From contig CDMY01000531.1 of NCBI GenBank assembly GCA_001179505.1, positions 62,001 to 126,000 of the forward strand: a stretch of DNA of 64,000 nucleotides, in the 5' to 3' direction. Below, one piece after another: positions 1 through 64,000 of the stretch (positions within the stretch are counted from its first letter, which is position 1; every line of letters begins with the position of its first letter). This DNA comes from Vitrella brassicaformis CCMP3155. Taxonomy: Eukaryota; Protista; Chromerida. The notes under the pieces are model-generated. The model worked only from the letters and a program-made list of their open reading frames with translations, was not told the origin of the DNA and ran no database searches. A program made the translations under genes and the position numbers.

Positions 1-220
1 GAAATCACGATTGTTTGCCAGTGCAAAGTCCGACATGTACGAAGACCGGAAAGGAATGACAGAAAGGGGAGAAGTGTCAAAGCGACAAAATCATCGATGG
101 TGACAGACACACACAAATGGATGGATGGATGGATGCATTGATGGATGGATGTGTCTCTCCCTCGGAGTCCCTCCCTCTGATGTGTCTCGTCCTCTCTCAG
201 GGAGAGGGAGGGACGAACAC

Positions 221-1330
221 CCCTGTTGAGGTCGTTCTGCTTGATGAGCGGCTCATGTCCATTCACCATGCCTCGGCGTGCCTGTAGACGTCTCTCCGTC
301 TGCGTCCGTGTCTCGTCCGTGCTGTCGTGTGTGGGGGTGTGCGCGTGGGTGGGTGGGCGTCTGGCGTCAGGTTGATCTTGACGATGCGGGCCAGGTCGAG
401 GTTAGTTGGAAGGTTGGCAGTCGACCATTCGGGAAGGTTGTCTTGACGTGTGCCTGACCTGCGATGAGCATTCGTCTTATCGACTGACCTCAGCTCATCT
501 CGGCCCTGTTGTTGTCTATCCACTCCCGGAGGACTGTTGCAGTGCTGCTTTGCTGGACTGCCCCTCCTCCAGGTTGACGTTGAACAGGCAGAGCAGCTCG
601 CTCAGGAGAGAGGACGAGACACAATCACACGCAGCCTGAAGTAAGTGAAGGACAACCCCATGGACGTGAGCGTGATCTGCCTGTGGGTACCTGCTCCTCG
701 TCAGATGGATGGGTGCGGCCCTGCCGGTTGCGCGCAAGTCTGCTACAGGTCTTGAAATCATAGTCGAGCTCCTGCGTGCGATGTGCGATGGCCTTCACAC
801 GGCGGGTGTGATGCGGCTCGCCTGGAGGACACTTGGGCAGCTTGTTGGCGTCAGGCGGAGCAACCTCATCCGTTCATCCATCTCACCGGGCACTTCCTCT
901 TCCTCGATGAGCGGCTCGTCCTCGTCGTCAGCCAGAGGGCTGGCATCAAGTGGCGAAAGGCTGCCCCTCCCTCGCCGTGCCTGCGGGCGGCCGTCGCCCT
1001 CCTCGGTATCATAATCGTGCTGGGCGTGCTGGTTAGGTTCGTCGAGTGCGTCCATCTCGGCGTCGTTGTGGTCGTCCATGAACTCGCCGTCACGGTTGTC
1101 CACAGAAGGCTCCGAGTGACGGTCCTCATCATCTGAGCAATGGAACAGTTGGAGTCTGAATCAATGACTGTCAATCATTGCTGACCCTGCTGCTCGTCCT
1201 TGATTTTCTGTCGCTTGGTGGCCGACTCAGCGCCTGAGTGAGAGGCAGAAACACAGATGAGTAAATGGATGGTGTGCTTTTGCCATCGCTGCTTCTCTCT
1301 TACCTTCTGATTTGCTCCGCGCTTTGTCAT
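221..1330 (-). CDS. Multi-exon hypothetical protein, acidic N-terminus (MTKRGANQK-GAESATKRQKIKDEQQ-DDEDRHSEPSVDNRDGEFMDD...); 3' end probably runs off or near the window edge
   Basis: ATG at 1330 followed by a GTAAG donor. Successive GT-AG-bounded exons stay in frame (approx. 1304-1330, 1187-1234, 690-1135, 520-610, 350-460, 221-290). No recognisable domain. Confidence 0.55.
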
Positions 1331-1361
1331 CGTGGCCGCGCGGGAAGGCAGCCTCCCATCC

Positions 1362-1409
1362 AAACGTGCCGACAACAACAACTAATGCCTTAGAAACGTG
1401 CCGACAACA
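1362..1409. repeat. 16-bp direct repeat aaacgtgccgacaaca x2 just upstream of the gene-1 start
   Basis: Identical copies at 1362-1377 and 1394-1409. Confidence 0.85.
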
Positions 1410-1552
1410 CTGTCATTCCTTCTCATTCTCTGCACTCAATTGTAAACGCATGCATGCGTTGCTGGGGGCACCCCCCGCCTTGACTGCGTCTCATTTCCAT
1501 CATCGCTGCATACGCACGTGCATATGTATACATGCGCTCGACTTCGATGTCG

Positions 1553-1823
1553 AAAATCGCTTCTAGCGCAAGAACGAGAAGGCCAATCGGCCAGGTTTTG
1601 AGTGGAGCGAAGACGCCATTCAATTCCCCACAACATAGGCAGATCGGATTTTCGAGAAACGTGTTCTGTGTGGAGTTTTCCCTAGGTCTACGTGAAGCCC
1701 TGTATGTCTGCCGGCACAAAATCGCTTCTAGCGCAAGAACGAGAAGGCCAATCGGCCAGGTCTTTCGCCTGTTAAGTGCCCCAGAGGGAGCCCGAAAACA
1801 TAGGCAGATCGGATTTTCGAGAA
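1553..1823. repeat. Two-unit 165-bp-period repeat: 44-bp block A, 35-bp variable spacer, 27-bp block B
   Basis: Block A (aaaatcgcttctagcgcaagaacgagaaggccaatcggccaggt) is identical at 1553-1596 and 1718-1761. Block B (aacataggcagatcggattttcgagaa) is identical at 1632-1658 and 1797-1823. Both spacers are exactly 35 bp but diverged. Confidence 0.9.
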
Positions 1824-3072
1824 CGGGTATTGTCTTGCGACATGCTCAAAAAGGTGGCGATTTGTCATAACCGCTCAGTTTGCTGTCGACGGCGGACGCT
1901 TCTATGGACAAACACCCAGCAAAAACCCTTGCCCCCACAACACGCGGGCTGCATCACAGTCAGCAGGCAGGCAGGCAGGCAGGCATGATGCTCATCCATT
2001 CCGACAGCCACCTGTCTGTCATCCAACTATATATATGTACCAGAAAGTGTGTGTCCATCCATCCTTCCACAACTGCAACGAGCCATCACACAAACGGCTC
2101 CTTGCAGTGGTGGGTGGCGAAGCTTCGCAGGCACACGATAGATACCCAGACACGCACAGCCAGACGCCCAAAAGGACGCTGCATCGGATAGATTCGTTGG
2201 CGTAGGTACGGAGGATAAGGCTAGCGCAAGGCTAGGCTGGGACTGGCAGGTGTGTGTGTGTGTAAACGTGCATCTCTCTCTCTCTGTTGTCTCGCGTGGG
2301 CTGCATGTCTGTCGTGCGTGAGGTGCTGGTGGCCAAGGCATTGGGTACGTCCACAACATTCCCATTTCACTCACGTACGCCGAAAACAGACAGACAGGCG
2401 AAAAAGAAGACACCACCCCACGACAACCAATCCCTGACGGCAGCCCCTCCGTGCGTATGTGTGTGTCTGTCTGTACACGTGGGTACGTGCGTTGAGTTCC
2501 CGACCCGTTTGTGAGCAGAGTGACCGCACCAGCCAGACGATACAAAACGACACTCACACATCCGATGGGAGCAGACAGGCAGACAGGCAGGCAGGCAGGC
2601 AAACGCGACAATAGAATGAGTTGACAGGCAGGTAGGCAGGTAGGCAGGAAGGGCAGACGATGTGATCAGAGAGAAGGAGAGAAGAAGAGAGAGGGGAAAA
2701 GGTCAGTGTGCTACGCGGCATTCAAGCAGAGGGGGCAGTGCTGAGTAGCACATTCCCTGGGAAATGACAGGCTAGAGAGACTAGAGAGAGAGGGGACAAG
2801 CCGCTTACACACATACAATACAGACAGTAGAGAAACACACTACAAAAGTCCATCCATCCATCCATCACTGCACAAGGCGACGGGAAAAAAACAAGTGCGG
2901 ACGGCGTACACAACATTCGATTACGCACACCTCGCCCAGCCACACCGCATGACAGCAGGGGAGAGAGAGAGAGAGAGAATATATGGGTTGCTTGCCAGCC
3001 AGCCGTCTATCCGAACAGGCCTGCTCCCCCAAGGCTGGTGGGCTGGATGGCCTGATCATGGACATGAATCTG

Positions 3073-3560
3073 TCAGCCATGATCATCGTCCGTTCGTGTG
3101 GGCTGCACACCTGGTGTTTCGACCAAGTAGGCGGGGGCCAGTGAGGGTCGGTATCGCTCCTGTACACGAGAGTGGCGGAGAAGATTGCCTGCATGAAGAG
3201 AAGGCACCACGCACACACCTGCCTGTATGCCGCTTCGCTGTCTTTGGGTTTGGGTGTCGTGTCGCTGGCCTACCAGGGAAGTGAGTTGCGGGTGGCAATA
3301 AGGCCCACGAGGCGTCCGTAGTGCATCGTCCTTCTCCTCTGCCCCCGACCTCAAGTCCTTCTCGGCCACCATTGCCACAGCACTAAGGGCCTCCACCAGA
3401 TCGGCAGTCGGTTGGTCCTCGATTGCCGGACCAGCAGTGTCCTTGCTGTCGGTGGTGGTCTTGATGGTGCTTAGGGCGAAAGGTGGGGCGGTGGACGATG
3501 TTGGAGGGATGATGGTGAGGTGAAAAGCGACTGAATCAGACAGCAAGTCCACTCCTGCAC
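3073..3560 (-). CDS. Probable terminal exons of a hypothetical protein (..TTTDSKDTAGPAIEDQPTADLVEALSAVAMVAEKDLRSGAEEKDD..)
   Basis: GC-rich codon-like ORF segments interrupted by a microsatellite-containing intron-like segment. No domain recognised; upstream exons uncertain. Confidence 0.4.
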
Positions 3561-3958
3561 GACAAGCACAGCAACCGATCGAACAATGAACGTCATCCAT
3601 CCCTCAATGCACTTGTGCGGATGGACTCTTCTGCTGTGGTCAATCGCTCACCGACTAGGGATCTGTCTGCACGGCACGGCAGACACATTGGCGTGAGCAG
3701 ACACACGAAGGGAAACTACACATGGTCACACAGGGGTATGGGGTGCGGCCTCACGATGGCTTCCTCTCTTACGTGTGTATATGCCTATCTGTGTGTGTGT
3801 GTGTGTTGGGGGTCTGTCTGTCTGTCTGTCCGTCTGTCTGTGTGTATGAAATGATGGCTGCGCTGCCCTTGACAACCAAGGCGTGCATCTGGGAGCCGTG
3901 CGTACGTACGTATCGACGCGTTCACATGTGTGTCTGTGAGCAGTTTGGGCGCCGATAA

Positions 3959-4020
3959 CCAAAACCGCGGGGCGTGCAGCTGCACGCCTGTGGACTGACT
4001 AGACCTGCCAAAACCGCGGG
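3959..4020. repeat. 13-bp direct repeats (ccaaaaccgcggg) flanking a perfect 18-bp palindrome ggcgtgcagctgcacgcc
   Basis: Repeats at 3959-3971 and 4008-4020; palindrome at 3971-3988. Confidence 0.85.
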
Positions 4021-5899
4021 ATCGACGAGGGGAGTCTGCAAAGGAATGGTGGACCAAAAATATGCAGTCAGTAGTACACAAGTAGTAAGTCAACATGAAC
4101 GCACAGCACACGGACATCACACACATGGCAAGTATTATCCAAGCCGCACACCACAGACAGCCGCCCCTTGACTGACGCCACCCATCCAGCCACCCACCCA
4201 TCAAAGAATGAATGGACCAGGCGAGCAAGTAGAAAGAAAGAGACGAGGAGCAGAAGAGGGCTGGTGGGTATGTGTGTATCAAATCGTCCGTTCATCCATT
4301 CATTCAGTCAGTCGCGCTGTCCTAGCTGCCTTTCTGCCTTTGCTCAGTCGGTCGGTCGGCTGATGTCACTCATCTGTGCATTCGTACGCCAATCGACGAA
4401 TGAATGGCGGCTGTATGCAATGCAGTCAGTCCACCAACGACCCGACCAGGGAGAGAGGGAGGGAGGGAGTGTGTATGACTGGCAGTCGCGGCCAGGACAT
4501 GGGCAGGGAGGGGGGGTCGCTCGTGTGCCCACCGCACCTGGTGTGTGGGTGTCGAAGGTAGAGGGTCGGTTGGGTATATCAGCAGCAGAGTAACAGTGGA
4601 GAAATGGCGTCATGCCTGTGAGCAAGCAGAGATAGAAGCGACAGAGACCGATGCGGACACGAAGGCCTCCGTGGTGTGGGCTGTGGGCGAGTGGGTGTAC
4701 TGGCTGCGTACCAGGTCAGCTAGGTGAAGTGGTTTGGTTGCCGGTCTGCGTCACGGCTGTAGAGCTCAATATTATGTGGACGCCCACCTGATGTGACCAC
4801 ACATCACCGAGGGAAGCAGCCATCCACCATGCACCCTCTCGGACAGTGCGTGTTGGTCGGTCTCCTGCCTTCCCCACCCCCCACTCACCTCTCTGTGGTG
4901 CGCCCGAGGTCGGATTGGTGCGCCGGGCTGTGTGGCGGCTGTTGCCGTGTGGCGAAGAGACTGGCGGTTGACGGCTCGTGACGGCGGGGTCTTGCCGGTC
5001 AGGGTGACCTCCTGTGCTGCCCCATGCGGCTGCAGGGTCGCAGGTGGCTCCGCAGCTCCTTCAGGGCGCTGACATTGAGGCCAGCAGTGTTGCCATAGCC
5101 CGACCAATGTCGGTCGACGCGCCTGAGTGGATCAATGAAAACAGCACACATTGAGCCATAGGGGAGGTGTCATTCTCTCGTAGCGGTTCGTTCCTCACCT
5201 GTGATCCACACAAGCCGCCCCTCAAAGGTCTCGTGGCTCCTTGCCATCGCTGTGCGAAGGTCGGAGTCCAAGAAGAGCATCATCAGGCCCCGGATGACCA
5301 CCGCCAGCAGCCACAGCCCAGCTGCACGTCGCGGCCGAGCCACAGGGTGTCGTAGAAGTGACGGATCACACATGACCTGAACGGATTCATAGACACATCA
5401 CACACACAGACAGACAGATGTTCCCGTCCTATGCCGTGCTGTATTCCCTCACTCACCACGCAGGCAGGCAGTGTGTAGGCGTGTGCAATGCTGGCTTGAC
5501 TTGCTCCCTCCCTCTTGGGTTCTTGAATGCGGCCGGCCTTCTGGTGGGCCTTTATTCGCTTCCTTTCCTTTTTCCGCAAAGGCGAGAGAGGTCAGAGAGA
5601 GAGGCAGACAAGGGCTAGGTAGAGATAGGGAGACCGACAGCACAGGCAGGACCCCCCAATCAAAACTCCCCCCCGCCACCACACACGCCCCTTAGGACAC
5701 ACGTGACAAGCTATGCGCAGCTGGATCGCTGGGTGGGTGAGGTGAGGGCCGAGAAAAAGGACGTCAGGGCACTCAACGCCTACGACGGACAGTGGTCCGC
5801 TAGTCGTCCTCTCACGAACCATGCATGGGTCATGATTGTCACCACATGAGAGTGAATTCGTCTGTCATCCATCCATCCATCCACCCACACCTGCACACA

Positions 5900-8460
5900 C
5901 ATCATCTCAGGCGACGCTCTCCTGCCCCTCCCACCTCCACCTCCGCCTGCCGCACCGCCATGGCCCGTGACGACGTCACCAACCGATTGTTTCGGTCAAC
6001 TGGTGGGAGAGGATGAGGGGGGCGGTCGCGGGGAGGGTGACACCCTCTGGTGACTCTGGGGACGACTGTGATGGTTGGGAGTGTGGTGGTGCTGCCGATG
6101 TGGATGTGACGATGGACTGAGTGGGGGTGGGGTACAGCGGCGGGAAGAGCGGCCGCGGGATGGCCCAGAACTGGGCGATGAAGTAGACGCGATAGCCCCA
6201 GTAGTGGCCGCCGTGGATGGCGTGGGTCTGCCGGATGGCCTCGCCCGTCGATTGCCGAGTGACCAACGGGTCTGCCGGATGGCCTCGCCCGTCGATCACC
6301 GAGTGACTAAGGCCCACTGGCGGCCTGACACGAACCCACGACCACCTGCACACAAACGACAGCCATGAGAACATGACAAGAGATGATATGACCTCCGCCA
6401 TGCCATGTGTATGTGTGTGTGTAGGTCTCGTACCTTTGCTCCTCCCACACGAGTTCTGCGCCGTTGCCCTTGTCGCCCTCCTCTGCCTCCATGGGCCACT
6501 CCCCCTCTCTCGGCCAGACTGACTCACCGGTGTGTTAATTGGCCGCGCCATCCATCACTCGGGCCCCCCATCAAGGCGTTCAAGACCGCTCACTCACTCT
6601 CTGGGGAGTGAGTGCACGGCTTACTAACCTGCAGACAACAAACACAGGGAGACATCCATGTGCAGGTCGGCCCGTGTCTGTCTCGTCGCGTCCATGCGTA
6701 GGCACTTACCCAGACGAGAAGGGCCCTGAGCCAACGGCCTGTGGTGGCCGGAGAAGGCGGGATGGCGTGATGGCGTGGGTCTGTCGATGGCCACGGTGCC
6801 GTCGTAGAAGGTCTCGCAGCCCATCGAGGGGGGCCGGGGGTCGGGCCGGGGACCTCTCGGAACTCGCGCGTGGCCGTGTCGTATTTCAAGGGCCGGTCGG
6901 TGGCCATGCCGTTCTCCAGAGTGGCGGGGCAGTTGAAGCGAGCCAACACCTGTATGTGGGGGAGGCAGACACACATAGGCACAGACAGATGGATGGCTTC
7001 TCCATTGTTTGGTTGGTTCATTGCATGTATGTGCCTCTTACGCGTATGAGTGCTGTCCGTCGTAGGCGTAGAGTGCCCTGACGTCGTGTCGCCCCAGTGA
7101 TCCGTTGGTTGAAGACTATGACAAAGGCGTCGAAGCGCTTCAGCTCGCCATCAAACTTCTGTAGCACCTCCTCACTCACAGAACGATTCGGCTCACCTGA
7201 CACGACCCGGCCAGTGGATTGCACAGAGATCATGACACACACACATGACGCCCATATTTCTTTTCTGGTTCGCTTACCCGCCAAGCACACGTTCTGCATC
7301 GCATTCCGTATGAGCTTCCTGTTGCACGCACGGCCCCCAGGACGCTCTGGCTGAGCCTCTGACTCAGCAGCAGGGCTCTCGCCCGCCTCGACAACAACAC
7401 TATCATTGGCAGCTCGGCTTTCCTCGATCGGCTGCACCCCGCCCGACACATCCTCCACCTCCGTCAGCACACCAGCAGCAGGGTGGCCGCGCTCCGCTCA
7501 AAGGAATGTGTCGCGTTGGCCGGGGTTGTGGGGCGTGGCCATTCATATCCTTCAGTTCAGCGTCAGCGCGCGCCGGTGGTCTCTTGACGCGCTGTGGCCT
7601 CTCCGGTGCCTCCACCTGTACAGGCTGATGCGATGGGGGGTGGGGCGACGGTTGCTGCTGATGCTGTGGGGCGTCTCTGTCCGCCCCTGCTGCCCCGTCC
7701 GCCTCCTCAAACTCGACAGCTGGATCCACTTGCTCCTGTGGCGGTTCATCTGCCGTCTGCGCATCGCTGTCCGTCCCCTCCACCTCATCCATCTCCTGCT
7801 CTTTGAACAACAGCGGGTGCGTCAAGATTCTCAGTCGCATCCTCTTCAAGCTCCTCCTGGGCTCCTCCAGTGGTGCGGCATCGGGTGACGCCACTGCGGC
7901 ATCCTCGTCTTGCGTCACTTCTGCCGCTGCCGGCGACGGTGTGACATGCATGTCCTCGACCTGTTCTTGTTCAACAGAGGCGACGGCGTCGTTGTCCTCA
8001 ACCCCGGCTCCTGCCAACGGCGCCTGGCCGACATTCCACTCGCGTCGCTCACAGATGGCGGCGTCAGCCGTCTTAAGGTCTGCTGGGGGTGGTGAAGGGC
8101 CAAGGGTGGCTTTGTCGTCCTCCTGGAAAGAGGTCGACGGCTGCTGAGGCAGCTCAGACTCAGAGGCCACAGTGGGCAGCCGGTCCGTCGAGTGGCGGGG
8201 GTCGATGGCTCCACGCCTCACCAATGTGTCGCCATGGTGGTCCTCCTTCCTGACCCTGAGGAACGCCTGCAACTCCGCTATGATGGCCGTCACCTGTGGA
8301 TCGTCACCATCCGCCGCCGCGTGTGCGTGTGCATGGGACCGGCTCGTGGGCAGCAGAGCCGTGTCGCGTCCATCGCCATTGTCATCGTCTTCTCTCGCTT
8401 GTCTGGTCAGCTCGTTGGTGAGGGTGAGCTGATGGAGGAGGCAGCTGCCTGTGCGGCCAC
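5900..8460 (-). pseudogene. Multi-exon hypothetical gene, probably decaying: long acidic/Pro-rich ORF (7403-8460) followed by exons that need frame changes
   Basis: About 350-codon ORF, then exon-like blocks at approx. 7100-7215, 6710-6950 and 6000-6330. Frame switches near 7480 and 6830, and a 44-bp internal tandem duplication at 6224-6307. Confidence 0.4.
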
Positions 8461-8624
8461 CTGCTCACGCATGGCGTCGGCATTCACCTCCACTGTCCAC
8501 AGCTCGTCGGCCCTCAGGTCAGCCAGGGAATAGCAGAAAACGCCCCGATCCTCCTTCACACGCAATGCTGGCTCAGGCTCGACACGCACAGGCTGCTGGG
8601 GCCAGCAAGTGTCCGAATCCGCCT

Positions 8625-11600
8625 CTACGCACATGGGAAAAGCTCTGCATGCAGGAAAGCGAGACGCACATACACCCAGCATGCCAATGACACATCATCT
8701 GCTCTTCTTCCTCCCTTGCCTGATCTGCCTGTGTGTGTGTGTGTGTGTGTAAGTGTGTGTGTTTGTGTCGGTCTTGCCGTCCGTACCAGTCAGAACAGCA
8801 TGGCGGTACCTATCCAATAATTCCCACATGGCCTCGGGCGCCATCCCGTCAGCATGCCCCTTCCCCAGCTGCTTGTAAAGCTCCTGGCTTTTCTTGCGCA
8901 GGCTCCGGTTCTGCTCCTTGGCCTCCTCGCCCCAGCCCTCGACCTCTTTCTCTGCCCTCTTGTAGGTGTTAGCGGCAAAGTTGGCGATGCTGTCCACCTC
9001 CTTCCTGTACCGCCCCCGCAGCTCCCGGCGCGACTCCTCGAGCCGCTCGCCGCCCCCCTCTCGCTCGGCCTGCTTCGCGTCATTCCAGAGGCCCTGCAGT
9101 TGAATCTGGGCATCTATCCAGAGCATGTTGGCGGCACGGTCGCTTGGAGCGGCCAGCAGGAGGAGCGAGAAGGCCGCGCTCATGCAGTCCGTGGCGTAGG
9201 TCACCGTCTCGTCCTCAAACTCCCGCCCCTCCAGAGTGGCGTCGAGGTGGTGCGCCGTGGTGAAGGGGGGGCGAGGGCAGCTGACGAGACGGGGCTCGCC
9301 GGACTGAGCGCGGCCGTCGGGCTGCATCCTCCTGGACGCCTCCAGGTCGATGACCGTGATCTCGCCCTTCTCCACATCGGCCACCAGCACATTCTTGACG
9401 TGGAAGTCGTTGTGCGTCTTGTGGTGGCGGCGGTGGATGTGGAGAAGGGCTTCAACCAAGTTCACCGACACGGTGGCGCGCAGTAGGGGGCTGGGGCGAC
9501 TGTCGCGGGGCTCCTTGGGCCTGGCGAGGTCTTCGAGTGTGGGGGCGTTCATCTCCCCTGCAGGACACAAACGCAGCACAGACACACAACCACACAGACA
9601 GACATGAGCATTCGGTGTTTCTTTGTGCTGTGTATGCTGTCTGCCTACCGCTGCCGACTTTCGACATGATGAGGCAGACGCCGTCCTCGTCCACCTTGTC
9701 GGGCATGCGCTCGCCCTCGTCGGCGCCTCCCTGCCGCATCTCCCGTGCGGCGACCTTGCCCGCCGCCAGCTCCTCCGGTGTGAGGAAGCCGTACCACTGG
9801 GGCAGGTACCTCACCGACGAGGTGTGGCGGCGGCCGTGCAGCAGCTCGGGGAGCTGGTGCTGCCGGAACTCGCCGGCGCTCGTGCTGAGCTGCTGCAGGG
9901 CGTCGGACTCGCACTTGAGGGCGGCGCATACCTCCTCCCGATCCCCCTTGGTCTCGGCCATCACGTCGCGGTGCATCGACTTGGTGATGAAGCCCGTGCC
10001 AGCCGGGAAGGCCCCTTCCCCGGTGGCACGGGCCGCCCACACGTCGACGTCTACACGCGTCCCTTCACCGCCCACGAGCCGCCGGACGGGCACCATGGTG
10101 GCGAGCAGCGGGGGGTGGGTGCCGGTGCTGCTGGTGGTGGTGCTGGTGGCTGCTGGGCTGTCTGGGGCGTGGCTGGTGTGTGGGGGGGAGGGTGAGGATG
10201 AGGGTGAGGAGGGCGAGGAGGGCGGCGACGAGGGTGGGATGGTGGTGCATGTGGCTGCGGGGCTGCCCGTCGCGCTGTCGCCTCCGCTGCTGCTGCTCTG
10301 TGGTGGTGGGGAGGTGGGGAAGAGGGTCGCGGGTGGGGCAGGGGGCTCGGGTGGCGGTGAGGGCGGCGCCTCCGCCACCTCTGCAGGGGGTGCCGGGGGT
10401 GCAGCAGCCTCCACCACCACTGCACTACTCTGCTGTTGCGGCTGCTGCTGCTGCTGACCCTCACTCGCAGTCGGGCAGCCAGGGAGGGTGGCGGGAGGGG
10501 CAGAGGGCTGGGGAGAGGGCTTCAACTTGCCCTGAGCAAACGACACGCACGGATGACTTCCACATCTCCACCTGTGCATGTGTGCTGTGCACATGTGGCG
10601 TACCGTTTTTAGGAAGTAATACGTGTGTGAGTTGGCAATGGCGGCGCCGGTGGCGGTGATGGCCTTGAAGACCGTTGTCTTGGCGAGCAGCTCCCGCGTC
10701 TGCTTGAACTCCGGCACCCACCTGCTGCTGCGGTGCCGGTGCGGTCCACGGCCGCCGACCTGTCAACAATCGCATGGTGTGCAAGGCATGACACGTGAGA
10801 TGCAGACTAGTAGTGTGTGGTTGAGGGGTGAGGAGGGGATACGTACCTGTCCGCCGCACGGTGAGTCGTTGTTGGTGCTCGCGTTGCTGCTCTCCCCGTC
10901 CTTGTTGCTCGGCGCGCCGCTCGCCGGCAGCCCCTTATCATTGCCCTGACACATCCACCCACACACGCACATTTCCGTGGTGTGCTTTCTCCTCTGCCCC
11001 GCCCCTTTGGGCTAACTTTCTCACCTTCTGGCTATTGCTGGATTGGCTAGTCTCCGCGGCCATGACGGGTGAGGTGCCGCTGCCGCTCGAGTCCTTCCTC
11101 TCCCCTCCCTCGATCTGGTGCGAGCAGTCGGGCATCAGCTGCACCGACACCAACGCCTCCGACCTCACACTCACACCACCATTGCCATCCACCACCTGGC
11201 TGTCCACGCAGCCGTTGCCGCGGGTGGTGCCGAAGTGGATGGACTTGAACGGCGTGTTGCTGGCCGTCATGGGGTTCCACAGGTGGATCGACGTCTCAGT
11301 GCTGGGCAGCGTCTGGCCTGCAGAGAAGGAGGCAGAGAGGGGGCTGTGTGTGTGTGTGTGTGTGTGTGTTGGTGGTGGTGCTTTGCGTACCGGTCATGAG
11401 ATACGGGGACCCTGACAGCGACACCCACTGCAACACGTCCGTCGGCGGAATCTGACGATGCCAACAGACATCAAGATGGGCCGGCGGCGTGTGGGTGTCA
11501 CGGTCCATGTCCTTACGGTAGCGTCTTGTGCAATGAAGACCACTTTGGCCGGACCCAACGCCTCAGTCGACACGTCCCACACCGCAGCGAAACCTGATAC

Positions 11601-13789
11601 ACAGATGGATCGAAGACACACACACACACAGGCGTCTTCGTGCGTGTAGGGCATTGTTTGCGTGTTGTACAAAACTCACCCGGGTTGTTGGCGGTTTGTA
11701 TGCCAGCGATGGCGAGGTACTTGCCGGTGGGGTCGAACTGCAGCTTGTCTATCCTGACCTTCAAGTTGCGCGTCTCAGGCAACCTGACACACACGTGAGA
11801 TGCCGTGCCGTGTGTTTGTCCGGCTGGTGTGTGTGTGTCTGTGTGTGCGTGTTTACTCTTCGAGCTTGAGCTGGTGCTTGCTGTTGCCCTCCATGTCAAA
11901 CACGTCTACCTGCTCAATGGCACAGAGGGAGAGAGGGGGGGGAGGGATGTGTGTGGTGCGTGTCATCGCCGTGTGTGTGGTTGGTGTACCCTCTTGGTTT
12001 GGTCCTGCTGCACGAAGTTGATCGCGAACCTTTCAGTGGCGCCGCTCCACTGCCACGCCGTCGCCATGCACCGACCTGAAACGCCATGCATGTGCACATC
12101 GACGCTGCTGTGTGTGTGGGTGAGATGTAGGTAGGTACCTTGTGTGGTGATGCCGACTTCAACGGGTTCAACGGGCTCCAGGGTCCTCATGGTTAGCTCG
12201 TCCCTGCCACTCGTGTCCGGCAGCTGACGACAGACACAACAGATAAACAATGCCACTCTGCTCTCTGGTAGTCGAGTGTGCCTCCCTCCCCTACTTGTAT
12301 GATCGACACGTATCGCGCCAAATGCGGCTTAGCGCCATCAAACTCCGCAACCTGCACATGCACACGCAGACATACACAGTGCCCGGCACTCTCTCTCTTT
12401 GCAGACAGGTCAGCTTACAATCAGCCCTGACGCTGAGGGGTTCCACCTGCATTGCATTGCGCACATCGATGGCAATGCACACCCTTTCTGCATGTTGTTC
12501 TTTCCCTCTCTCACCTCATTTCGAACCGCCCATCGGCAGACCCAGAGTGCAGCTTGGCCTTGCCCGGCAGCGGATGCGGCTCCTGATGCATGGATGGGCT
12601 CACCACGGCGTTGGCTTTCCCGCCCTTAGCGGATTTCTTGAGCAGGTCGTATATGGTGATGTAGGCGGACGTGTCGTCCTCCTCACAACGAAACGCCACA
12701 GCCACCAACGCGGCACCCTACACACACACACACAACGATGACATGGATGCTTGGGGGTTGGATGGAGGCAAGGGTACCTGTGGGGATGGCTTGAACGCGG
12801 CCACTGGCTGCTCCTCCATCTTTATGTGGGCGGTGGGTGAGGTGCTGCCCGCCAACGTGGAGCCAACAAACACATCCAGACCCTTCAAACAGGCATCCTG
12901 CATGCCATGCACATGACGGACGCACGCAAACATGGTCCACAAATCGTCTTACGAGCGACACAGTGGGTGAGTAGGTACCTTTGCGAATGCATACTCATCC
13001 CCCCTGTGAATTGGACTGTCGGCCACACGCCGCTGAACGCAAACTCCCGCTCCTGACATGACAACACCATACACAACACAACAGCACAACGACCGTCGTG
13101 ACACCGCATGTGTGCTGCGCCCTAGCTGGCTGTGTGTACTTGGTGACTGACCCATGTTCCGTCGCTCGCCCTCCACACGTTGACTACGGACGCGTTCCTC
13201 TCGAGAGTTATCTGCAGACATACACACACACACAGGTGACCACAGGGCCCCATTGTGTGTGTGTGTCTGTCTGTCTGTGTGTGTGTGTGTGACCAGGTGT
13301 TTGCCCGCCGCCGAGAGGCACACTTGGTCGACCTCTGACTGCAGCGATACTGAGGCACACATGACACACGCAGCAACACACAGTACACACGGGGCGAGTG
13401 CCGTGCAATGAGTGCCATGCATTCCCCCGCAAGCCTTTGATTTTGAGCGGACCTTGTATCTCTTTGGGAGGCGTCTTGCCCTTGCTCTTGAGGTCCACTA
13501 TCGTTATCCTCCTCCTCGACTCATCCAGCATCATCATCTGACCAGCAATCAACCGACCACCGACACGACACAACAAACAAACAAAACATGCCATCCTGTG
13601 CCCCTCTCTGGCAGCAACACGAGGGTCGCCTCCGCCCTTTCAGTGTGTGCGATGCCCAGTGGTGCCGCTTACACTGTCGCCGTCCTCCGATACCGTGGCC
13701 ATCCTTTTTCCGTCACAGAGTTTGTCATACTTCTCCGTCTGCAAGTTCAACACGGCCACGTGGCTGGAAGTCTCTATCAAGGTCTTCAT
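8625..13789 (-). CDS. WD40/beta-propeller-like N-terminus + Pro/Ser-rich linker + atypical protein kinase domain
   Basis: Kinase motifs FITK (beta3 Lys), HNDFHVKNVLV (catalytic loop) and VIDLEAS (DFG-like), then a helical C-terminus ending TELFPCA* at 8625. Upstream exons carry WD-like strands (ITIVDL, YITIYDLL, IDKLQFDPTGKYLAIAG, AAVWDV, SIHLWN). Splices from 11020 to the stop were checked in frame; WD-region splicing is less certain. Confidence 0.7.
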
Positions 13790-13980
13790 CGTCGATGCTA
13801 TCGGCTGGGCAGTGGGCACCCAGCGATTCGAACGCCGGAAGCGGTCCTTTTCAATTGGTTTTTTCGATGGTCTTACAGCAGCGGCCCGGCCGCAACAGGC
13901 TGCACGACGCTTATCAACGCCAGAACGAACGGAACGCTTGTGCGTGCTCTTAGCTCTTATGCTCCTTTTCAGCTGCCACT

Positions 13981-14000
13981 GCGAGCTTTTTCCCGATCGC
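13981..14000 (-). promoter_or_regulatory. Candidate promoter motif GCGATCGG-N4-AAGCTCGC
   Basis: 191 bp upstream of the ATG at 13789; recurs upstream of other genes (16272, 25497, 36811). Confidence 0.4.
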
Positions 14001-14702
14001 TTTCTTTCTCCGGTCCTGATCTCGCTGCAGCCCTCTAGGCGACGTATCTAGATATCCCCACTCGTGTCTGGTGTGTGTGGTTGGTGATCGTGGGTGGGGC
14101 TGCCATTTTGCAAAGGAGACCTTGCTGGTTTGTGTATGCGTTCGATGGCTCATCCAAACGAGCTGAGGGTACGAGAGCAATACAATGCACTCGCACACAC
14201 ACACTTCGTTCCACTCAGCCAACCAAACAGACAGGCAACCAGACCAATAGATATCGTATCGACACATACAGGTGCATGAATATGGAAAGGAGAGGACGCC
14301 TGCATCCATCCACTCACGCATCAGAGGCATGGAGTGCACAGCCAGCCATGCAGCAGGCAGCTGATCTACCCACCTACAGCGGGGAGCGAGCTACAGAGAG
14401 GATGACAGGCAGCACCCCATAACCGACCGACCGACCGACTCCATCACCCCCCCTGAACACAACACACGGCACACCGCAGTGTATTAGGGCAGCTGTGATC
14501 TGCTGTGTACCTCCGCTGCCTCTCCTTCGCCGCTGCCGTCATCCATATCGTCGCTATCATCGCCACCGTCGCCGTCTGCAGCACACACAAACATGAAAGG
14601 CCCGTCATACACACCCACGTGTATGAGCGCACCATTCTCACTATCATCCTCCGGCTGCTGCTGTGGCGGTTGTTGTGGTGGCTGTTGCTGCTGCTCTTGT
14701 AC

Positions 14703-16200
14703 TTAGCCGTCGAACACGAAGGGCGCCACCGGCCCCAGCGCCACACGAGCCAGGGCGGTGGTCAGCGGGAGGTAGTCCTTGCAATCACCACTGTCGTCAC
14801 CCACACATGCCTCGGTCGTGTCGAGCACTATATTCACTGAAGAGAAGCGAAGGGAAGAGGCCACAGACTACAGTTGACCAGCAGATCTGCTTGTGTGTCA
14901 GCCTGACCGTTGTCAGCGTGCGATGGGTCATTCGCCCAAATGGTGATCCACGCGACGAATGAATGGCTGCTGTCGGTGAGCACCAGCTGCCGCCGCGTAT
15001 TCACACTAATCTCTTGGTACGGCGGCCGGAGTGCGCGGCGTATCGTGGTGCGAGTTGCTGTCGTAGTGCATCCCTCCACTGGCGTGTGGGGTGACTGGGT
15101 GAAGAGGTCATGCAGGCGGCCGCCACCAACGTACCTGAACCAACGTCACAATCAAAGACGCCCCCCTCTTGCAGGCCGCCTACACACCTCTTGAGGTCTG
15201 TGAGGGTTCCATCGGGGTCCTCGTCGCAAGTTTCCTCGTAATGCAGGATGATCGTGCTCTTGACGAACGACGACAGCGACGCATACGTCTCCAGGCAACC
15301 GGAAACGCTCCAGTCCCTCCACCATCGTTCGATGCCGCTCCTCACTGGCGGGTCGTGCTGTAGTCGGTGCTGCTGGTACAGATGGCCGGCAGGGAGGGGC
15401 GGGTCGACCTCCACCAGGAAGTTAGGCTCGTCTCGGACGGCCCGCACCTCCTCACCATGGCGGAACAGCTGCATGCAGCTGCCGTTCCCGAAGTCGACGT
15501 GGCGGCCGACCATGATCAGCTGCGCCAACACACGAGCTATCGAACTATACGCCTACACGACATCACACACACAGAAAGGGGCGGGGAGAGAACAGAGAAG
15601 GAAGAATGGACGAGGCCTCTCTGTCCTCTCCCGCCCGTATATATGTGTGTGTGTGCCTTACCGTCTTATTGGCGTGTGTGCGGATGTCATCTGCCGTGAT
15701 GTTGACGGGCAGAGTGCAGTAGCCGAACTGGCTGGCCAGCTGCAGCACCTCTCGCACCTCATCCCATCGCCCGCCGTGCTCGGCTATCCACACGGCCGCG
15801 AGCAGCTCAGCCGTCGGCAGGGACTGGTCAAACTGCACCAGCTGCAGCCGACTGTTGACGCCATCTCCATCACGGGCAAGCGAGTTGGCGAGGCGGGTGC
15901 GCAGCTCGCCCGCCCCGAAGAGATGTCTGAGCCATTCGCAGGTGCTTCTCAGACGCAGTATGTCCTTGTGGCTGAGCAAGAAGCACGTTCGGCGGCCGCG
16001 GAAGATGTATGTGAAGGGATGCTGTTGTTCCCCTTCTTCCTGGACAGGGAGGCCGAGCAGCCTCCGCGTTCTGTGAAAGCCACGACGCCTGTAGGCAGGA
16101 CAGGCAAGACATGCAAACAGAGCAGACACAGCGCATCTGCTATGATTCATACTCCAACGTTCACACCGCACCCATCGAGCTCTCCTTACCTTGTCGTCAT
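14703..16200 (-). CDS. Member of a lineage-expanded (Vitrella-type) family with an N-terminal F-box-like motif
   Basis: MTTR|RRGFH splice in frame. Motifs FLLSHKDILRLRSTCEWLRHLF, LRTRLANSL, LAAVWIAEHGGRWDEVREVLQLASQFGYCTLPV. C-terminal LARVALGPVAPFVFDG* at 14703. Family recognised from memory, not from a search. Confidence 0.75.
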
Positions 16201-16271
16201 GGCGTCGACCTTTCTCTCTCCCCCCCTCCCCTCCACCCACCTCTCACGGTTTCATGAAGCACCCTAGGGGC

Positions 16272-16292
16272 GCGAGCTTCTTCTCCAATCGC
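16272..16292 (-). promoter_or_regulatory. Candidate promoter motif GCGATTGG-N5-AAGCTCGC in a 139-bp bidirectional promoter
   Basis: 71 bp upstream of the ATG at 16200. Confidence 0.4.
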
Positions 16293-16339
16293 CGTCTTTC
16301 TCCGGAACGAACGATGATCTGAATCGGTTCTCTGGCGAG

Positions 16340-18382
16340 ATGCAGTTGTTTGTTCGGCTGGGCGATAGAATAGAAGATGGGTGGCCGGGCGCTCAAGCGA
16401 GAAATAAGGTAACCACCTATTGGTAACCACACACCTCCGCCACTGCATCTTGCACAAGCATGCTGATCTGCCTGTGTGCTTGCAGGTAGCTGATGTGTGT
16501 AAGCAGCTGGACGATGTGTGCCAGCAGCTGGACGTCCCATCCGATGCGCTCCGGCTGGCCTTCGAAGGCATACTGGTACATCCACACACGCGACAAAAGA
16601 GCAACGACATAGATAGAGTGCCACAGGATTGCATGTGTTTTCTTCCTCTCTGTCCGTGTGTGCACCAAGCAGCTTGAGCCCGAGAAGAGCCTCCACTACG
16701 GCATCGATCATGGCTGCACGCTGAGTCGCTACTTCGTCAAGTCGGGCCGTGTGTGGCTGGTGAAGTCACTGGGCGAGGCCGCCGCAGGTGCACAGGCGGA
16801 CGGACAATGTTGCGGGATGGATCATGCACATGGATGTTTGCCTGCGGCAATCAGCCTACTTCTTCCCATTCCCGAACTCCATTCCCCTTTCTGAAAGGGA
16901 TACATTGGAGGTGGGTGTGGGCGACACACAAACACACAAGGGCACGGCAGCTGGTGTACGTGTGCTGTGAACGGCAGCTGGAGATCCCTAGCAGATGTCT
17001 TCACAATCGTCTTCGGCTCGCCACCGCTCACGGCAGAGGCAAAGAGCATGTACGCAAACAGGCACGCAGGCAGGCAGACAGGCAGGCACCACACAGATGA
17101 GGCAGACATCATGTATGTGTTTCCTTGACGTGGTCTTCTGTCGCCTTCTTTCGCAGATCCTGCAGGTCGTCGGCTTGAGTGGCAGGCTCATGCCCATATT
17201 CGGGCTCTTCCAAGTGCTCTCGGCGTCGCGTGTGCGGAAAAGTACGCACACACCCACAAAGGCGCACAGGGAGCATGAAGCACACATTCTCAACTCTATC
17301 TGTGTGCATTTGCATGAGCAGTCGCTGAGTATGTCAAGTTCCAGCTCATGCGCCATCTGAGGGGCATGCAGAGCACCATTCGGCCCCTCATCGAAGACGT
17401 CGACCGCGAGCTGATCGACGAGGAGGCCATCCGTGTCATCCAGTGCCGTCTGATGGTGTCTTCTGCTGCTGGGGAACTTCGACTCTTGGCGGAGCTGGCT
17501 GATGTAGGCCACAGCACTCGTTTCGATCGGCTGCTTGTGTCCATCAAGCACACACATGGCATGGATGCTTGTCGCATTTTCAGGCGAGTCGACAGATCGC
17601 AATCCTCAAGACGACCGCCCAGGACCAGCTCAACGAGCTCAGGTGGACATAAGGCACACACGCACACACGTTGGCAACATAGATCCAAAGCACTTACTTG
17701 TCGCCGTGTGCTGCTCAGAAACAAGGACGAGGCCGTGAGTGAGCTGACGCGGCGGGAGGAGTCTGCCATGTGTGAGACGAAGGACCAGAAGAAGCAGATC
17801 TCTGTCCTCACCAAGACTACCCGGGACCAGGGGGCCACCATCGGCAAGCAGGCGGCGACAATTGAGGAGCTGCAGGGCTCCAGCATCAGCAAGGACGCCG
17901 AGATCGCTCGGCTGGGGCGCCAGGACGCATCGCTCGACGCAGAGCGGCTGCGGGGCGACCGACTGCATCAGATCAGCGCCGCCGCGAGGTGGGCTGCATG
18001 GTGACCAACATTGACGCAGAGATGGCCCGACTGACGAAGCTCAAGGGCGCGGCCACCTCTGCGCTGGCCGAGAGGGAGAGGGCGGAGGAGGAGAGTGAGG
18101 CCGCCTGCATGGCATGCCTGTCAGAGCCACGGGCTATCATTCTGCCATGCGGTATGTGTGTGATGCGCTATGCACGGGGGAGGGAGGGGAGAAAAAACAC
18201 ACAGTCATTGTGTTTGTGCTCGGTGTGTCTGTATGTAATCAGGGTGCAAGTGCTACTGTGCAGCGTGCCATTCTCGCATTCTGGCGGGCCCGCCACAGCG
18301 CAATCCTGACGACATGATCGATGAGGAGGAGGAAAAGCCAGAACCGACACCAAAATGCCCCCTGTGCAGAAAGCCATTTTGA
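16340..18382 (+). CDS. Ubiquitin-like domain + coiled coil + C-terminal RING finger (putative E3 ligase)
   Basis: N-terminal MQLFVRL...LDVPSDALRLAFEGILQLEPEKSLHYGIDHGCTL aligns with ubiquitin ([33 protein letters not shown]). Heptad-rich 17715-18100. RING CMAC-x10-CGCKCYCAAC-x29-CPLC, stop at 18380-18382. Confidence 0.8.
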
Positions 18383-18696
18383 CTCATGACACAGACAGCC
18401 GGGCGGGGCAAAGAAAGGGGCGAGTCGTCTTGGGTGTTCCATGACCTTTTCCGGGTGAAGACGTCGCGCATCATGCCGATTCAATGGGCATTCATCCGGC
18501 CGATAGCGCGCAATAGCCGAGCGCAAGAGTTTACGACGACGTCGTGTAACGGTTGTGGGCCTGGGGGCTTGATTCTCCACCGAAGCCTCTTTGTTGTCCT
18601 TCCGAGTTTCCCTCTTTGTCCTTCCCGTCATGGCGAGATGTTCTCGACGAGAGACAAGAGACGAACCAAATATAACTAGTTTTTTTTCCTGACAGA

Positions 18697-19750
18697 ATGC
18701 GCACAGCGCCCATTTCCTCAGCTTCTGCCCTCTCTCGCTCGTATCTGCTCCATTTTCGCCTCCCCGCGGCTGGTGTTTGCCTCACATGCCTCGCCACGGC
18801 CTATCCCACATGACCCTGCACACGCGCACTTCAGACGTCTACGTGACTTGAAGCCATCGCTCGTCTCGAGGCGCGGAAGCCCAGTACGTTGCTCGCGGGA
18901 GGAGGTCGAGAAGGTGAAGAGCAAGTTGCAGAAGGAGCACGAGATGGCTATGCTGGTCAAGTTGAGGGACGAGTGCCTCAAGGCTGCGAGTGAGGCGATG
19001 GGTAGGGACGAGGGCAAGGGCAAGGGTCACGCCTCGACCCAAACGAATGTCGTCGCTGTTGAGGTGAGCAGGGAGGGGAGGCAGGCCGCGGGAGAACCTC
19101 TGTGTCTGTCATCTTCATCGGTCTCTGTGTCTCTGTATTCCTTTCTGTGTGTCTGCAGAGTAGTGGTGAGTCGCAGACGGAGGAGATGCCATCGCCTCCC
19201 AATGCCGTTGACCAGTCGCCTGCTGACAACGCTGCTGAGGAGCCACCTGCTGACGAGCAGCCGCCGACTCACCAGGTTGGATAAACGACATACGCGATAT
19301 ACACGACAGCTCTGACAAGTGCCGCTTCTGTTCTTTCCCTTTCCCCTTCTCCAGCAGCCGTTTCTGCAGGGTGAGATCGCCGATGAGGCCGCCACTGTGC
19401 AGACCAAGCAGTGGTTGGGCCAGAATGTCGAGCTGCCCGGTCAGTCCCCTGACGCCTTCAAGCCTGTCGCGTACTTCGGCACGCAGCCGGAGGGCAGCGA
19501 TCGGTCGTGCTACAACAGCCCGCCCCCCAACTATCGCGTGGATGCGGACGCCTTTCATCCCCCGCACTTCGGCCAAGTGGCTGACCAGCAGCCGCCGCCA
19601 ATGGAGCCACAGCCACAGCAGGATGGCCAGGGAGTACAGCAGCAGCAGCACCAGCAGCTGCACCAGCAAGAAGCTGATGTGGTGGAATCGTGGGAGAAGC
19701 CCGTGTTAGCGCTGGCGCCACGTGCGTGTGTTTTCTGGAAGCGCGCATGA
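18697..19750 (+). CDS. Hypothetical multi-exon protein, charged N-terminus and Gln/Pro-rich C-terminus
   Basis: In-frame GT-AG exons (EEVEKVKSKLQKEHEMAMLVKLRDECLKAA; SSGESQTEEMPSPP; QQPFLQGEIADE...FWKRA*). Start approximate. Confidence 0.55.
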
Positions 19751-20208
19751 GTATGGGTGTGCGCTGCAGTGCGCATCCCAAGTGGTCAGTGTCTGCCGCG
19801 TACTTGTCCAGGTACGCACGACGAAAGAGAGAGTCTCAGAGCAGAAGCAAGCCATTCTTCACCCTGTTCTCTGGTCCTCTGCTCACAGACCATCGCCTGA
19901 TTTTATACTTTCACACTCGCGCATCGACCACGTATACGTAAGAGTCATGGACAGCACGAGTACGAGTTTGGTCCGTGCACCGTGCACCGTGCAGCGTGTT
20001 TGTGCACACAGGTCGTCATCGCCAGCAAGTACCACTGCTGCCGGTCCCTACGGTGACTCTCTCGCTCATCCTGCTCAGGGGTGCTCCTTCAGAAGTTGTT
20101 GTTGTCCTTCCCTCTTCGTGGCGAGAATTCTCGACAAGAGAGACGGGAGACAAATCAAAACATTTCCATAGGGGATCGAGGTCGTCTTGCGGCTTTCCAT
20201 TTCCTCAG

Positions 20209-22347
20209 CGTGCGGCGGACAGGTACGTATCCTCTCCTCACCCCCTCAACCACACACTACTAGTCTGCATCTCACGTGTCATGCATTGCACATCATGCGA
20301 TTGTTGACAGGTCGACGGCCCTGCACCGCACCGTCGATGGGTGCCCGAGTTCAAACAAACGAGGGAGCTGCTCGCCAAAACGACGGTCTTCAAGGCCATC
20401 GCCGCGCCGCGATTGCCAACTCACACACATACTACTTCTTAAAAACGGTACGCCACATGTGCACAGGACACATGCACAGGTCCACATGTGGAAGTCATCC
20501 GTCTGCGTCGTTTTCATCGGCAGGTGAGGTCGATGTCCATCAACCGCCGCCGTCGCTGCCGAGGCTTGATGATGAGAGGTTTGCGTCGCCCCGGACGGCG
20601 AGGGCGGACCCGCCCAATGTCAAGATCAAGCCGCCTTTGCCGCGGGGGAGCCCTGAGAGGGATGCTGCTGGCCTGCACATCCCCTTCACCGGCCCCTTCG
20701 GCCCCTCCAGCCCCACGGGCAGCCACCCCCCACCCTCCTACCTCCCTCCCCGGTCCTCGCCGTCACAGGCCCCTCCACTGTCCTCCATAGGACACACTGA
20801 CAAGGCGCCAGACAGCCCGGCCAGCGACGCAGCAACCACCACCAGCACCACCACCCCACTGCCATTCCTCGCCACGCTGGAGCCGGGCCTGCAGCTTGCG
20901 GGTAGCCTCAGAGCGGTTCGCCAGGGGCAGAAGGCCGACGTCGACGTGTGGACGGCCCGGGCCACCGGGGAGGGGGCCACCCCGGCTGGCACCTGGGTCG
21001 TCACCAAGTCGGTGTCCGGCCTTGTGCAGGCCGGCGTGGGTCGGGAGAAGGTGCGGGCCGCCGTGCAGCGAGACTCGGACACGCTGCGGCTGCTGTACTT
21101 TGCCGCCAGCGAGTTCCGGCAGCACCGGCTGCCCGATCTCCTGCACGGCCGGCGCCACACAGGGGTGAGGCGGTGCGTGCCTGAGTGGCTGGGGTTCCTC
21201 AGCCAAGAGGAGCTGGCGGCGGGCAAGGCGGCGTTGAGAGAGACGCGGGAGGGAGGGACGGCCGTGAGTAAGCGCATGACGGACCTGGTGGCTGAGGAGG
21301 GGGTTTGTTACCTGATGGGCATGGTTATGGGCACGACGGACCCAAGTAAGTAAAGCGGGGCGGACAGGAAAGAAAGGAAGGAACGTGCCACACGTACGCG
21401 CGCACGAGCCGTCATTGTGTGTGTCATGCATGCAGTGGGCCAAGTGTGGGGTGCCGACACCGTGGACCACCTCTGCCGTCCCCCCATCCCCAGCCGCCGC
21501 CCCCCTGGACCGCTGCTGCGCGGCGCGGTGTCGGTGAACATGGTCCTCGCCCTTCTCCACATCCACCGCCACCACCACATCACACACAACGACTTCCACT
21601 ACCGCAATGTGCTCGTGGCGGATGTGGAGACGGGTGAGGTCATGGTCATCGACTTCGAGAGCGCGCGCCACATGCAGCCAGACGGCAGCACCCAAGATGG
21701 GGAGCCCCGTCTCGTCACCCCCTTCGCCCCCCCTTCACCACGGCGTACCATCTTGACGCCACTCTGGAGGGGCGGGAGCTGGTCGACGAGACGGTGACCT
21801 ACGCCACCGACTGCATGGGCGCAGCCTTCTCCTTCATACTGCTGGCCTCCCCGACAGCCGCCACCGCCAAGGCCGTCATAAAACTGGCCGAAACGGAGCT
21901 GGAAGAGCTCCTCAAGGGGTGCGAGGCGGCCCGCAGCCAGCAGGGCGAAGGGGAGGCGGCCCAGGCGACGCGCGAGGGCGCCAGGGAGGCATACAAGGCA
22001 ACAGTGGCCAGCATCGCAGCGGCGGCCAGCAGCCACATGGAACAGGCCATCGAGGCCTCTGAGCAGCCCGAGGCGGCCAAGCAGCAGTGGAAGGCCCTCT
22101 GCGCCCTCAGCGTCCAGCTGTATCGCGAGCTGGGGATGGGCCACGGAGATGGGATGGGGCAGGTGGAAATGTGGGCGAGACTGGATACTTTCTACCATGA
22201 TGTGATGACTGGTAAGACAACACACCCACACACACACACACACGGAGATCAGGCAAGGGAAGAAGAAGAGCAGATGATGTGTCATTGGCATGCTGGGTGT
22301 ATGCGTGTTTTGCTTTCCTGCATGCAGAGCTTTTCTCATCTGCGTAG
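20209..22347 (+). pseudogene. Inverted paralog of the kinase half of the 8625-13789 gene, lacking the WD-like part and carrying frameshifts
   Basis: Exons and introns are homologous (e.g. intron gtacgtatcctctcctcaccccctcaaccacacactactagtctgcatctc). Motifs HNDFHYRNVLV and VIDFESAR. 7-nt deletion near 20400 gives an early TAA, and there is a 1-nt deletion in a C-run at approx. 21714-21730. Same terminal exon (TELFSSA* vs TELFPCA*). Confidence 0.8.
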
Positions 22348-22605
22348 AAGCTGGTCATGGAGCTGTACAAGCAGCTGGGGTGGGGGCACGAGCATGTGGG
22401 CCTTGATGGATCAGTACTGCAGTGATGTCTTCACTGGTAAGGCAACACCCACGCAAACAGGCAGACGAGAGAAAGAAGAGGAGCACATGTCATTTGACTG
22501 TGTCGCTGCTGGTTGCAGGAGTGCCCTCATTGGCAATCGCTGTCCACATTTTATATCTCGTGGTCTTATTTCTTCATGTCTCGGCTCAGCCGCTCTCGTG
22601 CTAAG
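22348..22605 (+). pseudogene. Third remnant of the kinase 3' end (ELYKQLG..MWALMDQY..VFTG) + intron + hydrophobic terminal exon
   Basis: 22357-22437 resembles 22113-22211 and the minus-strand copy. The following intron resembles 22212-22300. A phase-1 exon reads GVPSLAIAVHILYLVVLFLHVSAQPLSC*. Confidence 0.6.
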
Positions 22606-22931
22606 GACATGCGCCTAACAGAAGTTTCTTACTGGGCCTCGGCGACAGATCAAGGCAGAGCCGCGACGAGCAGAGATAGCAGTGGAAATGGTAGGTGCGG
22701 GAATGCGACTCACATCCCTGCCTACATTTTATATTTGACGAGTCTCTGACAGCTCCAGTATGCGTTATTTGATAGATGGCTGACTGAATTAATCCATGCC
22801 GGCTTACGTAATGTCTACATGTACACCAAACCGATGGACACTTCATTAAGGCGCTTATCTGACATCGCGTATACCAATAAAGTGTGGAAAACGACTTAGA
22901 GATATAAAGCGTCCGCCCTCATTGTCCAGGC

Positions 22932-25465
22932 CTAGGACACGATCAGCAGCTGAGACCCGCCCTTTCTCTCTCCCCTGTCTCTCACATAAGCCGTTTCCCA
23001 TGCAAACTGCACATCTTCATCCACTGGCAGTGACTGCGGCGACTTGTCTTCCCTCTTCCCGCCAATAAGCCACTTGTGCAAAATCGACGCAATCTTCGCC
23101 CGGGCCTGCCATGCCAACACACACTCAAAGTACCTGCCATGTGTGGGATTGGTGGGATCAATGCTCACATACATCAATAACGCTCTGTGGGTCCTCAGTG
23201 GTGGATCCCCTGAGGTCCAGATGATGGGCGGCACCGCTGATGAGGTATGTGGGGTTGTCGAGCGACTCAGACCGGGCCGTCTCCGGCGTCACCCCACCAC
23301 CTGATTGACAGATACACAGACCAAGCAGCCGAATCAGATGTCGCCAATGTGTGTGGCTGACCTGTCCATGGGTCCAGGTCTCCGTTGGTCCAGAGTATCC
23401 GGCTGCCGCCCTCAGACGAGCCCTTCTCAAACACACTGTATGCGCTGCAGTGCACACACAGGACACAGAGAGGGCATATGGTCAGGCCGGGAGGGCGCTC
23501 TGTCGTGTTTTGCCCATCCGTACGTTGGGATCGATGCGAGATCCGGCTTGACGCCGAACCGGCTCCAACAGTCGGCATAGATCTCTGCCAGACAGCTAAG
23601 GAGTGCATGCGCGGCGTACCCACGTCAGCGGCTATTGTCGTCTGTGTACCTTCATCAGTGAAGAGCACGTCATGCGGCAGCATCGGATTGTCTGGACGAA
23701 TGTGTGCCGGCAGCCACGCCTGCATTCACGCAGACACATAGACAAGAAAGGGACATGATATGATTGATGCGCAAGTCTGTGCCGACAGACCGACCTGTGC
23801 GCAGCTTTGGTAGTCCCACCCGTGGCCTGAGCCGCACCCCGTCCGATCCGCACACTGACGCACGCGCCACACATCCAAACACGGACCCATCCGCCCTGCA
23901 TGCACAGCACACACCACTCATCCCACCGCAATCACGTCGCTCCCTCTTCTCACGGACCCACCAGTGTAGTTGTACGCGATATCCACAATGTCTACAAGAG
24001 GCTTGAGCTTGTCGGCATCCCTCCTGCTGCCGGCCTCCCTCTTGGCCACTTTGTCGCACAGGTGGTTGACGGGCCAGGAGGGGAAGCTGCCCTCGAAGCT
24101 GCTGGCCTGGGGGAAGTCGAGCATGGCCATGTTGACCACCCCGATGATTAACATGAACTGCAGCTGCCGCAGAAAGGCCGACCAGGATGCATCTGTGGTG
24201 GCCTCGTCTGAGCAGAGCCTGCATGAGGGAGGAAAGGACTCTGTGGCCATGCACACATGTGGATTGTGTGATGTGTTCTCGCTGTCCGTCGGCTTGGTAC
24301 CTGAAGGGTTTGGTGAGCTTGTCGCGACCGCTGATCCTTCGCAGATGGTCGAACGCCTCCTTGATGCGATACGCGCACACACCATCTGGCGAGGCATCGA
24401 CGAAATCCTGACATACGCCACACCCATACACACAGTGTCGTTCATGTTGGCAACGGGCGTACGCCTCTGACACTCACCTTGATGACCTGGTCATAGAATG
24501 TGTAGTTCTTGTCTGGCGCGCGAAACATGCGGACAGGCCCGCTCGCAGAATATGCTGCAGCCGAGCCGAGCCACACACGATGAATGAGCCAGTGGTTGGT
24601 CTGTCTTTCCATGTGCGCGCCTGTGTACCAGCATAGAAGAGGTGAGGGTACGCGAATCGTATCCACGAGGCGAGCATCCCGCCATAGGAGCCGCCAAACG
24701 CCAGTACCCGGGCCGACGAAGGCAGCGAGCGACTCGCTGTGAAATTCTAAGACACACACACACGTGTGATGTGGCGGCCATGATTATGCGCATCCGTGTC
24801 ACCTGGATTAGGTAGGCGTAGTCTGCCAGCGCTTGCTGGACAGTCAGGCCGTACACGCGCTCTTGGTCGAATGATGCGTCGCCGAACGGCAGAGATTCAC
24901 CGTAGTAGCGATGCTCGACGTACAGCAACAGCCTGGACGAATGGATAGATCGACACACAGATCGAGGATGCAGATCTCTTGCTTCGCCTGCTCTGCTCGT
25001 GGACAGCGCCTTACGGGTGCATCTTGAGCACTTTTGAAGCTGCCATCTCGAAGACAAACCCGCTGCTGTTCCAGAAAGAGAAGACGCCTCCTTCGTTGCC
25101 CGTGTAGAAGAATATGGGACCACCAGGTTGGTAGAAGTCGTCACACACGACGTATCGCTGCATGAACGTGCGGTTGTCATCCTCGCGAAAGTGATCAAAC
25201 CGCTGCAGATGATGACAAACAGAAGCAAATCGGAAGGAATGAATCAGCGGCATTCTCGTGGTGTTGTGATGCATGTGCTTGCCTGCTCGAAGAAGGCGAC
25301 GGTGTAGTTGACGCTCCCAGGCGTCACTGGAGGGCCGCTTCGCGGCGTTCTGGAGCCCCTGTCATCGCTGAAGAGGCTGTATTGTATGCCGGCGTCTGAT
25401 GCCCTGGCCGCTTGTACCCCAAAGGCAAGGACGCACCAAAGCATGGATCGCCGCAGCTGATTCAT
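22932..25465 (-). CDS. Secreted serine carboxypeptidase S28 family protein (prolylcarboxypeptidase/DPP7-like)
   Basis: Signal peptide MNQLRRSMLWCVLAFGVQAARA. Family motifs FFEQRFDHF, GGPIFFYTGNEG, EHRYYGESLPFG, LTVQQALADYAYLI, FGGSYGGML (catalytic Ser), WTNGDLDPW (Asp), GAAHHLDL (His). 3' end approximate. Confidence 0.93.
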
Positions 25466-25496
25466 CGTCTTGGATTTTGGCTCATCAGGAGCTACT

Positions 25497-25504
25497 AAGC
25501 TCGC
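25497..25504 (+). promoter_or_regulatory. Candidate promoter motif AAGCTCGC in a 67-bp head-to-head interval
   Basis: 28 bp upstream of the ATG at 25533. Confidence 0.4.
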
Positions 25505-25532
25505 AGCGGATCGCCCCCCTTCTTCGAACACG

Positions 25533-27769
25533 ATGAGTCGTCTATCGCCCATCGAAGCCTTCAGGGCTCAGATCCTGCTGGATGACGTGAGCATCTGATG
25601 AATTAATGGCTTGCTTCCACGTGCCGTCTCCCCTCCTGTCTGACTGACTGTCTGTCTGTCTATCTGCAGTCGTTGGTGAAGCTGGAGTTCGTTGACTCCC
25701 TGGGCGCGAGCAGCCCACAGGCAGTGCAGACCGGGGCGGGCCAGCGGGACGAGCTGAGTGAATTCATGGGCGATGAAATCACCCGCATCATCAACGAGCA
25801 GCGAGAGCTGGAGCGGCAATACGAAGAGCTCATTCTGGAGAGGGGGCAGCTGAAGGGGCTGATGAACAAGGCCCAGTTCAAGGAGACGCAGGCCAAGATA
25901 CAGGAGGTGGCGCACCGGCTGCGTGAGAGCAACAAGAGTCTGTGCCGCAACCTGAAGGAGAGCCCCAACATGCAGGGCAACCTTGCCAAGCTCTCACAGG
26001 AGCGGGCGCGTGTCTACGAGTGGTACGAGGACTGCAGGAAAGAACTCGATGAGTTCTTCTTCAATAGACTGGCACTCAAGGTGCGTGAGAACAGCTTCGT
26101 TCTGTGTGTCCGGCAACGAGGGGGTCTGCCTCTGCATATTTAGGTCGAGACAGGGAGGAAGAACCAGGAGATGCTCCAAGAGAAACGGCGACAGGCAAGG
26201 TGAGATAATAACAGCACTCGAGCTCGCTGGACAACTTACCACGGCTTGTGCTGGCTGCAGGGAGACAGCGCAAGCCGTGCGTATCCTTGAGGTGAGCGAG
26301 ACGGCATAATGGCCGCCTGGCTATGACCTTTCTCCTCCATTCTCTTCTCCACTCAGAAAGAGCTGCAGCGAGAGTATCAAGAGCACGAGAAAGAGGTGAG
26401 ACTTGCATCCTGCATCTCAGCCAATCCACCGCATGGCGTGTCTATCTATGATGTGCAATGCAGACCAAGACGGCCAACCAGGAGATCGCTACGCTCAAAG
26501 AAGAGCTGCAGAGGCTAAAGGTGCTCAGGCGAGGCTATGGATGGGCGAGTGTGTGTGCAGTGTGCACGTCTTTCTTCAGAACCAGTCGGCCATCACGCTG
26601 ACATTTGAAGAGAAGAAACTCCGCGCTAAGTAAGCCACTAGCGCTCGGACGTGCAGAGCAGTGCTGCTGTCGACGATGTGCATTTTTTCTGTCTGTTCTG
26701 GTTAGGGAGGCCGCAGTCCTGCGCATATTCGCCCGGGTGACATACCACACGACACAGAGGCACCAGTTGTGCATTGATGTCTGTGGGTATGTGTGTGTGT
26801 GTATGTGTGGCACCAACTCTTAGGGCGAGAAGGACTTGGTCGACCTCTTCGGCGAACACAAGGAAGCCAGGGTGGGCTTGACGGCGGATTGGGGATGCGA
26901 CAGCACACCCATCTGTCTCCTTTGGCATCAGGAGTTGGAGCTGATAGGCCACGAAAAGGCCGTCGACTTCGTCCAGTGGTACACACAGAACGTCATCGGT
27001 ACGTCAGCCCGTCAGACAGTCGGGAGGGATGGCAAGGGATCAATGAATGAGACGTCCATGGCCATGCTTCCATGGCAGAGGACAAGATGCAGTGGGATGA
27101 GGACTACAAGCGGGACGTCAAGCAGAAGGACGACGAACTCAACGAACTCAACGCAAACAGAGGCATGTCTTAGTCACACACACACAGCCAACCCTGCCAA
27201 TTGCACCTATGCATTGCTGCATGTGTCCATTCACACATCTTTCGCCCGCAGGGAAGCTTCTGTCGCTCCTGCAGAAGCTGCGCGACAGGTCAGGAGAATG
27301 GATGGATGTGTCTCGCCCTTGTACGTTGATCGGTTCATTCATCAGGTTTGAGAAGGAACATGCCGAGCAGGAAGAACGCGACAAAGAAGCGAGAAACCAG
27401 GTCACGTCACGCGAACCACACGCCCAACAGACACAACCACCCTGAGTCAATGAGCGTCGTGCCTCCCTCCCTGGCTTGTGTCTGTCAGGCTGTGGTGGAG
27501 AAGCTTCGGCGGTCTCAGCGTGAGCGTGAGGCGGCGGCCATCGGCCTCATTCAAGCCATCGGCCGCCAGTACCTCGACAGACTCAGAGTCAGGATGGCCG
27601 GCAAAAAGAAAAAGGGTGAGTGAATGAATGCATCGATGACACGTGCAGGAGGGAGGCAGGTCTCCAAACGTCCATGTGCGTGTGTGTGTGTGGTCTGTCA
27701 CTTGTCCTCGTCATCTTTGTGTGTGTGTCAGGCAAGAAAGGGAAGGGGAAGAAGAAGAAGAAGAAGTGA
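25533..27769 (+). CDS. IQCG: IQ-domain coiled-coil protein, dynein regulatory complex subunit 9 (IQCG/DRC9)-like
   Basis: Long coiled coil, SLCRNLKESPN, WDEDYKRDVKQKDDELNELN, C-terminal IQ motif IGLIQAIGRQYLDR and Lys-rich tail KKKKGKKGKGKKKKKK*, all characteristic of DRC9. First and last splices checked in frame. Confidence 0.75.
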
Positions 27770-28395
27770 CCAAGCTGGCCGGACCTCGCTGCTCGTGTCT
27801 GGAAAGGGTTTCTTGCTCCAGTTTTCTTCGTGGGTGTGCCGGACTTGTGAGTCTACTAATCGAACGCTTGCTTGAATCGAATCAGCACACTGATATTCCC
27901 CGGCCACCATATTTCTCCTTGCTGTGAGGGCAATCCACTGACTGAAGAGCTCGGGCAGGTAGCATTCAGTCCACAGCGGGCGGGCGGGCGGGCGGGCGGG
28001 CAGTCATACACACACGCAACAAGGTCCACGCAGCCCACCCACGCGTCGCGTCCCCCCACCCAGAACTGACTGCCTCTCACCAGCTTGCTCGATACGGAAG
28101 CACGCAGAGAGAGAGAACCGAGCCAGACGCCCGAAGATACACACGCGCAGACTGCTGATAGATAGATAGGTTGACGGGGGAAGGGGAAAGGCACACACAC
28201 ACACGCTTACGCACTAAACGCCCTCCCTGGATGTATACGACATGCAGTCCCCAATTGCAGCCAAACCCACCCAACCGCACAGCCACACTCTCAGCAGCCT
28301 CTCGCAAAATCGGAAAGGCGACTGACTGCAACCACGCCACCAACCAGTCAACTCATCAATCGGCTCTCGCCCTCTCACTCTGTCCGCAGCACCAG

Positions 28396-30466
28396 CTATG
28401 CAGAAATGATCTTGCCGCCAAACGACTTGGCAATGCGCTCGGACAACGAGCCAGTGCCCACGGCCGTCGGCTGTCTGCTACCGCTGTCGTTCTGCCGCGA
28501 GCCGCCCGGCTGATCGATGAGCTCCTGCTGCGGCCGCTTCTTGTCCGCACCCCCAGTGTGTCCCCCACTGCCCCCGCCCCCCTTTGCCCGCCGCCTCTCC
28601 TCCTTCTGGCGGCGCTTCTCGGCCTTCTTCTCGGCCTTCTTCTGCTTGGCCCGCATCTTGCCCTCTTTCGGACCCTTGCGCCCACCTGCACCACCCGATG
28701 CTTGACCACAGGCCACGGGAGAGGAACCACCACCGACATCGTGCTCATGCTCCCCCTCGCTGACGTCGGCCTCGCCGCCGTCGTCATGCTCCTCCTCGTG
28801 CGCACCATCGGCGTCGTCATGGTCGCCATGCTCACACGCCGGTGTGGACGTGGACGCCTCGGTGCTGTCGAGACAGTCATTTGCGTCCTTCTTACCCACC
28901 CCCACCCCTGTCGTCCCTCCACCAACGCCATCGTGCAGCTCGCTCCCCGACTCGCTGCTAGCCTTCTTGTTGCAGCCCTCGAGCGAGCTGGCAGCGGTCG
29001 TGCTGGCCCCCTCGCTGCCCGCCCCATCATTGGTGTCGCCGCTGCCCGTGCGCGTGTCGTCTGACTGGGAGGGGAGGGAGGGGGGAGGAGGGGACGCGTC
29101 GGATGAGTCGTCGCAGAAGATGACCGTCTCGCATTGGGGGGCCTCTGGTTCCCCCTCCCCCTCAGCTGGACTGCCGGACTCACAGGCAGCAGAGGGCGAT
29201 GCCGATGCCGATGCGATCGTGGTGTCCTCTTGTGTTGCGGGGGCGGAGGCGGGAGCGGGAGCGGCGGCAGGGGCGGGGGTATCAGATGATGGGGATGGAG
29301 ACGGGGATGGGGATGGGGCGGCGGATGGCTGAGCCGACTCGGCATCAGCGTCAGCATCGACTGCACCGTCAGCATCACCGCTCCCAGCAGCGTGGTGCTC
29401 GGCGGTGAGTTTGGCGATGACGATCTCCGTGGCCCTCTCTAGGTCGCCCCCCGCCTCACTCAAGCTCGTCTCGAGGAGCGCATCGTCGTCACAGGCCGTC
29501 CGCTTGGACAGCTCCTCCTTGACAATGGCGTTTCTGTCCTCCCCGCCCTTGTGTGTCTTGGTGGTGGGGTCCTTCTTGTGGTGCTCGTGGGTCTCTTTGT
29601 AGTCGAGCAACTCGGCCATCGTCAGCTTCTTGGGCGGACCGTCGCCCTTCTCGCCCGCCAGACGCACGGAATCATAATGGATACCTACACGGACAGCCGA
29701 AATGGAAAGAAATGAGAAACCGCATCAGCCACCTGATGCACTGTCACCCTGCCGTGGCATGCATCATACCTGCGTCGTAGCAGAGCTGAACACAGGGGTA
29801 CTCCTTTGAGAAGAATTCCATCTGGAATGTCCCCAGGCCCTTTTGGTGGAGCAGGCAGTTGACTTGGTACAGGTGGCAGAGCGCATGCAGCGCCTGCTGG
29901 CCGCCCCACTCGGTGTCCACGCGCATGCGACTCACATACGCGTCCAGCTCCTCATCATCCTGAGGGATGGGGGATGGCAGCGCACACACAGAAATCGGCA
30001 CACACGATGCGTCAAGTGCCTGATGTGGCAGAGTGGCAGTGCGTGTTGTGTTCTTCGGCCGAGAACGCACCTCCATGAAGGGCTCGAATTCGCTAGCATG
30101 TGCCTCGACGTAGTCCATAGCCTTCTGACGAAACTCAACGTGCTCATCCTGGTCACCTGAACACACACAGACACACACAGACGCAGACAGACACACACAT
30201 ACACGAGCTGATCCTGTTTGTGTCAAGACACAGCTGCCGTGAGGCCTACCTGTGATTTGGTCGGCGAATGCCCGGAACAGGCAGTTGCCGTCGGGCTTCA
30301 CTGACCGTATCCAGAGGCCACAGTCCGCCAGACGGCTCCTCAAATCACCAAAATCAGGTCCACTCGAATGCCGCTGGCGCCTATTCTTTTTGCTCGCGCC
30401 GCCAGACGACCCGCCGCCCTTCCCTCCCCCGCCCTTGTTCTTCTGAACGTGCTTGTTCTTGCCCAT
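28396..30466 (-). CDS. OTU-domain deubiquitinase (OTUD3-like) with a CUE/UBA-like helical domain and long low-complexity tail
   Basis: IRSVKPDGNCLFRAFADQI (catalytic Asp/Cys), FEPF, WGGQ, HYDSV (catalytic His); DDDALLETSLSEAGGDLERATEIVI resembles CUE/UBA; stop at 28396. Confidence 0.9.
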
Positions 30467-30817
30467 TGCCACACAGGGACGCTCTACGGCAGTTGACGCA
30501 TGACGACAGAGCTTGCGAGGGACGAAGGGAGATCAGGTTGGTCGAAGAGGCAACAGACAGCTATCATGCTGAAGAAACACGCTCGCCAGAGAGTCGGACG
30601 AAGAGCAGAGAGGGTTTCGCAAGCTTGACGCGTGAAACTGAACTCAGCCCCCAGGACCTCACGCGTTTCGTACATCAAGACCTCTGCAGGCAACAAAGGC
30701 GAGTCAGCGTTGTTGTCTGTCGTCAGACGGCATGTACGGCCGGCCAGGCGGCAGCCCCGGTCCGCCGAATCGGATGAGTGAGCCTCGTCACATGTGGCGT
30801 CCCGGTGGTGGGTGCCG

Positions 30818-31214
30818 ATGGCCAGCCCAGAGACGCCAATCTCCGCAGAGGTCGGCAGCGAGGCCGTGCCCTCGACGAAGAGGCGTCAGCACTCGGTAGG
30901 TTGAGAACATCCGTTGCCCCAATGTTTCAATCTGGAACGTGCATGCCATTGTGTTTCGTTGCATGCATCAGGATATCGTGTGGCAAAGATCGTGGTCGAG
31001 TTCAGGGGGCCGCCATCGAATGATATGGACATCGATGGTACACCAATTGGAACCCGTTCCCGAACGAACGAACAAATCTTTTTCTCTCCACTGCTCTCAC
31101 TGCACTGCAGATATCGTGAGCGAGGAGCCCCGTGAGGCGACGGGCGTGAGTCGCGTGACGAGCGCTGCTAGCAAGAAGAATTCGAAGAGCTCGAAAGGTG
31201 TGGGAGGAGAATGA
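30818..31214 (+). CDS. Small three-exon hypothetical protein (MASPETPISAEVGSEAVPSTKRRQHS..KKNSKSSKGVGGE*)
   Basis: Can be spliced in frame through GT-AG sites; divergent from the OTU gene; no homology recognised. Confidence 0.4.
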
Positions 31215-32160
31215 TGGTCGACAGGGTCGGGACCTTGACAGTAATATATACATTGGAGCACAGCCATTGTCGCCCCACCGGATGCAGCCATTGTCGCCCA
31301 ACACACTACACGGGATACTACCATGCACCACGTGAGAGAGATTATACACACACACTCATACACACCAAAGCACATGACGGGATCCATCACGTCGCGTGTG
31401 TCTCTGTCCGTCTCTCTGTGCAGCAGAGGCTTGGGAATCGCGAGGTCAGAGCTGAGCTGACCGCCCAGAGTGTGGGAGTCCACCGCCGCCAGAGTATATA
31501 CGGACCACCGGGAGACCGCAGACCTGAACACTTGACCATTCCACACACTGCAGGCGAACCATTTGCAGCGGTGAGCAGAAGTCTCCCTCATCGACCTATG
31601 GCAGTGTATGTGTGTGTGTGTTTGTGTTTGTGTCCCTGTCTGCAGTTGAGTCAGCATGGTTGTGGTTATGGCTATGGCAGCACCAGCCTCGCCACACGGG
31701 TAAATAAGTTGCCTACACAAGACGACCGATGTTAGCTGACACGACCAACAGCTGTCTTCCGCAATTGGCCTTCCGTGTCTCATTTACAGGAGCCGTTGAA
31801 GCTCCCCGACCCTCTCTTTGGACCTCCCGCATAGACAGACTTACCTTACGACAATTGCCTTACAATGCAGCATCGCCTGGTGAGGGGGCAGGAAGAGGCT
31901 CTCACTGGAGAAAGGATGGACCGACGGAAGGGTGCCTCCATGATGTAAATGTGCTTGTGCCTGCCCCTGTTTCAGCATCCATGCTGGCGACGGCCACGTG
32001 TGGCTCACTCTTTGGGCCAGACAGGCTTGGCGAAAGTCGCTGCCTATATTTTTCATCTCGTGGTCCTATTCCTTCATGTCTCGGCTTAACGGCTTATCGC
32101 GTAAGAGAAGTGTCGCCGACGCCCGGTTAGCACACGACATTCTGTCTTCGTATGTGCAGG

Positions 32161-32725
32161 AATACAATGGCCCAGGAAAAGTCAGACCCCCTCGCTATGC
32201 CAAGAAGAAGGCGCCGGGCCACAAGAAGGCCAACAAACCCGAGGCGAAGGCCAACAACAGGAGCAAGAAGGTCAGCAACAGCTCAACCCCTTCAACCTGC
32301 CCGATCAAGGGTCCCTCTGGCCGAAAGAGAGGGGGGAGAAGAACAACGAGAGCAGCTCGGAGTCCAACGATGAGAACGAAGACTGGGGTAGGCAGACGAG
32401 GAAGGAATGCCAATTGGCCTGTTCCTGATAGGTTTACCCGTGTGTCTCTCTGTGTGTTCTGTGTGTGTCAGAGCGGTGTCAGAGCGGTGGGCTGCCACGG
32501 ATACGTTCAATGCCGAGCCACCCAAACGTGCAGGCAAGCAGCATCAAGCCGGACCAGAAGAGCGAAGAGACGTACGACGAGATCGAAGAGGGCCAGGCGG
32601 AGGACGAGAGGCCCAGCAAGATCGCACGCGTGATGATGGAGACCGACCTGTCGAGGCTGGGGGAGGGAGAGGGAGGTGCGACAATGGCCGACACCATATC
32701 CTGGATGGAAAGGATGGAGGAATAG
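32161..32725 (+). CDS. Exon fragments of an acidic hypothetical protein (..KSEETYDEIEEGQAEDERPSKIARVMMETDL..WMERMEE*)
   Basis: Two coding-like blocks separated by a GT-AG intron with a microsatellite; start not identified. Confidence 0.35.
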
Positions 32726-33153
32726 TGGCGGTGTGACATTGCCATTTCCTTGTCCCTGCCATCAACCTGGCCGCTGGCAGAGATGGGTGGGTGGATGGAT
32801 GTGGGCTCATGAATGCGTATTCGATCATGCATGACTAGCTGCTCCTGAAGGATGAATGACACTATCTCTCTGCTTGGCCGATGTGATTGGTGTTTTTTGA
32901 AATGGACTTCTCTTCTAAATGGCAATTCTCAGCAAAAGAGATGCCCGAAGCCACTGATACATTGATATCGGCACCTCGACCGACAAGAGGGGTATCAGAA
33001 ATCTCCACATGACACAACAACGGACGGGAACACACACACACAGACCGACGCACTGACACACACGCCATGACGCATGCTCTTTAGCCCACGGCAATGCGCA
33101 CTTTACACAGTCGACCGGCCGATTAGCCGAGAGAGCGTCCCCCCTCACTCCTC

Positions 33154-36100
33154 TCATATGTGTGGCAAGCGGGCGGTGCTGCTGCCATCGCTGCCTCTAC
33201 CTGGGCTGCCTCTCCCCTCCCTCTCTGCTTGCAACGCTGTCAACCGGTCCGTCAACACTTGTGGATTCGGCGGACCGCTGCCACTCCCCGACGCCCGCAA
33301 TCCCGACCCCTGCACGGTCGACAATGGAGGCTGGGCATCGCCTCCCGCCATCGGCACTCCTAAGCGGCTCTCCAATCGGCTCCGCCTGCAGAGAGGGGTC
33401 AAAGCAGTCATTGATTGCATGTCTCCCTCCCTGTTCGTATATGCCTGTGTGGCTTGTACCTTCTTTCCTCAAGTTCGGACTTGCACCCGAGTGATGATAG
33501 GCCCGAGGGTGTGGGTCGGCTGACGGGGGTCGACCGCTGGGCCCTCGAGGGCGCCATGGAGCCGACCGTCAGCCCAGTAGCTGCCGCCTGCTGCATCCCC
33601 TCCCCTGTGCCACCAGAAGGCGACGCAGATCCCCCTGCCGGCTGCGCGCGGCCAGTGCGCCATGTTGTGCGCGTCGCTCCGAGAGAGCGAGACCCACCTG
33701 AGGACAACAGGCGTATGAGGACAAAAAGTGCCCACAGAAACAAAAATTTCTCATTCATAAGAAGGGCTCTGATGGCTCACCCGATGAGCTGAGCGGCGGG
33801 TGTGGAAGAGAAGAGGGGCTCTGTGTGGGAGGCCTGGCGTGCATTGGCGCAGACGGCGGGGGCAGGTCAGAAGCCACCACGTCGGGCGTCTCGAACTCAG
33901 CCTGCGTCTGGGGCACTCCCGTCCCCATGGGTGATGGTGAGGGCTGCATAGAGATGGATGGGGCACGGGAGGTGGTCGACTGGTCCGAGGCCGGCAGGGC
34001 GCTTAAGCGTCGCCTGGAGCTTTCTGGGCTGGGGCTCGCGGCCGGCCCTGCGATGGCGGCCAGGTTGGGGGGAGGCTGGTTGTTGACGATCCAGTGCCAC
34101 AGGTGCTCTGCTTGCGTCAAAACCTGAGAGCGCATGTCTTCCATAAGTACATCCATGGACAGGTTGGCGCGTGCATGTAGCTTGCCTGTGTCCTCTGCTG
34201 CTGGCGCAGCATCTTGGATTCGTTGGGCTTGGCCTCTGAAACGTCATCGCATATGCATGGTACGTATTCGTACTCGTCCCAACTGCCATCCACACAAGTC
34301 TACCTGCGAGAGTGAGCCTTGCCATGCCGAAAGAGGTGACGGCAAGGTACTCAAGCTGGCGCTGGATCTGCTCCTGTGGACACGAAATAAGAATAAGGCG
34401 AGACACGTGAGGTTGGCCAGCCAATGGATGGAGGTCATTGACACGCACACCTGAAAAACTGATATTTGATCGACGTCAATGCTGCATGTGCAGGGCAGGA
34501 GAAAGAAGAGACAGAGACAGAGACAGATGCACGAGCCATAATGTACCTGCCATGACTCGCTTACCGGTTTGCCTTGACGGCGTGCAGTTCGATGAGATCC
34601 GACTTGTCAGCCTTGAGGTTAATGGCCTCCTGGAACTCACCCATCGCGTCGGTCTGCTCCTCACTTGGCTTGTACTGCAACGAACCAACCAACCACTCTC
34701 TTTTCGCTCATCTTCTCTGACAACTGGGTACCTGGCTGATTCGCTCCGATTCCGACTCGACAAAGTGGTCGAGTCGCTTGCAGATGGTGTCCAGCCGATT
34801 AGACAGGCGCTGGAGCTCCGTATAGGCCTTGTCCTGCACACACAAATGGCGACAATGCCCGTCATCGGTGAGCAGCTTGATGTCCGGCCGGCGTGTTTGC
34901 TGACCTTTGGCATGCACTGCTCGACTTTGGCGTTTGCAACCACAATGTCGTACTTCGATGCCTTGTCCAGCAACAGCTCATCCAAACGCTGAATGGCAGA
35001 GTCCTGAGACGTCAACACAAAAGGACAGCCTTCAGTCGCTTCCTGTTGTCTGTCCGTCTGTCTGTCTCACGGTGTCTCTGCCTGACTGACCTGCAGATTG
35101 ATCCGATCGTTGAATGTCTGCATGGAGTCGACGCAGAATTGAATGCGGGGAACGGCCTCCTCCTTCAGCGCCTCCAAGTCGGACTCCCTGACAGAAGGCA
35201 GCGAAAGAGTTGTCATCTTGTTATTGATCGCAGTCGACCTCTCTTTCTTGCTGTTCATTACTTGGCCATCAGCAAGAGTTCATCCCGCACGTCCTCTACC
35301 GTCGTCTGAAGGAACGACAAGCGGCATGCAATTGCTGACAATTGGTGGGGCCTAATGGAGAGCCGACCTTGTGTGCCCGTTTCTGGATGTCCTCATTAAG
35401 CTCCACATAGACGGCCGTCACCCTGTCTTGCAGATTCTGACAACACCGAGAGACACGAATACCCCCTTCTGTCTTCGTTCATGCTCCTTACCAGGTGCTT
35501 TTCGTCCAAAAGGGCAAATTGTTGCTGCATCTTCTTTGATGTCTCATCGGCACCGAGCTGATACAAAACCACTGACGTGTATGTCTCCTTATCTGCACGT
35601 ACATCTGTGCGGCCGACTCACTTCCATCCTCCTGAGTGCCTTAGAGGTGTCATCGAGCTTGGCATAGTGGTTGAGCGCCTCGCTCACCCAATCCCTCACG
35701 TCCTGTAGGCTGTTCTCGATCTGCGGGCCGCGCCAGTAGTCGTCAAAGCGGCGGGCCAGATGCTGGATGCTCGAGGCCAGACCCTCAGTCGTACCCACAA
35801 GCGCGAAGTCGTTGAGCTTGTGCTCCAACTGAAGCAGAAACAAACATGTTCATGTGTCTCCTGCTATGAATGCGTCTCTTTCCTTTGTGTGGTTGACCTT
35901 TGCGAGGGCGTCTTTGCTCGCGCATGCCTTGATTTGGGTCTCGACCAGAGTCAGCTCTCCCAGTGTGGCTTTATCCCGCAGCCCCTCCTGCATCTCGTGC
36001 AGGATGCGATCCTGTACATCCATGTGGCCGCGGAACCCGTCCAGCTGCTGGCTGAAGCCAACCACATCCAACCGAAGCTTCTGCTCAGCTGAAAGGACGA

Positions 36101-36557
36101 CGAAGGAAGATGATCCAAATCCAATCGATAAGAAGCATGTCTGCTCTGCCTACTCTCCGATGCCCTCTTGGCTTCATCGCGGCAAGAGGCCACCTCCAAG
36201 CGAAGAGCCTGGTCTGTCTTGCGGACGGTGTCAGCCAGCCCCGCGATTTTCTCCTCGTCAACCGTCTTGGACATGGCGTCCTCCACCTGCATACAAGTGG
36301 TGCAGCAGAGAAGATGTATGTCTGGGGCAACGGGTGTCATTATGTGTCTCTCTGTGGACGCATACCTCCTTGACCCGATTGGTCAGCTCTTCTATCTTCT
36401 GTTCCAACGGCGCGAATTTCTCCAGTAGTTGAGTCAGGATCCGCTCCAGGTTGGCAGTGGGCAGCAGGTTCTCCATCGCCTTGGCCAGGCCCTCCCGCTC
36501 CCACGATGTAAGCCCCTCCTCCCCACTCGTTCGCCTCCTCTCGTCGCTCCCACTCAT
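33154..36557 (-). CDS. Large multi-exon coiled-coil protein with a Pro/Ser-rich disordered C-terminus
   Basis: ATG at 36557 (MSGSDERRR..LERILTQLLEKFAPLEQKIEELTNRVKE). More than 10 heptad-rich exons flanked by GT-AG. 3' end approximate. Confidence 0.7.
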
Positions 36558-36792
36558 CGCAGCGACAGTCAACCCCGCTCACCTGAAGGCACCAAGGGCC
36601 AGGCAGCCAGGCACAGCAGGCAGTACATCGAACATGCCTCTCTCAGGAGCTGCTCATTTGCAATCAAGCGCCTTACGTTGAATGGGAGACTCGTCACCTC
36701 TGACTCAACTCAGAGTCAATTGCAATGGGCGACATCGAGAGAAGGCCAAACGGGACATCCAGGCCTCCCACCGGAGAAAAAGAGGGAGAAAT

Positions 36793-36818
36793 GCGATCGG
36801 TTCGCAGACTAAGCTCGC
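36793..36818 (+). promoter_or_regulatory. Candidate promoter motif GCGATCGG-N10-AAGCTCGC
   Basis: 32 bp upstream of the ATG at 36851. Confidence 0.4.
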
Positions 36819-36850
36819 GAGGGCTAGAGTTTACGAGCGGCGAGAAGGAA

Positions 36851-39800
36851 ATGAAGGCGCTCCTGGGTGTTGCAACTGTGGTTGCAGCCGTGCTGGGAGG
36901 CTGCCAGGCCCGTCAGCCCAGCAGCGAACTCACCACGCCAGTGCAGAAGGTCATCCAGATGTTGGCAGATCTACAGACGAAGGTGGAGTCTGAGGGCGAG
37001 GACGAGGCCGCCATCTACGACAAATTCGCCTGTGCGTGCCGGGACACACTCGATGATAAACAACACGCCATCACACAAAACCAGTAAGCACACGGGAGGC
37101 CTGGGAGGCCTGCGCACATCCCACTCGACTTGCTTTGTTCCCCTCGTGTGTGTGAACAAGCAGGGGGAGCTCGAGGGCGACATCAGCAGCTGTGTGTCCG
37201 CTCGGGATGCGGCCGACTCGTCAGCCGAGTCGGCCGACACATCCCTCATTCAGAAGGAGGCCCGAGTGGATGAGCTGCGAGAGAATAACACAGAGAGGAA
37301 GGAACAGTTCAAACGGGACCATGACGGTACGTTCGCCAGTGAATCGCCACCAGCCCAGAACGGGAAAGGACCATAGTTTGTGTCAGATTTGGTGTCGGCC
37401 ATCGAGCAATCGGAGACCGCCGTCCAGCTCATCAAAGCGTCAAGGCCGGAGGAGGCATTGGTCGCCATCAGGTTGGTACAGCGGATACAGACGGGGATGA
37501 GCCTGCCTGTCTCATCCCATCTTTTCAGGTCTTTGCGGTCAGGAGAATCCAATGCGGCCAAGGAGATGCCCGACATTCCATCTGCAGAAGTACAATACAA
37601 TCCTGGCAGAGGCAGCTCGGCATCCATCCACACTGTGTTCGTGTGCAGGGGTCTGCCTATGACTTCCATTCGCATGGCGTCATCAGCACGCTCGAGACCC
37701 TTGCAGACGACTTCAGGACGGAGAAGCATGACATCGAGACTGCAGAGCTCGCCGCAAATCACGAATTCGAGGCCGCAGAATTGGTACCACAGCAGAGATG
37801 CCTTCGTGTGGGTCGATTGCGACCGCTGTTACCCTGTGTATATCTCAGGGCCTCAAAGCAGAAATCGCCAACCTTAAGAAGGCCTTAGAAGACTACCGAG
37901 GGGCCAGGTACACCTCTACATATGGGCTAGAAAGAGAACGGTTGAAGTCTGATCTCTCCACAGCGCTGCCAAGACGAGTGAAATTGCGGAGAAGCAGAGG
38001 GAGCTGGGGAGGACCGTCGCTGCCATCAATGAAGGTACGTACGCACCGTTGCTATACCAGCACAAGCTTTCCTGCTTTGTCTGTAGACATGGGTGTCGTC
38101 AAAGATCTGATGTCGTCCTGCAAGGAGCAGGAGGATGCCTGGACGCAACGGTCCAAGATGCGCGCTGACGAGCTGACGGCCCTGGCGCAGGCCATTGCCA
38201 TCATCGAGAGCAAAGTCAAGGACATAGAATACAGAAACAAGTGAGACATCACGCACAGTAGCAGTATCATTGAGGTATTATTGAGGCACCTCCCAGTCTA
38301 AAACGGACGCATGTATCCAGGCGTATTGCCCTGACGGCATCGAGCACACAGAGACTGAAGGAGATTGCCCGCAAGGTCGCTGTCTCCGCCTCAAATGCGA
38401 AGAAACACCAGCGCACGGTCAAGGCCGGTGAGTAGGTCGATTCACCAGAACAGCTGGCTCTTCATGCAGTGACTTAGTTGGTGTGGATTACAGCTGCCGG
38501 GGCTGTGTTACTGGAGCTGAGGGCCCATCGTGAGGCAGATGTCCGCAGCCAAATCATCGCACTACTCAAGTAAGCCACATGAAAGCGGATTCTTTCTGGT
38601 CGCCGGCATCGGGCGTCTTTCTTCTCTTCAGGAGCAGAGCGAGAGCGTTGAGGAGCACCGTGCTGACGAGCGTTGCCACCAGGATGGAGGAAGACACGCT
38701 CGCAAAGATCAAATCCCTCATTGAGGTACGCAGCAGACGGGCAAGATGCAGATTCATCCCCGAACGCTCATGTCTCCCTCCTTGTGTGTGCAGTCGATGA
38801 TAGAGCGGCTGCTCCAGGAAGAGTCTGAGGAGGCCGAGCACAAGGGCTGGTGCGACATGGAGCTGACCAAAGTCAACCAAAAGAAGCGCACCAGCACCGA
38901 GGACAAGGCGCAGTACGAGGCAGAGATGGAGCAGCTCACAGCGGCCCTGGCCAAGACGGAAGAGGAGATCGGCCAGCTCACCACACAGATACACGAAATC
39001 GACCAGCAGCTCATCCAGATGGTCAATGGAGAGAGCCCCCCATGCATCCAATGCTTCCCCCATATGTCATTACTGTGTCGCTCAGACGGCGACCCGCGCT
39101 GAAGAACAAAAGGAGAACGAAGCGTCGATTCAAGGTAAGGGCAGCACAGGGGAGGAAAGTCACATTTATACCTGTCATGTCTGTCTTCCTCCGCTTAGAC
39201 GCCAAGGAGGGTGCGGAGGCCGTCGGCGCCGCCCTCGATGTCCTGGCGCAGTTCTACTCCAACGCAGCAGCGGCCGCCCATCCACCAGCCGCCATCATAG
39301 AGACACGCGCGTCATACAGACAGGTCAGCCAACATCCACATCAAGCCACATCGTCATGGGAATTGCGTTGCATGCAGGAGCCTGACGCCCCCTTCACCGA
39401 GCCCTACAATGGCAGCCAGGGCGAGGCTACCGGCATCCTAGGCATGCTCGAGACCATCCAGACGGACTTCAAACGCACTGTGGACGAGACACGGCGGTTC
39501 GAGAGCAAGGCCGTGGCCGAACACGACAAGCTTTCCCGCGAGATGAAGGCAAAACGCACCCATACACGCAATACTTTGCAGAGCAACATCGTGGTTTACA
39601 CGTGTGTGTTTGTTGTGTGTTGGTGCAGAGCAACATGTCTTCGAAGCAGCAGGAGCTGAAGGCCAAGGGGCAGTACAAAGTAGAGAAGGGGACGGCCCTC
39701 ACCGAGGCCACGAGCAGCCGCGATGCCGCGCAAACTGCCCTCGAGCTGGTACGTGTATGGCGAGACACATACAGGAATCCCCACCACACACGCATCTGAC

Positions 39801-40056
39801 CCCCCCCCCGTCAGGCAATGGGTGAGTTGGAGAAGCTCAAGCCAGCGTGCATCGAGGCCGGCACCACATACGACGAACGAAAGGTCCATGTAGCGGAAAG
39901 GCCCGTGAGAAACATCGCAGTGTGTCTCCTTCTCAAACTCACCGTCAGGCACGTCGTGAGGAGGAGATCGACGCCCTCAAAGAGGCCCTGGAGATTTTTG
40001 AGGGCACATCCTTCTCCGGCTCGAGCTCCCCGTTCGCACGCCTCGTCCAGCGGCAG
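36851..40056 (+). CDS. Signal-peptide coiled-coil protein of the alveolate (dinoflagellate/chromerid-type) 'PVxKVIxLL..EG..E...Y.KF.CxC' family; 3' end enters the gap
   Basis: MKALLGVATVVAAVLGGCQA signal; [140 protein letters not shown]. Confidence 0.85.
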
Positions 40057-40100
40057 GTCACACACCGACACCGATACACCCCCCTGCGCAAACTCTCCTG

Positions 40101-40400
40101 NNNNNNNNNNNNNNNNNNNNNNNNNNNNNNNNNNNNNNNNNNNNNNNNNNNNNNNNNNNNNNNNNNNNNNNNNNNNNNNNNNNNNNNNNNNNNNNNNNNN
40201 NNNNNNNNNNNNNNNNNNNNNNNNNNNNNNNNNNNNNNNNNNNNNNNNNNNNNNNNNNNNNNNNNNNNNNNNNNNNNNNNNNNNNNNNNNNNNNNNNNNN
40301 NNNNNNNNNNNNNNNNNNNNNNNNNNNNNNNNNNNNNNNNNNNNNNNNNNNNNNNNNNNNNNNNNNNNNNNNNNNNNNNNNNNNNNNNNNNNNNNNNNNN
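40101..40400. other. Assembly gap (300 N)
   Basis: Run of N. Confidence 1.
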
Positions 40401-41026
40401 CCCCCCCATGTTGAGAAGAGACGATGAATGAGAGTGTCGCAGTCAGCTCGACAAAGTCAGTAGGGATTTGACTTGCCCAATGGCATCGCATTGAATCAAT
40501 GAGTGGAATGCACTTCATCGACTGTCAGCGCACAAATGGACACACTGAGCAATGAGCATTGAGCAAATGGCGGCCCGTTGTCTGGTTTGAGGGGGGGCGG
40601 GGAACTGACTGTACACAACACACGCATGAAGCACTCAGTCCCTCACTCACTGACTCAGTCACTCACAAAGTGTCTCACTCACAAAGGAAACGAGCAAGTG
40701 TATCCCTTGCCGTGCACGCGGCCACCCCACCACACTTTACCAAGACACCGATCGTCCATCGGTCTCTTGAACGAGTGCAGTGATGAGGGCGCATGAGCAG
40801 CAAGGAACACACAGAAGGCCTGCAAAGCAAAGCGTGTATTACCGACATCCACACACAGTCAGACACAGGCAGACTGTTGTCTGTCTGTCTGTCTGTCTGA
40901 CTGTCTGCCCTTCTCTGTTCTGTTCTGCCCAGCTCCTCTGCCCTGCCAGCCTCTCTACATCGACAGAGGGTGGGTCGCTGTGTAGTTAGTATCGTCACAG
41001 ACAGATAGGGTAGCTGATCAGATCAG

Positions 41027-41888
41027 TCACACTCGGTCGTCGTGGAACATCCAGGAGGTGCTCTTCGGCGACTGAGTCGATGACTGCAGCACATACCTGA
41101 CCACACCACACACACACACACACACAACAATAAGCGTGGAGGCTTTCTCAGGTGGCGACTGCGCATATGCGACCATACTTATCGTTGTCTGGGGGATGCT
41201 CCTGTACCATGAAAAGCAAACAGGCACGCAGAGACGATGTGCAAAGTGTGCGCGTGTGTGTGTGTCGGCATGGCGCGTACCTTCTTGGTACAGCTGCTGA
41301 GCATGCTCAGAATCGACAGGCACACAGCAGACACAGTCAGCGCGGGACTCCACGCTGCCAACGCGCCACACACCACACCGTGTCATACCACCGTGGGGCA
41401 CCCTGCATCAACATATCCGGTGGTACGCACCTACCTTCATAGAGTATCGACAGGCAGATGTGGCCATTGGTGTAGATGTGGGGGTGGACCGGCGGCTTCT
41501 CCACAAACATCACCTCGGGTGACTCCAACGGGTACTTGTCAGGAAACCGAAACCGCAGCTTGAACACCTCTCCTGCACACACATAGAAGCAAGCCGAACG
41601 ATGCGCGCATCGAAAGCAAGCATACGGAAGCTGAGTTGTTTTGGTGTGGCGTACCCTCGTAGAGTGTGCTCTCGGCTCCCTCGATGGTGACCGTCCATAT
41701 CCTCTGCTGCGCGTGGGAGGTGGTGTCGTTGTCCAGCTTCACGTGAGGCACTGTCCCCCCTCTCAGCGCCTCAAACTCCTTCTCAATGCTGCACCCAACA
41801 CACACACACACCGAGGCAAGAGTGTAGATCTCATTGCGAGTGGGTGCTGGCAGTGTTTTGCTTCCCCTGACCGTTTCTGGAACTTCAT
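41027..41888 (-). CDS. UBE2W: Ubiquitin-conjugating enzyme E2 W
   Basis: MKFQKRIEKEFEAL; WTVTIEGAESTLYEGEVFKLRFRFPDKYPLESPEVMF; PPVHPHIYTNGHICLSIL (UBE2W-type loop with catalytic Cys); WSPALTVSAVCLSILSMLSSC; C-terminal SPKSTSWMFHDD typical of UBE2W. Confidence 0.93.
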
Positions 41889-42373
41889 CCTTCGCTCCCA
41901 CCTCCCTCCGCACAGCGGCGCACACGTCAACGACAGATCAATCACTTGCGATTTCAGCCAGCGCACAACACACCACCTCAGACCCGCTGTCACCCCCAGC
42001 GTGTCGTCATCGCTCCTCTCCACCGCAACCGAGTGGATTGCCCACGTTTTTTGAGCTCGCAAATTGGTCGTGCGCCTTTCTTTTCTGAAGCTTTCTCCGT
42101 CACGCGCCGTCGCTCTCACCTCTCCCAGTATCACCGCCACCACAGCAGAGGACCTTTTGAGCCACTTTCCCACTTCTGCATGGCGGCAGGGCCGGCAGGC
42201 GCACCGACAGGGATGCCGCTGCTGTAAGCGGAGCCTCCTGCGTAAGGCTGCCTCACTGCTTCGCTGCTGACTGTCTGAGAGCCGGTCGTTTGTCTTTGCT
42301 TCGGAGGCCGGGGTTCGTCAGCGCGCAACGGCCTGCGGGAGTGGAGTGTTCTGTGTGCGAGTGTCTGAGTGAG

Positions 42374-44138
42374 ATGGCTCCGCGTGCTTTCTGGCCGGTG
42401 CCTCTGTCGTGCAGCACTGAGCGAGTGTACTTTTTGGGCATCGTGTCTCAGCTGACGCGCACCATCTATGGGTGGAAGCAGCCGGGCCCGGAGCCGGTCA
42501 GCTACGCCATCCTGCAGAAGCAGGTCCTCGACATGGCCATTTACCTCACTGGTACTGTCACACTCAGACACGCCATGCCACAGGACGATCGATCTGCTCT
42601 GCTGCACGCAGCATTCGTGTGGCTGCCTGTGTGTGTGTGTGTGTGTGTGGTCCGGTGCTTTTCAGATCAGTGTTACTTCAGCATCACGACTTTGTCGGCG
42701 AGCATTGTGTATCTCCAAAAATTTCTCCAGTGGCTGTACGAGCAGCAGCGGACGGCTATCGTGTCGTTCGCACCACCTGTGAGTGGGGTGACTGGTGTCA
42801 GTGCCGGCAACGGCGGCGGGGTGTCGCCAATCCACGGACAGGCACACGCACACGCACACGCGCAGCAGGGGGAGCCGGTGGGGCGGGACTACGACTGGAA
42901 GTACCTCTGGCTCACGTGCATGGACATCGCCGAAAAGGTCAGCCACACACACGCCTGAGCGCTTTGATGCGTTCGCCCATTCCGTCCGTGCGTCTGTCTG
43001 TCTGTCTGTCTGCTAGATGTGGGAGGACAACTACATCCACCCGACCTTCCTGCGCGAGTGCGCCTCCCGCATCACCCGCCGCCCCTTCGACGGCCACACC
43101 CTCCTCACCTACCAGCGGGCCATCACATACGCCCTCGACTTCAAGCTCAACATCGACCCCAACGAGTTCGAGCGGGCGCTGGCGGGGTGGACGTCCAACA
43201 TCGACGCGTCGCTGATGGTGACGTTCCCCGAGGCCAAGAGGGTGTTCCGCCCGCGGCCCACTGAGGACCCCCGTGTGCTGTTCCAGTACGAGGCCGAAAA
43301 GGCGGAGATGGCACGGGTGAGCATGGAGAGAGGAGGAGAGAGAGATGGGAGGGGCGGAAGGTTTTTGTGGTTGGTTTGTTCAGACCAAGATGGCCAACGA
43401 CATGCAGAGCAAGATGCTCGTGACCTACATCCCCGGCGTGGTCACCCCCAAATCACACGTAAGCAAATGACAGACAACCACATGCCCACAGACAACCACA
43501 CACACCGGGCTCAAAGTTGGCGCTTGTGTGCCCATCCGGATATCGATCAGATGTCGCGCGTGCCGCCGATCGTCCCGAGTCTGCCGGTGACACTGCTGCC
43601 GTCGCCCAAGTCGTGTTCCCCCATCTCCCCCCACCCCTCCCTCTCCACCAGCAGCGGCTCGCCATCCGGCTACCCCTCATCCACAGGCAGCTCCCCGCCC
43701 AGCCACTACCCCGCCCCAGCACCAGCACCAGCACCCACCCCCCACACACATCAACATCACGCCCACTCACACGGACACCCCCACCCTCCCCCACACCCTG
43801 CACCCCACGCAGCGTTCCCCCACTTCCACCACCCGTCGCCAACCTCATGGATGGCCCCCCACACGGCCACGGCAGTGCCTGCTGTCATGTCTGCACCCCC
43901 ACTCAGTGTCAGCAAACGGGCGGAGCAGTACCGGGCCGCGTCGACGACATTCGCGCCGCATTTCCACCAGCACCCCCATGGCCACTGGGTGGGTGTGGGC
44001 GGGGGGATGGGTGGGGGGAGTTCGCCGCACAGCATGACGGACGGTGCTGGTGGTGGGAACCGGCCGGTGCGGCTGCCGGCCAACAGTGTGGTGGAGGGTG
44101 GGGCCAAGGGGTACTATCCCAAACACAGGGAGCAGTAG
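42374..44138 (+). CDS. Cyclin-fold protein (PHO80/cyclin-P/Y-like) with a Pro/His-rich C-terminal tail
   Basis: FSITTLSASIVYLQKFL and WKYLWLTCMDIAEKMWEDNY resemble the cyclin-box helices (..NW+RL.LT.L..ASK.WDD); LLTYQRAITYALDFKLNID resembles LN.LE..FL..LDF.L.V. Confidence 0.7.
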
Positions 44139-44776
44139 CCTCTGGGTGGGTAGGTGGGTAGGTAGAGAGGCGTGCGGTGCCGTGTGTGTAGATGCCCGCT
44201 AAGGAAGGATGAAAGAGAAAGCAAGAGAGGGAATTCGCTGCCTGATGCATGGATAGATGGATGGATGGACTGACGGACGGGCAGTTCTGTGTGCGTGTGT
44301 CAGACAGGGTGGGGGACATTGGCGCAGGGTGGGGGGAGGGGCCGACTCTTCTGTCTATCTACCTTATCTTATATAATGTACTGATTTGTCACCTGCTGTC
44401 CGACTGACTCACTGTCTGAGCGAGCGGACCGGACGAGTGCTGGTGCTGATGCTGATGCGTGAGTGTGGTGCTTGTTTGCCGTGAATGAATGAGAAATGAA
44501 TTGACGTGTGACCATGCTCGAGTGAGCGAGAGAGAGGGGGGAAGGGGAGGGAGGGGTAGGGGGAGGGGGCCGGAGAGAGAGAGAGAGGGAGACGCCCTTA
44601 GTAGTCTCCTGCTTCCTTATGTGCCGGCATACCTCCCTGCATACGAACGAACACACACACGCACCCGTGATAACGTGATAACCTTAACCTGTCTGCCTGA
44701 TGTGACCTGCCTGCCGACCGACCTACGACGACCTGCCGCCTATATTATATAGCCATGCGTCTCTCTGTGTGTGTGT

Positions 44777-45076
44777 NNNNNNNNNNNNNNNNNNNNNNNN
44801 NNNNNNNNNNNNNNNNNNNNNNNNNNNNNNNNNNNNNNNNNNNNNNNNNNNNNNNNNNNNNNNNNNNNNNNNNNNNNNNNNNNNNNNNNNNNNNNNNNNN
44901 NNNNNNNNNNNNNNNNNNNNNNNNNNNNNNNNNNNNNNNNNNNNNNNNNNNNNNNNNNNNNNNNNNNNNNNNNNNNNNNNNNNNNNNNNNNNNNNNNNNN
45001 NNNNNNNNNNNNNNNNNNNNNNNNNNNNNNNNNNNNNNNNNNNNNNNNNNNNNNNNNNNNNNNNNNNNNNNNNNNN
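44777..45076. other. Assembly gap (300 N)
   Basis: Run of N. Confidence 1.
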
Positions 45077-45087
45077 TGCTTGTCGCT

Positions 45088-45133
45088 GCTGTGTGCTGTG
45101 TGCTGTGTGCTGTGTGCTGTGTGCTGTGTGCTG
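45088..45133. repeat. Heptamer tandem repeat (GCTGTGT)n, about 6.5 copies, next to the gap
   Basis: Direct reading of the sequence. Confidence 0.9.
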
Positions 45134-45729
45134 CCTGGCGGACGGATTAGAAGGAAGAAAGACAAGACGCGAGGATGGGTGTTTTTGTTTGTTCGTTGGT
45201 TCGTTCGGTGCGTGTGTGTGTCCGCGGGGTGGCATGAGAGAGAGGGTGCATTGTGTGTGTGTGTGTGTGTGCGTGTGTGTGTGTGTGTGTTTGTGTGTGT
45301 TTAGTCGTAGTCAGTGTCATACATACCATTATACCATTGCCATACACACTTGCCTGACTGCCTGCCTGAGTCTGTCTGTGCGTGTTTGCGTGTTCTGTGT
45401 GTGGAGCGGGGTCTGCGTATGAGTACACCTTTTCTGTTGACATTAACGATTCCACTGGTCAGTCAGCACATGCCGACCACCCATCCCTCCGCCCGTCACT
45501 CTTCTGCCTGTGTCTCTCCGCCTGCGTGTCGTGTGTCTTTAACTAAGTAACTAACGAGTACGCCGATCGATCCGACCAGAGGGGCGGGGGGGTGCTTGTT
45601 TTGCCTGATGCTGTTTATTCTATAATCGCTAAGCCATAACAAGCCACGCACACAGACAGACAGACGGTGTATGTCAAGTCGGTGTTTGATTTCGAAAAAC
45701 GGGGGATTCTTGTACCCACAGCTCATCGA

Positions 45730-45836
45730 TGAGGTTGGCGTGTGTTGAGTACGTCCGTCAGCGCCGCTACGGCGGCGGTTGGCATGCGCGCGGCCGTAGC
45801 AGCGCTGATGGAGGGGCGCAGCACACGCCAGCTTCG
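45730..45836 (+). ncRNA. Candidate structured RNA: 107-nt pre-miRNA-like hairpin
   Basis: Position i pairs with 91566-i from 45730 to 45777: 37 Watson-Crick + 6 G-U pairs, 5 symmetric mismatches, no bulges, 11-nt loop. The G-U pairs work only on the plus strand. Expression is not shown. Confidence 0.55.
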
Positions 45837-48800
45837 CTCGCTCGCCGGATGGGCGGACTTACTCTTTTTGCACCGACCGCCGTTGTGTCTGTCTATCTAC
45901 GGGTCGGTATGACGTGCAGCGTCACTTGATCACAACGGCGTCTGATGGGATGGAGCGAGGGAGGGGTTGATTGGGCGGCGGGGGGTGGGTGTGTCTTTAT
46001 CCTTTTCTCTCCGGATGGATGGTGTTTGCTGCTGCTGTGGCGGCTGTAGCTGCTGTGGCGTGATTGATGCGTTGCCGCGTCGTCGCGTGGTGTCGTTCGT
46101 ATTATGCATTGCGTGGCGAGGCGGATGGGATGGTGCGTGCAGTTTTTTCCCATAGTACACACACACAGACAGACACCACACGCCCACTCACAACCACACA
46201 CACATCCACACATCGACATATCAACACATCAACACATCCATCCATCGTATCTTCTTTGTTTCTATCGTCAAGTCAGTATTGTGTGTATTAGGACCTATTT
46301 CTTCGCCTTTGTTGGCTCTTTTAACAGGTCAGGGAGGGAGTGGGCGAGGCCTTCTCTTGCTTGCTCCTCTGCTTGCTTGCTCTGCTCTTGCTTCCTCCGA
46401 CAGGCTGGCAGGGCAGGCAGGCAGACAAAGAGGCAGACGGGCAGAGAAGGCAAGATGACACACCCAACGAAGGCAGACAGACAGACAGACAGACAAACAG
46501 ACACCGACAGGTAGGTGACTGGCTGGCTTTCCACCACACTCACACAGGGTAACGCAACGGTCCACAATGGCTCGGCTGGCTCACTCAGGCGTCCAGTCCC
46601 CATCTCTGTCTCTCTCGATCTGTGTGTGGTTGTGTGTATGCGTGTATGGTTGTGTGGATGCACCAAGGCAGCAAGCAGTCAGTGGCAGGTGTGTGTGTGG
46701 ATGAGTGTGGGTGGATGGGTTTCATCCTATTGTGTACTTCCATCTCTCTCTGTAAGTTGCGCGTAGGCAGCAGGTATGTCACGTCACTCCCTCTCTCTCC
46801 CTCCCTCTCTAATCACCTCTCACAGACGCAGGCAGGCAGGTCGGCAGACAGACAGACACAGGGGTCACAACCCCCTCCCTCCCTGCCTCCCTCTCTCCCT
46901 CCGTCCATCGCTCCGGGATGCTCCATATTCATATTCCTTTTTTTGTCATGGTCACACACACACACCCACAGCCATACACAGTCCACAGGCAGGTGTGTGC
47001 ACGACTGACCGACTGACTGACTGACTGCAATGCGTAAAGCAGGTTGCCTGTTCTCTCCCTCTGTGTGGGGTGTATGGCGTGTTGTGTGTCGTGTGTGTGG
47101 TCTGTCGAATCGACGGGGAATAGGGGGCGATCAGATCAAAAGCCGGATCGTGCGCCGCCTACCCCTCGTCGCTGCGTACTTGACATGACGGCTGGCTGAC
47201 CGACCGACCGACCAACGAAAGGTGTGTTGTGTACCTGAATGGATGGATCACTTTCTCTCCACTCTACTCGACTGTCTTGCTGGTGTGCTGTTTTTGGTGG
47301 GCTGCGGCACTGGTTGGCTGGTGATTTAGTAATTATGCAGGAAAGGTATACTGCATAGAATGGCTGGCTGTGGGCGGCGGGGGGGGATGGGTAAGGGGTA
47401 GAGAAAGGTAGGTAATTAGCGGGGGTGTCCGTACTACTCGACCTTCGCCCGTCCTTCGTTGACTACCGTACGTAAGATCAGGCAGACAGACAGACAGGCA
47501 GACAGGTTCCTTACACGCACACACACAGGTCTCTTCCGAGACTGGCGGACGATACAGGTTTTCTCTCTCCTGGTATCTCTCTCGGCCTGCCTCTCATATC
47601 TATCTGCTGCCTCTCCCAGTCCAATCCAGTGGAATCAACGAAGGTTTTGCCTCTCTATGTATGTGCCACCTTTACCTACACAAGACAGACAGGTTTTGAC
47701 TGACTTACTGCGTCCCCCTGTGAGCCACGTTTTGTTTTCCTCCATCTTATCTTAAGCACAGCACACACACCCACTCTGTCTGTCTATCGAACGAACACAC
47801 ACACGCCAACCTATTCCTTTTTTTCTGGGCCCTCTGTTCGCCCCCCTGTATGTGTGTAGACGAACAAACAGGTAGACGTTCAATGGTGCATGTGTGTCGT
47901 CACGTCCGTTGCTGGTTTGTTTGTGCCTCATAAAATGGTGAGGCTGTGCTGTGGCGTGTGTCCAATTAAGGGGCCTGGGGGGACGAAGGGGGGGTGGGAG
48001 GGAGGAAGGTCCGCTCGGAAAGTGTTTCCTGAGTGGACTGGACACTTGCCCGCCTCGTTGTCGTTGTGCACCGCACCCCAGCGCCACCAGACGACAAACT
48101 TCCCCTCCCCTCTCCCTTTCACCTCGATCGATTGATCGATAGATGGATGGATGGATGGATGGCCATGTTCACATACTTACACACACTCCCCTGGCACCCC
48201 GGACACACGTGTGTGTGTGTGTGTGTGTGTGCGTGTCTTGCTTTGCCCTCTCCCGTGCTCTGCTCTTCTCCACTCTGGTGATCTGACCTGTCCTTCCTGT
48301 GTCTCCACACATCAACAACACCCGACACACGCACACACACACACACACATGGATGGATGGATGGATGGACTGATTTGTCGGCGGGCCATGGTGGGCTGGT
48401 GGTGGTGGTGGTTGTTAATTAGCCAGGAAGGCGGTGGTACGGAAGTGATTTCGTCCGTACTAGTGAGGGTGGATCCATCCAGCCGTGGCAAAGTGACGAC
48501 ATCAGAGAGAGACAGAGAGAGAGAGAGAGAGGGAGAGGAAAGGTCGGCTGTACAGGTGGTTCGATGGTGCAGGTGAATACGGTGCGTAGCCCCGATTTCA
48601 GGGAGGCAGACAGGTGGGTGGCTATGATCTAATGGTTCGTGCGATGGATGGATGGATGGATATGAGTGAGATAACAGAGAGAGCCTCTCACTGCTGTTTT
48701 TCGCACCCTTTGTTTCAGATACCTACACGACACACGCACACACACAGAGGGAGAAAGAGAGAGAGAGAGAGAGGGAGAGATTGGTCTGGCATTCGTTGTC

Positions 48801-49788
48801 CTGTTGCCGCGTCATGAGTGTCATGTGGATGGATGGATGGATGGGTGTGGCGTGCCTCCCTCATCTCTCGTACTCGCTGAACCGACATACCCACAATGAT
48901 AGCACCTCGTCCTTGATGGTAGAGGGACACCGGCGCTCACTGACTGACCGACACTGACACAGAGCGAGAGACACAGGTCGCCGCATGTTTGCTCAAAAAA
49001 CAAGACATCAATGAAGAATGTGACCGTTGACCGTCGGGGATAGTGGGATGGAGGGAAGGAGGGAGGGAGGGTCACCATGTCTTGTTCTTGTTCATGCTGA
49101 CCCCCCGTGTGGTGGGGTGGGTGGGCCCACCCCGCGGATGGCTGAATTGACTGACTGGCTGACTGACTGACTGACTGAGTCTGCGTGACTGTATGCCTGA
49201 CGCGTGAGTGAATTCGCTGTGCTTTGTGGATGGGGGATGGATGGATGGATTGATGTGGCTTGCTGCCGGATGGATGGGGGGCCTGTGGGGGATGGGGAAG
49301 GGTCAATGAATTCGTTCGTTTTCACACCGACCTGACTGACTGACCGACCGACCCCCACACTGACTGACTCCTTGACTGACTGGGCTGCCCCGAACTCGAC
49401 GCAACAAAACGGATGGATGCAGAGATAGATGATCGCAGCGCCACATCCACCCACCCACCCTTGCCGCCCACCACCACTTAGATGAACGGTATGGATGGTA
49501 TGGACGCCTCAATGATTGGTTCAATTGGTTCATGGTGATGCGTGACGGACGATATGACTGACATCAATCAAGAGGTCTAGACAGACACCTACCTACCTAC
49601 CTAAGCAGCTGGCCATCCACGCAGTCTGTCCGTCTGATATGAATGAGTAATAAAGCGCAGAGCAGTCACGAACCATCATCTACACGAAGCGAGCGCCATC
49701 TCGTCTCGTCTCGTCTCATCGGCCGCCACGGCCCCTAAACGCCCTCACCCCTGCCAAACCAGCAACACACAACACATAGCACCGTGAA

Positions 49789-51892
49789 TCATATTGCGGG
49801 TCTGTCAACTCGGCTCATCTCACCTCGTCCCCTGCCCGGCATCATGCCGCCTCTGCCCATCATGGGCGGCCCACGGGGGCCTGGGCCGGGCAGCGCCTGG
49901 TTGTTGATCTCGCTACGGGGGTTGCGCACCGTCTCGTCAATCGACAGAATCAAACACGCAGCCTGCAAAGGCGCACAGGGGGGATGGATGGATGGATGGG
50001 GAGATGGGTGTGTGGAGGGTGTGTGGGGGAGGACCTCGGTGGCGCTGGCGATTGCGTTTTTCTTGACGAGTGAGGGCTCCCATATGTAGCTCTCGTAGGT
50101 GTCGCAGATGCCGCCGCCCAAACAGTCCACGCCGAACCAGCGCGTCTCGGCTGAGAACAGACAGGGAGCGGACACACGCGCCGTGCCCTCTGTGTCTGTG
50201 TCTGTGTGTCCCATACGTACGTTTGGCCTGGGCGTGCTTCTGTCGCAGCTTGTTGAGCAGATCGATGGCGTCCAAACCTGACATACATCATGTGGTGGCA
50301 CAGCACAAGTCAGTCAGCACACGTAATGAAATGACTGACAGCGTTGTGCCAGTTGTGTCACGGTGTGTTTGTGTGCCTGCCTACCCACCCACCTGAGTTG
50401 GCTGCAAGCGCTTTGGGGATGCACTCGAGCGCCTTGGCGTACGCGTTGATGACCAACTGCTGCTTGCCGCTGATCGAACGGGAGTACTCTCGCAGATACC
50501 GACTCAACTCCATCTGCACACACAGCCACACACATACAACCACCGTCCACACAGCGCCATCCATCCATTTGCTCACTGACCTCGATGGCGCCTCCGCCGC
50601 CCACGACGCAGTTGGATTTGATGGCGCGGCGGACTATCATGATGGCGTCGTGGAGCGACCTCTCGGCCTCGTCGACGAACTGCTGGGCGCCGCCGCGCAG
50701 GATGATCGTGGCAGACTTGGTCTGATCGATCAGACAGATTGGATGGATGAGTCGGTGTGGTGTGGTGTGTTGGTCGTTTGGCCATCATGTCTACCATACC
50801 CCCGGGCACTCCTTGAAGAGGTTGTATCGCTCGGATCCGATCTGGATCTCCTCAAACTCGCCACACGTGCCTGAAAGACAAGCACACAGGCAGGACATTC
50901 ATGCAGCGTCATCCTCATGGTGCCTGATTGCACTGCATGGTGACTCACTCACCGAGGACGTCAGGGGTGAGGTTGTGCACAGTGGTCTGGACGGCCGCCC
51001 CCGTCGCACGCTGCGTCCGGCGGACGTCCTGATGACACACACAACGCAGCAGGTGAACGACTCGCAACTGCCGTGGCTGCACTATGGCCTACCTGTTCCT
51101 CGACACGGCCGGCACAGAACACATCACGGTCTGCACAAGGGAGGAGGAGTCGATTGAGCTCGGAATCGTCGTGCATGTGTGTGGTCTGGCTGGCTGACCG
51201 GCGAAGTACTGTGTGGCGAGGTCGCCGATCGGCAGCCGACTTAACACAACTGACGTATGGTATGGATGGACAAGGGAAGAGAATCCAGACGAGTGAGTAT
51301 CTGGCATCCATCCATCCGTCCATTGCTTCCTTACCCTTGGCGCCGCTCTTGACGATGCACTCGAGCTTCTCGTAGATGATGTGCCACTCAGCGTCGATGA
51401 TCGCCTGGTAATCCTGCACACACACGCACACGCACCCACGGACGGACTTGGATGGAGGTGCAGAAGGGTGGGCGTGGCGTGCATTGCCCGAGTGAATCGT
51501 ACCTCTGGTGAGTTGATTCTGATCTCTGCGTTGTCCTTCTCTGCTTTCAGTTCCAGCTCCAGGTTGAGCAGCAGGATCTTCGGGTGCTCGAACCTCTTGG
51601 GCTGCTGCTCAAAACCTACACAACATACAGAAAACACATGACATACACTCGAGTGCAGATGAGATGGATGGAGAGGGGATGAGTGGGCCGCTCACCGGCG
51701 TAGGAGAATGTCTTCTTGAACGCCACGCCCTTGACCAGGAGGGAGTCCTGAAACACACACCCAGCGACACACTGAGGATGCGCACTAAGGCGGCATGAAT
51801 GGGATGTGCTCTCTCACCGTGACCGATCCCCCGGTGACCTTCTTGAGGCCAATCATGTCCTGCAGCAAAGGTACCGACGTAGCAGACGTGTA

Positions 51893-51923
<31 letters not shown>

Positions 51924-52956
51924 TCACTCACTTTGTCCAGGTCCTCGTCGAGTGTCATGACGGCGTCCACAACCATCTGATCGGCACACGGCCATCCACA
52001 TGGATCTCTTTGTTGGCGTGTGTGTGTGTTTGAAGCCTCGTCGCCTACCGTGCTGAAGAACTTCTTGTATCCCGACACGAGCTTCGAGTTGAGGGTCGTC
52101 TCGGCGCACTTCTGCAGCAAATCACGCTTCTCGCTGCAGACACACACTCACACACATACACACATGACGCGTCAATCGTTCCATGCACCTCCCTCCGTCC
52201 CTCCCTCACTCGTTGGTTTTGTCGGAGAGGTTGATTTGTATGTCTTCGAGTTTGTTGAGTGCGACCTGGCTGGCCTTGCGGAAGCCCCTGGAGACGATCT
52301 GCGGGTGCAGCCCGTCCTCGATGAACACCTTGGCCTCCTTCAACAACTCGCCGGCCAGCAACACAACACTCGTCGTCCCGTCACCTACCTAACACACAGA
52401 GAGACAGACAGAGGCAGGCAGACAGATGGGCTCATGGACGGGTGGATGGATGGCTGGGTGACCTCTTCATCTTGTGCTTTGGCGATGTCGACCATAATCT
52501 TGGCCGCCGGGTGGACGACATTGAGCAGCTTCATGACAGTCGCGCCGTCGTTGGTGATGGTCACGTCGCTGCCCTCATGGATCAGCTTGTCCATGCCACG
52601 CGGACCTGCACACACACGCACACACACAACACGCATACACACAGACACGGGCGGCCACATCCTCCCATCTCTCTGGCATTGTGTTGTGTTGTGCTGTGTT
52701 TGTGGCCGACCTAGTGTGGTCCTGACTATGTCGACGACGACTTGGCATGCGTTGATGTTGCTGATGATCTGAGACTTGCCCTGGGACGAGTCGGTGCCCT
52801 CCTTGAGCAGAAGGATGGTCGGTTGCTGCACACATGCCACACCATATCCGTCAGCAATGAGTCAGCAGCCATCGGGCAACCGAGATGAGCATGGCGGAGG
52901 CCTCCATCTGTTACAACAGCTTCCCGTGCATGTGATCTTACCAGCATGTAACTCAT
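49789..52956 (-). CDS. CCT7: T-complex protein 1 subunit eta (chaperonin CCT7)
   Basis: MSYML|[65 protein letters not shown] (eta-specific), YQAIIDAEW, Gly/Met/Arg-rich tail. Last codons approximate. Confidence 0.96.
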
Positions 52957-53164
52957 GTTGGCGGCTTGAAACGAACGCGGAGGAGATCCAGCTCAACCTC
53001 AGTTGCTGCCCGCTGTTTCTTCTTCTCCTTCCAAGCAAGCTCAGCTGCGAGCTCAAGGCAGATCTCCCTCCCGCATTTCTCCTTCCATTGGACTGATTCC
53101 CTCTGTTGCAAATGATGAGAGAGCCCATGCACCGACTCAGGAGTATCGATTGCGCCGCAATTTG

Positions 53165-54268
53165 ATGATGGAGGAGCTGCAGAAGCGAGTTGAGCAGCTC
53201 GAGGGTCAGCTTGCGGAGCTGACCCTTCCAGATGCCGCCTCATCGAGTGCCTACACCGACGTGGCCGAGCGGGAGATCCGCATGCAGGCGCAAGAACACA
53301 TGAGGACACAGGCTCGGTTGGTGGAGGTCCTCACAAGTGACCGAGATGAATGGAAGATGCGGTGTAAGCGGCTTGAGGCGGAGTTGGCCGAGCTGCGTGC
53401 AGCGAGTGACCGTCAGCCCGTCGAGCTCATCCTCGATGACGGCAGCAAATACTATGGCCGCGTCAAGAACGGTCGCCCACACGGCCCCGGCAAGCAGACC
53501 GACATGGACAGGCACAAGAAGATCTACGAGGGGCAGTGGGCTGATGAGAAGTATGACGGCGTCGGTGTGTGTTATCATGGCGACGGCGAGACCAAGAAGT
53601 ACGACGGCCAGTGGACAGCCGGCAAGTACCATGGTCAGGGCGTCAGCTACGATCAGAATGGCACCAAGGAGAAAGAAGGACAATGGGTAGACGGCAGGAT
53701 GCACGGCCAGGGCACCAGCTACCGCGCCAATGGCAAGATGGAGTATCAGGGGCATTGGGTGAGTGGCAAGTATGACGGCCAGGGCACCCAGTACGACTCA
53801 AGCGGCTCGGAGCTCTACCGGGGCGAATGGCGGGAGGGACAGATGCACGGCGAGGGCTGGATCAGCAGCATCACGTGGGGAGGCAGCAAAGACACCGGCC
53901 CGCTGCTCGACGGCCAGCCTCATGGCCAGGGGATCAGCTATCATCAAAACGGCAAGAGGGCGTACGAGGGCCAGTGGCGGTGCGGACACAAGCACGGGGA
54001 GGGCATCTCGTATCACGATAACGGCGAGAAGGAGTACGAGGGAGGGTGGGAGAATGGGGAGTGGCACGGCCAGGGCACGGCCAGCTGTCGCTCCCTCGGC
54101 CCTGTGTTCGAGGGGCGGTTTGCCAGGGGGACGGCGACATGTGGGACGTTTTACTCCGGCTGTGTGGCAGAGCAGCAGTGGCGAGCTGGTCAGGCAATCG
54201 ACATACATGTCGAATGGGGGCTGCTAGCGGACTGCGGAGGCATTCCTGACTGGGTGCCCAATATATGA
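53165..54268 (+). CDS. Intronless MORN-repeat protein with an N-terminal coiled coil
   Basis: Single uninterrupted ORF; about 9-10 repeats of the type YEGQW..GKYHGQG.SY..NG; N-terminal MMEELQKRVEQLEGQLAEL..CKRLEAELAELR. Confidence 0.9.
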   Translation: MMEELQKRVEQLEGQLAELTLPDAASSSAYTDVAEREIRMQAQEHMRTQARLVEVLTSDRDEWKMRCKRLEAELAELRAASDRQPVELILDDGSKYYGRVKNGRPHGPGKQTDMDRHKKIYEGQWADEKYDGVGVCYHGDGETKKYDGQWTAGKYHGQGVSYDQNGTKEKEGQWVDGRMHGQGTSYRANGKMEYQGHWVSGKYDGQGTQYDSSGSELYRGEWREGQMHGEGWISSITWGGSKDTGPLLDGQPHGQGISYHQNGKRAYEGQWRCGHKHGEGISYHDNGEKEYEGGWENGEWHGQGTASCRSLGPVFEGRFARGTATCGTFYSGCVAEQQWRAGQAIDIHVEWGLLADCGGIPDWVPNI

Positions 54269-54948
54269 CTTTGACCTTCTGGCTGCTCGTGGCTTGGTGT
54301 GTGGCCTTTCTGTGAGCCTCTCTGGGAGGAAGGGCGGGGAATGCTGCTGCTGTCGATAGTGTGCATGTGACGTACGTCGATGAGCCGTTTGTGCCTGTGA
54401 CGTGCTCCTGCATGTTTTCGCCGCAAGGATCTCCCTGTCTTGAATACCATGTGTGAAAACACACTGCGTGGCCCATGATTGTCGACACTCACCCATGGGT
54501 CAGAGCCCATCAACGGCCATCGGTGCGTGCGTGCACTGGTCCATTGATAAGTAAATTGCCCTCCCCTGAACGAGTGAAGGGGCGCACAGACACAAAGGAG
54601 ACACCGACAGCAAATACGTAGCTATAGATGACGAAACGCAGCAGAACAGACTTACTTATCCAGTGGCCCAGATTCTCGTGGTGGGTGACGGTGATTCCTC
54701 TTTAGTGTGCGTGTAGTGTGTTGTGGCCGTGTCCATTGCACGCACATCGACGCAATGGGCTTTCATTGTATCCAGACGTTTGCACTCGTCTCCCGTGAAA
54801 TCAGAACAAAACATAGGCTGTCGTCCTCTCATCCTGTCTCTCTGCCCGTCTTGTCAGCGTCGTGCGTGTGTGTATGTCTCACATAATTCCCTTGTCCGTG
54901 TGCTTCCCCTGAACCATTTGTCCGGGAGGGCCTTCGGTGTTTTGGCCC

Positions 54949-56589
54949 TCATTCGTCCTTTGCCGCTTCGGATGCCTTCTTTTTGCCCAGCACGACGGAC
55001 TTCGGATCCTGGGAAGAAGGCTGCTGCTCCTCGCACTTGGGGTCGTCGATCTCGAGTGTGCGACGGTCCTTCTTTTCCATCAGCTTCTGCCAGTCGCCAG
55101 CAGTTGTCACCCCGTCGGCTGCAGTGCATGACACATGACACGCCGACAGAAATGGTTAATCCGCAGACTGGGGCATCCTGCTTCATATCTGTGGACTGAC
55201 CGAGCACTGTAGTCACGTCGTACATCTCTGCGAACAGCTCATCGACGTCAAACTGTGCCTGCCTGCAGATCTTGAACTGCATGCACATCAAGGGCAGCAT
55301 GTATGTGTGAATGGGTAAGGGATGTCTCACTGTGTCTCCTTCACATACGTAGTTGGGCACTGGGTAGGCCTCGGACGGATCCTTGACAATGCACTCCTTT
55401 CCGGGTGGCACAACCAGCGCGTAAGCGACCTCAAAGCGTGTCTGCAGTAACTCTTCTTCACTGGCATCCTTCGCAGCACTGCATCACGACGCACACACAC
55501 ATACACACGCACACACGCGGAATGTCTACGGATACATACACCAAAGACATGACATACCCCCATGGGATGTACGCCAAGGGCACCAAATTATAGCCGCTTT
55601 CGCGGCACCTCACTTTCTTTATCGTCTCATCCTTCAAGTCGTAGACAACGCCGGTCAGAAGGGGGAAGGTGCCTCGCGCCGCGGACAATTTTTTGTACTT
55701 ATAATGTGGGAAGTTCTCTATGTTGAGCACAGCGACAGCCGTCTCGACGCAGGGGTCCTTGTGCGTGAACTTGTAGGAGCCCAGCACACCACCCGTCACC
55801 AGCTCGAACAAAGCAGCGTCGTCCTCGACCGCTCCACTCAAGTACTCGTTTGTCAGCTTTCTCTTCATCTCACCGCGACATGTCTTAAAGGTCGACAAGC
55901 AGCATATCAGGCTGCTGACTCACCTGCCTGTTACTCAATACGGCGCTGACCTTGAAGGCGTAATTGAAAATTCGACGAGCGCCGAATGCCACGGCCGGGC
56001 GTGCCGTGGCAACTTCCTCAGGCTATCACAAATCATGACAAATGCAACTCCGTTTTGCAAACTGCGTGTTGCCTTCCTTCTACTGTTCGAGCACCGTGAA
56101 AGAGCGTAGAGCCGACTGAGTTGAGGCCAGGGAGTCAAAGCCGATGATGGGAAGTGTCGGGCGCTGCCCTCGTGAAAAGATGGGCATCGTTGTATTGTCG
56201 ACTTCCTTTCGGAGCCACTTCTCCACTTCTGGCAAGTACACACATGTGGCCCTCTCCTGTTTCTGCGTGCCTGCTCACCTAGACACGGATAGTGGAAGGC
56301 TTTATTTTTCTTGAGCTGCTTCACTATGTTGTCCCTCTTGGCGGCGAAGTACTTGTCAAGGCGGTGCCACAGGGTCTCAAGCTTCGGCGCGTCTAAGACA
56401 TAGCCATGGTGCATGCATCTCTTGGTTTGGCCGCTTGATTGCGACATGCAGCAGCTGTGCCTGACCTGACTGCTCAAGGGCACGATGCGGATGCTGCCAG
56501 TGGGCATTCACTGGAGTCCCGGCAAGGAAGTCGGCGCCGCACACCGTCGCCAAGAAGACGACGACCAGCATATTCTTGAGCGACAGCAT
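54949..56589 (-). CDS. Secreted hypothetical protein (signal peptide MLSLKNMLVVVFLATVCGA)
   Basis: Exons splice in frame (..ALEQS|DAPKLETLWHRLDKYF..YPCL|EVEKWLRKE..; SLICCLSTFKTCRGEMKRKLTNEYL..); stop at 54949. No domain recognised. Confidence 0.7.
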
Positions 56590-57175
56590 TCTGAGGGGAG
56601 AAGGATGCTTAAAGGACGGAACCGCTTGCCTTGAAAGCACCCACGGTGCGCATGGGGGCCGCCTAGAGGGGGCCACAGTCTCATGGACGACCTGGGAATC
56701 CTGGCCAAGTGTGTACTCTATTTTCCAGGCAGGTACGACGGCAGGGGCTCGAGGACATCATCAAGCGAGTACAGTATGTGTGTGCGTGGTGGGCGGCGCC
56801 GCTGGAAGATACGCCAGGCGGGCGCTGAGGATGGTGCTGGCATGTTTGTCGCATGATTGAGGGTTGGTCGATTGACGCAGTCCATTTCATGAGAGACCGA
56901 CCTATGAGCTAATGTATTTTTGTGTTTATCAAGCAGGCCATGCGTGCCGTCCACCCCCAGTCTGTGGACCAATATGTGACACATATCATACTAAAATTGT
57001 CGACACTCGCCTCTATGATTCAGATATCGACATCGATAGCTAGGCCGAACATCCATCCAATGGCATGCACTTATCCATCCACAAATCTCCTTCCCCCGAG
57101 ATACCTATACACTATTCTCGTCATGCTCTTGTCGCACCCGCGCACGAACAGGCTGGTGTCCTTTTAGTTGATCGA

Positions 57176-60100
57176 TCACTGCATGGGCAGGTGGATGAGG
57201 AACAGCTGCCCGGCCACAAAGATGCCCAACAGCAGGAAGGCCGTGATGAAATAAGACAGCACACCTGTCAGTGGAATCCCCCACACCTACATGCGCATAC
57301 AGACAGAGGAGACGCATGTGGCTGACTCAAGACAGACAGGCAGTCAGATTGTTCCTGTTCCGTACGGAGACGAGTGGGTCTTCAGGTTTGATGGAGAGGT
57401 ATATTCTCTCTGATGTCTTCCGCCTGTCGCTGTCGACGGGCATGTCCTTGATGGCATTCGACAGCTGACTCCAATGCTGAGACGCCAGCTGAACACATGG
57501 ATGAAACAAGGACACAACACGGAAGCTCGTGTCTCAACCTCGCGTGTGGTTGTCCGTGTCTCGGTGTGCGGGCTTACGTCGTTTGCCCATCCACCCCACA
57601 GTATGACCGTGATGCACAGCAGCGTACCGCTCACGGCCATCATGTACCAGTAGAAGTCTATCTCCAGTGAAAGCGCTATCTTGTCACCCCGATGCACCTT
57701 GGTCGCCTCCTTGCCCTCAAAGGTCGTCCAAGTCGCGAAGAGCACGCCGATTTTCGCCAGAGATTTGCACACCATTATCCCCAGCGCGGCTGTGCAAAAA
57801 CACATACACAAACGCACGTACATTTGGCAGAGAGCAAGGACGTTCGTTCAGCATGTCTCTGTTTCTGACCAAGCACAAAGGCCGAGAGCATCTGGAAGGG
57901 CGGGTTCAGTCCACTGGCGCGAGACTTCATTCGATCCAGTACCTCCTGCCTGCGTCGTACAATAGGGAGAGACATGCAAATGCGGGCTGGCTGGGGGTGT
58001 TTCCTTCTCGCATCTAGACTTACCTGGCCTGTAGCCAGTCTTGTACTTCGGCATCGAAGTTGTAGTCGTCGGAGAGCTGTTCGTGGTTGTACTTTACAAG
58101 GAAGTGTCTCATGAGCCTGAAGTGACTCATGCCGCTCAGCACCGTCAGGATCAGCGGCTTCATCAGGTCGAAGGCCAGCAGCCACACCGACATCACGATG
58201 CACACCTCCATGCATATCGCCAGAGGGCTGGAAAGAAAGCAGAGGAATGCCAAATGAATGTGGTGCCGTTCCCACGTGTTGCTCAGCTCACAGGTAGTCT
58301 CGTGTTGAGGTGTACGAGTATCTGTGCCGATAGAATTCGGCGTAGTCAAGGAAGACCAGTCTGAGGATGCAGGCTGCCATCGCCTGCAGGAAGGCGCACG
58401 TGCCGCCGACCAATACGGTAAAGGTGTACTGCCCCAGCGACACTCTCTGCGCCTTCGTCAACCCTTGGTAGTACTCCTGACGCACAACCATCCATCGCAC
58501 ATGATGTGGCGTGTCGTGTTCTGATGCACGCTGTCGTCTTCACCTGTGTTCCCTCGGGCTTGTTCTCGTATTGGGGATCATACTCGATCTTCTCAAGGTC
58601 TTGAGGCCAGAATTCCTCCGGATCAGTGCCTTCGCGGATCAAGTCCATACCTGAACACGGCACAGCGGGAATGGATGGGCCAGGCAGGCGAGTGAACAAG
58701 AGCCGGAGGGCTGATCGCACCGCATGTTCTTGCAGCGTTGCGCGTCATACAAAAGCTCTGGATGGCCCGAAAGATACCGCCTCCGAGAAGGATGAAAATC
58801 GGCATGAAGGCGTGAATGTACCGCTCCACGTAGAACAGGAAGAGGACAGACAGGGCGAGGAAGACGAAGCGAGTGGAGACATACGACCAGTGGATGATGC
58901 GGTCGATTAGGGTCAGATCCCAGTTGAATATGGTGCCCTGGTGGCCGATCATCGCTGCAGCGCCCACCTTCAGAGCTGAAGACCAATGACAGGCGGAGAC
59001 ACTCTTGTCCAGTGTTGTGCTGTCTTTTCTCCATTTCCCGCCCACCATGCACGAATTGGTGATCTGACGAGAAGGGGACGAGGTTACACAAGTCAATGTG
59101 AGGCCATGACGAGAGGCGAGGAAGCAGAAAGACGCCTACCACCCACAGGACATAAACGCCGAGACAGCACAAGGTCACAACAAGATTGAAGGTCTTAAAG
59201 AAAGGCTCCACAGACACTAACGGCGACCTGAACACACAAGACAGACCAATGACGGCTCGCAGCCTGTGTTCAACTCTTAAGTACTCAAATATCTGTTGCA
59301 GGATGGCCATTCGGTTCTTGTACTCCATGCTCTCCTTCTGTTGCCGCATTTCGTCCAGAAAGGGCACCATCTGCATCAGCCTCCTCGTCAAACCACGGCC
59401 ACTCGATGACTTCCTTTCCACAAACGACACCCCACCACCACCAGCAGCAGGAGCCGGCTTCTCCTCATCATGGTCAGCAGTAACGTTGTTGGCCATCGCC
59501 GCTGTTGTCGACCTCTCCCCCGGCAGCACCAGAGTGACTCTCCGCCTCCTCAGCTCTTCGCTCAACACGCCCGTTTGGTCGTAAAACTCCTCGTTGACGT
59601 AGTAGGGCAGCTTGCGCAGGACCACCTCGCGCAGCACTGCCTCGAGGTGCTCTGGGGGTGTGAGGTGGCGGTGCTTCGGCGACAGGAGGGCTTCCATCAC
59701 GTCCTCTCTCAGCGCAAGGGCCGCCACCAGCAGCGGCTTGGCTGTCTGCCATGGCGGATGTTCCTTCGGTAGGCCGTCGATCACAGTGAGCGCCACACTG
59801 CTGTGGAGAGGCAGCCTGACAGAAGCCATGGTGACGTGAGCACGCCGAGTACCATCAGAGAAGCTGGCTTTAGCCTACTTGTATGGCAGGTCGCCGAGCA
59901 GCTTTTCGGCGGCGGGCGGATAGGTCGTCAGAATCTCCTCCATCTCGGGCACGTAGTTCTGAGCTGAACCGTCGCAGAGACACGTACAGCTGCTCCATGT
60001 CTCTGTTTTGATGGATTATGTCACCCCTGTCTTACCAGCTGCGTAGTAGAGGGCCTTGACGACCTCTCCGTCTAATCCGCCCTTTGTGCAGGCCCCCAAA

Positions 60101-62260
60101 AGGAATGAGAATGAGTGTGCGTCCCTCAGCCGCAATGCCATCGGCAGTGGTGTGGACCCAAGGTAGTTCTCGTGGCTCAGCCGCACGTGTTTCAGCTTGT
60201 CTCTCGGTGACAGTGCCACAAACTCCTCGTAAGTGCCCTCATAGGCAGCCTGAATGAGGGGGAAATTGGCAAGGGCTGCTTGCTTTTTGTGGATGTTTTG
60301 TAAGTGTTCTCTTACACTTCGCCTGTAGAAGAGCTCTGCGATGATTCTGAACGTGTTGTCGAAACGGAAGGCGCTCAGCAGGGGACCGTCCCTGCACATG
60401 CATTATGGACGCAGATGCTGATGGAGTGAGTGTGTCACTGTACGTACCCCATGTTGGGATCGTCTGCCAAGTAGAGCTCCCGGATCACTTTGCGGCTCTT
60501 CTTGGTGAACAAAGCGGCTCGCAAGGGGGTCACTCCTGAGACACAGCACACGGCAATGGCACACTGTTTCGGCCGTCGAACCGCCTCGCACCGAAGAGGT
60601 CGGGCTGGTGTGGGTTGCACTGCTCGCTGCCCGGCACCCGATGCTTGACCAGACGGATGTAGCCATTCAGCAGAAACTTGACCAGGCTCTCCTGCCCATG
60701 GTACGCCGCCCACCACAGCACATCGCGGCCGTTCTCGTCGAGCATGGAGCAGATGGCAGCATGGGACTTGCCGGTCACGGCCTCCTCGATGGATGCAGAA
60801 ATGGATGCCTCGGCGTCTTTGAGCAGCAGACCCTCGTCAAAGTTGTGCCTGACGGCCATGACGAGGGGCGATGTGCTGCCTGCCGCCTTTTCAAGCGAAG
60901 GGCCCGCCACCGGTGCTTCGTGGCCGACAAGCGCTGCGGTGTAGCGCTGGTCCTGCAGGAAGAAGACAAAGTGGATCATGCACAAACAGACCGGTGTGTG
61001 CTGCTCGCTCTCACAAAGTAGGTGAGACTCAGCCCGAGCGGCGTGACACCGTCCTGTGACAGCAAACAAACAAGAGACACGAAAGAAAGGAGGAAAGCGG
61101 CTGCGGATCAAAGCGGATCGACCACCCTGTTTGGCCGGTTGATGTTTGGTTTGATGTTTCGTCTCTTGAGTTCTTCAAGAAAGTCGACGAGCATCTGCAG
61201 CCGCTTCTTCTCCACGAGTCGGAAGAGTGGCGTCTTATCGTACTACAATCGACAGACGAAATGAAGCGCACCTGTCCCTTCTTCGTAGGTTTTACCCAGT
61301 CAGCCAGGTTTGGATCTGCGCCGCGGGCGAGCAGCAGTCTGATCATCTCCATGTCGTCGACCTCGATGGCCCAGCGGAGAGGCGTGAAATGATACTGCAT
61401 GATGGGAAAGGAATGGCAGACAGGCACCATGTGAGGCAAGACAGTCAAAGATCTATCGCCGACCTTGTCGATATGGTTGATGTTAGCACCGTCGTTGAGC
61501 AGTTTCTCAGCTACAGTCGGGTTGTGACCGAGCACCGCGCGAATCAGCGGACTTTGGCCGTCCTGCACCGACAAGCATATCCCTCTGGTGGAGCGAGACA
61601 CATGCATTACATCCGCTGGCCAGTGCTGACCCCTCTGGCTTTGTTGACGTCTGCCTTGTGGTCGACAAGGTACTTGGCGAACTTGAGAGCGTGGTGACGC
61701 AGCTTGGCCGCCACTGTCAGCGCAGTATCCTTGCCAGACTGACAGAGATCAGACAAAGCAGGCTTGTCTCATTCGGTCAGACATGTGTTGTCTCACGATG
61801 CTGGGATGGTTGATTCGCTCTGGGTCGCCCTGCAGAGAAGCAGGCATACAAGTAGTCGGTACAGGGCCAAAACAGGCAGCCTTTGCGTGCGATGGGCCAC
61901 ACTGCCTCACCTTGAAGCTCTCCACTATCTTCTGCACCTGAGCGAAATGCTCGTTTCGGACTTGACGAACCAAGTGAACTCCCAACACGCACAAATCATC
62001 ACTGAATGTGTTCCCTTTTTGGTCTCATTTCCTCACGTGTTCGGCCGTGAGGTCCTCCGGCAGTGGACGCGGCTCCTTGCCCGCATCTGGCGATTTGGGG
62101 GGCGTGACCTGTATACCTATCGAGGCCGTCTTTGGCAGCTTCAGGTCCTCCTCCTTGACAAACATGGGAGACAGTGAGCCCAAATTGGAGCCCTGCACAG
62201 ACATCGAGCAGCAACCATCGTGCACATGCCATCTGCACTGCATCTCGTGGACCTTCATGC
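57176..62260 (-). CDS. Ankyrin-repeat protein with a C-terminal multi-pass (about 8 TM) membrane domain; 5' end uncertain
   Basis: ANK repeats GKDTALTVAAK..YLVDHKADVN, DGQSPLIRAV..LLNDGANIN, FTPLRWAIE..LLLARGADPN, DKTPL, GRDVLWWAAYHGQESLVKFLL, GSTPLPMAL. About 8 hydrophobic segments in exons from 59250 to 57176, ending GIFVAGQLFLIHLPMQ*. Confidence 0.8.
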
Positions 62261-64000
62261 CGAGGTCGCCATGAATTGGAGGTTCCTGTCCAGCTTCGCG
62301 ATGTCTGGCTCGGCCGCGTCACCATTCCCCCTCTTTGGTGGCCTGGCGGAGAAAGACACGTGCAACAGTGTCGCGTTCCTGCGAGCAGACAAAGGACGCC
62401 CGTCGACACATCAGCGGGCATGTCTTTCATCGTTGCACTGATTCACCTATATCGGAGTGCCCGAGCCTCTTGGATTTCAACGATGAGGCACAGGAGAGCT
62501 GCCGCCATACGGCCGGTGGCTCTTGAGCACGGAGGCATGGCTAGGGGGAACCTGCGAGCTCGGAAGTCGGACGTGGGGGCGGCCCCCCTTCTGACGCATG
62601 CATGCAGTTTGACACGCAGACATGCATTTAGGATGTGTATGAGTCATGCAGGCACGAACACACATATGGCGGCTGTCCGTGAACGTTGAGGGCAAGGCAA
62701 GGCATGCACCAGCAGGCTGAGACAGGAGGCGAGACTGAGAATCAGACAGACAGACAGACAGACAGACAGATAGACAGACACACAGGGAGATAGATAGACA
62801 GACACGCAGGCAGGCATCAGATGGTCAGTGCACTTGTGCTCCTCCTTGAAATTCCCTCCATTCATTCTCAGAGAGACAGACAGACAGACAGACAGGTCAC
62901 TCATCATCTACATACCCATGCACATATGCGGACAGTCAGCATCAAAAATAAGAACGAAACAAAAGAGAAAACACGGGAGGGAGCTGTGGCATGCATGTAT
63001 GGGTGGATATGTGTGTGTGAGTGAGTGTGAGTGTGTCTGTGTCGTGCTGTGGGGTCTCTCCTTCCTGCTCTGTACTGCTCTTTTAGGGATGCAGCAAGCG
63101 GAAACGATCCGACCATGCATTGCAGGCACCGACATACATACATACATGGAAGAAAACGGAGAGAGGGAGGGAGGATGGGGCAGCCATTTGCAGTGAGTGA
63201 TATACCCCTCTCAATCAATCGACAATCCAAAATTGACGACTGACCCACTTGTCTCCTCCTTGGCTCCTTCCCCCCGCTTATGTAAGCATACCCACCTACC
63301 TACCTACAGAGATAGAGAGATACCGCTGGCTGCCTAGTCTGCCGGCCTGCCTGACACGTGACTCACTGTTTGTCATACCACACGCCCACGCACGCATAGC
63401 ATTACTCAGTCGACCAGGTCAACCAACTGTGCTGTGTCTGTCCATTAAATTCTACCGCCAAGATATGCATCCATCACCTTGTATGTTCCCCTCCCCGTCC
63501 CCGTCCCCCTCACTGTTGCAGCAGAGAAATAGTAAGTAGGTAGGAAGGAGGCAGGCGGGCTGGCAGGCAGGCAGGCTGGAATAAGTGCACTCGTCTCCTC
63601 TCGTCTCGTCTCGTTGTCTCACAAAAGCAATATCGACACCGCTCGACCATTCAGGCAGCCACTCACACCGACACTCAGACACACAGACCAATACGGTTGT
63701 ATGTGTTAAGAAGGGGGGCGGGGGAGGGGGGTGAACGGGCGACGGACGAGTGGATGGATGGCTCACATCATCTGATCGCCGGTTCGTGCACGCGCCTCTC
63801 TGTCTGCTGCTTCGCTTCCGGCCGTGGACCGACAAACCAGCCAGCACAAAAGAGGAGGCCGTGAGAGAGAGGGAGGGGGGGTGGAATGGGGTGGGCGGGG
63901 TGTGTCTAGCCTTCGGCAGGTGCCTGTCGCTGGTTCCACACTCTCACGGTGCGGTCTATCGAAGTAGACACCAGGAAGGACGCATCGGGGCCAAACCTAC

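What the first reader, a model, noticed from the sequence alone, without database searches (positions are those of the whole stretch)
45730..45836. 107-nt near-perfect, strand-asymmetric hairpin: candidate pre-miRNA / small-RNA gene in a chromerid-like genome
Seen: every base i from 45730 to 45777 faces 91566-i in one register with no bulge. There are 37 Watson-Crick pairs, 6 G-U pairs (45730, 45733, 45735, 45745, 45750, 45757), 5 isolated 1x1 mismatches and an 11-nt loop. The six G-U pairs would be A-C mismatches on the minus strand, whereas only one mismatch would be rescued there, so the pattern favours selection on a plus-strand RNA rather than a DNA palindrome or MITE. The sequence is non-repetitive and lies in a gene desert. 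A 14-nt exact complement of the 5' arm (acacacgccaacct) occurs at 47799-47812, though it is partly CA-repeat. Established: such stems with symmetric mismatches are typical Dicer substrates; Toxoplasma and dinoflagellates keep Argonaute/Dicer-type machinery while Plasmodium lost it. Inference: an undescribed miRNA-like locus.
Basis: partly seen in the sequence, partly recalled or inferred. Interest (0 to 1): 0.82.

Follow-up and report, generated by a model that had tools for sequence, protein, structure and literature searches.

The report
Long single-copy RNA-type hairpin in Vitrella
The 107-base hairpin is real, unique in the genome and one of many such hairpins in the alga Vitrella brassicaformis, which has the enzymes to cut hairpins into small regulatory RNAs. 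No expression data could be obtained, so "microRNA-like gene" remains a reasonable but unproven reading.

Summary
The plus strand folds at -84.1 kcal/mol (z -10.9) and the minus strand at -62.3. It is the strongest fold in the window, single-copy in the 72.7-Mb genome (Vitrella brassicaformis CCMP3155), non-coding, and matches no Rfam family. It is not a MITE.

6 G-U against 1 A-C gives p about 0.06, and about 0.25 once the strongly G+T-rich flanks are allowed for. An energy-based neutral-decay simulation gives p about 0.015 to 0.03. The 14-nt "target" match is chance.

New here: such hairpins are a population. In 264 kb of this contig, 8 to 9 complex-sequence inverted repeats passed the finder, against 0 in shuffles, 0 to 1 mirror repeats and 1 to 3 direct repeats. 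Their strand asymmetry exceeds neutral decay (combined p 0.0007). Most that I checked are single-copy. One four-member family keeps its pairing through compensatory changes.

The genome encodes Argonaute, tandem RNase III (Dicer-like) and RdRP. The scan has noted similar hairpins elsewhere in this genome (s1-197163, s1-233327, s1-197253).

Odds: small-RNA precursor about 0.4, neutral palindrome about 0.35.

The parts
45730..45777 (+). 5' arm of the hairpin (48 nt)
   Evidence: Ungapped pairing with 45789-45836: 37 WC + 6 G-U of 48
45778..45788 (+). 11-nt terminal loop. RNAfold closes two more pairs inside it, leaving 6 unpaired bases.
45789..45836 (+). 3' arm of the hairpin (48 nt), G-enriched. 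8 of the 11 non-Watson-Crick positions carry a G on this arm.
45727..45840 (+). Full predicted stem-loop including a 3-bp basal extension (114 nt; -86.4 kcal/mol on the plus strand, -63.7 on the minus strand)
45865..45869 (+). Run of five T, 29 nt after the 3' arm. Possibly irrelevant: other hairpins of the class have no such run.
   Evidence: read; flanks of the other hairpins

Best explanation
The locus is a single-copy, non-coding, imperfect inverted repeat. When transcribed from the plus strand it forms a 48-51-bp hairpin. It belongs to a population of roughly 100-165-nt, mostly single-copy hairpins spread through the Vitrella brassicaformis genome, whose pairing is better on one strand than neutral decay predicts. 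The most likely mechanism is inferred, not shown. The hairpin would be part of a longer plus-strand transcript. A Dicer-like tandem RNase III enzyme would cut it into about 20-24-nt duplexes, which would be loaded into an Argonaute. [quoted passage not shown] Shown here: the structure, its uniqueness, its non-coding position, the existence of the hairpin population, and the presence of RNAi genes. Inferred: transcription, its strand, processing and any target.
For: Structure: -84.1 kcal/mol, z -10.9, best of the window. Isolated 1x1 mismatches only, with no bulge. Single-copy. Under a neutral-decay simulation using flank composition, the plus strand is more stable than expected: P(E+ <= -84.1) = 0.018, and P(dE <= -21.8) = 0.015. 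Hairpin population in 264 kb of the same contig: 37 GC-corrected RNAfold outlier clusters, against 0 in 119 kb of shuffled sequence. A strand-neutral finder gave 16 inverted repeats of score >= 16, against 0 in three shuffles. Among complex sequence it gave 8-9 inverted repeats, against 0-1 mirror repeats and 1-3 adjacent direct repeats. The strand asymmetry of these strand-neutrally chosen hairpins exceeds neutral decay: Fisher p 0.0007, or 0.002 without this locus. GT/AC overdispersion has p 0.002-0.009. A four-copy hairpin family keeps its stem, with 5 pairs changed on both sides. RNAi toolkit: Piwi + PAZ on C537 and C309, tandem RNase III on C473 and C376, and RdRP at four or more loci. 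Two runs that the tool guesses to be RNA (contig sets of only 25-28 Mb, from a multi-organism study) hold 85% and 77% of the words of 45077-47500. Vitrella's median intergenic distance is 92 bp, so most non-coding DNA is transcribed (PMC4501334). Toxoplasma precedent: PMC2877743.
Against: No paralog or ortholog exists, so covariation cannot be tested for this locus. The G-U count asymmetry is not significant once the G+T-rich flanks are considered. No complementary target was found in the genome, and the 14-mer match is chance. The class-level statistics come from one contig and 8-14 hairpins. After composition correction the count-based test is only p 0.03-0.08. An estimated several thousand such hairpins per genome is more than typical miRNA gene counts.
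Confidence: 0.4

Rival explanations
1. A neutral, decaying DNA palindrome. A once-perfect inverted duplication, for example from a replication template switch or foldback repair, has since picked up about 11 substitutions under the local G+T-enriching mutation pressure. It has no function as RNA.
For: Template switching is a documented source of perfect hairpins (PMC10710096, PMC8794818). The flanks have a keto skew of +0.18. All 11 non-Watson-Crick positions are the kind produced by drift toward G or T on the plus strand, so the 6:1 G-U bias is not significant. There is no homolog, no target and no expression evidence. The absence of indels at 23% arm divergence is not unusual.
Against: Simulated neutral decay reaches the observed plus-strand energy or strand difference in only 1.5-2% of trials. 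Hairpins chosen without regard to strand show excess strand asymmetry as a class. Few of them are young: 1 of 9 has more than 90% Watson-Crick pairing, though that is not significant. A hairpin family keeps its pairing through double changes.
Confidence: 0.35
2. A cis-acting structural element of a longer plus-strand transcript, such as a long 3' UTR of the upstream plus-strand gene or a non-coding RNA. It would affect stability, 3'-end formation or protein binding and would not be diced into guide RNAs.
For: A coding-looking plus-strand ORF begins at 43017 upstream. Several class members lie 100-660 nt downstream of the end of a long same-strand open frame. The genome is very compact and UTRs are assigned to most genes. 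The class-level evidence for strand-specific pairing fits any RNA role.
Against: This hairpin is at least 1.6 kb plus a scaffold gap of unknown size beyond that ORF, which is long for a Vitrella UTR. The positional pattern is noisy and was not tested for significance. The hairpins share no motif.
Confidence: 0.15
3. A DNA-level element: a cruciform-forming site for replication, recombination or protein binding.
For: It is a strong palindrome on both strands (minus strand z -7.8) in an ORF-free stretch.
Against: A DNA function predicts no strand asymmetry, yet both this locus and the class show it. Eleven mismatches weaken cruciform extrusion.
Confidence: 0.05
4. A MITE or other transposon relic, or an assembly artefact near the scaffold gap.
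For: The hairpin lies 650 nt from a 300-N gap. MITEs fold into such stems.
Against: It is single-copy even at E <= 10 and has no flanking target-site duplication. The surrounding 5.8 kb is unique. An artefactual palindrome would be perfect, not 77% Watson-Crick. The 2.4-kb stretch is held by 8 runs from 4 studies.
Confidence: 0.03

Closest known systems
Imperfect fold-back small-RNA loci and miRNA genes of Toxoplasma gondii (Braun et al. 2010, PMC2877743)
   Same: It comes from the same wider lineage (chromerids are the free-living sisters of Apicomplexa). Both are single imperfect hairpins scattered in the genome, and both genomes carry Dicer, Argonaute and RdRP.
   Different: In Toxoplasma the small RNAs were cloned and shown to bind AGO. 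Here no RNA has been seen. There is no sequence similarity, and this stem (48-51 bp) is long.
Plant and Chlamydomonas-type MIRNA precursors (long, near-perfect hairpins); Rfam MIR839 was the only weak hit
   Same: A long unbranched stem with isolated mismatches. Free energy per nucleotide, normalised for GC, is about 1.1, in the range I recall for plant precursors (from memory, not tested here).
   Different: The Rfam score is 29.1 bits against a gathering score of 200, so this is a generic long-hairpin resemblance and not membership. No mature/star duplex is known and no complementary target was found.
Template-switch-generated hairpins (Monttinen et al. 2023, PMC10710096; Monttinen and Loytynoja 2022, PMC8794818)
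   Same: An isolated, single-copy inverted repeat with a short spacer in otherwise unique DNA. This is a proposed birth mechanism for new miRNA genes.
   Different: Those events are recognised by comparison with an outgroup that lacks the inversion, and no outgroup is available here. This hairpin is already 23% diverged between its arms.
MITEs
   Same: They fold into miRNA-like stems.
   Different: MITEs are multi-copy with terminal repeats and target-site duplications. This locus and three other hairpins I tested are single-copy.

Membership tests
miRNA / miRNA-like gene | Unbranched hairpin in which a 21-nt duplex has few mismatches and no large or asymmetric bulge | tested here: met
   48 ungapped positions, only isolated 1x1 mismatches, several 21-nt windows with 4 or fewer non-WC positions
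miRNA / miRNA-like gene | The precursor strand is transcribed | tested here: inconclusive
   No holder is on record as RNA.
miRNA / miRNA-like gene | A dominant 20-24-nt species plus star strand with 2-nt 3' overhangs (precise Dicer processing) | not testable with these tools
   No small-RNA data could be reached. The paper library holds no paper on chromerid small RNAs.
miRNA / miRNA-like gene | The genome encodes Dicer-type RNase III and Argonaute | tested here: met
   Piwi 56.8 bits + PAZ 30 bits on C537, and Piwi + PAZ on C309. Tandem RNase III domains on C473 and C376. RdRP at four or more loci. The Dicer dimerisation domain was not found, and that search's own control was uninformative.
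miRNA / miRNA-like gene | Conservation or compensatory change in relatives or paralogs | not testable with these tools
   Single-copy, 0 metagenome matches, and no related genome on hand
Rfam MIR839 (RF04168) | Score at or above the gathering threshold | tested here: not met
   29.1 bits against 200. Nothing in the whole window reaches gathering score.
MITE / foldback transposon | Multiple genomic copies with terminal inverted repeats and target-site duplications | tested here: not met
   One copy at E <= 10, no flanking direct repeat, unique surroundings
Template-switch palindrome | An ancestral, non-inverted state visible in an outgroup | not testable with these tools
   No outgroup sequence available

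The most novel reading that the evidence does not exclude
Vitrella brassicaformis carries a large repertoire, extrapolated at about 2,000-5,000 per genome, of mostly single-copy 100-165-nt hairpins selected to pair as RNA on one strand. This locus would be one of them. They would feed a Dicer-like/Argonaute/RdRP pathway, making this the first small-RNA gene system described in chromerids and a view of the RNA-silencing state ancestral to Apicomplexa.
Probability: 0.3. Interest if true: 0.7.

Novelty: new member of a known kind. Interest (0 to 1): 0.42.

Why it matters
Chromerids are the free-living photosynthetic sisters of apicomplexan parasites. The searched library holds no paper on small RNAs in Chromera or Vitrella, and the genome paper does not mention them. 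If hairpins like this one are Dicer substrates, they would show what the ancestral apicomplexan silencing system looked like. They would also give a ready list of loci to test. On its own, though, this single locus is just one well-formed hairpin without expression evidence.

Tried and rejected
There is no read evidence. Later genome searches started at 45140 or later. Local scripts did read the whole window file for folding and repeat statistics.
2. The look-up of encoding contigs with three ORFs near the hairpin returned nothing on record.
3. Two metagenome scans with the hairpin core returned 0 matches.
4. Rfam at E <= 1 gave only MIR839 at 29 bits against a gathering score of 200. Nothing reached gathering score, and there are no tRNAs.
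6. The 14-nt antisense match as a target hint is rejected as chance.
7. A genome search with the hairpin at E <= 10 found no other match, hence no target with extended complementarity. Its sensitivity for about 20-nt matches is limited.
8. MITE is rejected (single-copy).
9. I looked for a motif, splice sites or T-runs shared by hairpin flanks and found none that was consistent.
10. A runs count by hand for same-strand clustering of neighbouring hairpins gave 11 runs against about 10 expected, so no clustering.
11. The Dicer dimerisation domain search gave no hit, and its control was uninformative.

Full report
**Identity of the genome**

The window is G000:C531:62001-126000 of an assembly of 72,700,666 bases in 1064 contigs. 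These are exactly the figures published for Vitrella brassicaformis CCMP3155 (PMC4501334). Earlier follow-up notes of this scan name the same organism.

**The observation**

- Position i in 45730-45777 faces 91566-i with no bulge.
- There are 37 Watson-Crick pairs.
- There are 6 G-U pairs, at the six positions listed.
- There are 5 isolated mismatches.
- The loop is 11 nt.

RNAfold gives -84.1 kcal/mol on the plus strand (z -10.9) and -62.3 on the minus strand (z -7.8). Three further pairs extend the stem to 45727-45840.

It is the longest inverted repeat in the window. It is also the lowest-energy 110-nt window of the 64 kb on either strand. The binomial chance of 37 of 48 Watson-Crick pairs at local composition is about 3e-14.

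**What it is not**

- **A known RNA family:** the only hit at E <= 1 is MIR839, at 29.1 bits against a gathering score of 200. That is a generic long-hairpin match. Nothing in the window reaches any gathering score, and there is no tRNA.
- **A MITE:** the genome holds one copy even at E <= 10. There is no flanking direct repeat. The surrounding 5.8 kb is unique apart from microsatellites and one 366-nt paralogous patch.
- **Coding sequence:** only short ORFs of 33 to 66 aa lie over the hairpin. No ORF of 180 aa or more lies between about 44.2 and 51.0 kb. The ORFs tested there have no Pfam hit. The nearest recognisable gene is a MORN-repeat ORF at 53003-54268.
- **An assembly artefact:** a scaffold gap (44777-45076) lies 650 nt upstream. 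An artefactual palindrome would be perfect, whereas this one has 11 non-Watson-Crick positions.

Vitrella's median intergenic distance is 92 bp, so a stretch of about 7 kb without ORFs is unusual for this genome.

**The strand-asymmetry argument for this locus**

Of the seven transition-type non-Watson-Crick positions, six are G.T on the plus strand and one is A.C. On its own that is p = 0.06 one-sided.

The 600 nt on each side are strongly G+T-rich on the plus strand. The keto skew is +0.18, against a contig mean of -0.003 (sd 0.056). With flank composition the expected G.T share is 0.66-0.68, and the p rises to about 0.25. The four other mismatches are A.G, A.G, G.G and G.G, which is the same drift toward G. 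By counts, then, the asymmetry is not evidence for RNA-level selection.

I also simulated neutral decay. Starting from a perfect palindrome, I applied 11 substitutions drawn with flank composition and a twofold transition bias.
- The plus-strand energy reached the observed value in 1.8% of trials.
- The plus-minus difference of -21.8 kcal/mol was reached in 1.5% of trials.
- A second run gave a two-sided p of 0.033.

This is suggestive, not decisive.

**The supposed target**

The 14-mer complement at 47799-47812 exists. However, 23% of random 107-nt segments of this window have an antisense 14-mer elsewhere in it, because of CA-rich low complexity. A genome search with the hairpin at E <= 10 found no other match.

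**A population of hairpins**

I scanned the window plus 200 kb of the same contig (L012-L031) with RNAfold. After correcting for GC, 37 clusters of windows lie more than 3 residual sd below expectation. None did in 119 kb of block-wise dinucleotide-shuffled sequence. Eighteen of the clusters are unbranched hairpins with 40-66 pairs.

I then used a finder that scores G.T and A.C equally and is therefore blind to strand.

| Repeat type | Score cut-off | Count in 264 kb |
|---|---|---|
| Inverted, all sequence | >= 16 | 16 (0 in three shuffles) |
| Inverted, complex sequence only | >= 20 / >= 16 | 8 / 9 |
| Mirror, complex sequence only | >= 20 / >= 16 | 0 / 1 |
| Adjacent direct, complex sequence only | >= 20 / >= 16 | 1 / 3 |

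The hairpin configuration itself is enriched.

For these strand-neutrally chosen hairpins, three results bear on strand asymmetry.
- G.T/A.C counts are over-dispersed: p 0.002-0.009 at an expected share of 0.5, and 0.03-0.08 after composition correction.
- Their strand difference in folding energy exceeds simulated neutral decay: Fisher p 0.0007, or 0.002 without this locus.
- Favoured strands differ from hairpin to hairpin.

A second example lies in this window at 40698-40812. It folds at -69 kcal/mol on the minus strand and -48 on the plus strand.

Three further strong hairpins are also single-copy. One hairpin has three relatives, at C531:147804, C299:68683 and C395:86389. The four-sequence alignment keeps the stem, with five pairs changed on both sides.

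Extrapolation from one contig gives a few thousand such hairpins per genome, which is only a rough figure. Several lie 100-660 nt after the end of a long same-strand open frame. That is a lead, not a result.

**RNA-silencing genes**

- **Argonaute:** Piwi domains occur at six places. Two of them have a PAZ match nearby: C537:21682-24174 and C309:28486-32133.
- **Dicer-like:** RNase III occurs at four loci. Two of them have two RNase III domains in tandem: C473 (L006) and C376 (L007).
- **RdRP:** it occurs at four or more loci.
- **Dicer dimerisation domain:** it was not found, but that search's control was uninformative.

**Expression**

The look-up of sequencing runs listed eight holders from four studies, none on record as RNA. 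Two are guessed to be RNA. They have contig sets of only 25-28 Mb, come from a multi-organism study, and hold 85% and 77% of the words of 45077-47500. That hints the stretch is transcribed, but I could not check it.

Three look-ups by encoded ORF and two metagenome scans found nothing.

**Literature**

The library holds no paper that links Vitrella or Chromera with small RNAs, Argonaute or Dicer in substance. The genome paper does not contain the terms searched: "small RNA", "RNAi", "non-coding".

[quoted passage not shown] Replication template switching is a documented source of new hairpins and new miRNA genes (PMC10710096, PMC8794818).

**Verdict**

| Reading | Odds |
|---|---|
| Small-RNA precursor hairpin (miRNA-like or hairpin-siRNA) | about 0.40 |
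| Neutral, decaying palindrome | about 0.35 |
| Cis-acting RNA structure of a longer transcript | about 0.15 |
| DNA-level element | about 0.05 |
| Transposon relic or assembly artefact | about 0.03 |

The miRNA-like reading is plausible, and the class-level evidence and the RNAi toolkit strengthen it. Its defining features, transcription and precise small-RNA processing, are untested.

The scan has seen the same kind of object before on other DNA of this genome (s1-197163, s1-233327, s1-197253).

Noticed in passing
window 40698-40812 (minus strand): A second long single-copy hairpin, 115 nt with 47 pairs. It folds at -69 kcal/mol on the minus strand and -48 on the plus strand (z -7 for 40690-40820). 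It has 8 G-U-type positions favouring the minus strand against 2 for the plus strand, and lies just after the scaffold gap at 40101-40400.
   Followed up: partly
contig C531: 11984-12149 (L013:1984-2149), 48477-48627 (L016:8477-8627), 51465-51574 (L017:1465-1574), 173290-173449 (L022:7290-7449), 259384-259484 (L031:3384-3484) and others: A population of 100-165-nt unbranched hairpins with 40-66 pairs, 18 of them in 264 kb. Many favour one strand strongly (for example -95.9 against -70.1, and -91.7 against -64.6 kcal/mol). None was found in shuffled controls.
   Followed up: partly
L032:1537-1690, L033:1548-1677, L034:~1447-1600, L035:~1478-1631 (minus): A four-member hairpin family on three contigs (C531 twice, C299, C395). 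The two C531 copies are 83% identical. The stem is kept, with five pairs changed on both sides (alignment A1).
   Followed up: partly
window 45140-47500: The plus strand is unusually G+T-rich (keto skew +0.18 around the hairpin, about 3 sd above the contig mean). The stretch is full of CAGA, CA, CT and GGAT microsatellites, inside an ORF-free stretch of about 7 kb, in a genome whose median intergenic distance is 92 bp.
   Followed up: partly
G000:C537:21682-24174, C309:28486-32133, C473:56.5-58.1 kb (L006), C376:337.8-339.3 kb (L007), C246, C91, C338, C379: RNA-silencing toolkit: Argonaute (Piwi + PAZ), two loci with tandem RNase III domains (Dicer-like), and several RdRP genes. One RdRP locus (C246:116-118 kb) has several in-frame stops.
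   Followed up: partly
window 49914-50279: A 366-nt stretch 70% identical to C277:46228-46607. It is the only non-microsatellite repeat in the 5.8 kb after the hairpin and is possibly an exon of a paralogous gene.
   Followed up: no
window 9364-9450 and 21545-21639: Two inverted repeats inside GC-rich long open frames share the same arm motif, so they are probably paralogous coding segments rather than RNA hairpins.
   Followed up: no
window 45621-45626 and 45865-45869: A TATAAT about 105 nt upstream of the hairpin and a run of five T 29 nt downstream of it. The layout recalls a small polymerase-III-type unit, but other hairpins do not share it.
   Followed up: no
window 40101-40400 and 44777-45076: Two 300-N scaffold gaps. 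The true distance between the hairpin and the upstream plus-strand ORF (43017-44138) is therefore unknown.
   Followed up: yes
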